This document shows, in pieces, positions 1 to 64,000 of a stretch of DNA of 64,000 nucleotides. The stretch is from Cycas panzhihuaensis (Eukaryota; Plantae; Cycadophyta): positions 73,291,741-73,355,740 of the forward strand of contig CM041465.1 of NCBI GenBank assembly GCA_023213395.1, written 5' to 3'. Position 1 is the first letter of the stretch. Each line of letters starts with the position of its first letter. Both the position numbers and the translations under genes were made by a program. A model generated the notes under the pieces. The model searched no databases and was not told where the DNA came from. It saw only the letters and a program-made list of their open reading frames with translations.

Positions 1-1200
1 TTATAAAATAGGCTTCCCTCTCCACCTTGGAATCATCTTCTTGGGTGAGTATGGCACCAACAGATTCATCGGTTGCTAAAGTATAAGAAGTAAAGGGCTG
101 ATCAAACAAAGGTAGGGCTAACATGGGAGTTGAGATGAAAGCCCTCTTAAGCTCTTGAAAGCCTTCTTGGGCTTGAGGGGTTCAAACAAATGGTTTCCTT
201 TTTTTAAGCAAGTTAGTCAACGACCTTGCATTGATAATGAAGTCTGCCAAAAATTACCGCAAGAAACCTAATCGCTCCAAACTTGACTTAATTTGTCATT
301 GCATCTTTGGTGGTGGCATCTCTACTATAGCCTTGACCTTATCAAGGTAAACTTGGATCCCTTGTTGGGATACTAAAAAGCCCAACAACTTGCCAGTCGT
401 TACCAAAAAAATAGATTTAAGTAGATTAAGACTGGTGTAGTATTTACAACACCTAATGAATATCTTTTTAAGATCCGTAAGGTGATCAACCCTTTTATGG
501 GAAAGGCCCATTAAATCATTCATAAAGACCTCAAGAATCTTATTGATGAGGTTTTCAAAGATGAAGCACATGGCCCTTTGATAATTTGCCCTAGTACTCT
601 TCAAACCAAAGGGCATGGCCTTATAAGCGAACATTCCTTAATGAGTTGTAAAGGTAGTTTGATAGCAATTTTTATGAGATATTTGTATTTGGTTGTATTT
701 TGAAAAGCCATCAATTAAGGACATAACCTTAAACCCCATAATACAATTAATGATTTAGTTAATAAATGGGAGAGGGAAGTTGTCCTTGGGACATGCATTC
801 TTAACATCCTAGAAATCAATACATATGTCTATAGTTTCATTCTTTTTAGCAGCCAAGACTATGTTAGACACCCGTTTTGGGTAGTCAATAGAAGAGATAA
901 GGCCCACACTATGTAACTTTTTGACCTCCATCTTAACTATTGTCAATAATTTATAGCGCAAAGGGTGTTGTTTTTACTGCACATGTTAGGCACTTGGGAT
1001 CATTGTGAGGTTGTGGGAATAGTCCCATATAAAGACATCATGGAACTCGTGAAAGAGTTTCATACACTCCCTAACTTCTTAAGGGGAATATTTAGCCCTA
1101 ATCTTAATAACCCTATCAAAGGCAAGGATGATGTCCTTGGTTACCCTTACACATAATACATTCCCCTCCTCGAAGTGAGGGGGGGCTTGGTCAATGGATA
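1..1200 (-). pseudogene. Gypsy pol remnant: reverse transcriptase and connection region
   Basis: ORF 296-634 has the MPFGLK and GKLLGFLVS motifs. Flanking frames carry further RT-like motifs broken by stops and frameshifts. Confidence 0.85.
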
Positions 1201-2199
1201 GATTGAGTGGAGTGCATGTTTTGTTAGGATTCCATAAACCAAGTTTATGGTATCTGGAAGGCAAGTTGGGGGAGGACCCTGCTAAATACTCTAGCAAAGC
1301 GTCATCATTCTCAAAGCAATCTATCCCATGGATAATCTTTATTATAGGAAACAAAGGTTATTGTAGAGGCAAGATAGGTTGGTAATAATTAGTTAACCAA
1401 TCCATATAATCGGGTGACTCTTCCAAAGAGTTGAAATGTACTCGCATGATAGATCTACCTTTTGCTTGAGGTGGAGGACTTTAGAAAGGTATAGGGTCAC
1501 AAACAATGGACTTATCACGAGAAAAGATGGCCTTCACATCATTATTATTGCTATGAGCCAAAGGGGAATGGTTCAACTCTTTGGATGAATGTCCTTAGGT
1601 CAGTTGAGTCCCTACATACCTAAGCAAATTTATAGTGCATGGAAGGTAGGAGAAAATTAATGGGGAACCTACCATATAGTCATTGAATTCATTACGTACA
1701 CCCCAAGGGATTCCCCCTTGGAATGTGGCTTAGATTGAGGGAGGAGGGGAAGGCCCCCTATGTGATCCTTCAAGTTAAGTAGGATCCGCCTGATCAGAGT
1801 GTCTGTTGTGTAGGAGATAAGATGAATGGTAAGCCACCCATGCCCTAAGGTAAGGGGACTCTTGTCTTAAAAGAGACAAGGTGGATTGGGCTTGAGACAA
1901 ACTTGATTGATATAAGTTTGGGCCAAAGGGAGGAGGAGTGTCTACATGAGGTGGCATTCCCTTAGTAATGTTAAGGAAAGAGACTTAGCATGGGGATTCC
2001 TCATAATCTTCATTGACAGACTCCTTGTCACTAAGAAGGGCCAGATAGTCTAACTCCCAATACCGATTGGGGCAAAACGAACTAAATTTGGCTAGGATAA
2101 AGGAGCTAGCTCACTTTTGTAGGGTGCCTCACATTCAAAGAATGTAATGATCGATAGGTCTGAGGAGTCCTCTTCTTTATTTACAACTCTAAAGATAGC

Positions 2200-4400
2200 T
2201 TGGCAAGGCCAATGAGATGACTTAATAGGCAGGGGCTCCCGAATAACAACTTTAATTTGTCCTTGGTGGATAAATTTGAGTTGGCCCCATTGTGAGGAAC
2301 ATACCACTTCTATTTAATCTAACCAAGGTCATCCTAATAGGAGATTGTAATTAACATCAATGTCAAAAATAAGGATGTCTATTTCTACAGTCTTGTCCTC
2401 CAATATGAGTAAAAGGGTCATTGTCCACAATGATGCCTTCTCACTTCCATCATAGCCTTGGCATCTCCAAGGGATAAGCTCTAGGGCCTTTATGCTGATC
2501 CTTGGCTGATGGGAGGTCATGTGGGTTGAACGTGATAAAAGTGGACCTATGTGAGGAAGTGCCCATGGAGTGAATAGGGGTATTGTTATACCCTAAAGCC
2601 TCCAAGAGGAGGGCTCTCTAGGCGGGGCATCTCTTTTGGACATCCATCATGGACATTCCAATAGAGACAATATGAAGTTCTTCAATAATTAAGAAAGCCT
2701 TCCATTTTCCCATGGGTTAGGGGATAGTGCACTTGAAATCATAATGCCTTGGTCATATGGGTATAGTCTTTGGGATAACAAATATCTTTATTGGAGGACT
2801 CTCCAAGGAGGGTTGTTATTGTGAGGTGTAGGCCTTACCAGCTTCCTTTACCACTTGAGAACATGTGATCGGGCATACTTGCGTGGTCTTAAGCAATTGG
2901 ATGATCCTCTTGCCCTTAATTTTGGGTTGCGAGGATGTTGTAGGTTGAGCCATTAGGCTCAAAGGAGAAGAGGTATTACCAGGCTCATTGGCCTTGGATT
3001 GGTCTGATGGAGGGGGAGGAGGGGAGCCCTTCTAATCCTAGATCTTTTGTTCTGTTGTTGGGACCCTTATTCTTATTCCTCATGATTAGGGAATGGATCT
3101 TGATGTAGTGACTACTCCAAATTAGGTTTGGAAGCACCTTGAGGTGGAAGGTCATGTGGTAGTGCTAATTTGGGGTGTTGTGTCCAACACCTCAAATCAT
3201 CATAGGTGCACTTGCCATGAACTATGCACCACTTCTTTTCAGGAGGAGGTCTTGCTCTCTTCCCTTATAAATATTGAGTACTCTCATTTTTGGGCAGTGG
3301 GGTTTAGGCAGTTTAATAAACCTACCGATATCCTTATGGAAATGGGTATGGTTTAGATGTAAATTGAGCCAATTGTAGTTTCAAGTCTCTTGTCATTTGC
3401 TCAAAGGAGCAAACAACAGAGGTAAGAGGATCCATGGTCTTATTGATCACGTTGATAAGGGGCCTAAATAGTTACAATGGTCCCTTTGTGGAGGAGGCAA
3501 TGCCTCGTGACATTGTGCGTTCTTAGGAATCTTCTTAAGACTAGCTTAGATCTCAATAGATTCTAATGCCAAGCATTTAACTATAGTAGATTCCCACATT
3601 GTTGCCCCCACTTTTAGGACTTCCATGTGAACTTCAGGATGCAACTCTTTCATAAAGATGTCCCTCTTCAACTCTTTCGATAACGTCTCCTTGGAAGAGT
3701 AGAGGAGGTCATGGAATCACCTGACAAAGTCACGGTTCAATTCTTCATGGCCTTGCTCGAGTGAAAGGAGAGAAGGGCTTTAACCCCACTTTTGAAAGGC
3801 CTTACTACATCAAAATAGTTGACAAAAATGTCAACTAGTTTTTGGAATGTAAAAATAAAGTGGGCAAGGAAACGATTGAACCACTTCAATGTATCTCCTT
3901 AAGGCAACCTAGGAAATAACTTTATGAGTATGTGGTCATATGCCCAATAATCTATGCATGCCATGGTAAATTCCCTGACATGATCCATAGAGTCTTGAGA
4001 GGAGAAGCCATCGAATTTAGGCACTTTGAGTGGATGAGGGGGCAAGTTGGTCCTTAGCACCTCCATAGAAAGCAAGCTTGACTTGTAGTCAATGAAGGGG
4101 CATACCCCAAGTTGAGCTAATGGGTTGAAAGGAGGGTAGGTGGGGGCCGTGTAAGGGTACTTACTACTCACATATGGTGTATAAAAAGGGGTTGCGTAGG
4201 GCATATGCCCCTGATAATAAAGAGGGTATGATGATGTGGTGTATGAGGCTCTTCCTAATTGGTAGGGAGGAGGGGGTCCCCCATAGGAGTAAGATGAGTA
4301 AGGAGATGGGCGAGTGTGCCTCGGTCCACCTCGAGGACAAAGAGTGTATGTAGGAGGGATGTAAGTCGATGCCCTCAAAGGGATGGGTATGAAATAAGAT
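2200..4400 (-). pseudogene. Gypsy gag-protease remnant with Pro/Tyr-rich N-terminal region
   Basis: ORFs 3899-4378 (retrotransposon gag start PKFDG...DHVREF), 2329-2520 (YNLLLG) and 2092-2307 (QLKFIHQGQIKVV). Confidence 0.75.
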
Positions 4401-5541
4401 GATGAATAAGGGGTCGTTAACCCTCCTTGAGGGGGAACTAAGGATGGGATAGGTTACATCATTTGGCATGATGGATGAGGTAAAGATTTTTAGCCAAAAG
4501 GTCCCCCAATGGGAGGGGTAACCCCATAGGGTTAGAGTGAGTCCACCTTATATGTAAGTAGGGGATTAGAGCCCACATGCCCCCAAGGTTGTGATGTATA
4601 CCTTGGGAAAATATATAGGGATAGATCCCCATGATAGGAATGTAAATGAATAGGGGCCAAACCTACTTGCCTTGGATGGTAAGGACGCAAAGGTATGGTG
4701 GATGAAAGTGGAGGAACAGGGACCACCATAGTTGGTTGTGGATTTGTCGCTTAAAGGGGAGGCACATTTGTTGCCATTTAGGGAGCTTGCGTGCCTTATA
4801 AAGCTTCTTAATTAGGTGGAGCACCCATACAAATGGGTGTTGTGGTGGTGGTCTCTTGGAGAGAGGTCATTGTAGGCTAAATGGAGGAAGGAAGGGGAAT
4901 AGTGGAAGAAGCAAATGCTAAGCTAAGGAGTAACTATAGTAGCCACCTTGAGGGGGCTTGATTGATCATCGCTTCAAAGCATTCTCTTAAAGCCTCCACT
5001 TCATCCCTGGGTGGAGTATAGTTTAGGTCATAGGAGGCAGTTGGCTCTCCTTATTGACTCAGATATGCAAGAACGAGATTGGGCACATGTTCCAAATATA
5101 GAGTATGCTCATGAAGTTAGGATCCCTCAAACACATATGCTTGAGGGACTATAGAGTATACTTTTGTTTGTTCATACAAGTGGTATGAAGGATCCCTACT
5201 AGTATGGGTAGGATCTTCATATGGGTATTAAGCCTCTATATGAGGCCAATCAGGGGCATATGAGTTGTAGGCCCAATTCGATGGGCATCCCTCCATCAAT
5301 GACCCTTGGTCACTTGATTCGATGGGGGCATAAGGTGATGGCACTTCTAAAGATGGTAAGCCATGCGATTGACAAGATATATATCGCATTCACAAGCTCA
5401 CCAATCCACCTGGAAGGGTACAAAGAGGGGGTCAGGGGTAAGACGTGTATAAATCACAACTTAACACCCTAATGAGCTAAATATGTGGGGAGGTGATGTG
5501 AGAAATGCCTAGAATGAGTCAAGGGCCTTCCTACTGGCAAG

Positions 5542-5559
5542 TCCCTAGTATGGTTGCCA
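5542..5559 (-). promoter_or_regulatory. Degenerate PBS, tRNA-Arg type (Tat/Ogre)
   Basis: Minus strand reads TGGCAACCATACTAGGGA, resembling the TGGCGAC...GGGA PBS of Ogre/Tat elements. TG follows at 5561. Confidence 0.55.
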
Positions 5560-5560
5560 G

Positions 5561-7943
5561 TGAAACATGCCAGATGGTAGGTGACCTAATATGATTACAC
5601 TTTAATGGTAACAAGGGGCCTAGGGTGTGGGACCTCTACATATGTAAGTAGATCCTATGATGCCAATGTTCAGCATTGATGTGCTACTTGAGCATGATTA
5701 CAAAGGTAGAAGCAATCTAAGATAAGGAGGCTAGACTAAGGTCAACAAGTGGATGTACATTTGTATGAAATAAGGGCACAATTACGGTCTTAAGCTAGCC
5801 TATGGCAAACTGATGGAGGCAATACATTCATAGATGCAACTATATACTCTTTGTATTTTTAATACACTCATTAAATCTACTCTAAGTAAAGGTTATGATT
5901 TATCCTCACAGATTTGGGACTCATGATTGCACAATCCCTTCTCACTTGGGCTTGTAGTAAAGTAGACTATCTATTGGTCTAATTCCCTATCTTGAAAATG
6001 CAATGCAATGCATATGCAAACAAACGACATGCAATGCAACTAATCCTTTTCTTTCCTTTTTCATTTTTTTTTTGAATAAAGGAAAGGAAGAAAAGTATGG
6101 GAAGAGAGATGAGCAAACTAAAGTAACTCATTCTTCTTTTTTTTTATCCCCTAATCCTTTTCTCTTTTCTTTTTTTTTATTTTGGGAAAAAAAGGGGAAA
6201 AGGAGTAATAAGAAAATGAAGAAATCTTTATGCCTTTCTTTTTTTCTTTCTCTTTCTTTTCTTTGAGACACAACAAAAATAAGAAACTAAAAGGGATGGG
6301 GCGTACCTAGAGAAGAGTAGGTTGAAGTAGTGAGAGCCCTCTTCTAGCAAGTTGTAATGTCTTTGGTACGATGAGAAAAGAAAGGAGCTAATACTTAACC
6401 ACTCTTAAAAGAATTTCAATAGCATTTCTGCTTACCAAAAGCCTTTATGATAAAAGAAAGAGTGTAAAAATCGTAAAAATTGAGGGAAAAAATAAAAGGA
6501 AAGGAAGTGTGGAGCTTATCTTTTTTAAAGTGGTTGGTATGGAGGTTGTTGAAATGTTTGGGTGATGGATAACAATTGAGAGTCTTACAAACTTTTATCT
6601 CCTCCCTACAAACATGTTAGTTTGTTGTAAGGATAACAAATCTACAATATCTCCAATGAAAATAATCATATGTAGCTCATGAAAAGGAATAAGCTCAAAG
6701 CATAAAGAAATAATCCCAAATTTATAAGTATAAAAGAAGAAAATGGATTAGGTTGGAGTGCCTCGGAATAGAAACCATTCCACAATTTATAAGGATTCCT
6801 AAGTTGTACTTGGGAACCTCCCCAACCATGCAATTTCTAAAATCAATCAACAAAGAAGTAAGCAAAAAGAGAGCTATGAAGAAACGTTACCCAATGGATG
6901 AAAGCAATCAATAATTAAGGAAACCTTTTAGCTAATCCTACCATAAAATCATACACTCATGGAATATGACTATGGCAAACAAAAGAGAAAGGAAGTGAAG
7001 CCAAGCAAAATGGAGTGGATTACCTATACCTTGTGAATATTTGTGGGCCAATAGTAGTTGGTTCTTCTCCAAGGACTCTTAAGTTACTTTGGGTATATGC
7101 TTGCAATCTCCAAGCGAAAGTTAGTGGGTTTTATCAAATTTCTAGAATTCTAGCAAAAATCTGACAATATAACAATAGGGTTACTTAATCATAAAGGTAT
7201 CCTCCTTTTCCTTTGGAAAAAGGAAGGGATTTATAGATGAAGTAAAGGTAAAGGGTTGGTATTTTTTGCCTAAAATATAGAAAAAATCATTAATAAAAAC
7301 CCATGAATCTTGCTCATGGTTTGAAACATTTTACTTGAAAAAAGCAAAAAATTATGAGGATTGAGGCATGTTTAGCCTCTCAATGCTAATGCAAGCTGAC
7401 TTGGGGTTGACATGGCTTGCCAAATCTTAGAATCGATCATTTATAAGCCAATTATCATTGTTAAACTCAAATTTAGGTTGGTGACAGTCGTACCATGAAT
7501 TTATTTATGGTACCATGAACATGTTTGCAGTATCATGAAGTGCCTTGTGGTACTACTTTTGTAGTCAAAAAATAAGGTGATAAAGCAACAAAGTCTATTT
7601 TTTCACTAATTTTTATCATATAATCAAGTAGACTCATAAATGATAGGTCCTAAAGATAGTAATCAGTCAACATTGAGTGACAACAAGGTGAAAATGAGGC
7701 TAAATAGGCAAAAATGAGGTAACAATCAATAAGGAAACAAATTGCAAGTGGTTGGAGAGGTATCATTTCCAACCTAAGAAATTTAATGGGTGGACATAAC
7801 AGCCATGGATCGAGGTCTTGATCGCCATCAACATGTAAGAAGGGCATGCATCAACCATCAAGCAAGCGATCAAGCATATACCAACCATACAATCCTTAGA
7901 TATAAATCAATAAAGAGTAAAAAAGGGTGATAAGCATCTTATA
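5561..7943 (-). repeat. Putative long 5' LTR (~2.3 kb) of the Tat/Ogre-like element
   Basis: Starts at TG next to the PBS, is non-coding and T/A-tract rich, and ends where homology to the LTR of the next element begins. The partner LTR is outside the window. Confidence 0.45.
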
Positions 7944-10900
7944 CTTATCTTACTTGGTTGAGTATCCAAACCCCATTCCCAGAAGTCAGGAAATAGGTGC
8001 TTACCTTTCCACTTAATATAAAGTACTTAATCCCATTTTATAGTGTTTCCACCATATAACTGATTAATAGAATATAATATCTTAATTAACCAATCAAATA
8101 AGGCAATATTAAATTACCACTTAACATATTTAAATATGGCTTCTTAATATTGACTTATGAGAAACTGAAAGACAATAAGCATGAGAATACATCACTATGC
8201 AAATCCTCCCTTGAGAATGACTTCATGATGGAGAATGCATCTAAATAATAGTTTGTAATATTTAAATCTATTTAAAACATATGTGCTTTGCCTGAGTTTA
8301 TTATAATCCATATAATGAAAAAACCATGTACTAGATGACGTGGATAATTGGTCACTACAACTCCTAGTTTATTAGGATGTTCTTTATATATATAGTTCAT
8401 CAACATTTTAATTGTGCTTGCCTGGAATGTATCTCAACCAAATAGAATTGATTGGATGCTTCATGAAATACACTTAAATTAGAGTTTTCAACCCTAAAAA
8501 CTAAATTTTGAAGCACAATAATATAAATTTAGAAACCAACAATTGTCAAATAATGAAGAAGCATATAATTGAAAACCTAATCAAATTTCTCCATGAATCT
8601 AAATCTTAAAATGTCTTTAAATCTTGCTAAAATATGAAAATATCAATTCTAAAGCTTGAAAGGTCAAAAATCAGAAATTTAATTGCACATATGTGTAGAC
8701 CTTAAAAAAACACTTTGAATTAAAAAAAGAATTTTTGAAATAAGATATTAAATGATCAAGTTTTAGTGACTTGAAGATTATGTGGGAAATTGAGTAAATT
8801 TGACTATTTTTAATGAGATGCAAAATTGACCTAAATTTTCACTACCAAATCAAAACACAAGTATACTTTATAACTGCTTATTTCAATGGCATCTGAACTA
8901 GGATCTCAAAATGTTGATAAAACTAAAATTATGTGTCCTAGTGAAAAGTTACGCTTAAAAGAGTACAGGTAATTATATGAAATTCTAAACTTTTATTAAA
9001 ATTATGGCATTTGCCCCTTTTCAAAATAACCCTAATCATATCTTAAATTCCATAGGATTGAGGGCTAATGCACAAGGGGCTAATGGTTGAACTTCATAAA
9101 AATTTCTAATTTGGTTTAATCAAACCAAACCATTGGAAAAGATATATATTTAAATAACCAAATTTAAAGAACAACATACCCATGTTTTCAAAAATTAATT
9201 ATTGTTACAAAAGAACTTGATTTAGATACCAAAAATTACTAGATCTCTTGATGAATAATTAAAGGAAGATCATGACAACTCAAAAATCATGTAAACAAGT
9301 TTTTAAAAATGTACTTTTAATGGAGATATTCATTGGTAATATTATGGAGGAGCGTGAGGTTATGGCGCAATGTAAGGACATGTAGCTTTGTCGAGAGCCA
9401 CTAGACCTATGTAGGGCTGCCAATCCACCAATGGGTGCCATAGAAGGTTGTGCACAACAACATGAGCAACGAGAGGATGCCTTGGAGATGTATGAGGGTT
9501 TATGAAGAGTCCATAGGCCAATTAAGATTATCACAGAAGGAGAATAAATTCATATGAGATCCCAACAACTAAGAATAATTAAAAATACTCAGTTAAAGCT
9601 AGCTAAGTAAGAAATAGAGTGCCCAATAAAGAAGAAGAAGGACAAAGCCATGTGTAGAGCTGCCTAAACTGCCTAACACCAACAAAAGGTTTAGGTACAC
9701 ACCAGACAAACTAGCAAAACCTTACAAGGGAAAGATCTACAAAATACACAAAAAATAACTACTTAGTTCTACTATTGTTCTACCTTAATAGTGAACTACT
9801 TGCAAAACCATCTAAGCCTAAAGATTTTAACTAAAAGTGCCTTTTCAATGAATATAAAAAACATGCACATGATGAGCTCTAAATGAATATGAAGCTATAA
9901 TGAAACTATATTTAAAGAAACTAAATTAGTCTACAATACATTCAATTGAGCTGGAAATTAAAGGTGGCTTGTAAATAAGCATTAAACATGCATAAAATAG
10001 GCTTGAAATAAACATGAAATTAACCTCAAATTTGCCACCAAATTAAGAGAATGATATCTAGTATGCACCAAATCGGTACTGAATGGTAATTGGATACTAG
10101 CTTTACAACCTATTAACTTACCTTAAATAACTAAATTGTTGAATTATGATTGAAGCCTATTGAATAAAAACTGAGAGAGATGTACGAAATAAGGCATTGT
10201 AAGGAGATTGTTAGACGGCTACCAATAATCCTAAGAGAGGACTAGGTAAGAGAGAATCCAAGGAGCTAATGTATTTGAATGCTCTTGATGTGTCTACAAA
10301 ATATACCACATGTAATAAGGCAGGAATATACTAAAACAAGTTTAAAAATAAACTAAATAGCTTGAGGAAACCAAACTTTGAATCAAATTAAACATGTACA
10401 TAGATGAAGCTCTTGATATTTTGTCAACTTGTTATGATACCATGTTAGAAAATAGATTTTACTACCATATAAAAATATCATATATAACATTAATACCATG
10501 ATGAATAAACTAAAGTAATAAGGTCATTAGATGTAATAGGATTGTTAATAATTGTTGAAGGTGGTATATGCTCTAATACCACAAAGATAGCCTAGGATCT
10601 CTTAGAGAGGGAATGTACTGGGAGACTAAGATAATTAATACCAAATCAATAACACTAAATGGACAAATAAGTAAGCAAGCATACACTCAAGTATATGAAG
10701 ATAATAGAGATGGAGGAGTAGGAATTGCTTCTATCTCTAAATAATAAGATTAGCTTGTATTTAATTAAGCAAGATAATAATACAATACCTTATTCCCATC
10801 ATAATCTACATGAGAAATGGTCTCAATATATAGAGGAGGGGGAATCTTGGGGGTTATATGTTTGACACTTATCAAACATGTACGCCTTGACCCATGTGCA

Positions 10901-11099
10901 CTCACATATGCAAAAGTGCATGAGGGGTACATTGACGCTCAAGTCACAACATCATATCACTAGAAGTGAAGCACCCTTACATAAAGTGCATGATGTTATA
11001 ATATAAAGTACATGACTTAACATTTAAATATTAAGCTCTAACACCCCCCTTTAATGTTTATAATATTAAGATTTACTTAATGTATTGCACTAATTAAAA

Positions 11100-14000
11100 T
11101 GTTACTCCAAATATACCTCCATTGCAAGGTCATTGTTTAGGAAGGTGCTCTTCATGTCCATATGATGGATTGACTGTTTACATTGTATAACTTGGTCCAA
11201 TATTAGTTTAACAGTATTCATGCTTGTTGTGGGTGCAAAGGTTTCTCCATAGTTAATGCCTTCTTTATGTTTGAATACTTTGGCCACCAATCAAGCCTTG
11301 TGTCATTCGATGAAGTTATCAAATCAAAGTTTGGTTTTGTATCTCCTTTTGCAAGTAATTGTCTACTTTCTATTAGGTAATTTTACCAAATCCCAAGTTC
11401 CATTATTTTCAATAGAATAGATTTCTTCATCTACGACAATTTTCTACTTTTCATCTTTACAAGCCTCCTTAAAAGTAGAAGGCTCATCAATACAAAGTAC
11501 TTTAATTATAAGTGTATAATTGACTGATTACTATCTCATTTTAGATGGATGTTTTCCTTCATGTACTTGTGTATCCTGTACTATTTGAGTATACTATTTG
11601 GGTAAATCCTTTATGGTTATAATTATAACATCAATATCCCAAGCTTGTAATGATTGAATAACCTCTAAAGAGCTATTATTAGGGTCAAGAGGAGTTGTTG
11701 ATGATGATGGAGCTAAATTTGATGAAGAAGCCACAAGAGCAAAAGATGAACACGGTGTTAAAGATTGAGAGGGAAGAAAGTCCTCAACAATTAGTTTGCC
11801 TTTATCAAAAGATAGATGGATGGATGCTTATTATATCTCTTCATTATCCTTAGCAAATATAACATCTTTTGATGTATGCATTTTCTTAGTAATGGGATCA
11901 TACACTCTATATGCTTTATTACTAATATAGTAACTAATGAAAATGTATTTTAAACTTTTATCATCTAATTTTCATCTTTGTTGTTAAGGAATGTACATAT
12001 ATGCAGTGCACCTAAAAGTGCGTAAACAACTAACAGTTGGCTTTTTGTCAAACTAAGTCTTCTCTACTGTCATACTAATGACTGCTATATTAAGGCTCCT
12101 ATTGGAGACATAAATTATTGTATAAAATGCTTCTACCCAATAAAAAAAATAGAAGGCCTTCTGTATGTATTATGATTTTAGCTTTGTTTACCAAAGCCCT
12201 ACTTATTTTCTTAGCTACTCTATTTTGTTGAGGTGTGTATGGAGAGTTGGGTTGTCTCTTCATCTCATGATCTTTATAAAAGTAGTTAAATTCCCTTAAA
12301 GTAAACTTACCATCACTGTTAGATGTCAATATTTTGATTGGTAGATCTAATTCATTCTCTACAGTAAGTTTGAATTCTTTGAATTTATCCAAAGCTTTAA
12401 ATTTATGTTTGATGAAGTAAACCCAAACTTTGTATGAGAATTTATCGATGAAGGTAATATAATATAATGCTTCTCTAAGAAATGGTATGGATATGGGTCC
12501 ACATAAATTTGTATGTACCAGCTATAATGGTTGAGATGCATACCATGCTTTGCCTTTTCAAAAAGTCTCTCAATATTGTTTTACCATTATATAAGCTTCA
12601 CAAAGGCATTTTAATGCAAAAATCTTTAGAAGTCTAAACATTATATTTTCACTAAACATCATTTTTATGTTTTCTAGATTCAAGTGACCTACCTATTATA
12701 CCAAAGCTGTTCTTTTATCAATGATTAAAAGGCATATGTTGGTGAAGTATCAAGTGTAATATTTAATGCATCCAACTTGTGAAGTCCATGGTCTTCATAT
12801 CCAATGACAACCACTTAATCATTCATATCATTGACTATGAATTTCCCACTTTTAAACAAGACACTCATCTGTTGCTTATATAATTGGCTAACATATATTA
12901 GGCTTTTATATATTGAAAGCACCAAGTAAGCATCATCTATGAGAAATGTAGAAGTACAATAATCTAGTGGGTGGTAAGAGATAATTTTTTCCACTCCAGA
13001 TATTTGTACAATCTCATTATTACCAAAGGTGATTATTTACCATTTTTCTTTTGAAATATCATACAACAAATGCTTGTCACTAGTCATATGACAAAATTCT
13101 CTTAAATCAATAATCCATATATTATTATTGTTGGCGGTGTGATAAGCACAAAATAATTTATCATCATCTATAAATTAATGAGTGTGGCATTGATTGCCAT
13201 CCCTATATGCCCCCTTTCTTTGTGACCTCAAAATGCACCTCGATTTAGTCTATGAGGGAGCTATTATTGTTGTCGTTATTGTGGTTGTTATTACTGCTAT
13301 TGAGGCTAGTTCTACTGCTATTATAAATCAAACTAATGCTTCTGGCACTTTGGTCGAATATAGCCAATTTTACCATAATAATGGTAAACAATGTTATTGC
13401 CTTTTGATATGATAATATATAGATTCTCAAATTGTTTGGTAAAGCTATGTTTAGAAATATACCCTTATACTTAGTTGCGAATGCTCCTGATGTGGATGCT
13501 TCATCTTAATTAGAGTAGATTTGCTCCTCTCATAGTAAAAGACTTTCAAGTTGATTAAAAGTTAGTATGCCACATGTGCCTCATCGAATGATCAATGAAA
13601 TGAAGTGATTATACTCTTGTGGTAATGTATGAATTATAGCAGTCACAAAGTCTTCATTTAATACCAATTTGCCTAATTTGGTTAATTGATTGTTAATCTC
13701 TTTGATCGATGATAAGAAAATTATCATAATCTTCAACAAATTTTATAGTAAACAACTTTGCTTTTAATATTACAATATGAGCATCATCTCGCCTTTCATA
13801 CAAAAAATGCAAAGTATCCCAAGTATCTTTAAAAGAAACAATATTTATAATATTTTAATTAACAACATTATTAATTGTCATATGAATAAATGTTAAGGCC
13901 ATTCCATTTCATCCTTAGCTTCCCATGTTGTAACCAAAGTAGGATTAGGATGGATTATGACATTACTATTAGTTGAACTTTTAACGGGAATAGGTATTCT

Positions 14001-14130
14001 AACTATACCTGCTATATAAGCCTAAAATTTATTTATAATAAGTAAATATTTTAAGTGTTTTTTCTATTCTTAAAAGTTATCTTATCGAATTAACTTATAT
14101 GGCTTGCATTAAGCATGTTTATAGTTTTGA
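11100..14130 (-). pseudogene. Copia gag-pol remnant of element B, truncated within RT
   Basis: ORF 12099-12392 (integrase: IKILTSNSDGKF...PYTPQQNRVA) and ORF 11102-11290 (RT: GINYGETFAP...HHMDMKSTFLNNDLAMEVYLE). Confidence 0.85.
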
Positions 14131-14504
14131 CTATGTTCAAGTTGTTTTAAAACATACTCTTATTTCTAAGAGATGACTTGGAAACTCAAAGATTTTGCTG
14201 CCTAAGTTCCATTCACAAATATATTGACAACTCTAATCTTACAAGTAAGATCTAATAATTGAAGAGAGTAAATTAAAAAATAGAGGACTAAGCAAGGAGT
14301 TGGTACAACCTTAATATTTCAAATAGATTTAATATTTGACTAATATCAAATTTAGAATAAGCAAGGTAGGGTTGATCTGCATGGATGTACTATGCTTTTT
14401 TTGAAGTTTAAAATTTTAATAATACCCTTTCAAAACCTCCTTTCCTTCAAAAGATCTCAATTATTATGCATTGAATGTATGGTCAGTTGCTCCTTTAGGG
14501 AATA

Positions 14505-17500
14505 TATTAGAAACACTAAATAAGCAGATTGTTAGTGTATACAACAAGCAAAGGAACAAGTACATAGTATAAAGATATATGTGGGAAATCTAGCAGTTAA
14601 AACCCGCCATTGAACATGGATTACATTAATACAAAATGTGCAAATTACAAATGGACTTCAAATCTCTATTTATAGATCTGTAAGTGCCTCAATATCTAAA
14701 TATTAATTACATCCATTAGCCCAAATATTAAATATAAAGTTTACACAAACTATTATTCTATAATTACATTAATTAGGTAACACCGTTTCTAACATCCCCT
14801 CTTAATGTAAATGTGGGGTCTTCAAGTCTTTCCATCGGTCAATCTAACCTTTCTCTTTATTCTTAGAGATAGATCCTCCCTTAAGCATAAGATTACTAAG
14901 ACCCAAGCTTGCATAAATCTTGATGAAGTATTCTTTAGTAAGAGCTTTGATAAACACGTCTGTAAATTGATCTTTACTTAGACAAAGCTCGACATATATC
15001 TTCCCTGATCTGATTAATGCATGGATGTAATATTGTAAAATTTTGATGTGCTTTGTATATGCATGAAACTTTGGATTCTTTAAAGTCGAATAGCACTCTG
15101 ATTATCAATGTGAATAATAGGTGTACTAATTGATGCTCCAAGGCTCTCTAGAAGTCCTTACAACCATACAACTTCCCTTGTACTAACATTTAATCCTTGA
15201 TACTTAGCCTCTATAGAAGACAAAGCCATGATGGATTACTTTTTAGATTACCATAAGACAAACCTATTGCCAATACCAAAAATGTAACCTGTAATCGATT
15301 TTCGATCTTCTGCATCTCTATCCCAATAAGCATCTGTATACCCATGCAAATTTACCTCTCCACCATGAAGGTATTCAAGGCCAAGATTAAGTGTACCCTT
15401 AATATACTTCAAAATCGTCTTTGTTCTACCAAAATGTGGCTCTTGGGGATTTTGCATATAATAAGATACCAATCTAATAACATAAGAAATATCAAGCCTA
15501 GTATAAGTTAAGTAAATCAAAGTTTCTACCAATTGCCAATATAATATTCCATCTACAATTGTCTTATCCATGTTCTTCCAAAGCTTTATACCTTTCACAT
15601 ATAGTATCTTTGCCAGTTTACAATCCTTTATACCAAATCTCTCGAATAGGGATTGGACATACCCCAATTTTAACATCATGATATAAGTATCCATATGCCT
15701 AATCTCAATGCCCAAAAAGTAATGAAAACATCCAAGATTTGTCATATCAAAAGTATGACCCAAATTGGCCTTGGTAGATGTAATAGTATTGTTATAATTA
15801 CCTATAATGATAAGATCATCAATATACAAGACAACAACAACTATTGTAGATCCACTCTTTCAAATATAAAGACTTGGTTCTAATTTTATTGTCACAAAAC
15901 CATCTTCCTTCAATCTAGCATCAATATTTTCATATCAAGGATATGGTCCTTATTTTAGGTCATAAATGGATTTCTTCAAGTGGCACACTAAATTCTCCTA
16001 ATCTTCCTTCATAAAACCAAGAGGTTAGGCCATGTAAATCTCCTCTTTCAAGTCTTCACTTAGGAATGCAGACTTTATGTCAATTTGATGTAATTTCCAA
16101 TCAAATATAGTTGTCAAAGCAAGGATTAATCAGACTATTAGCATCTTAGAGACTGGCGCAAAAGTCTCCTCATAATCAATTCCTTCTTTCTATTTGAAAC
16201 CCTGCACAACAAGTCTTGCCTTATGCTTATTTACTTCTCTATTAGAGAAATACTTTATCTTGTAGACCCACTTACAACTGACTAGGTTCTTAGAGGGAAA
16301 TAAGGGAATCAAATCCTATGTATCATTCCTCATAAGTGAACCATATTCCTCCTCCATTGTAGATCTTCTTTCGCCTCCTTAAATGAAATGGGATTGTTGG
16401 AATCATTGGTGTCCATCACTAAACCCTGATTAGCATGTTGACTTTTCATTCTTCGACTATCCTCTAGATCCTCAACTGTCACACATGAGTCTTCGATGGT
16501 TCTCCTTACTAATAGTGGAACATGAGGTGTAGACCATACTTCTTCTTGCAATGACTCCTTAATATTACTTTCACCAGGTCTTGCTTCTATCTCAACCTAA
16601 ATGCTAGGCTCATGTACGTCTATATTTGTTGAATTATAGCTTGAAAATGGTAGAAGTGAAGGATAAAATGTATCTTCAGATGACCTATCAACATGATACA
16701 TTATAGACTCATCAAACTTAACATCCTGATTAATTAAAATTTTATTTCCTTATGAATCCCAATGTTTGTAAGCCTTACTCTCTTGAGAGTACCCCACAAA
16801 GATGCACTTCAAAGACTTGCAATCCAACTTCTTTTGATTTTCATCTAGGATGTATGCATAAGAAATGCATCCAAATACCTTAAAATAGTTAATGGAAGGT
16901 TTCTAACTAGTCCAACATTCTTCAAGGGTTATGCCATGAATAACCTTAGTAAGGATCCTATTCAAAATGTAAATGGTTCACTATAGCTTTTGCCCAAAAC
17001 TTGGGAGATAAATTCTTACCATGTACGATGCATGTCGCCATCTCCATCATGATATGGTTCTTCCTTTCGGTTATACCATTTTGTTGTGGGGTCTACAGGA
17101 CAATCAACTCCTGTTTGATACCATGAGTAAGGAAAATTTGATTTAGGGCATTATTATTACACTCTTTTACATTATTACTTCTTAAAATATTTATTTTCAT
17201 ACCACATCTATTCTCAACACAAGCTTTCCATTCACAAAATCTATCAAATACATTAAACTTATTCTTAAAAAAGAATACCTAGGTTTTTCTTCTGAATTCA
17301 TCTACAAACACAAGCACATAACGAGTTTCTAAAATGGAAGGATTGGGTAATGGACCTATCAAATCTGTATAGATAAGCTCCAACTTCTCTTTTGCCCTCT
17401 ATACACTATCTTTAGCAAAAGGATAATGATGGTGTTTTCCACATACACATCCCTCACAAGTACCATTTGAGCATTGAATATGAGGTAATCCTATCACCAT

Positions 17501-20500
17501 CTTCAATCTATTCATAAGGTCGATGCTCCCATAGTTAAGATGAACCATCCTTTCATGCCATAACTTACTCATATCATCAACACTAGCAACAAAAGTACAA
17601 GAATTATGTTGGGCTTTAAAATTCTTAAACACTCAAATATTATCTTACACTCTCCCAGTAGCAACAATAGAGTAGTTTTTCTTTGGATCCTTAACTAGGC
17701 ATCTATGATTATAGAGCTCAATTTTTATACCTTACTTGCAGATTTCCCAGGTTGAGTGAAGATTTGGCTTCATCTAGGGCACATAATAAACACCATTGAA
17801 CTTTCCAACTGCAAGTGAGACAGTTATAACACTTTCTATAGGCAAAACAAAAGCATCTCCAAGAATCATGTTAACATCACTTGAACCTGCATCCATAGAA
17901 TCAAAGTTTTTCTTTTGATAGGTGATGTGTTTTTTAGCATCTAAATCTAAGATCCAATAGTCTTTCTTTGTCTTATATGACATTGTTAAAACTCTAATAC
18001 AATGTGCAACTACTCTCTTCCCCTTATCATCTTAGTTTTCCTTGCACTTATCCTATCTCTTGTACTAATAGTTCCTTTTCCTATGGCCATCTTTCTTACA
18101 GTAATTATATTTACCCATGACCTTTTTCTTCTCTTGAGAGGTCTCACCTATTTTCTGTGTAGACTTGCCTTTTTGAACCATATTCTTTCTTTGTGTCTTT
18201 ATGACTAAAGCCTAGTTTGTAGTAGATCCAATAAGCATCCCATAATGCTTCAATTTGGTATCTTCAGCTAAGATTAGATTTTTTAAGGATTCAAAAGATT
18301 CACCTTCCATAACTTCATCACTACTATAAACATTTTGAAAGGTTGCAAATGTAGCTTGCAACTTAGACATAATAATGGCAAACAACGAAGCATTATCTAG
18401 AGTTTGATTTCAGCTCATCCAATCTATTCCTCAAATCAGTAATCTTATTTAAGAAAGCACTAATGTTGTTCTCATAATATACTTTTACATTCAATAATTC
18501 CATCATGAGAGCAACATGATGATTTATCTTCTTCTTCTCAAAGGTATCACATAGTTTGGTCCAAATCTCATGTGGGGTTTTAAGGTTGTGTACTAAAGCT
18601 CTTTGATTAGGGACCAAAGATAACTTGATAAACCATACAACTATGAATTACCTTTCCTAAACACAAACTAGTTCTTTTCATCTAAGGGAATACTCATCAA
18701 AGGAGATTTGATGATCCTCCAAAGCTAGTTCACTATAAGAAGAAGTTCCATATTTGCCTTCCACTCATTGAAATTATTTCCATTAAAGGTAACTAACGGG
18801 GCCAACTTTTCCATGGATTAATAGATCAACACACAAGAAGCTCAACATTAACTTTTGACCAAAAAATTCTCTTAAATAGTAGATTCTTCAATCAATCAAC
18901 TTGTAATGGAAAAGTAAAGATCCAATTAATAAAATAAAGCTAAAGAACTGTGGAAAAGAACCACTTTAGACATGGAAGACCTCAAGTCTAATTATAACAA
19001 AACAACACTCTTCTAAATCAATGTACACCAAGTATTGAATGTCTATATTATCACCCAATTGACACCTTATGAAACAATCATCAAATAGCCTCTTTATCGA
19101 TGAATAATGCACAAATAAACCATAGTATACATAAGCCAATGTGTCGTAGCTTGGTAGTGCATAGTTGCAGGGTGAGCTATAGGGTACAGTAATCATGTGA
19201 AAACCTCTTGATTAGTTTAGTTATTTGCTTGCTGGCACTTGGTGATGCTTAGAGTCATGGAGAGAGCAAGTGTGGTCCTATTACCAATTGGATTAGACAT
19301 TTGAGTAGAGAATTTGAGCTATATTAACCTTGAAGACATCATGTGTCAAGCCTTGTGACCCATTTCAAACATATTTCTCTCATTTTTTGTTGTCCCCCTT
19401 GCCCTGTTATACTCCAATAGTTGTAATTGTTATAAATTACATCTCCTGCTATTATATTTATATTATGCACTTAGCTCAGTGTTTATTCTTGGCCTACACA
19501 AATATATAAGCCTTTGTTTGCTTTAAATAAAATGAATGTCTTGTAGGCAGCCATATTTCCCTCTGTATTTGTCCATTACCATCAAATCTAAGGGTTTTTT
19601 ACTACCCACTATTGTATTTTATCACCCTCTATTATCTGCATTTCTATGGAATCCCTCTAGAGTCTATTTCTAGGGAGTATACTGCATTGCAACTGTGTTT
19701 CTTTTCCATAAGCCTTAATATATGCTGCAACCCTAAATTTATTTATGTATTGGTAAATATATTGGAGTTGTATATTCTTTCTACGAATTGTGTGCACTTA
19801 TGTAATGGTATAATGCCTTGATAAAGCTGCTTATGCTTTCGCGTAATGATATAATACTCTGAGAGAGCCATTTATGATGTGCACATCTGTAATCATGTTT
19901 GGAGTAGAATATATATGTTTGCCAGCGATAATACATTTGCGCAATCCTCAATATATCAAATGCAACATTAATAGAATGCAAGCAGTGTTAATATATTTAC
20001 AAATAACTATAAATATATTTATGCAGCTACCATTTGTGCGTATGCAACTTCTATGGTTTCATAGTTGTTGCAACCATTTTGAAATTCACATACAATATAC
20101 CTTTACACGACCTATTTATATTTATCTCAACTGTTATTTTTTCTTATGTTTTAATTTTGAAGATCGTCTTTTTAATAAAGTTGTGATTTTATAAACATAA
20201 GCTTCACCCTTAATTTTTTGATATTATTTGGTTTGATTAAAGGTTATAAAGTTACCTTTAATATATCAATGAATCAATTATTTTTTTTTATATGTGGTTT
20301 ATCAACCTTATATATCTAAGGTTTTTGAAGTGATTGTATATTCAGGTAGGAATGCTTTGATACCATGTTAGAATTATTGAATAATCATATCATTTGTGTA
20401 CACAATAAGCAAAGGAATAAGTACGTAGCAAAAAGATATATGTAGGAACTTGGTGGTTAAAACCCACCCCCAAACATGGATTACATTGATACAGAATATG

Positions 20501-20654
20501 CAAATTACAAATGGACTTTGAATCTCTATTTACAGATCCATAATTACCTCAATATCCAAATATTAATAACATTTATCATCCCAAATATTAAATATAAGGT
20601 CCGCATAAACTATTATTCCATAATTACATTAGTTGGGTAATGCCTTTTTTAACA
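14505..20654 (-). mobile_element. Ty1/Copia element D, full-length but decayed, nested in B
   Basis: LTRs at 14505-14794 and 20366-20654 (~290 bp), PBS gctttgatacca at 20354-20365, PPT after 14794, TSD GAATA/GAATG. The flanks rejoin to match the uninterrupted sister of B at ~40860-40960. Confidence 0.9.
14880..18814 (-). pseudogene. Copia gag-pol remnant of element D
   Basis: gag (18393-18617), protease (DYWILDLDAKKHIT), GAG-pre-integrase (KLWHERMVHLNY...CEGCVCGKHH) and RT/RNase H (MYIDDLII...GYTDAYWDRDAEDRKSITGY). Confidence 0.9.
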
Positions 20655-22269
20655 GAATGTACTAATCATGAGATATTAGAGGCAAGGTTTTAACTTTTCT
20701 CAGGCCTCTCCAATAAAGATTTTTAAGTAATTTTTAAAGTATTAAGTGGATTAAAAATAAACTACTTATTAAAGATGATGATGCTACCTTACAACTTGCT
20801 TAAAAACCTAATATAAAATGCTTCTAAATAGAGTTTCTTGAGTGCTTAAAAGAACACTTTAAGTGTAACAAGAAAATGACTAAAAACTTAAAAATAGTAC
20901 AAGTGCCAAATGAGGGGATATTCCTTTCTTGTAATGCTTCAGTAGGTTCCTTCTTTAGGTGTAAAATCAACTATTTAATGCATAATTTAATCATTTGTAC
21001 CATGTCATACACCACCACGAAGATGTTAAGACTTAAAAATAGTCCTAATGTGCACAAAAAAAGTGATTTTTAGCCCTTTTTATGACTAAGATTAAGAGGA
21101 TACCTCATAGAGAGCCTTAAAATCACTTGTACAATGTGAAGTTCTTATGAAAATATATAAAAATAAGTCAAATCATTAATTTTTAAGTCAAAGAACACAC
21201 ACATAAATTTTTTTAAGCGTTAATTAAATTCAAAGGGAAAGAAAAAACATAACAAAAAAATAAAGTGATTTGCTTTGAAACTAATGAAATAACATAGAAA
21301 TCACTTTTAAAAAATGAAACTATAAAAAAGTGACATCGATTAAAATAGAAATATTCTTTGGATATACTAAAGTTTATAACCTAAAGTTGTGTTTATAATA
21401 TTAGGAAAATGAAATATCTTTCAAAAAGGTCAAACCTATGGTAGCGCAACAAGTGGAAATCCAAATAGACAGTCGAGAATAACAATCGAAAGAGGTGACG
21501 AATCCTTGGAATGCCAATTGAATGATGATCCTCAATAGGAGACGATGATTCTGGAGTAGTTTGAGATAATTTGATGGAGAAACAAGAAAACATGAATCAT
21601 TCTTGTCTTTTGAAGGGTGCATGGACAACATGATGAAAACACTCTTACAGAGTTAAATTTCTCACTTAAAATTACTGTGGCTAAGGCAAGACGCATGTAG
21701 TGAGCCTTAGAAAATGATCTAGTAAGTCTAGAGACTGAGATAAGCTTCTCCACCTTTTTTTCTTTAGTAAATCTACCTAGCATTATAAGGAACTGCCTAA
21801 CTTTAGGTATAAACAAGGTAGAGTAAATTTTGATGCTAGTAGAGGGTAAGTCGACTCTGTGGAGTGAATCTTCTCAAAATTATCCTTATGAATATGAAGG
21901 AAGGAGAGTTGAAAGAATAAACAAAGCACTTTTATTAACCTTGGAGGCCAATATTATAGAACAACTTGCATAATGGACACCAAAACAACATCAAAGGAGT
22001 ACCAAAGTACTTTCTCTTAAGAAAAGGAAATAATAATCAGTACCAATTACAGGTAATCTCTAACCCTATAATAGACAAAAGAGAGTCTCTCTTTAATAAT
22101 CCTATTGGCAACCCTAACGACCTTACATATCATTGAAGGGCTTAGTGGCCCATGCACAAAACTTAATAATTAATATCAACACTTAACCCTTAATAGTTTC
22201 TCCATATTAGTGACTTTTCTACTTAAGAAGATGGGGTTAAGTTATAGGTCCCCTGCTCTAAGATATTAA

Positions 22270-25200
22270 ACCCCCAAAATATTAGCGATGAGGGTGCTAC
22301 TAGATAAACTCTTTAGATTTTTAGGTTGCTTCATCTGCATCACAATTGACCCACTATACTAGATGTTAAAAAATGGTGTGATTCCAAAGGTAGTGCTAAC
22401 GACTGGTGAGAATTTGGTTTTGTAAGACTGTGATGTGTTGTTCATTGTTGAGAATGGGTAGGGTGGTGTGGAGAGTAACTTTTCTACCCAGGAATTTTTT
22501 TTAGGCAAGAAACATGGAAAAGATTATGAATATTAGTATCTAGGGAAGGTCAAGGGCATAAACAATATCACCAATCTTTTTGAGCACTTTATATAGACCA
22601 TAATAACATGGGCTTAACTTATGGCCTTAATGGGACATGAGGGATTATTGTTTAGGTGGTTGGAGATTGAGGGACATGAGATCTCTAATGTTAAAAGATT
22701 GATTAGATTAATGGCAGTTGACAAGTTGCTTCATGTGATTACATGTAATAGGCAGGTTTTACCTAAGGGTATAAATGATTTGGTTCATCTCTTGAAGCTT
22801 TTGTTGGGATAAGATAGTCTAAAGATTAGTCACCAAGGTATGGTGTGAAGGGAGGTGATAACCATATAAGGTCAAAAATAAGGACATACTAATGGTTGAG
22901 TGGTGTGATGAGTTGTATTAATATTCTACTAGGGATAGCCAAAGGTCCACTTAGCTTAATGTTCTAAGGTAAAATAATAGATGTACATTTCAAAAGTTTT
23001 ATTTCAGACCTCAGATTGACCATCTATTTGAGGATGGTAAGTAGAATCCATGTTGAATAAGGTTCCTATGTCTTTAAAGTGTTCTTATAAAAAAGAGCTA
23101 GGGAACATGGGGTTATGATCATAAATGATGATTGAGGAAAATCCATGAAAGCAAAAAAAAAAAAAAAGGACATACATGTTAGTAAGATAAGAAGATGTAT
23201 ACGAGGTGTGAATTGGGAGGAAATGTGAATACTTGGGTTAATCTATCAATGACTATATAAATAGAGTCAAAACCAATGAATGTAGGCAAGCCATTAATAA
23301 AATCCATCGGAATATCTTGCCATTTATCTTACAAAATATATACTAGTTGGAGAAGACTTGATAGAGTTTTGGTATCCACCTTATTTCACTAGCAAGTGTC
23401 ACACTCTGATACAAATGTAAAGATGGTAGATTTTATGTCAGGCCAAAAGAAATATGCATGAATACGTCAATAGGTTTTATCAAAATTTGAGTGGCCCCCT
23501 AAGGAAATGAAGTGGTACTCTATTAAAATATAAGAGATGAATGAGGAGGATGGGTGTATAAAGATGCAATTTCTAAATAACAAATAGTTGTTGTGGGATG
23601 ACTAGCCTTTACGGGTGAGAGATTTTTCACTCTAGTAGGTATAATCAGGCTGAGCTTGATTTACGACATGCAATTCATCAAGCCAAATAGGGTGGGGCCT
23701 TGATATAATATAAATATTAGGGGTTGGAGGTACTAGAATTAGGGTGTAGGCGAGAAAGGATATCTAGAATCACACCATCTTTGTCTTTCTTATAAGAGAT
23801 TATAAAGTTAAAGACCTACATGTAATCGATCTATTTAGCCCATTCTTCGAATAGAACTGATTGATCCAATAGGCTATGGAGGCTTCGATGGTCTATGAGG
23901 AAAATAAATTTTGATCCCAAGAGATATTAACACCACTTATCCACAGCATGTAGGATGGCTCTTATTTTCTTTTAGTATATATAAATTTAGAGTTCATGAT
24001 CTTTTAGTTTTCGACTTTCAAATGTGATGGGATGGGAGTATTGCATAAGAACAGCACCTAGGCCAAATCCTAATGTGTCATATTCAACCTAGAATAGTTA
24101 GGTAAAATCAAGAGTGACGAGGACTAGGGTATAGGTCATGACTATCTTGAGATGGGACAAGGTAACTTTGGCCTTTAAAAACCATTAAAAGGAGTCTTTG
24201 TAGAGTAAGTTGGTTAGTGAAGTTGAGAGGGAGGCATAGTTTTGTATAAAACAATGATAGAACCCTGTAAAACTAAGGAAAGCTCATAGTTATGTGAGAT
24301 TAGTTAGTGTTGGCCAAGTAGTAATGACTGATATTTTATATAGGTCTACTCATACCCCTTCGGAAGATATGATGTATATCAAATATTGGAGTTCTATTTT
24401 TCCAAACTCATACTTAGAAAGTTTTGGATATTTGGAGATTGATCTCAAAATAGAAAATGTGATAGTCTAACCAAGAACTATAGATAAGGTATCATCAAAG
24501 AAGATGATAATAAGTTTTTAGAGGTAGGGCCCAAAGATCATATTCATGAGTGCTTAGAATGTGGCAGGTGCATTACAAAGGCTGAAAGGCATTACACAGA
24601 ACTCAAAGTGGCCATGATGTATTCTAAAAGTTATTTTATTGCAGTCCTTTAGAGTAATCAATATTTGATAATATCCAAACTGTAAATCTAGCTTAGAGAA
24701 GATTGAGGCTCCATGGATTTCATCTAATATATTATATATCCTTAAAGTGGGGAAGTTTATTTTTATAGTAACCTTATTAAATTCCCTCTAATCCACTCAA
24801 AGAAAAAAAAAAGCCATATTTCTTCCTAACCAAGACTATTGGGGCCACATATAGGCTTTTGTTAGGTCAAATTATTTCTATATCTATCAATTTAATAATG
24901 ATTTTCTTGATTTTATTTTTTAGGAAGTAGGAATTTCTATATGGACAAAGGCTAATGGAGTTGTGATTTAATTAGAGATCAATAGTATGGAAAAAACCAT
25001 GGTTAGGTGGAGTAGTGGTAAGAAGGAGACCAAATACTTTCTCATATTTAGTAATGATATGATGGATGCATAAGTGGATTTGAAGGTTAACTTGAATGTT
25101 ATTAAGGTAAATGATATAAACCATAGAGTTTATGTGTTTAACCCATTTGGTCCTTGAACAATATGAAAGGATTGGTCAAGGAGTTATTTGTGTAATAGGT

Positions 25201-26520
25201 CCTTAAGGTTTGCAATCATTGAATTCCCAATATAGCATCAAATACTCGTATTAATAGTGCATAGAAGTCTAAGGTTAGGAGGTAGGTGCCAATTTGGATG
25301 TGTAGGATTTTTATAACACCAACATAGTAAAGCTTTTGGTACCCTAGTAGGGAGTAGGTGAAGTCAGTCTTTGGGATAATGTAAAGGTTTAGCTGTTGGG
25401 CCAATTAAATGTCAATAAAGTTTAGGGATGTGCCATCATTGATTAGGATTAACATTGGAGTTTTGCGAAGGATGCCCTTGACTTATAAGTATTCAGGATA
25501 AGAGGAGGAGGCTACAAGTCAGAGGAATACTTTAGGTTGAGGCTTAGGAGTAAGATCTTCTAGGAAGTCATTATCAACTTCATGCTCTAAATAAAAATTT
25601 GAATGTTCATTTGGAAATAGGATGGGATTGATAGAAAAGACCATACACCTTGGTTTACAAATACAACCATGCCCATCAATCCACTTTTCTAAGCACTAAA
25701 CATAGAGGCTGACCTCTATTTAACATTGCTCTTCTACTTGTGATATTTGGACTCTTTCTAATGAGGATTCTTTAGCATATTAATCTATTATAGGGCAAAC
25801 TACATCATCAAGTCATGGTCAGGGACATTAGAAATCTATCTATGGTCGAGCTATATCATCAAACTAGGGTTGAGGCCATTGGAAGTTTGACTAATGGGGT
25901 TATGAGAACCATGGATTGTCCCGTCGAGTAGATAAGGGTCATTTATCCATAAATTTTGCCTCTACTGCTTGAGCCATTTTGATAACTTCCTCAAGAGAGT
26001 TGATGGACAACATCTTGAGGTGCATCTGAATACAGTCTTGGAGACTTGCCACATAAATATCTATTAAGGTTTACTTATCTAGGCCTTAACTTTTAGGGGA
26101 TTGATTGTATAGTACTTGGAATTCATCTGTGAAGACCTCTACTGTTGATATTTGTTTGAGCTATGTCAACTAAGTAAAGAATGATTGGCTCCAAGTGTCT
26201 TCATATTACTCAAAGAAATAATTTATGAAGTGTGACCATGTCTGATTCAAAGGGTATTCTTTTTTATACTAATTGAACTAATGATGAGATTTTCCATCTA
26301 TGTGGATGGAGGCATATAGTAGTTGGTCTTCTTCAACCATGAGGTTAAGAGTGAAATAAGATTCCAATTTATTGATCCAACTGCGAATGCACTCTTTATT
26401 CAAATCATGATCAAAAGTTAGGATGTTGATTTTATGGTGGAGCAACTCTTGCCTGTGTGGATGGCCTCCCTATGATGTATTACATCCATGTGGAAGCTAA
26501 GGAGGAGGAGAGTAAGCCAT
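22270..26520 (-). pseudogene. Chromovirus gag-PR-RT-RH-INT-chromodomain remnant
   Basis: Protease (LDFYALLIRVFDAILGIQ), RT FFDD at ~24490-24502, GPY/F-like LSPCYYGLYKV at ~22586-22620, and chromodomain-like HLV*WVNCDADEAT* at ~22321-22365. Confidence 0.8.
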
Positions 26521-28052
26521 CATATTCAATATTCCTATACTGTTGGAATTGGACTAATTTATTTGAGTGACTAGTTCTGAGAAATTTACCTTTAAAGGAA
26601 GGTTGGCTAATTCAACTTTCATCTCTTATCAGAAAGCTTTAAGCTTAGTTTCTAGTGAAGAGATCCTTTCTCTTTGTGATTATGCCATCAAAAATATAGA
26701 ATAGGCTTTAAAGAAGTAGGACTTAGTAGAAAAAAGGGGAAATGCATGAAATAGGAAATAACAAGAAAGAACAAATTTTAAAGAAATAGGGAATGCCTTA
26801 AGAAAAAAATAGGATACAAAAGGGATAAAAGGAGAAGGGACTTGAGGTGTTTATAGCTTGTTGACCTCAAAATTTAAGGAACAAAATCACCTAATGCACT
26901 TAGACGAACGTGAAGAGGTCATCAAAATAGGATATGTGAGTTATCGGGGTAAACTTTAGTAGTAAGGCCCACGTGCAGACTATAAAAATTGACTCAGTGT
27001 AACTTGATTATTGTAATGTGATGATCGAAATAAAATGTATGAATTTTAACCATAATATTTTTGGCTATGAACTTTTTAAATTTTTTTTTGTAGTGAGTTC
27101 AATAGCTCATATCATTTTTTATTCTAATAAGGATTGATGAAGTTATGGCCTTCTCTTTGTAGGTCTATATTTTCAGTGATAGATGTACAATAACAATTCA
27201 ACAGACTTAGTTTCTCTATGCAAGTAGGACTTCAAAGTAGAGGAGACCTATCAGACTCTAATACTAGGAGTTCTTAGCTATATAGGCCTTACGATAATTT
27301 TCTCTATCGTTATTGTAGCTTGACCCAATATATTAGGGCACTACCTATAGAAGAAAGATCATTTCTGTAAGATCTATAACTATGTAGAAGTGTTCGTGTA
27401 GGGTAGCTTCTAGCTACTAACTACTGGCCTGTGCAACACAAAAGGCAAATAACCAAAGGTTTGCCCATTCTAAGATGGGTAGGGAGCCTATCAGGGTCCT
27501 CATATATACCTGAGGGTACGTAGAGGCTTGATTCTATAAGGGAGTTTTGTCTAAACCTTGGTTCAATAAACTTAACTAAAGTCCTTCATGCAAGGGCAGA
27601 AAAGCCATAATATTCTTAGCTTAGAGTAATAGATCCTCATGATATTTATAAACCTCTAGTACAAGGTCTCTACCTAACTAATTTAGGCAGTTACCAAGCA
27701 AAGTTATCTACCCAAAAGAGGGAGGGAGGGAGCAAAAAATGGTAGATACTAAGCAGCATAATCTATCGTTGAACAAAAAATTAAAATGACTGAAAGCTGA
27801 AACTAAAAAAATATATATATATAGTACAAGAGAAGGGTTATGAGTGTAACTAAAGAAAAAAAAACAATTCCCTCTTTTTCAACTTCTGAATACCTCAATA
27901 GGGTTATAAAACCTTGTTCTGATACTATTTGGAGTGTATCTTCCTAAAATCATCCTTGTGAGTTTGAAGGAGAAAGAGTTGAAAGATGAAACAAAGCACT
28001 TTTATTAACTCTGGAATCCAATATTATAGAATATGTAACAAACCGTTACACC

Positions 28053-28056
28053 AAAA
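28053..28056 (-). terminator. Candidate Pol III T4 terminator in the 3' LTR of the TRIM
   Basis: TTTT occurs once per LTR; the internal domain has no run of three or more T on the minus strand. Confidence 0.4.
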
Positions 28057-28094
28057 CCCCGAGGTGTTAGTGAAGACCACCCAAGTGTGTAACA

Positions 28095-28108
28095 ATACCT
28101 CCCCCACA
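28095..28108 (-). promoter_or_regulatory. Polypurine tract of the TRIM
   Basis: Minus strand GTGGGGGAGGTAT immediately before the 3' LTR. Confidence 0.85.
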
Positions 28109-28238
28109 TGGCATCGACGTCCCGACGACCCACACTTGGTGACCCACACTCGATAATTTCGCGCCCCATCGGGCCCTGGACGAAGACTACTATGCCGGCG
28201 TTCTATCGAGGTCGTCCCCTCCAAGGTCGTCCCCTCCG

Positions 28239-28293
28239 GGACTCGAACCCGTGACCTTGGCTCTGATACCACTTGTAACAAACCGTTACACCA
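28239..28293 (-). promoter_or_regulatory. Putative RNA polymerase III type-2 promoter (A box 28283-28293, B box 28239-28249)
   Basis: A box TGGTGTAACGG and B box GGTTCGAGTCC are separated by 33 nt, as in tRNA genes. The B box is preceded by AGGTC (tRNA variable-loop-like) and sits in a CGGG/CCCG stem. Confidence 0.75.
28258..28271 (-). promoter_or_regulatory. PBS complementary to the 3' end of plant initiator tRNA-Met
   Basis: TGGTATCAGAGCCA, 2 nt downstream of the 5' LTR end. Confidence 0.95.
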
Positions 28294-29824
28294 AAACCCC
28301 GAGGTGTTAGTGAAGACCACCCAAGTGTGTAACAGAATAGCTCATACAATAGACAGCAAAAGAGCACAAAAGTACTTTTCCTTAAGAAAAGGAAATAATA
28401 ATTAGTATCTATTATAAGTAATCTCTAGCCTCTAAAGAGACAAAAGAGGGTCTCTCTTTAGCAATCCTATTAATGGCCCTAATGGTCTTACATATCATTA
28501 GTGGCCCTAATGACCTTATATATCATTAGAGGGCTTAGCAGCCTACGCATAAAACTTAATAGTTAACATCAATACTTAACCCTTGATGGTTTCTCCATAT
28601 TAGTGCCTCTTCTGGTTAAGAAGATGGGATTATGTTACACTTTGAGTAAGAGACTAGAAAAGATTCTATAGATTTACTATGCTACAAACCTACAAAATAT
28701 TTTTTCTATTCAAAAAAATGAAAAAAAACATTAATTTTTATGTATTTTCTCTGTTACATATACAAAATACACCTCAAAAATTTTCTAAAAAATAAATTTG
28801 TTGATTTTTAACCCTTAATATTATATCTGAGATAGAAAAGATAGAGTAAACAAAGCAAAAAACAACCTTAGATCACTTTCAAAGTGTGAAGGTCATCATT
28901 AAGGGTTTGGTGTACTTCCTCAAGCCTACAAATAGTAAATACTCTTCTCCACTATACTTTGAAACCAAATGTTGAAGGTGGAATATGCTTTGATACCATG
29001 AAAACAACATAAGATCTCTTAGAGAGGGAGTGTGCTAAGAGATTAAGAAAATTAACATCAAATTAATAGCACTAAATGGACAAATAAGTAAGCAAATATA
29101 AACTCAAGCATATGAAGATAATAGAGATGGAAGAGTAAGAATTGTTCCTATCTCTAAATAATAATATTAACTGGTATTCAAATGAGAAACATAACAATAC
29201 AATATCTTGCTTTCATTGTACTCTACATGAGAAATGATCTCAATATATAGAGAAGAAGGAGGAATCTTAATAGGTTATATATTTGACACTTGTTAAACAT
29301 GTACGTATTGACCCATATGTATTTACATCTGTAAAAGTGTATGAGAGGTACATTGACACTCAAGTTATAACATCATGTTACTAAAATGAATGTGGGTGTG
29401 TAGTTTATCACATTAGGTAGTAAAGCACCTTTACATAAAGTACATGATATTATAATATAAAGTACATGAATTAACATTTAAATATAAAGGTCTAACAACA
29501 ACTATATTAAGAAATAAATAAATAAACAAGTTAAATCATGAGACATAGATTTATAGTGGGAAAACCAAGTAGGGAAAAACTACTCTCTTTAGTATTAGCC
29601 TATTTATTAATGAACTTGAACTTAATTACATATTTCTTAAATCTCTCTTCAGTGATCTCTTACCCTTAATCCTTTTAGATCTTGGGTACTCATCTCTCCA
29701 CTTAATATAAAGTGCTTGATATCTTTTTATAGAGTTTCCACAACATAATTGACTAATAAGATATCACCTCTTCATTAATCAATCATATAAGGTAATATTA
29801 TATTATCACTTAACATATTCTAAT

Positions 29825-31879
29825 AGTAAGTATATTTATTATTTTATCCATCCATAGCATGGAAAATTGATACTTGCTTGTGATCTTATTGATTGCTCAT
29901 GAATCGACATATATCCTCCACAATCCATCTTTCTTTAAAGTGAGTAATGTAAGAGTAGCACATAGGCTTATACTTTCATAGATTAATCCCTTCTCTATCA
30001 ATTATTAGCTCTATCCATTCCTCTTCTCACTCTCTTACTGACTTAATTTATATGTAGCCTGATTTAATAAACTCAAGTTAAGAATTAAGTCTATTTAGTG
30101 GGTGATACATCTAGTGGATGGAAGTCATGTTGGTACATCTTGTAGTATAATATCCTTATCTTTCTTCAAAAGCTCCTTGACTTTGTATGGCATTTATGCA
30201 TTCTTCTCATTCTCTACCTTCCTCACTACCAAAGTATAAAATACATTAGTAACTTTTACATCCCTCATAAATTGTTTAGTAGATAAGATAATACTTATTG
30301 GTTCTTCCTCCCCCATAGGTGTGATTTTAAATCTTCTTCCATCCTTTGAAATGGTATGTGTATTCTTACCATTATGGATTGCCCTCTTTCAAACTTCCAT
30401 GGTTGATTCAATAGTACATGATAATCATCCATGGGGATAACATCATACTATATTTCATCCTTATACTCATTGATCTTAAATGTAATTAGATACCTCTCTT
30501 TTACTATGCCTTTGCTACCCTTCTTAAATTATAAAATCTTATATGATAACAGATGTTTATAACATGGTAATTTCAACTTTTGCACCATCTCTATAATAAC
30601 CATATTTTCACAATTACTACTATTGATGATATTTTTATAAAGACTATATCTTGACTTGTATTTTATCCTGAAAATGCTCTTTCTTTTCCCCACCTAATTC
30701 TCCCCTAGTTATTTCCCTTCAATAGGCACTAATAATATTTTATCCAACATCAATCTTGCTAAAATTTCAAAAGTAGATGACTCAACCTTCTCCTCTTCCT
30801 ATGTCAAGTTCATCCCTTATTCTTCTTCCTGTGGCTTATCTTCATTCTTTAGGGAACATTCAAATGCTTAGTGACCCTCATGCCCACATCTAAAATATGT
30901 GAAAGTCTTCCTAGGTGGATTGAGTTGTATGTTATAACCTCAGCCTCTTAGTGGCATGCAATCACTAGGGCCTTTACCTTGTGAAGAGGTATAATCGCTT
31001 CCTCTTTATAGAAGACCAGGTTTAAAACCCTCTAATTTCTTGCTTCTAAAATTGCCTTCTCTAGATAACAATTTGACTTTACCTTTACCTTTCTAAATTG
31101 AAAATTTTGCCATTTTAATAATAGATATTTTACTTGCACTATTGGTTAACTTCTCTTATACTCTTGAAACAAATTGATATACCTTCTCTAATGTTTCCAC
31201 TTTGTGTAAAGTAAGTTCAACTTGAATGGGAAAAGTTTGACCATTCGTGTATCTAAAATCTATCTGCTCTTCACCTTTTTCATGCATATCCCTTATTGAT
31301 AGTTTATAGAATTCATCTATGTACCTATATACATTATTTTTTCTTTATCTAAGATTATAAAATTACTTAAATAGACTATCTATAATCTACATGGATAAAA
31401 TTCTCTTTGATGCCATTTTATTCCAAATTTGAATCTTCTATTTATGTTTCTTCTCTCTTCACTTCTACAAGCGCTACCACCATATGATTGCACTATTGTT
31501 TAACCTTATACACACGAATTTCACCCCCTTAGGGTCTTTAATCTCTTCCTACTTGAAACACTTTTCCATAGTGTAAATCCAACCCATTAATTTCTCTAAC
31601 TTTACACTTCCTCTTAAGTTTGAAACCTTCATTTTTGTTGCTCTCTTTTCCTCTTCCAACAATCTAATCAATAATTCTACCACATCAATAGTATTAAAGT
31701 TTAATGTTTATTTGGATCATAATGTATAGTTATGAGCCTCCCCTTTTATTCTTGTATTATTAGTTTATTTTTCTAATTCTCTATAATACAAGAATGGTTA
31801 GTCACTAGGGGTTATACCGCCTTCCTCCCATATATCAATCATAAGGGAATTAATATTCCTTTTAGGTTTGTATATATAC
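29825..31879 (-). pseudogene. CRM-like Gypsy gag-protease-RT start remnant (element F), interrupted by element C
   Basis: Minus strand gives DVIPMDDYHVLLNQPWKFER at ~30385-30450 (compare CRM-type CDVVPMDACHILLGRPWQFDR), a zinc-knuckle-like stretch at ~30860-30900 and the RT N-terminus at ~29830-30000. Confidence 0.7.
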
Positions 31880-34811
31880 TACAGTGATCCTAAATTGGAT
31901 TCATTCCTCAAACACAAAAGAAAGCTAAAATGAAAGTTGAATAAGCACAATTGCCATAGGTACAAAGTGCCAAACAAAATTAGGATTGATCTAAAAACAA
32001 AACTTACATAGCAAAATGGTAGTTTCTCCTATTTATAGGTGCTAATATGGCTCCTTATTAAAAAATTGACATGAATAATAATATTAATAATAAAATACTG
32101 ATTTCTTAATATAAAAATCAAGTTCGTATTAATTTAAAAATATCAACTCCTTAATAATAATAATAAAATTAATTTCTTATGAAATACCAACTCTTCCTTA
32201 ATAAATTAAGATCGCTACAACCAATCCCTCCATCAAGGAATACTTTGCCCATGAAGTATTTGTAATCTTGTTACTTAGAAGTCTAGAGCTTATACCTCCT
32301 CATAGATATATCTTTTATCCTCCACCTATTAAGGTTAGAATATCATAGGCTTTTAGTTCTCCACTATTTTATCTTCTTGAATCAACCAATATATATTATA
32401 TATTATTTATGATAATGCTTTATCTATAACTACTTTTATTTGTGGCTTTATTATTGATCAACCCTTAAACCTGTGTGTTCTAAGGTCTTGCCTCCTGCTT
32501 ACATATTATATTCACTTATAATTGCCTTTAAGGGGAAATTGAGGGAATGCAGGGAAAAGGTGTGGATTATGGAAATGGTCTTAGGGAGGTAGGTTTTAGG
32601 AATAAAAGATAGGGATGTAAGCATGGAATTTTATGTGGGAACTATAGAATATGAGGTGTGGATTTCATGAGGAAAGATATATGTCCATAGATATTAAGGA
32701 TAAGGAATTAAAAAGCATAAGACATAAATGAGTTGTATTATGAGGAGAACTAGGGAGAATCATATATAAAAAATTGAATGGAGAAGGTAATTTATAATAA
32801 ATAGGTTAGGTAAGAAGGAGACAAAAAAATTTATGGATAAAAGGTGATATTATATAGAATAAAGGGTGAATAAATCTATATCTATGAGCAAATTTAGGGT
32901 TTGATGGGGATAAGGGAAACAAGTGGGGAATTAGAGCTAGGCATTCATTATAAAAAAAAGGTTTTGGTAACATAATATAAAGATGATTTATAGAGTAATA
33001 TAAAGGGATAAAAGGAAAATATATATATAATAGTGAGAAGGGTGGTGATAGCAAGAGTGGAGATGTAGAGAGAAAAAGGCAAATACTTTATAAAAGGGGT
33101 GTATAATGATAAAATTAGGAGTTGAATCTTATTAGGAATGGCTCAAAAGATGAGGAATGTGGGGATGGTGATAAGGGAGCTTCCTAGTGAATGGGACATA
33201 AAGGAGAATCTCAAGTGGAATAGGAATTTCATCTACCAAGAGCAGGGAATCTAGGGCTATAAGTTCTAATTTATTTATAGGACTTTGTGGGTTAATTGGG
33301 AAGGGAATTTTCAAGGCTATAGCACTTAGGAAATCAACATAAGTAAGGAAACATCTAAAATAAATGGGTAAATATAAGATATGATTAAAATTTAAAGCAA
33401 GTACCTTTTCATAATCATCTTGTGTCTCATATTTTTACTTGATTTGCTCATTGGTGGGCACTTCTATACTTGACTTATGTGAGTCACTTTTTCCTTCATT
33501 GAATTGCTCCACAATAGGCTCTTTGTTAGATCATTATTTAACCAACTCAAGTGCCTTCTCGCTTACACCCTTCATAAGGCTAGTTTTTCCTTAATTGTGT
33601 TATATACTCTTGATAGGGCTTCTTATTGACCCTTTTTCCTATCTTCTTCTTGTTAATCTTCTACGAGACTTTGAAAATTATCACTAATTTTGCAATCTCT
33701 CCAATGTTCTCCTTGCCACTTCTTGACCCTTTTAATCAAAGTTAACTAAGAAACATCCTAAGAAACCCAACTAACCTAATGTAAAGATGCTTTAATTGCC
33801 CACTCATAAGCCTTTCCATCCAAATATGACATAATAATTAGAAAAAAATCTCCTTTTCACACTTGGTGTGAAATCTTAAGGCATTCTTTAATCTTGTCCA
33901 ACCATTCTAAAAATCATACTTCTCAATCTCTAGTGAAAATTGGGATATCTACCTCTATCATTAGATATCAATTTTAAATAATTATTATTATATTAAATCA
34001 ACTCTAAAATGCATTATATCATACCTCAAAATGATATCCTTTGAATCAAGGTTCCAATATTTTAGACAAAATTGAGTTTTGATACCTATAATAGAAGTTA
34101 CGGCCCTTTTAAAGTGGGTCACAATCATGGTTTTAGGGGACTATAATTGTACCTATTATAAAAATTATAATAATATTTTATTTTGATATCCAATGAATTT
34201 AAAATCACTTCAAACATAAAGTAAATTTCAAGATACATAGAATTAAAAAAGAAAAAATGAGGTCAATCAAATACTTATAGTTAAATTTATAGTCATTTGA
34301 AGTTGTGGTAGGAGATTTTAGGCCTTAAAGATAATGATAGATAATAGGTCAAAACTAAATTTCTTACAATTTCACTTTAAAACCTATAATATAACCACTC
34401 AAAATTTGTAGAACAAGTTTAATCAATTCAAATTCATATTTATTTTTTTATCATTCTTCTATTTATACTTCTGAAAATGTAAATTATTAATACAAAAAAA
34501 TGAAACTCTAATACCACTTGAAGTAATCCTAAATTAGATTTACTTCCTTAAATATAGAAGAAAGTTGAAATGAAAGCTGAATAAGCACAATTTCCATGGC
34601 TACCAAGTGCCAAATAAAATTAGGACTAACCAAAAAATAAAACTTACATAATAAAATGAGGGTTTCCTCGATTTATAAGTGCCAAAATGGCCCCCTATTA
34701 AAAAATTAGCTTTAATAATAATATTAATAATAAAATACCAACTTCTTAACAATAATAAAATCAACTTCTTATAAAATGCTAACTCTTCCTCACTAAATTA
34801 TGATCATTACA
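31880..34811 (-). mobile_element. Non-autonomous ~2.9-kb LTR element G with a gag-like remnant
   Basis: Related LTRs at 31880-32219 and 34519-34811 (atcctaaatt..aataagcacaatt..gatc(g/a)(c/t)taca), PBS ctctaatacca at 34506-34516, PPT-like tract after 32219. Gag-like IEVDIPIFT..FLEWLDKIKEC at ~33880-33960; no RT or integrase seen. Confidence 0.7.
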
Positions 34812-36042
34812 AAATACCAACTCTTCCTTAATAGATTATGATAGATATATATATACACTAATTTTATATATTGTAAAATGGATGTGATTTGTATAAGAAT
34901 GAAATAAAATTTCAAGCCTATTGAAATTATTTTTTTCTAAGTTTAGATAGGTTTATCATTCTTATATTGTATAATCTTGGTTACCCGTTTCTGTAGGGTA
35001 TTTGAGTAATTTAGGTGCAATATAGTTGGTTTTAATGCTTATTGCACATGTCTAGGGTCTATTATAGGCAATTATATTATCATAGAATAACAAATTTATG
35101 CATTTTGATACTTAAAACTTATGCTTTTTAATTTATTTATTAGCTTGAGTTATTTAGATGTTTAGATAAATTTTTAAATACTTTATGTATGGGTCGTTTC
35201 CATTAATGATGCATATTGTAAGATTATTTCAACAGGTTTTCTAGTGATTCAAATGTTGTATTTGAAGCAGAAGCGCTCCCCTTAAGGTTTATTCTCAAAC
35301 ATAAAACTTTGAGTACTGCCAAGCAAACATAATTAGTAAGTTCTTTAAAGGGGATTCACTGCTAAATAGGGTGAAGAAATCTAATTTGATTTCAAGGTAT
35401 AATCAAATTATTAACAAGTTGGAGATACCTGTTTTCTCATACTATTTAATTAATATATTAAAAAAAATCTACACTAATACCTACATGAAAAATAAACATA
35501 TCAATATATAAACCACACTAACATTTGCATACAAGTTTAAATAATATTATTCATAGTAAGAGCTCATTTTTAACTTAAAGGTGTTGTTTCAAAGTCCCAT
35601 GGTTGCACATTAGAGCAACATTCATAGATGCTTTTTAACACTCTTGGAGGCTTTTTTTTTAAAGTGTAAAAATAATGGTCATAGAGTTTAAAATAGTGAG
35701 TTAATCATTGCTAAAAAGTAGAAATATAAATAAAATTTAAGCACTTATTTGAAAGGGTTTATCAACCTATGAATTACCGTAAAAGAACTTTGTTTTAAAA
35801 GGCCACTTAATGGCACCTATTGATTGAAAAATAACACATTAGAATCTAATTTTAAAGGGTTTTAAAATCATAATAAGTAGCTATTCAAAGACTGATACCA
35901 TAGGAGAAAAAATAACATTAAAAAACCATTTTATAGTAAAAAAAAGTTGAAGCTAAAATAATAAGAAAAACACTATTTTTCTTGGTGCAAAAAATCACTT
36001 TTTTAACCACAAAACTATGTTGGGTTTTCTTTAGAAAACCCA

Positions 36043-38680
36043 TGTTAGCATCACCATTTAATATTAAGCCATTTATTAATATTAATATGTGGTATAATTA
36101 TGTGACTAGCGAAAATGTGTGAGTTATTCTGAGAGTCACAACCTTTAAGGGTTGACACCTCTTCGGGGATTATAAATATTTTAGAGTCCATTATATACTC
36201 AAACACTTTAAAATTAATGTAATCAAGAGATCTTTTGTGGTGGGTTTTTTAGCCAAAGGTTTTTTCATGTATATCCTATGTACTGTGCAATTGGTCTCTA
36301 TTTATTCTATTTGATTGTTGTGTATGGTAAAGATTCTATAGTGTGTAAATATGTATGCATTCATTTATGTTTATTAATATGATATTAAAGCTGTAAGGTC
36401 CTATATAGTTAGGATTGGGTGGAGCAATAAGATCATTGGTTGCCATGTAAAACCAACAGAACTTAAGTTTCTTAAAGATTTTCTCTTCTCTAATAACTTG
36501 CAAAGCAAGCATAGTGGTTAATGGTATATGAGGAGGTGAAATTCACTTATTAACAAGGTTAATAGACTGTTTGGGGTCAAAAATCAAATTTGGAATCTCT
36601 TTAGACTAAGTTGGGTTCATTTTGAAGTCATGTAGAGCTGGTTGTGCATGTTGGGTATTGTATAAAGCTAGTTGGGCATGATCTAAAGGTGATTTAATAG
36701 TGTTGGGTATCATTGGACATTATTCAAGTAAGTTGGGCATTGTTTTAAATACATTCAAAATTATTGGGCATTAAAATCAATATTTTATATTTAAAAAATC
36801 ATTACTTCAGTTATAGGTGAGATTGCATCCATGTAAAATAGTTTTATATACATGAAAAGGTTATTAGGAAACATTTAAGGCCATTTGAAGGATTTTTTTT
36901 ATTTTGTGTTGATTGGGGCTAGAGTTGGACAACTTTATGAAGCTTGTGACCTTGTTTTCTCTTCATTCCAAGTGTATGCTACTTGAAAAAGGTCTAATAC
37001 CTACTTGTGTATGTCAGTAATAATATTTAATTATATATTTTAAGCCAAAAGAGGCATTTTGTAAGCAGTAGAAAGATTGTTTTCCCTTGCATAGGTCGCA
37101 ACCCTCATTGAATAGTCACATCCTTTATATCACATGTTTTTAAGTCATAATCACATTTCAAGATGAGCTTCATATATCTTAAGGTTTCTAAACATTAATC
37201 TATCTTAAATATTTGATATTGTGTATTGTATAGCATATGGGTTAAGTCAAAAGGCATATAGGAGTTTTGGATAGCTACCAACCAAGGAATATATTTCCTA
37301 GGAATATTCCTATATAAATTAAAGTTATAACCTTTGTAAAACCATTATGAAAGTAATTTTGAGTCAAATACTTCATGATTTAAAAGATTTCAAAGAGCAT
37401 ATCTGTTAAATTTAGCATCGATTCTGACTTACAAATCCTTTCAACCACTATTGTATTGAAAATTCCAATTTGTTGAAGCATTTTTTGAGGATTCTAAATA
37501 TTTTTAAAAGCTTTTTAAGCAATTGGAGAACCTTTTAAGTCCTACTATTATTGGGTTGATTGTTTGTGAGTAGTTTTTTAGTTTGCATAACTATTAAATT
37601 GAGTGCCCTAGCATATACTCTTGTGAAAAAGGAAAACATCATGAAGTTAGTGATGTCCAAGGGACTATAAGTCTAGTAATTTGGTATTATTGACTCTAAT
37701 TTAAAGCTCGTTTCTTAAGAATGGATAAATTAATGCCTAAAGTCATCTTTAATGGCAATAACTTCAGTGAGTCGAAGGCCAATATGGAGTTAGTACTCAT
37801 GCTAAACAAACTCTAGCACTTACAAAGGCGAAAGCGGGCACACTTCTAATAGATCATAAAGAATATGTTCATCTTCAGGAGAAGTAGTTCATGGTGGTTA
37901 GATTGTTGAAATTATCACTAGCTCCAAACCATAAAGTGATGCTTTATAACCTTGGGTAATTAGATAAAATTTAGGCCAAGTTGTGTGATACATTTGAAAA
38001 GAAAAAGAAAAATAGGCATTTCGCTTTGATGTTGGAGCTTTTCAATTCTAAGATGGAAGATGAGATCAACATAAGTGCTTATCTAAACAAAGTTGCTAAT
38101 TTGAAGAATGAGCTGGAAGACTTAAAACCAAACTCAATTAATGATAAGTTATTGTTTGTGGTGGCTATGTCAAAATTGCCAGCTACATTTTTAACTTTCC
38201 AAACCATCTATAGAAGAGATAAAGTAATAGAGGGTGAAATGTTTGATGGTATTAAAAATATCATTCTAGTTGCAAATGCCAAGCTAAAACATCATGGTAT
38301 GTTTGGTGGTTCTGCTTTGAATAAGGCCTTAGTCATGAAGATAAAAAGAAAAGAGATTATTCAAGAAGAAAGGTCCACACAGAGGATAGGGCATTAATCT
38401 CGAGAAAAGAAGAAATTCATTAGAAAATGTAACTACTACAAAAAGGAAGGGCACTGAGAGAAGAACTACTAATTGAAAAGATGGGACAAACATAAAGCTA
38501 GCCAAGATGATGAGGGGAAGAATGTTGCAGCACATTGTGTCAGAGTTACAACCTTGTCAACCAAGTCAAGTCAAAGAGATTATTAGATTTTAGACTCTCG
38601 AGGTCATAAGTATATCTCTTTTTAGAAGCAGGAATTTGATGCATTGAGTGCAGTCAATGCCAAAGTGTCGTTGTTTATTG
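36043..38680 (+). mobile_element. Truncated Copia relative of element D (5' LTR, leader, gag, start of protease)
   Basis: ORF 37981-38397 (CDTFEKKKKNRHFALMLELFN) is homologous to D gag 18393-18617, with the gag start at ~37721. An LTR-like region at ~36043-36379 resembles the reverse complement of the D LTR and is followed by a degenerate PBS. Confidence 0.75.
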
Positions 38681-38844
38681 CAATGAAAACATACTTGATT
38701 ATCTATTGATTTTCCTCTAATAGATCTTGATTTTCCTCTAATGGACCTTCCTCTCCTTTCCCTTGTATCTATTGATCTTCCTCTAATGGTTCTACCTTTA
38801 TTGTAATCCTATTCTCTAATCATGAGTCTAGAAAGAAATACTTC

Positions 38845-41800
38845 TTCAACTTTAGTTTCTTTAAGTGATTTACTTTGTAAAGTTCTATTAATATATTTTA
38901 TGTTAGTGTGCCTTATCACTTAAAGTGATGAAGTATGCACCCACTTTATTTCTAATTACATAATGTTGTAGTTTGAGGGTTAACATACCCTCATGCATTT
39001 ATGCTCTAAGAGAGCTTTAAGAGATACCTATCCCACATGCAACTAGCATGCTTGCATATTTGACATTCATGAAACATGCAACACTCTTGAGTCTCTATAT
39101 ATTGAGACCATTCTTCATGTATTTCACAACAGTGAGTGTTGTAGTATTATACTGTTGTTCTTGGTTAATATAAGCTTCTTATTTATTTAGAGTTTGATTA
39201 ATTCCTTCTCCTCCAAATTTTGTGTGCTCATGCTTATGATCTCCATGTTTATGCTTGATCGTAGTACTGATCACCATGCTAGCTTGATTAAATGCTAATT
39301 ATCTTCATTCTCATAGCAATCTTTCCTCTGTTTTAGATACTTAAGGCCATATGCTTAATGTCCCATTCTTAACATTTAGTATCAGAGCCTTGTGAAAGGA
39401 GTTTTTTTTTAATTTCTAAGAAGGTTCCAAACCCTTAATGATAACCTTCACTCTTCGAAGGCAATTCAAGGCTTAGTTTGGTCAGTTTTTTAAATTTTCT
39501 CACAAATTCTTAGATATTTGTAGGCTAAAGATTGGTTATCTTAAGTTTTGATTTTTTTAGATTTATTTCATTGGATGTAATAGTGAAATATCACTAAAAA
39601 TAGTGTTTTTTCTTGATTTTCTACAATAAAAAATTAAATTTTATAGAATTACTGATAGATCTCTAGAGATTATTCATTTTTTGACTGAAAATTCATCTCT
39701 TATTCATCCCTCTATGCCTGCACCTCACATGCAAGAACTAACACATTGTTCTAGGTGACTTTTTCATATGCAAGGCAAATATTTTTAACAAAAAATACTT
39801 ATTTCTTCTGAGTTTGTCTTGTTGGCCTCTTTTTGTTCATCACTACAGGTGGAATTGACTATGGAGAAGAGATTTAGAGTATTAAATTTGGGTTTTAAAC
39901 TCTCGACTGAGATACAACAACTGCCTAAGCTCCCACAACGGTGTGCCAATACGATTCTTCATTTACTTCATTCTCTTTGCACAAAAGCTTTATAGCTCAT
40001 AAAAATTTATAGACTTTATCTTGCATCCCCTACAACCATCCCTCTAAAGTTTCGTCTTAATCAAATCATCCTGTAAAGAGTTCTCATCGATCAAAGTTAT
40101 TTAGTGCGTCACTGTTATTCTAACTTTTTTTATTTTGAAAAGATTTCATTTGGTGACTTTACAAATCAAACTTTCATTATAAAATTTAGGATATGCTTGG
40201 AATACTTTCTTTTTAATAAATGACTCCTTCCTATAGTTTGATTTTTAATACTTTTCTTAAGCAATATTTCATCATTTAAGCATATTTTAGCCTCTTTTTT
40301 TTTTCTTAAATTCATAAACACATTTTAAAAAAATTACAAATGTGTTTTTGACTTAAGATAAGTGATTTTAATGATATTTTGTGCTCCATAATAAAAAATT
40401 TACGTTTTGAGTGATTTTATAAGGCTCCCTACAAGGTAATCTTCATGCCTTAGTCATTAAAAAGGGACCGAATTTACTAATTTCTAATAAAATCACTTAT
40501 TTTTTTAGGCTAGTTATGACTATTTAAACTCTTAACACTTTGGTGCTATTTGTCTACTTGGTACAAGTGATTAAATTTGATATGAAACGGTTATTTTTTG
40601 TTATTAAAAATGAACCCACTTCAGCACTACATTGAAGCAAGAAATTTCTCATTTTGGATACTTAACACTTTTTGATATTTTTAAGTACTTTTATAAATAC
40701 TTTATGTATTAAAATTTATGTACTCAATTGCTTCATTTTGAAGCCATTTCATTCATATATTGATTAAGCATTTTAAGCAACAACATTTTCACTTAAATAA
40801 ATTTATCTAAATTAACTTAAACTTTTAATAAATTTGCTTTAAAATCTTGTGGAAGAGGCCTGAAAAAGGTTAAAACCTTGCCTCTCTAATCTAAAGCTTA
40901 ATGCATTCCCTAGAGGACCAATTAATTATACAGTCAATGCATGACAATTAAGATTTCTTGGAGTAAATGGGGTTTGAAAAGGATGTTATTGGGGTCGAAA
41001 ATCCCAAAGAAAGCACCGTATGTCGGTGCAGATCAACCCTACCTAGCCTTGTCCTAGATTTGGCTTAGTCAATTGTTAAATCTACTTATGAAAATCAAGG
41101 CTATTGGTGTGTTAGAATGGGGAACTTAAGTGGTAAAAGCTTTGAGTTTACAAGTTATCTACTAGGTTTAAGACCTTTTAATCAATTTAAACATAATGGT
41201 TGCTATCAATATATTTAATGCATGCACTATTAAATTAAATGGACAAGATAACTATCAGGAATGGAAGAGACTAATACATAATCTGCTAATCGTGAATGAA
41301 TTTTGATGATTTATTTTTAGAAAAAATTCTAGACTTGTACCTATTGTGAACCCAACTAATAATACTGTGCTACTTCCTCCTGATCTTGTTTTAACTGCTG
41401 CTTAGGATGTTAAGGATGAGACTGCCTTAGCATTTTTGCATATAATTGTTGATGTAAATGTAGACTAAAATAGTGCATATGCCAAAACATCAAAAGAAGC
41501 TTGGGATTCTTTGTCTTTATTATATAAAAGATGAGATGATGCTCACATTATGATTATCAAAGAAAAGTTGTATTTTTTGAAATTTGTAAAGTCCATGTAT
41601 ACATTCTTATCTACTATTAAATAGATATGTAATGAGTTAAATAGTCTTGATAAACCAACTTCTAGAGATGAATTTATAACTTCAACTTTGTATGCTTTGT
41701 CGAAAAAATATAATGGATTCATCTAATCAATTATCAGAGATGGCACATTGGCTACTTTGGCTTTCAATTAGCTTGAGAGTTTCTTACTTTACGATAGGAA

Positions 41801-44800
41801 GAACCATCAACTTCAAGATCATTCATGGCTAAGTTCAAGGTCGAATAGAATCCCAAATAATCATTTCAAAAATAATTTGGGAGTATGAACATTGACATAT
41901 CTAAAGCCAATAAAATATGTCATTATTGTGGCAAGGTATGTCACATAACTCTAGAATGTAAAAAGAAGTAATTAGATTTGTAACAATAACATTTTCAATA
42001 ATAACAACAATATCCTCATCAACAATAATTTTAGCAACAATATAGTAGCAACAGCAACAACAACCATCTAGACCAAATTGAGGTGGCTTGTAAGGTGGTT
42101 AAAGAGGAAGAGGAGTCTTTAGAGGTGGCAATCGATGCCACTCAAACCAATTTGCAGATGTAGATAAAATGTTTTGTACTTATCATAACTCTAGAAGTGA
42201 TAACACTTAGATAATTGATTTAGGGGCATCTTGATATATGACTGGCAATGAAGAATTACTTTATAATATCGAGAAAGGAAGAGGGTAATCTATTACACTT
42301 GATAATAATGAATTTATTGAGATTTTTGGCAAAGGCAAAATTAGCTTATTTCATTCACCTAATAACCCTACTTTTATATTTCTCACTGGAGATGCTTATC
42401 TAATACCTTTGATGGAGAAAAGCCTCTTATCTGTTAGTTAGTTATACAAATAATAAATGAATATTTTGTTTAAAGATGGAAAATGCATAATTAGTAATAG
42501 AAATGATCAAGTGGTAGCTATTAGTTATGAGAACCATGGACTTTACAAATTGGATGTATCAAATATAACACCTACCTATTTTGTCACTCAATCTATGTCA
42601 AAAGATCAACTTTGTCATAATGGACTAGGCCACTTAAGCTTGAAAAATATTAAGATGATGTTTATTAAAAACATAGTGTATGAGCTTTCTAAGATAATTG
42701 AATCAAAGTGTCTTTATGAAACATGTATCGTGGGGAATCAACATAGACAACATTTTCTAAAGGTAATTCATAGTGTGCATCAAAACTCTTACAATTAATT
42801 CATATAGATTAATGTGGACCTATGTCTATGACATTTCTTAGAGGATCTTTATATTACATCACCTTTATTGATAATTTTTCACATAAAGTTTGGGTGTACT
42901 TCATCAAACAAAAATCAGAGGCATTTCAAACTTTTAAGAAATTCAAACTATAAATGAAAATAAATCTAGATACTCAATCAAAAAATCTTAAGACTGGATA
43001 ATAGAGGTGAATTTACCTTTAGGAATTTCAATGAATTCTGCAAGGCTCATGGAATCAGGCAATAATTCACTATTTCTTATACATCTCAATAGAATGGAGT
43101 TTCTAAGCATATGAACAACAAGACTTTGACTAATAAAGCTAAAGTTATGATATATGCAAAAGGGCTACCTCGTTCTTATTAGGCAAAAGCATTATGCACA
43201 TTAATTTATGTGGTAAATAGGAGTCCAACTACAATATTCACTAACATGACACTAAAGAAGTCTTAGTTTAGTAGAAAGTTAATAGTTAACCATTTGAGAA
43301 CTTTTGGGTGCACTATTTATATACATATTTCCTATTAGCAAATGACCAAGTTAGATTATAAACAATCTCAAATATATTTTCGTTGACTATATTATTCACA
43401 AGAAAGCATATAGGATATATAGCCCTACTGCTAAGAAAATGCATATTTTTAGAGATGTAATATTTGTTGAAGATAATAAGGATTTAGAATCTACATTCAT
43501 CTAATCTCTCACTAGAAAAGGTAAACAAGTTGTTGATGATTTCCTTCCCTCACAATCATATACACCATATATATCTTCTGTTCATGTCATTTCTACTTCA
43601 GCTCCATCTACTTCAAATTTAGCTCCACTTGACCCTTACACTTCTTCAGTTGATCAACCTATAGAGCTAGAGGATATTAAAGTTAAAGCTACTTCTATAA
43701 AGAAGTTACCCAAATGGTATACATAGATAATGCATAATAGTCAAATCATAGAAAAAAAACATCTATAAAAGATTAGGTAATAAATAAACTATGTACTTAT
43801 AGTTGAGATGCTTTGGGTTAATAAGCCTTCTACTTTTGAGGAAACATGTAAAAGTGAAAAGTGGAAAGCTGCCATAGATGAAGAAATCTATTCTATTGAA
43901 AATAATAAAACATGGAATTTAGTGTAATTGCCTAAAAACAAAGAGGTAATAAGTTGCAAATGGGTTTATAAAACCAAATTTCATTCGAGCGTCATAAGGT
44001 TTGACTTGTTGCAAAGGGTTTCAAACAAAAAGAAGGCATTGATTATGATGAGACCTTTGCACAAATAGTAAACATGAATACTATCAGACTTATATTGGTC
44101 TTACCTGTTCAATACAAGTGGCCATTTTACTAGATGAATGTGAAGAACACATTTCTCAATGATGATCTTCAAGAGGAGGTTTATTGGAGCAACCTCTTGG
44201 TTACATTGAATAAGGCAAAGAATATTTGGTTTGCCATCTCAAGAAGGCTTTGTATAGTTTAAAACATGATCTTAGTGTATGTTCCTCTAAAATCAATAAT
44301 TAGTTTTTGAAACATGGATGTTATCGATCTACATTAGATCCTAACTTGTATATAAAAGTTAAGAAGAACCATTTTATCTTTGTTGTGTTGTATGTTGATG
44401 ACTTAGTAATTATAGGGAATGATACTAAGATGATTTAGATTCTCCAAGATGATCTTAAGAGAAGTTTTGAGATGACTAATCTTAGACTCCTCCAATATTT
44501 TTTAGGTATGGAGGTATGACAACAGTCAGGTCATATCTTCATTTCCCAAACAAAGGATTCTTGAAACATTTTGTAATGTTTTAGAATAGAGAATTACAAA
44601 CTATTGTCGACACCTATGAAGAATGAAATTAAGTTATCACTTGATGAGGAAGCAAAACCAACAAATCCTATATTATACCAACAACTAGTGGGCAACGTAA
44701 TGTACCTCACCAATACTAGACCGAACATTTTATTTATAATTGGGATTTGTTCATAATATATATCTTAACCTAATAAAAAACATTAGAATACAACAAAGTG

Positions 44801-45874
44801 TATACTAAGATACATCAAAGGCACATTTTAGCATGGCCTTCTATATACTCATAATGAGAACTTCATTTTGGAGGGATTTTTAGATTTTGCTTCGACATGT
44901 TGCTAAAATAGTTAGAGATTAACCTTGGGATTTTATTTTACCCTTGGTTAAGGAGTTATTTCACAAAGTTGTAAAAAGCATCCCAATGTTACCATGTCAT
45001 CCACGGAACCTGAGAACAAAACTACAGTCAATGCAACTTGTAAGGCTATTTGACTGAGGAGGATTCTTTAAGAGCTTGAAGTTGAGCACAGTCACCCCAT
45101 TAGGCTATATTACGATAATTAAAGTGTATCAAAGTTAACCAAAAATCTAGTTTTACATGCATAGACCAAGCACATTAAGGTTCATCACCATTTCATCAAG
45201 AAGTATATTTAGAACAGTGAGATCAACATTTTCTTTAAGCTCATAGACTAAGATATTATAAATATCTTTATCAAGCCACTTGGTAGAGAGAAGTTTAAAA
45301 AATTTAGAGATAGTCTTAGTGTCTGACTTAACATTATAAATATTAAGAGGGGATGTTAAACCTTTATGTTTAAATATTAAGTGATGTACTTTGTAATATT
45401 TTATTAATGTACTTTATGTTAGTGTGACTTACCACTTAAAGTGATAAAATATACACCAACTTTATTTTTAGTTGCACAATATTGTAACTTAAGAGTTAAT
45501 GTACTCTTAGTACTTATACTCCAAAAGAACTTTAAGGAACACTTATCCCATATGGAACTAATATGTTTGTATGTTTGACATTTGCCAAGCATGCAACACG
45601 CTTGAGCTTTTATATATTGAGACCATTCTTCATGTATTTCATAAGAGTGAGTGTTGTAATGTTATATTGTTGTTCTTGGTTAATATAAACTTCTTATTTA
45701 TTTGGAGTTGGATCAATTCTTTTTCCTCTATATTTTGTGTCCTCATGTTTATGCTTGCTCATAGTACTAATCTCCATGTTAACTTAATTAGATTCTAATC
45801 ATCTTCATTATCATAACAATCTTTCCTCTCTTTTAGATCCTTAAGGCCATATGCTTAATGCCCCATTCCCAACA
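38845..45874 (+). mobile_element. Ty1/Copia element J, near full-length sister of B in opposite orientation
   Basis: LTRs at ~38845-39374 (5' end eroded) and 45354-45874, PBS tagtatcagagcc at 39377-39389, PPT attaagagggga before 45354. Confidence 0.9.
41196..45353 (+). pseudogene. Copia gag-pol remnant of element J
   Basis: Zinc knuckle (CHYCGKVCHITLEC, ~41918-41960), GAG-pre-integrase ORF 42457-42798, RT LYVDDL at ~44388-44405 and RNase H end (TKHIKVHHHF). Many stops and frameshifts. Confidence 0.9.
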
Positions 45875-47963
45875 CCTAATACATTGATATATGTGACCAC
45901 CTCTTATTACTATTATCCAATCGATACGTCCTACAAAGGTCATTAGAAAAGTTATGCATAGAATAGGAATCTATCCAACTTAAGTAGATTTTGATATATC
46001 TTGAATGTCTTTTGATATGTTATTCATGTTTGTAATATTGAAACTTTAAGTTTGAATGTTGTGCTTTCTTGGGATATGTCATTGATGAGGGTCTTACCTA
46101 ACAAGTTTTACCATGCTAGGCCTGTTGATAATATGGATTTTGATATAGTCCCACTTTAGTTTGTCTTTCAACCTTTGGTGATGTCTTCTCTTCCTTATCC
46201 TCAGTTATATCTAGTGGTGTGGGGTGGTAAACAACTTATGCTGCTTGCTCTTGACACTCTTTTCCCCCCTCATCATTTTTTTATTGTTCTTGACTTTGTG
46301 GAATTAGGAGAATTCCTTGTGTTACCTTACGATTGAGCCTTCCTAATATTTGGCAAGTTTTATATTTTTCTTGTTGAAAACTCTGCATCTCCTGCCACCA
46401 AGAATCATTGTATTTTATACAGATAGCTGATTGTAGCCAACAAAATTTATTAAATAGATTAGATCTATACCATTCCCTAAACTAAAGGTAAGTCATTCCT
46501 TGTAGATATAATGAGGCCACTTTAGACATCTCTTCATTGCTCAAATAGTCATTAGTAGGTGACCTTAAATATAGATGCATATCTTTAAGCTAATCATTTG
46601 CGAAAAACGTCCCATCTGCATTAAATATAAGTAGTATAAGTCTTTCGATAGTCATGATGATATGAAAATAGAAAATGTTAAGGGATGTTTATACCTTACA
46701 ACCATTCAAGATAGAGAAAGAAGAGGAGAAATGATATAAAGAACATAACAGAGGAGATAAAAGTTCTGAAAAATATTCATTAATATAATACCATATATCA
46801 TTTCTTTACAATAGAGTGAGGTATATATAACACTAACCCCCACATTATTATATTCTTACCTCTAAGCTAACCAATCCCCTATTTCCTTATCATTAAGCTT
46901 TATTCTAACTAACCTTAACCTGATCTCATGTGGTGGAGGATCGTGACAATCAATTACAAATATGAATATATTTTTGAAATTATAGAATGTGGCCATAAAT
47001 AACATTTTCTCCTTTTGCTCCATGTGATTGAGTGCTAGTAGCTTGAGGCTTAAGACTCAAATTTGAAATTTTATCCAAAACACTTTAATTAAACATATAC
47101 CTCAGAAAAATAACTCACATGCCATTTTCTGAATGTTTCTTTTATGTCTACGTTCAAATTAGAATCTGAATTTGATTTCAAACCTACTAGTGTTTGATTT
47201 ATAATTGAATTTACAAATTTATGTGTATTAAGCTGAAAATATCTAAGAGGGCATTCACCATAGAACTCCAACATTCTACTAATGCCTATCATCATTGCCT
47301 AATTGCAAGTGTCTCCTTTATATCACTAACTTCATTACAGACCATGGCAAGACCACATAGCCCATGGCCTTTAAAGGTTGATAGTTTGTCTTTCTCAGTG
47401 TATTTGGGCCATTACATCTCATCTATGCTTGACTGTAGTTACCTCTGTCTTTGTAGCATCTCCGTCATTTGGATTTGAATTAAGAAGTCTCACATCTACC
47501 CCTCCACATTTTATTGCATTTAATGTTCCATACCCTTAATCAATAGAATTTATATTTTGATTTCACCATGACCTATATAGGCTTCTTAAACTTTAACCCA
47601 ATGACATCAATGCTAGATCATAGCCTATATTACTTCATCATTCACATTGCCTACTCTTTATGGGTTGCTCACCTTGTATCTTTTTAACTCAGTGTTTGAA
47701 CTTCACTTTTATGGCTTATTTCATAGGTATATTTTAGCTCTCATCATCAACAAAATAAGTTCTCAACATTCTACTTATATTCTCTAACATTTCATTATTT
47801 AAATTTCATAGCCAAGTCAATTCAACAAAATGATAGGTTTCTTCTATTTCCAACAATTGTGGTCTTTTTTTTCAATGTCTTTAGCGTCAAATTTCGAGTT
47901 ATAGATTTCTTCTATAGAGTTTCTTGTGCATTCAATATCTTCTTATTTTTCTTTTTAAGTATT

Positions 47964-50900
47964 TGTTAAGAGGTAATGTTTAATATATTCAGATCTAAGT
48001 TATGTCTTAATGTCATTAATGTAATAGTCTTAAATATTATATAATGGTTTATAAATATATTATCTAAGGTCTAATAGAGATGTTCAGTAATGTCATTAAG
48101 CATGTTTATATGTAATACCTAAATTAGTTGGTCAAATAGTTGTTCTTTTGGTTAGAGGACTTAATGACAAGTCCAAATATAAACGTGTATACATTCTCTT
48201 TCAATAATGATTCAACACAATGGAGATTTGATAACCATGTTTAATATGGTATCAGAGCCGATTGATACATTGGGAGAGTTTGATTTATTGCAAGTCTATT
48301 GTTAATAAAATTTTTAAAGGTTACTAGTTTTAGTTGTGAAGAAGAGACAAGCTAGTGATGAAAAACTGCCCATATGGATGTAAAGCACCTTAGCTTTCAT
48401 AGATTGATGTGTAATAGGTTTTGAACCCTGGAAAGTGGAGTTTGGTTGCGTGGATTGTGTTCTTGCATTCGAACAGTTGTGAAGACTATCTATAGTCTTC
48501 ACAAGTGGGTTTAGACTTGGAAGCCCCAGTCTGAAAAATGAGCTTCTGAATACAAAATTTTGAGAATTCTGTCTAATGGAATGTTGAATAATCATCTTTG
48601 GGTGACAACAATACGGTTACAAGACAAGATAAAGAGTTGAAAAAATTAAAAATCTTATGTTGAATAATCATCTTTGGGTGACAACAATATGGTTACAAGA
48701 CAAGATAAAGAGTTGAAAAAACTAAAAATCTTGGTAAGCAAGGACCAGTGTGGTAAAGGCTAGGGCATGAAGAGCTCTGTTCTGCCTCCTCCTCTCAGTC
48801 CCTCCATGGCTTTAACCTGCAGCGTCTTTCGTAGGCCCCAGAATGCACACAAAAAGTCAAGGGTGTGTAGTTGGCGAATGTATGGCCTCATTTTGCAAGG
48901 CAGTAGAGGGAGAAGCCCTTCATCTTTGCATACAACAAATTTTAGCTAGCCATGGTGACAATTTTGTGGTTTTAGAAGTGTTCTCACTGAGGTTGAAAGG
49001 CTTTCGAGTGGTGAATGAGGGATCGTTGTTCAGTGGTTTGCAGGTTTTGTTTGGCGTACCGTGAACTCTTCTCTTCTTCTTGATCTCAGATAACAAGACA
49101 GAAGACGTTGGGCCCTATTGAGGTGGCTTTCCTCGTATTCATTTGGAGGTCGCAGTGACTGTGGACTTATGAAGATGTAGGGTTACAACCATTATGGTGC
49201 AGTTGTGGCTTTGAGAGGTTGCACCATCTTTCTTATGTTTTTTCTAATATTTAGCCAATGTAGTGTGATGTTTCACATAGGCGTGGAGTTTGGCGGCCGA
49301 TTCTTTCTTCAAACCACATACGATGTCCTTCTGTTGGCTGAAGCTTCAGCTTCATGCATGTGGATTTAGCCATATGCGAGATTAATCTTGTGAATACGTG
49401 GAGGTAGGGTTTTGGCTTCTTTTCTATGGTTGTTGTCAGTTGTCAGCTTACATGTCTGTATCTGTATGCAGAGTATTTGTAACGAAAGACAGCAGGCGCC
49501 TTCGTTGCCTGTTCCGTGAAAGAAGTGCTTTTTGGCAACTGCATATTTATTCCTGCGGTTGGATGTGTTAGCAATTTATTGTTAAGTACGGTCTGTTTTG
49601 ACCTCAGAACTAGATTTGGAGCTTATTCCTAGGGGTTTTGAGGCAGGTGTTGTCCTAACAGAGTTCGTTTGGCAACCTTCTCCCTGGGGGCAAATGGTGC
49701 TTGGATTTTGATCCCTAAATAGATGTTTAGTGTCTGGAAGGTGTGATTAAGTGATAATTGGTAAATCTAAATGTTCAGGTTATTGGTGAAGGAATTTTTG
49801 GAGATGCGTGGAGCTCTTATTCTGACTGATCAAACTCAAGCAAGGTGGATATCCAGAGTGTGAAACAAAGCCAGACCGACGAAGACAGAAAGTCTAGAGG
49901 GAAGGAAGAAGAACAAGATAAATTAACAGGAAGATAAAATGTTCGTATAGCTGCAAATGCAGAGATAAAGGTATTTTTGAAGGCAATATCATTTCTCCAA
50001 AGTTATGAAATAAATTTCCACGAATGCGAGATTTCTTAAAGCAAATTTAATATTTTACAAAGTTCTTTTTAGATTTAACAAAATTGAAATTTAATTTGGG
50101 GTCTAGTAGCACCTTAGAGTATCAGTCCATGGTTATATGCAACATCAACATGGCCAATCACCAATTTATCAAAGGGGTTAATCTTCTGATAATATAAGTT
50201 GCTCTTCATACAGAGGTGTTCGCACATTTTCTCCTGTATCTCTCTATCTAGGCATCTGTTCTCTAAACAGAATGAGGCGTTGCATCATATTTCAAAGATA
50301 AATGTGTTGGTATATAATTTGAAGTATTTTCTTATTGATTTGACATATTTGTTTTAGGTTAAAGTAAGTGCATCATGAAGTTGAGTGATATTATTACTTT
50401 TATATTAAATTTTTTTTTTTTTTTGGATAACCTATTGTAACATAGCCTTGTTCAAATATGTTGGAATTAATTTTAAAATTTAAAGAATCAAAATAAAATG
50501 TATATTTATGTACAAAAGGCTACAAGAAATAATTGATGATCTTGCATCGATTAATGAAGAAGTGGAAGAAAATTTTAAGAAGAAGAACAGAATTGTCATT
50601 GATATGATGCCTACAGTTTTTCATGTACTTTAAAATATTGACTCAACTAAAGAGGCTTGGAATTTGTTGAGAGAAGAATTTGAATAGAGCCTTGAAGAAG
50701 TGCAGAAAACTGCCAAAAAAGCAAAGAACTAGAAGAAGAAGTTGAAGAGGAAAGCAAAGAGGGAGAATACAAATAATCAACTTGATTTTGGTAAGGATAA
50801 AGTTCTTATAGACTTATTTGATGTTCTTAAAGAAGTTGAAACGATAAGTGAACTTGTAAGTAAACATAAGGATTATGAATCCTTGATGCACATTTCTGTA

Positions 50901-52340
50901 AATAAAGTAAGTGATGAGTTTGATGACCGTCATTTAAAATTTGAAGAAGAAGATAAAAGTGAAGGTTTGAAGATTGAGAAGAATATTATCTTATCAAACA
51001 CTCTAAATCTCAACATGTTGACAGAAAAAATTGCAGTGAAAATCAATGAAAGAGTGGAGATTGAAAATTTTGAATTTGAAAATGATTTTAGACATCATCT
51101 TTTACAGGTGGCACATCATAAAGACATAGCTACCCTGGTGGAAATTTGGGTAATACTACCTTAATTTGTGTTGATGAATGTGTTGCGAGATTCTAAACGA
51201 TGACAGGTCACATGGTTGTATACATATGCATAAAACTCTGTATGATCATATTTAACATGATAGTTTTTTCTGTCTTAGTTTTTTGAAAGAATTTAGGTTG
51301 TATTGTCATATGCAACAAAGGCACTATGAGACTCCTTTAAAGAAAGAAAGGATACCTTGACTAAAACTGGATTTGGTCAAAATCTTACTTATCCAAACTA
51401 TTGTGTATTTCTAGTAGGATACCTAATCATGAATTGCAACCGTGTTGTGATAATATACCATCTCCTTGTAATCATAATTGGGATGCATACACATGTGATC
51501 TCTACAGAAGTTCTCATCTTATTTGGCACATCAATAGATTTTGTAGATGTTGAGGAGAAAATACAACATTTCATTGATCCAAGACAAGTTCCTACCTCGT
51601 GGAGTTAGGGAAAAAACCATTGTCTTTCTTTCCTTTCATGAAAATGTTCATTGGTTTGAAGAGTTGATCATACTCATTGTCTTGGAAACAAACAAGGAAA
51701 ATCTTTTTCTTCTCATGGAAATCTTAAAGTTAAAATCATTTGTCAAGATTTTAGATCTTAGAAAGGAATCAAATATGCAGTCAAACACAAAAGGGGTCAC
51801 CAAATAAGAAGCAGAAGATGTTAGAACATACATGATATACAAGCTTTGTTACATTCTAATTGAAGAGCAAGCTCGTGACATCGTTTTCAAAAAGATTCCC
51901 AGATTAAAGCACTATAAATTCAGGCAAACTTCTCATATCTAGTCTTGTCTTGTGTCAGTGTTTTTATCAGTATTTAGTGTTAGGTGTCATGATGTCTTTT
52001 ATATCCAATTTTGTGGTCTTGACATTAAATATTAAAGGGAGGTGTTGAGAGGTAATGTTTAATGTATAAATGTTTAATATATTCAAGTCTAAGTTATGTC
52101 TTAAGGTCATTAATGTAATAGTCTTAAGTATTATATAATGGTCTATAAAGATATTGTCTAAGGTCCAATAGAGATGTTTAGTAATGTCATTAAGCATGTT
52201 TATATATAATACCTAAATTACTTGGTCAGGTGGTTATTCTTTTGGTTAGAGGATTTAATGACATGTCCAAGTATAAATATGTATAAATTCTCTTTCAATG
52301 ATGATTCAATACAATGGAGACTTGATAACCATGTAAAACA
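47964..52340 (+). mobile_element. Non-autonomous Copia-derived LTR element (4.4 kb, LARD/TR-GAG-like) with unexplained cargo
   Basis: LTRs at 47964-48246 and 52043-52340, perfect PBS tggtatcagagcc at 48247-48259, PPT attaaagggagg at 52031-52042, TSD GTATT/ATATT. Only a gag N-terminal remnant (NIDSTKEAWNLLREEF, ~50633-50682) and a faint RNase H C-terminal remnant (~51845-51925) are recognisable. Confidence 0.88.
48581..48732. repeat. 76-bp tandem duplication (2 copies, near identical)
   Basis: atgttgaataatcatctttgggtgacaac...aaaatctt at 48581-48656 and 48657-48732. Confidence 0.95.
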
Positions 52341-53324
52341 ATATTGTTGGGGTTTTATGGACAATGTTAAACTTGTCAATGCCCTTCTGCCTTTAGCATT
52401 CAAAAATTTTGAATTGCCAACTCAACTTGGAGTCACTTTTCCCTTCATAATCTTTTTAGTAACATTCTTCATTATAGGCATTTTTGAGTTTGTCATATAG
52501 GCTTCATTCAGTTAGCTATACAACATTTACCCATAAATCATCACCATCATAGGGTGGGTAGGGTTACATTCGTGATCTTTTTACACAAACCAACAATACT
52601 CACCTTCCAATTGGTATGGGATACTCTTTAATAGGAGGTTATTGCGACTTTAATTTATATCCAAATTATTTGCCTCTATGCCATGTGAGACTTCATCAAC
52701 TTATTTACCCTTTATTTCCCTAGCAAAAAAATACTTGAAATAATTAAATATATGGACCCAACTTTAGAACCTCTACATGTGATTTTTAGGTTCCACATAC
52801 ACATGCATTAGTACATTAAATCAATATTTAAGAGCAATCTCACCATAGATTTAAGATCCCAATGTTACAACTTGCCCAAACCATACTTGTCCATCATATC
52901 AAGTATTACATCCATAAATTGATTCCGTTAAAACACCTCAAAGAAAACACAATTATTGCACCCATAAGAGACTTAGTGTGGAGAATTTCTCCAACTATTA
53001 GAGGATTCTAGCATGGGTGAAACACCTAAAATTTTTATGCCAATAAATTTTCATCTACCTCTATTTGTCACTGCAAAGAAATCCATAATGTTTAATAATC
53101 AAATAAAATGATCCATAATTCATCTATGGCATCCTTATAGTCCGCAATTATCATCAAGTCACATGGATAATTAATCGATGTGCTCGTTGCTTTATAGAAT
53201 GCATTCTAGATAAAAGGCTTGTCATGATAAAAAATGGAACTCTATGAGAATCAAACCATTGGCTCTAACAATTAAACCATGTGCTCTAAAGATCATACTA
53301 TAGACTCATAGAGTCCAACCATGA

Positions 53325-53724
53325 ATTCTAATACCATGTTAGAAAATTACAAAAGTGTTTTGACATCATGCTACCAATAGTACAAGGAGTTTATGATACT
53401 ATAATAAAGAAAGATAAAATATGTACCAATATAAAGTATAGCAAAAATTGAAAGAATGATTAATCTTCATTTATTGTAGTAGAAAACATATATATTTATA
53501 GATACAAGTCACCTCATAGAAGTTTAATGAGATTAGAGAATCTCTAACGTAACATATGTGAATACATGAAGAAGTGAGCTCTAATACACATTTTAATAAT
53601 ACTCACAAATTAAAAATCTTCAGAAGTATGCACCCTTTTAAGATAATTATACATAATATTTGAGAGATATCTAAATAATTATAATAAATATAAATTGACC
53701 ATGAATTAAACATTATTTTCCAAT
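53325..53724 (-). repeat. Degenerate Met PBS plus LTR-like sequence of an unresolved old element
   Basis: ttctaatacca is followed directly by tgttagaa. No convincing partner LTR was found. Confidence 0.4.
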
Positions 53725-54616
53725 AGTTTAGAGTTGGGGTACATTCATGATTTTGGTGTAATAGTTATGGACAATCACAATATTAGAGTAACTGATATGA
53801 TTATAAAAGTGTTACCACACATCAAATCCCATGTTTGGACTTGTTTATGTCTACCAAATAGAAGTTAGCTCATGGCAAAAAATAAATAGGAAACTAAACA
53901 AGCTCATAGAGATCCTAGTAACTTGGGTTTTAATACCAAAATCTTACAACCCGTAACTATGGTAGGCATCTAAATCAACAAAAATGCAACCCCTTAGGGC
54001 AGCTATAGAAATACAAGGAATTGTAAAGTATCAACAACTCTAATCTATATGTCTCATATACATTCATGAACTACATTAGGAAGTTTTACATGAACAAGCA
54101 TAAAGAAACAATAGATAATGAAATCATATTTGACAAAAGAGCTCAACTACTTACTTTAACCAAGCACGGGGGATGAAGAACCTCTAAATAAATGGGCTTT
54201 CCTAAGTTTGTTAATTATCAAGATCATAACTTAATTTCCCTTTATTTCTATCATTACTCAAAATTAAATACATGCATTAATTTGCTTCATAGCTAACTCT
54301 CATAGTTTGGTCAATTACAAAGAGTTATATGTTCTATGAATTTCCTTGATATGAAATCTTTTATGTAATTTAGGTTCAAGACAAATAGGATCCACTTTCT
54401 AAAATTGACATATTAAAATTATGCTTCCTTTGAGGTTAGGAGATATTATGGATAACATGAAACTTTAATGCAAGCATTTTTATTATAATGTATGTTTGTT
54501 CCACTTTTACAAAATTAATTTGTAACTAACAATTTATAACTTGTAAATTAACAGATTATTGCAATAAATCTAAAATCCATTAAGGCTCTTCATTAAATTG
54601 TAACTCATCCAATTGT

Positions 54617-56960
54617 AGGGCAAGACCCAATGAATTCATTACATGGTATTAATTCCCAAATTCATAGTTATTTAGGATACATGAACAAGCTAAGGCCCAA
54701 ACTCATAACTATGTCCTAGAATTCAATCTTAATAACTATAACTAGATTAGTAAAGAAATAAACTACAATCATAGCGAGAATATACTAGTTTCTTGAGACT
54801 AGACTTCTTAGGATTCTTTCAAGATTAAGCCTTATTACCACCATCAAGTGTAAAGGGATTTAAAGCTATGAATTTAATCGTATTAAGAAAAATCACTAAA
54901 ACATAAGTTAAATTCTATCCCACTACGAAAATAAACTTAATATGAGTTTCAAGCCCATTTAATGTGAAAATAAGATTTTGTAACTGTAATTTTTTTTCCT
55001 TTTATTCTCTAGAAAGTGTTATGTGTGACAATAACAATGACAATAATGAAACCATTATGGCAAAAAAAAACTATATGATTTCTACCATAGATATCTCTAA
55101 ATGCTCAATTGGATCCAGAATCTTACCCTTCACACTATATTTGCAATTTTTAAACTCCATAAAGACCTTGTGACAAAGTGCTAGGACTAATAAAGTCCCT
55201 TCAAAGTTCATGGTGCTATAGCAGATGAACATTAGGCACATCTAAAAACCACATAAGCTCCAAAAGTAACTTATTTTTATATTAAAGTCAAGTTTGATGA
55301 AGTTTGGGTCATTTTATATAATGGAATCCACCACCCACCACCATCCCCTCCCCCACCCCCCAACTCTCTCTTTCTCTCATATATGGAATAATTTTCTAGT
55401 TTTTACTACATGGTTTTGGATGCCCACTATAGTTTATTCATGATTATTGACCATATGACTGAACTGCATGCGCCTAAGTTCAAGTACTTTAATCCAATAA
55501 TGCTCTTTTAGCTTCCAACAATTTGTACTCAACATTGGTGTTTTCTTTAAGGATTTGAGTGCTTCTTAATAACTTCATTTTATCTTGTTGATCATGGTTT
55601 TTAGTTTTCCTTTGGGTTGCTCACCTATAATTGTAACTAGAGTAGTTTTCAATAAATTTATTGGATATAATTTATGGGTATAGTTTGGTGCTCATAACTC
55701 TAAGTATGAACAATGCAATATTTCTGCAATGTTCACTTTTTGGTTTAAGCCATTGTATTTAATTTAACTTCATTTAAAAATAAGGTAGGACCCAATGAAT
55801 TCATTGTGTGGTATTAATTCCTAGATTCACAATTACTAAGGATACACGAACAAAACTCAAGTCCAAACTCATAACTATGTCCTAGAATTCAATCTAATAC
55901 TTGACTTTAATATAAAAACAAGTTAATTTTGAAGCCTATGTGATTTTTAGATGTGCCCAATGCCCATCTTCTATAGCACCATGAATTTTGAAGGGACTTT
56001 CTCAATCACAATGCTTTGCTACAAGGTCTTTATGGAGTTAAAAAATGCAAATATAGTGTCTAGTTGAGCATTTAGAGATATCTATAGTGGAAATCACAGT
56101 TTTTTAAGGCCATAATGGCTTCGTTGCTGCCATTGTTAGTGTCACACATAACACCTTCAAGAGAATTGAATTCAAGGGGGGAATTACAATTACAAATTTT
56201 ATTTTCACGTTGAATGGACTTGAAACTCATATTAAATTAAGTTTATTTTCATAATGAGATATCATTTAACTTTATGTTTTAGTGAGTTTTCTTAATATCA
56301 ATTTAATTCTTAACTTAAAATCCCTTTGCACTTGGTGGTGGTAATAAGGTTTAATCTCAAAAGAACCCTAAGGAATCTATACTTTAGAAACTAATATATT
56401 CTTACTATAAGTGTAGTTTATTTCCTTCCTAATCTACTTATTGAAGAAGCTTCGGTCATTTTATATATAGTGGAAACATCCCCTCTTCTTCACCCCCCAC
56501 CCCCACCACCCCCCCCCCCCCACTCTCTCTCTCTTTGTCGCTTTAATATACAGAATAATTTTTTAGTTTTTACTACATGGTTTGAGTGCCCACTATAGTT
56601 TAGCCATGGTCATTGACCATATGACCTAACTATAAAGTGCCCAACTTTAAGTACTTTAATCCAATAATGCTCTTTTTACTTCCAACAATGTTTGGGCTCA
56701 AATATTTATGTTTTCTTTAAGGCTTTGAGTGCTTCTCAACAGCTTCACTTTGTCTTGTTGATTGTGGGTTTTCGTTTTCCTTTGGGTTGCTCACCTATAG
56801 TTGTAGAAAAAGTAGTTCTCAGTAGATTTATTGGATATAAATTATGGGTATAGTTTGGTGCTCATAACTCAAATATTAACTATGCAACATTTATACAATG
56901 CTCACTATTTGGTTTGAGCCTTTGCTTTTAGTTTAATTTCTATGCCATTTATAAATAAAT
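54617..56960. repeat. Diverged ~1.17-kb tandem duplication with the middle segment inverted in one copy
   Basis: 54617-54730 matches 55782-55895 and 55295-55785 matches 56441-56960, both direct. 54741-55293 is the reverse complement of 55899-56439. Confidence 0.9.
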
Positions 56961-58052
56961 CCCACTAGGATTTAATTAAATAAAAGGATAATGTAATAAG
57001 ATTGGATTTTATGAATCATATCATAATTTCAAGCATTTTCTATTACCAATTGTATAATTTTATGTTACTTCTAATTTCACTCTATTGTACATATTCAATT
57101 ATCTAATTGTAAAAAAGGAATATCTATAAGTTCATTTTCAACAAGATGATCCATTATTATCTCAAAAAAATTTGCATAAAAAACCAATATGTTTCATATA
57201 ATTTCTCTAAGTTTTACATGTAAACTAAGAGGTGCATACATACAATTTTATTAATCTCTATGTAATAGTATGAATGGTTTTAAGTGATAAATTGTTCTGC
57301 ATTACATATTAAATTTCTCAAATTACTTCACTTTCGACATTGTCTTTCAAACATGAACCATTAAAAGCAACTAAGATGTAAGAAAGCACTATAAACATTT
57401 ACTCTTATTATAACTTATTTTCATGCATCTACTAATGTCAAATGCACTATTATGAAGATAATGAGTTGCAACATATTGTATTTCAACAATCAACCTAAAT
57501 AAGTAAGAAATAATTCAATTACATGATGACAATGTATCCTTTAAGCAATATTTCATCAGGAAATGTATCAATAATCTTACTCTAATAGTAATATAAAATA
57601 CAAGACTCTCATGATTAATAAAGTATTAATATAGTTTATAATAGCAATATGCATAAAAGGGTTGCTCACACTAGTTACATAATTAACTAATGAATTAATC
57701 CATTTTACAGTGGTTTATATAACACTAAAATTTTACTAAAAGAATGATAACTATTAAGCAAGATACACATTACTTTATCCTTTAATAATTAAAGTTAACT
57801 TCTTAATGTAGCTAAACTTTATTTCACATCAGAATATAAAAATTCATATGAATAGTTTACTTCAAATGGCATTCATAAAATTCTTTATTTCAACCACACA
57901 TAACTATAGAAAATAATAAAATATTTCTCTTGCAAATTTCTCTAGTAATATGAAGGTAGACTATCCAACTTTCAATTCTTACAAGTTATCTCTGTCTTTA
58001 TTCATATCACTAACCACTAATACTCACCTCCCTATCATATGCTATACTAAGT

Positions 58053-61000
58053 TGATTGAATTAGAATTAATCTAACACCTGGAAACAAACATCGAGACCT
58101 TTATTCTTAATATTCAACAAACAAAAACTTATCAAATATATCATGAACACATTCAAATAAACACAATATGTGAAAGATTGGAAATTAGATCTAACCCAAA
58201 ATAATGATAGATTAAATTAATTAATAATTGAAACAGAAGTTTGGTAGAGTTTCGACTTTTACCAAACATGCAACCTTATTTAGTTGTTGAGTGTAAATAT
58301 GGTCTTAATTTATAAAGGGCTCAATATCTATCACATTATAAATTGTGAATATGAATTGGACCTTACATGCTCATACTTCATTAGACCCTATATTACATAT
58401 ATCTGATTAAATATTTATAAGGCTAAAATGGGGTGATGACCCTGAATTAGGAAGTATAATTGACTAACTTTACACAAGAGTACATGAAGGAGTTATTATA
58501 TTTTAACATCCTCCTTTAATGACAACTTCATTAATCTTGACGTTGAAGTCCTCCTGAAACCTTTCAAACTTAGATTCACTGAGTGCTTTGGTGAAGATAT
58601 TTGTAACCTGGTCTTCAGTCAATTTGTACACAAGATTAATTTCTCCATTTTGAACATGTTCATAGATGAAATAATGATGGTCCCCTATATGCTTTGTTCT
58701 TGCAATTAGTATCTCTATTTTTACGGTCAATGACAGTCAATTAGATTTTTTACTAAAAGCAATTTAGTGAGTTCCTAAGTATTATTTTTTAGGATGGAAT
58801 TCATCTTTTCATCCAAACCAGCCTACCACATTTGGACTTTGACTGCCTCTTCAAAAGTGGGAGGCTCGAGAGCATTGAGAACTCATGCCATTAAAGTAAA
58901 GTTTATAGTATACATATACTTTGATTACCTTTTTCGTGCTATAGGAGATGACAATGCATTTGCCTTAGTTTGTATGTACTACTTAGGAAATTTCTTAATG
59001 CTTTCAGCTTGTTTATCTTCTAGAGACAAAGTTGGTAATGCATATATTGATGTAGAAGCAGATGGAGATATAAGAGAAGTAGATGATGAACTTGGAGTAT
59101 ACGAAGTTAAAAGAGCAAAAGTGACCTATATTGGTGTAGGAGGGACTTCCAAAATATAATCATCACCGGTTATTAAAAACTATATCTAAGATTAATCCAA
59201 GTCTTGATTGTCTTTTGCAAATAAAACATTCCGAGATGAATATGCTTTTCTTCTAATAAGATCAGATATCTTATAATCTTTGCAACAAAGTACGTAGCCT
59301 ATGAAGACACACTTCAAGATTTTATGATCAAGTTTTCTTTTATTTTTTTTTGTAATGTATATATATGCCATACAATTGAATGTTCTAAGGTGTGAGATTA
59401 TAGGATTTTATCTTGACCACACCTTCTGAAGTGTTATGTTTCTGATGGTTGAAGTTAGGCTCTTATTTATAAGGTAAGTAGTAGTAGAAATAATTTTAGC
59501 CCAAAATGAATCAACAACATTTATAGCATTTACCATTGTTTTTGTCTTATTCACCAATGTTTGATTCATATGTTCAACAACACCATTTTGTTGAAGAGTA
59601 CGAAGGGCTAAAAACTGACGTTTAATACCATGTTCTTTATAAAAATTGGTGAACTGATTTAATGCATACTCACCTCAATTATTTGTATGTAATATTTTGA
59701 TTGTCATACTAGATTAATTTTCAACTTTAGCTTTGAATTCCTTGAATTTCTCAAAGGCTTCAAACTTTGTTCTTCAGAAAGTAGACCCAAACTTTTTGAA
59801 AATAATTATCAATAAAAGTGATAAAATACAAACTACCATTGAGTGAAGGATTAGACATAGGTCCACAAATGTCTAAGTGAACTAAGCCTAATGATTCAAT
59901 TGAACGACAAGTATGCTTTGATTAAAATGGTTCTCTATGTTGTTTACCAACTATGCAAGCTTCATAGAAATATTTATTCTATTTGATTCTGGGTAGTCCA
60001 TGTACTATCTAAAGTCTAAATATGAGATTAACACTTTGCATATTTAGATGACCAAGGTGTTGATGCCATAACTAACCCTTGGTACACTTTCTAATAGGTT
60101 GCTCCTTACTGTGAGAAGATTCACCTTATATTCTAATAGGTAGGTCATCTGTAACAATATGCTTTCCTTTATCTAGTTGAGTAGACTGCACAATCGTACT
60201 TGAGTTCTAATTCTATGCAGAGGAAAGTAACATGTTATCAAGCTTGCAAAGACCATTATCATCATGTACAATTACCACTACTTGACTAATTAAATGATCT
60301 GAAATAGTGCAGATGCCCTGGTTGAAGACTACATCAAAGTTTTGCCTATCAATTTGATTACCAGAGAGCAAGTTTTGTTTCATACCAAGTACATAAAGGA
60401 TATTACTAATATAATGACTAATATCTAAAATTTTCGAAGCTATGGGAGTTTTCCTAATCTTAGCCACATCATATGTAACATCGTCATCAAATGTTACTAT
60501 TTGTGCATGAACAGGTTTGTTATCTTTTAAAAGTTCTTCAATGCTAATCATATGACGAGTAGCACCAAAATCCAGCAACTAGGAGTTATCTAAATGATGA
60601 GAGGAGAGAGTTGGCAAAGAATAGGTTTTAAGAATCAACCTAGGCATTGGCCACATAGCCTCCTTACTATAAATTCCTATTATCACCCTAAGATTGGTTT
60701 TTGTGTTGATTTTTATTTTTTTGTTGTCTATTTCCTTAACCACAACCTTTATTCTGTTATAGATTTTAGCCTCCTTGCTATCTATGATTGTTCTGTAAAG
60801 GTTGCATATTAGATTACATTTTTTATACTCAATGATAACTTGCCCAAGTTTGCCACATTAGAGGCAGGTAATATTTTATCTTCTCTATTGATTTCTAATC
60901 TATTGTAGTTGTTGGTTCAAATTCATAGAATTAAATTATTAGGTGCGTGGTTGCTGTTGAGACTAATTCCTTCTTTGATTTCTAGTTACAAATGCAAGAG

Positions 61001-64000
61001 TAATGTTAGAAGAAGATATTGTTCTTTGACGGTTCATGATAACTTATTCTTTTAGCAACACTCCTTTTAGGGTATTAAAGTCCATGGTAATAAAGTCATT
61101 ATATAACCAAGAAATAAAATTATTGTACATATAAGGGAGAACATTTACAACATTGAAAACAAGATCATGATTGGAAAGAGGAGTTTCAAGATTGATAAGT
61201 TGGTTCATAATGGACATAACTTCAATCATATATGAGGGAATGGAGCTAATAAAGAGTATGGCATATAAGCATGCTTTTAGCATAATAGCTTTAGAGTCAT
61301 CTTTCTGTTCATAAATGAAACATATAATTTTCCAAGCTTCATGAGAGTTATTTGTTATCTCAGTGTTTTGATCCACATTATCTTCCACAACTAAGTGAAG
61401 GAAGGATAGAGCTATATTATTTTTAGCTTTAAAGGTAGTAAAGACAATGGGGTCTAAAGGAATCTCATTATTTAGGTTGTTTAGGTCAGGTGTGGAACCA
61501 AGTTTGGTTATGTCTCTAGATACACAAGACAAAAAATCATTCATAATTAAGAGGTGTTTGACTTGTTTCTTCCAAGTTAAAAAGTTATTGTTCTCTGATT
61601 ATTTAATAACATTTGAAATTAACATTTGTGTTGTCATTATGAACTATCAGCCTAATTGGCTATTAAGCTAGAATGCTAAAATTTCACTATTTCCAAAGAA
61701 GCCCTTGATTGCTATTCTGTTTAGTGGTATCTTCCTACAGATGGTAATTTAGAGACTCTATATACATTAATATATGCGTAAGTTAAGCTCAATATACCTG
61801 GGTACATGAGCATAGAAGGATCGGTTGCCTCCTTAACACTATAAATCTATTTATACCAGATTTATATCAATCGATAAATCAAGTGAAGGGCTAAAACTAA
61901 GACACTAACCTCTCCAGGTCTAGCCTCGTCTTCAAACACTAAAAGAATGGGTCTAGACCCCAATCCATTATTCAATACACCTTATAACAAGTTGTCATTT
62001 GGATTGCTTATCTAAATGAATGTAACTCACGTGTGTGTGAGTGATTGCTTTAGGGGTCCTAACCATTCTCCTTACATGATTAGTAGTTTGAACATTTCAA
62101 TTCAGAGATTATCTTATTTAATGTTTTAAGTTCAAATTCATGTTTAAAGTGGTCTTATTTATAGACATGAATATAAATTTTTAATGATTTTAAAGTAGGA
62201 GTCTTAATTAAAAAAATAACAAATAAATATTGAAAGTGCAAGGTAAGACTTTAGAGTGCTTAGTAAGGAAGGGGTCATTGCTAAAAGGTAAAAAAATAAT
62301 CCTTCTTCAAACAAAAAAAAAACACCTGTAACAACAAAGCACCACATACCATTAGCTTAAAAAATGAGTGAAAAATACTTCTCAAATGATAAAAGGTCCT
62401 TTATAATGTGCTTACAACTGAAAAATACCTTAAACATATATTTAAAGTTTTTAACTAATTAAAAAAATACTTTAGAAACATAAAATAAGGGGAAATAAAG
62501 GGGCTTATTTAGTCTAAAATATAGCCAAAATATGTCAAATGATAATTCATGTTGAAGTACTCTGAGTCTATATTCTAACAGTTTAGATGGCTAAAAAAAC
62601 AAACAGTCGGTTGAGAAGATATAAGCAAAATAGTACAACATGTTCCTTATGAACGAAAAACTAAATTGTGAGGCTTTTAATCCCTTTCATAGTGTAGCCC
62701 TTGGCTATGTTTAGGGTACATATGACCAACTGCTTATCCCAAGGATGCTTCACAGACTTGAAAACAAATTCCAATTAGATTAAATATGTCAAAAATGTTT
62801 GTAAAAGAATATATACTGTGATCGAAAATTTAAAGAGTCACATGACCTTTAATGCTTAGCCTATAAGTGATAAACTTTTTGCAAAATTGGTGAAATCTCG
62901 ATCGAATCTCCAAAGAATCTTCTAATCTTGCTTGGGCAAGCTAGGATGGCTTTACCTGATATGTTGGGCTCAAAAGCGACATGGAAAGCAAAGGGTGTCA
63001 CTTGACGAAAGCTTTAAAGTAGAGTCAGACTTTATGCAACAATGTAGAGCCGAGGTAGATCACATAGGGACTGTTGGTGACATAAACTTCACACAAGAAA
63101 TGGAGAGAACTCATCACGATCTTCATAGTTGAATGATCATCCACGGTGGTTATATCTTCTATGGTTGAGACGCCTTCTAACTGTGGACAGGTGTTGCTCC
63201 AATCTGATGTAGATGCACCCTCTTCACTCAGCTACGAACAACTCCATGGAAATTGTAGAAGCCCATTAGGGAGGCCGCTTTTAGTGCATACACCACGAAG
63301 GTAGGATGCATAGAAGTAGAGATCCTCGGCCAAGTAGATGGAGTAGTGGGAGTGATGTGTGCTATGCAGTTTGAGCATGAACTTTATAGGCAACCATGCA
63401 ACAAAGGAGAAGGTTCACAATTTATGGAAGTAGGGGCTATGCATTTCGAGAGGTCGCATACAACCACAAACAAGTAGGTTCATGTGGCGGACAACACCAA
63501 AATAAAGGGAATAATACTCAATGGAGACAAATAAGATTTAAACATATTTTTGTTTGTTTTGGATGTCCACACAGAACAAGAGCAAATATGGTCTAATAAT
63601 TTTTTTAAATGAAGTTAAATAGCATGCATCATTTTGAACAACTCTTGCAAACATGGTTCTATTTTTCACAATGTAATGGAATGATGTTCTTCACTTGATG
63701 AATGATCAACCTGTAGCTAATTAGTATTTGTTGAAGAAAGTAAGAGAGTCTCACTCTGATACCAAATGATAGAATTAGAATTAATATTACACCTAGAAAC
63801 AAACGTCGGGATCTTTATTCTCAGTATTTAATAGATATAAACTTATCAAATATTTCATGAACGCATTCAAATGAACATAATATATAAATGATTATAAATT
63901 GGATCTAAACTAGTGATAGATCAAATTAATTGATAGTTGATATAGAACTTTGGCAGAGTTTTGATTGTCACCAAATATACAACCTTATCTAGTTGTTAAG
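58053..64000 (-). mobile_element. Ty1/Copia element K with RT deleted; 5' LTR runs off the right edge
   Basis: 3' LTR 58053-58508 matches the sequence starting at 63767 (tgat(t/a)gaattagaattaat...), PBS ctctgatacca at 63754-63764, PPT after 58508. Confidence 0.9.
58503..61640 (-). pseudogene. Copia gag-PR-INT remnant joined to the RNase H C-terminus
   Basis: ORFs 61044-61544 (gag), 60213-60578 (protease LDFGATRHM) and 58503-58730 (ARTKHIGDHHYF...EDQVTNIFTKAL). Integrase remnant at ~59200-59900. Confidence 0.88.

Follow-up and report, generated by a model that had tools for sequence, protein, structure and literature searches.

A very young miniature retrotransposon of Cycas panzhihuaensis carries tRNA-type A and B boxes split across its LTR–PBS junction, a candidate Pol III promoter

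The locus described here raises the question of how an LTR retrotransposon of only 301 bp, with LTRs of 61 bp, could be transcribed, and whether boxes resembling those of a tRNA gene, which lie on either side of its primer binding site (PBS), could serve as its promoter. The window, by which we mean the whole stretch of 64 kb (64,000 nt) that was analyzed, holds this element on the minus strand at 28334→28034, and all of the element's features given below are read on that strand. Its 5′ LTR (28274–28334), which contains neither a TATA nor a CAA motif, is 100% identical to its 3′ LTR (28034–28094), both LTRs have TG..CA ends, and the same 5 nt, TATTC, are read at both ends of the element as target-site duplications (TSDs; 5′, 28335–28339; 3′, 28029–28033, directly after the 3′ LTR). 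An AG spacer (28272–28273) leads from the end of the 5′ LTR to a 14-nt PBS, TGGTATCAGAGCCA (28258–28271), which is complementary to the 3′ end of plant initiator tRNA-Met (tRNA-iMet), while a polypurine tract (PPT), GTGGGGGAGG (28098–28107), stands 3 nt ahead of the 3′ LTR. An earlier interpretation made from the letters alone (hereafter, the sequence-only reading) had proposed an LTR/PBS junction at this place, and these identical LTRs, TSDs, PBS, and PPT show that the junction is real.

With its direct TG..CA repeats, its length below 1 kb, its lack of coding sequence, and its PBS, PPT, and TSDs, the element belongs to the TRIMs. Its sole ORF, of 98 aa, is a read-through of the GC-rich body (the GC content of the TRIM is 55–61%), and a homologue search with this ORF, which was also meant to find further copies, gave 0 matches; a second copy of the TRIM was likewise absent from the 64-kb window. 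The repeat that hosts the TRIM is another retroelement on the same strand. We found a paralogous empty site on the plus strand at 21890–22040, an older copy of the repeat that does not have the insertion, shows 77–83% identity to both flanks of the element, and retains a single target copy (GAACA on the plus strand) at the junction near 21960. The observed/expected CpG ratio was 0.98 in the element compared with 0.13 in its flanks, which, together with the identical LTRs, shows that the TRIM is very young. From this, we concluded that it is a very young, non-autonomous, iMet-primed element with 5-bp TSDs that inserted into an older, decayed repeat.

The sequence-only reading had also described 73 nt of the minus strand, 28300→28228, as being laid out like a tRNA gene, and the letters are exactly those that it gave. 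When these 73 nt are numbered as a tRNA (n = 28301 − position), every part falls in exact register. The U5-side end of the LTR holds an A-box-like sequence, TGGTGTAACGG (28283–28293), which fits TRGYNNARNGG (T8 R9 G10 Y11 .. A14 R15 Y16 G18 G19); the 17 positions of the anticodon-arm slot are taken up by the final base of the LTR, the AG spacer, and the PBS; AGGTC (28253–28257) occupies the variable-loop positions 44–48; and a T-arm-like hairpin, ACGGG-TTCGAGT-CCCGG (28236–28252), contains a perfect consensus B box, GGTTCGAGTCC (28249–28239). We measured 33 nt between the A box (28293–28283) and the B box, as had been stated, and 44 nt from start to start, which is the canonical 8→52 register of tRNA genes. 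The TGGT/GCCA hairpin that had been placed in the anticodon-arm position fared less well: four pairs are possible (one of them G-T) around a 6-nt loop, but the hairpin is missing from the predicted fold. A tandem duplication of a 15-nt unit (GGAGGGGACGACCT ×2; 28209–28237) begins within the 3′ strand of the T-stem and spans the position of the 3′ acceptor strand. The B-box sequence, GGTTCGANTCC, has a single occurrence in the 64-kb window and none in 100 shuffles, the A-box pattern has a background of about 2e-4 per strand-nt in the window, and the joint chance of both boxes in this register, calculated from the background rates of the window, is about 1e-5 per element.

We then considered whether the boxes are a property of the family. 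The TRIM family, which is very abundant, was present in 2613 contigs of a single DNA sequencing run, under two other species labels, and in two runs guessed to be RNA, where it appeared as contigs without starts, ends, or strand (the ends being those of a repeat graph); among the listed runs containing the stretch, none is on record as RNA. Among the listed family variants, changes in the box region were confined to positions 16, 51, 59, and 62, none of which is invariant. The sole A-box change listed, C16>T, is compatible with the consensus, the changes at 51, 59, and 62 are the only ones listed for the B box and T-arm, and none of the listed variants was altered at T8, G10, A14, G18/G19, G53, T54, T55, C56, R57, A58, or C61. 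In diverged relatives, which part from the TRIM sequence right after the PBS, GGTTCAAATCC or a near match to it begins within 1 nt of the same offset, and the pairing of the T-stem is not retained; in some relatives, C56 is broken (GGTTTAAATCC, GGTTTAATTCT). In relatives with longer LTRs, the part in common with the TRIM is limited to the final 43 nt of the LTR (loose end at 28316), as would be expected if the upstream part of the LTR were dispensable, and their loose-end sequences are absent from the 64-kb window. The module formed by the LTR end and PBS is also common to other, more abundant families.

For comparison with other LTR–PBS junctions, we scanned metagenomes with a 20-mer spanning the LTR end and PBS, which yielded 77 plant-like loci, none of them from the TRIM family, and reduced these to 54 non-identical plant junctions that share the LTR end and PBS of the TRIM. 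None of these control junctions has an A box or a B box (0/54 for either), which indicates that the boxes are not generic to iMet-primed LTR junctions. Many of the Copia-like control junctions extend the PBS by an AGGTT-like sequence. ARAGORN found no plant tRNA-iMet in the 77 loci, and a scan of viral contigs and prokaryotic genomes for the PBS followed by N4–14 and a B box gave 0 matches. Taken together, the variants, relatives, and controls support the view that the split A/B layout is family-wide, rather than being generic to iMet-primed LTR junctions.

Our main reading, to which we give a probability of roughly 0.45, is that this TRIM family may be transcribed by Pol III from a two-part internal promoter of the tRNA type (type 2), with A and B boxes at tRNA spacing that could explain the transcription of so small an element. 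TFIIIC would bind the 5′ LTR-leader unit through the A box, which lies within the final third of the LTR, and through the B box, in the T-arm-like sequence 8 nt past the PBS, with TFIIIB subsequently covering the short U3 and adjoining flank. The predicted start is a few bases upstream of 28300; the polymerase would have to pass a weak T4 run, GGGGTTTTGG (28293–28296), whose last T is the first base of the A box, and would terminate at the copy of this run in the 3′ LTR (28056–28053), giving an RNA of ~250 nt whose terminal repeat (R) measures roughly 5–18 nt. These two T4s are the only runs of T≥4 on the sense strand of the TRIM, and we infer that the first of them could act as a leaky terminator for Pol III, one that would set the 3′ edge of R. 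The absence of further T4 runs from the 236 nt between them is not significant, as 65% of shuffles likewise had none. Gag, reverse transcriptase (RT), and integrase would come from a Copia-type partner.

A promoter downstream of the start would allow U3 to be reduced to next to nothing and would account for an LTR of 61 bp. The LTR has no TATA and leaves room for a U3 of only about 25–30 nt, with which an upstream Pol II promoter is hard to reconcile. The 3′ LTR carries a copy of the A box (28053–28043), and no B box was seen on reading its downstream flank; with a single B box in each element, neither the 3′ LTR nor a solo LTR would possess a full promoter. Some observations count against the Pol III reading. 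The first T4 lies only about 5–15 nt past the presumed start and needs read-through, the LTR lacks the TATA and CAA motifs that precede plant tDNAs, which as a rule have an A/T-rich region upstream together with CAA motifs at the start (PMC11700998), although most of the 50 nt upstream would come from the flank, and some relatives have the broken C56 noted above.

Among the alternatives, it is rather unlikely, to our judgment, that Pol II makes the template RNA of what would be an ordinary TRIM, either by reading through from neighboring genes or transposons or by starting at a weak LTR initiator, and that the boxes are a fossil with no promoter role. Such a fossil could stem from a captured tRNA or SINE fragment, or from an extension of the PBS into the complement of the tRNA-iMet T-arm that has since drifted, and the AGGTT-like extensions at many Copia-like control junctions speak for this alternative. 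There are TRIMs and SMARTs whose LTRs are very short and for which Pol III has not been invoked (CcaRetroS9, PMC4717578; SMART, PMC3281118), read-through has been discussed as an option for SMART (PMC3281118), and both the nesting of our TRIM in a retroelement of the same strand and the loss of C56 in some relatives are in keeping with this alternative. Drift, however, is very unlikely to have produced a perfect B box, a good A box, the exact register, and AGGTC together, and a B-box-like motif stays at a fixed offset in the diverged relatives despite changing neighbors. The T loop, TTCGAGT, moreover has the sense of a tRNA and fits TTCRANT, whereas read-through of the primer would have left an antisense copy. 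The antisense loop of tRNA-iMet would read TTTCGAT.

We regard it as improbable that the T-arm-like hairpin serves reverse transcription or packaging instead, the A-box match being part of a U5 hairpin. The T-arm-like hairpin would then give tRNA-iMet a second contact of the kind made by the Ty1 boxes or by the primer activation signal of HIV-1, or it would be a tRNA-mimicking handle for the Gag or RT of the partner. Its 3′ half, CGAGTCCCGG, could presumably pair with the 5′ strand of the T-stem and the loop of tRNA-iMet once the PBS has opened the stem. This explanation also draws on the perfect 6-bp hairpin at the LTR end, TGTAAC/GTTACA, which overlaps the A box, on the occurrence of the LTR-end and PBS module in other, more abundant families, and on a complementarity of the PBS that reaches 17/18 nt if one A is bulged, as judged from a published tRNA 3′ end, AAACCTGGCTCTGATACCA, a plant small RNA reported to map to copia elements (PMC5846777). 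Against it, the motif is found in none of the 54 junctions with the same LTR end and PBS, which means that iMet priming does not generally require it; constancy is seen at the positions that TFIIIC reads rather than at those that would pair with the tRNA, and the pairing of the stem is lost in diverged relatives.

It is very unlikely that the resemblance to a tRNA arose by chance and was picked out in a search for tRNA-like patterns: although GC-rich motifs are likelier in an element this rich in GC, and the 73 nt as a whole score nothing in tRNA models, the joint probability near 1e-5 and the recurrence of the motif at the same offset in diverged relatives argue otherwise. ARAGORN reported 0 tRNA genes in the stretch, and a covariance-model scan with Rfam gave no tRNA, 5S, or ribozyme, either at the gathering score or at E ≤ 10, where the sole match was one of 15 nt to the T-arm of the tRNA/tmRNA clan model, outside the LTR. 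Folding of the 73 nt gave no cloverleaf (z = −1.59), and the strands at the acceptor position, GGGGTTT and AGGGGAC, are unpaired. In the absence of a tRNA-like fold, the resemblance is confined to the boxes, the variable loop, and the register, in agreement with the earlier statement that this is not a tRNA. We rejected a tRNA gene on these negative results and on the lack of both a paired acceptor stem and an anticodon arm. For all its A and B boxes in tRNA register, T-arm, and variable loop, the idea of a tRNA gene, pseudogene, or tRNA-derived SINE that merely looks repeat-flanked can practically be dismissed, given these same results, the full LTR–PBS–PPT–LTR structure with its 5-bp TSD and empty paralogous site, and the lack of an A-rich or simple-repeat tail. 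A retrozyme was rejected as well, since Rfam gave no hammerhead match and the CTGATGA core is absent.

Returning to transcription by Pol III, precedent for TRIMs driven in this way, and their size range, is provided by Cassandra, Helenus, and Ajax ("TRIMp3," PMC10886601). As the sequence-only reading had stated, the boxes of Cassandra and Helenus lie inside the LTR (Kojima, 2024, PMC10886601; Kalendar, 2020, PMC7215508). The TRIMp3 class is defined by Pol III promoter elements of the small-RNA-gene type together with transcription by Pol III (Kojima, 2024), and, judged by sequence, our element has the former in its consensus A and B boxes in canonical register. Helenus elements resemble it in having A and B boxes of the tRNA type, through which Pol III is presumably recruited, without a functional tRNA, and in being of similar size (311–1263 bp), but they hold a whole tRNA-like unit with both boxes within each LTR. 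In our TRIM, the A box alone is in the LTR, and the B box is internal and past the PBS; the PBS sits in the anticodon-arm slot, and the LTR, at 61 bp, is half as long as the 120-bp LTR of the sole plant Helenus, which comes from Selaginella. There are no reports of Helenus from seed plants. The element was therefore not assigned to Helenus, its B box lying outside the LTR and its LTR showing no recognizable tRNA/SINE2 similarity by ARAGORN or Rfam.

Cassandra is likewise a plant TRIM with the same tRNA-iMet PBS, TGGTATCAGAGC, and has an internal Pol III promoter and a T-run terminator, said to yield an RNA with an 18-bp terminal repeat; in fern Cassandra, the PBS is only 8 nt from the 5S unit. 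Cassandra, however, has a type 1 (5S) promoter whose boxes, A and C, both lie within the LTR, and is 565–860 bp long. We did not place the element in Cassandra, as the Cassandra query pattern was absent from both strands of the element and of the whole window, and Rfam gave no 5S match. In size, the TRIM belongs to the same class as SMART/FRetro129 (292 bp, 85-bp LTRs) and CcaRetroS9 (233 bp, 52-bp LTRs; PMC4717578), which are also non-coding and likely Copia-mobilized. SMART, compared here by its description alone, is known from grasses only and has a TATA box (TATAAAA) in its LTR (PMC3281118), which ours does not, and neither PMC3281118 nor PMC4717578 mentions tRNA-like boxes or Pol III for SMART or CcaRetroS9, respectively. 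A SINE2 shares the type 2 internal promoter, the length of a few hundred bases, the lack of coding sequence, and the need for a partner's reverse transcriptase; it has, however, no LTRs, PBS, or PPT, uses LINE machinery, and makes variable TSDs, whereas our TRIM has the full LTR toolkit and a 5-bp TSD.

The sequence-only reading had suggested a distinct class of TRIM. We found no description in the literature of a TRIM with A and B boxes split in this manner, nor any of the element's motifs in the supplement of Gao (2016); the concept of a Pol III-driven TRIM already exists, so that the split-box TRIM is a new variant and not a new kind. We tentatively propose, at somewhat less than even odds, that the element represents an undescribed Pol III LTR retrotransposon of seed plants, in which the promoter would be assembled only at the 5′ junction, T4 would keep R minimal, LTRs of 61 bp would suffice, and 3′ and solo LTRs would be left with no full promoter.

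If the boxes work, an LTR retrotransposon can shed nearly all of its U3 by using a promoter downstream of the start, and such a promoter can be split, so as to fire only at a complete 5′ junction. Such elements, being small, numerous, and recently active, make good markers, and they can mislead the annotation of tRNAs and SINEs. If the proposal is true, it would extend tRNA-type Pol III-driven TRIMs, reported among plants so far only from Selaginella, to the seed plants, and would add abundant tRNA-like Pol III/TFIIIC sites to a large plant genome.

The minus strand from 28334 to 28034 forms a complete miniature LTR retrotransposon (TRIM) of 301 bp, with two 100% identical 61-bp LTRs (28334–28274 and 28094–28034, minus strand) ending in TG..CA, and with the pentamer TATTC (minus strand) as a target-site duplication at both element ends. 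A 2-nt AG spacer separates the 5′ LTR from a 14-nt primer-binding site (PBS), TGGTATCAGAGCCA (28271–28258, minus strand), and a polypurine tract, GTGGGGGAGG (28107–28098, minus strand), lies 3 nt ahead of the 3′ LTR. The PBS is exactly complementary to the 3′ end of plant initiator tRNA-Met, which is reported as a small RNA, AAACCTGGCTCTGATACCA, that maps to copia elements (PMC5846777). Nearly the whole element is spanned by an open frame of 98 codons (28024–28320, minus strand), for which a search of 5.8 billion clustered proteins gave no homologue and which most likely reflects only the GC-rich, stop-poor composition of the sequence.

Across the LTR-PBS junction, a stretch of 73 nt (28300–28228, minus strand) had been described as a tRNA-shaped Pol III promoter, and the window sequence matched that transcription exactly. 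Numbering the stretch as a tRNA (n = 28301 − position), we found that the A box, TGGTGTAACGG, begins at T8 (28293, minus strand) and fits the consensus TRGYNNARNGG as T8 R9 G10 Y11 N N A14 R15 Y16 G G. The final base of the LTR, the 2-nt AG and the 14-nt PBS together occupy the 17-nt anticodon-arm slot (positions 27–43); AGGTC follows at positions 44–48, and positions 49–65 read ACGGG-TTCGAGT-CCCGG, which includes a perfect B box, GGTTCGAGTCC (28249–28239, minus strand). The reported 33-nt gap between the boxes was borne out (A-to-B start offset, 44 nt), as were the non-pairing acceptor strands (GGGGTTT and AGGGGAC) and the conclusion that this is not a tRNA: ARAGORN called no tRNA gene in the stretch, the Rfam covariance-model check gave no match at the gathering score (at E ≤ 10, a 15-nt T-arm alone, 7 bits), and the predicted fold of the 73 nt contained no cloverleaf, its stability not exceeding that of shuffled sequences (z = −1.59). 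Two tandem copies of 15 nt (GGAGGGGACGACCT and one further base; 28209–28237, minus strand) start within the T-arm-like hairpin, in its 3′ strand, and span the would-be acceptor 3′ strand.

As a control, we scanned the metagenome with a 20-mer comprising the LTR end and PBS, GTTACAAGTGGTATCAGAGC, a query that covers neither box. This recovered 77 loci, whose LTR-PBS junctions, all from other LTR retrotransposons, comprised 54 non-identical sequences. In none of the 54 did the final 51 nt of the LTR contain an A box, and the 45 nt past the PBS never contained a B box, either by the full consensus with one mismatch allowed or by the minimal form GTTCRANNC. The boxes were likewise missing from all ten other PBS-like sites of the window, and are therefore a specific property of this TRIM family and not of initiator-tRNA-primed junctions generally.

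An older repeat copy at ~21854–22244 (plus strand) aligns with both TRIM flanks at 77–83% identity and lacks the TRIM, with ~26 nt versus 321 nt at the TRIM locus and a single GAACA where that locus has a duplicated GAATA (plus strand); it is a paralogous empty site. Read contigs under two species labels likewise skip ~340–400 nt across the insertion. The element is also a GC island (55–61% GC; surroundings, 32%), with a CpG observed/expected ratio of 0.98 versus 0.13 in 4 kb of flanks. The identical LTRs, the structural hallmarks, the empty site and these contrasts with the flanks mark the TRIM as having inserted very recently into DNA that is old, decayed and eroded by methylation. Two decayed LTR/PBS junctions in the window, TGGTATCAAAGC and TGGTATTAGAGC (28987–28998 and 10570–10581, both minus strand), belong to one older family, with similar flanks (~78% identity over 530 bp). 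Since the TRIM lies ~650 bp downstream of the first of these on the same strand, it is nested in that old element's leader or internal region. Two tandem copies of a 28-nt unit, 86% identical (28469–28524, plus strand), sit in the flank, ~135 bp from the TRIM and outside it. Another exact initiator-tRNA PBS (48247–48258, plus strand), after ..TTTAATA, is part of a different element and has no box-like motifs downstream. Open-reading-frame fragments of Copia-type reverse transcriptase (RVT_2) and Copia gag (Retrotran_gag_2) at 15248–15829 (minus strand), 37981–38397 (plus strand) and 61044–61544 (minus strand), none intact, are remnants of possible partner lineages.

Matching public sequencing runs to 27934–28434 at 80% likeness yielded 2613 contigs in one DNA run (likely the source species), 226 in a run of 111 Mb labelled as another species, and 19 and 25 in two small runs guessed to be RNA. 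Depth fell to background precisely at the LTR ends. The final 43 LTR nucleotides and the PBS were covered severalfold more deeply than the internal region, and loose ends at 28316 show this LTR-end/PBS module to be shared by relatives whose upstream LTR part is different and longer. In the 'organism I' run, a ~50-nt module (28257–28307; LTR end and PBS, with a 3-nt insertion after 28280) was ~100 times deeper than the remaining element and ran into unrelated sequence on both sides, which indicates that a different family, either far more abundant or more highly expressed, also contains it. At a threshold of 5% or more, the variants listed for the box region fell at 28285 (C16>T in the A box, permitted by Y16), 28250 (position 51), 28242 (position 59, N in the B-box consensus) and 28239 (position 62, where the window copy's C is the minority and the majority T gives a G-U pair); none of those listed touched T8, G10, A14, the A-box GG, G53 through A58 or C61. 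Relatives departing just past the PBS read, on the element strand, ..ACCTAGGTTCAAATCCCATGG.., ..TCAAGGTTCAAATCCTGCG.., ..TCAAGGTTTAAATCCCGTG.. and ..TGTGGGTTTAATTCT.., and in all four a B-box-like motif begins at 28249 or 28250 (two exact GGTTCRANTCC, two with C56->T). A B-box-like motif at a set distance past the PBS therefore persists while the surroundings change; a constrained site looks like this, but so could a shared ancestor in slow decay.

Taking the structure, the motifs with their register and specificity, and the abundance and youth of the family as established, our preferred reading, held tentatively at a probability of about 0.45, is a split type 2 Pol III promoter. TFIIIC would contact the A box in U5 as well as the B box past the PBS, and transcription would start in the LTR, upstream of 28300. 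A TTTT run at 28296–28293 would act as a weak terminator: the polymerase would pass it at the 5′ end and stop at its copy in the 3′ LTR (28056–28053). The 3′ LTR and solo LTRs would be silent. The product would be a ~250-nt RNA with a very short terminal repeat (R), comparable to the 18-bp R of Cassandra (PMC10886601), from which reverse transcription primed by the initiator tRNA would rebuild full LTRs in the usual way. A weak point is that the TTTT run lies very near the presumed start; further such runs are absent from the presumed transcript, but their scarcity is not significant. The LTR also has neither a CAA nor a TATA motif, which counts against a split promoter, as many plant tRNA genes have such motifs upstream (PMC11700998).

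The leading alternative, less likely than not, is that transcription is by Pol II or read-through and the boxes are a fossil. TRIMs just as small have been described with no Pol III claim attached (PMC4717578, PMC3281118), and PBS extensions such as AGGTT were common among the control junctions, but the T loop has the sense of the tRNA, which primer read-through cannot yield. Improbable, if plausible by analogy with Ty1 and HIV-1, is a T-arm mimic serving priming or packaging; this relies on what we take to be the tRNA sequence, and the lack of the motif in all 54 related junctions counts against it. Chance resemblance is very improbable. The sequence GGTTCGANTCC occurred once in the window and in 0 of 100 dinucleotide shuffles, and 4 times in 423 kb of plant-like metagenome contigs (both strands), a rate that gives ~1.4e-3 for a single strand over 301 nt, the element's length. 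For the A-box pattern the window background is 2e-4 per strand-nt, so that a match lying at most a few bases out of tRNA register has a chance of ~1e-3; jointly, both boxes come to ~1e-5 per element, somewhat higher given its GC content. A tRNA gene or SINE is excluded by the LTR structure and deserves almost no weight.

With a split Pol III promoter, the element would work as a TRIMp3 (TRIM with a Pol III promoter) in Kojima's sense, yet it lacks what defines each of the named groups. In Helenus the tRNA-like unit lies inside the LTR, whereas here the B box is outside it; the 5S boxes A and C of Cassandra and the hammerhead ribozymes of retrozymes are absent; and the TATA box described for SMART LTRs is missing. 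Full-text literature, covering few subscription journals and not Repbase, contained no description of a Pol III promoter split across the LTR-PBS junction, which is no proof of novelty; within full text of similarly few subscription journals, the term TRIMp3 in its retrotransposon sense appeared in Kojima 2024 only. The split box layout is real and specific to this TRIM family, confirming the original observation. Judged from sequence, the promoter interpretation appears coherent and attractive, and it would account for the lack of TATA, the tiny U3, the 3′ 43 nt of the LTR common to relatives, the size of the element and the success of the family.
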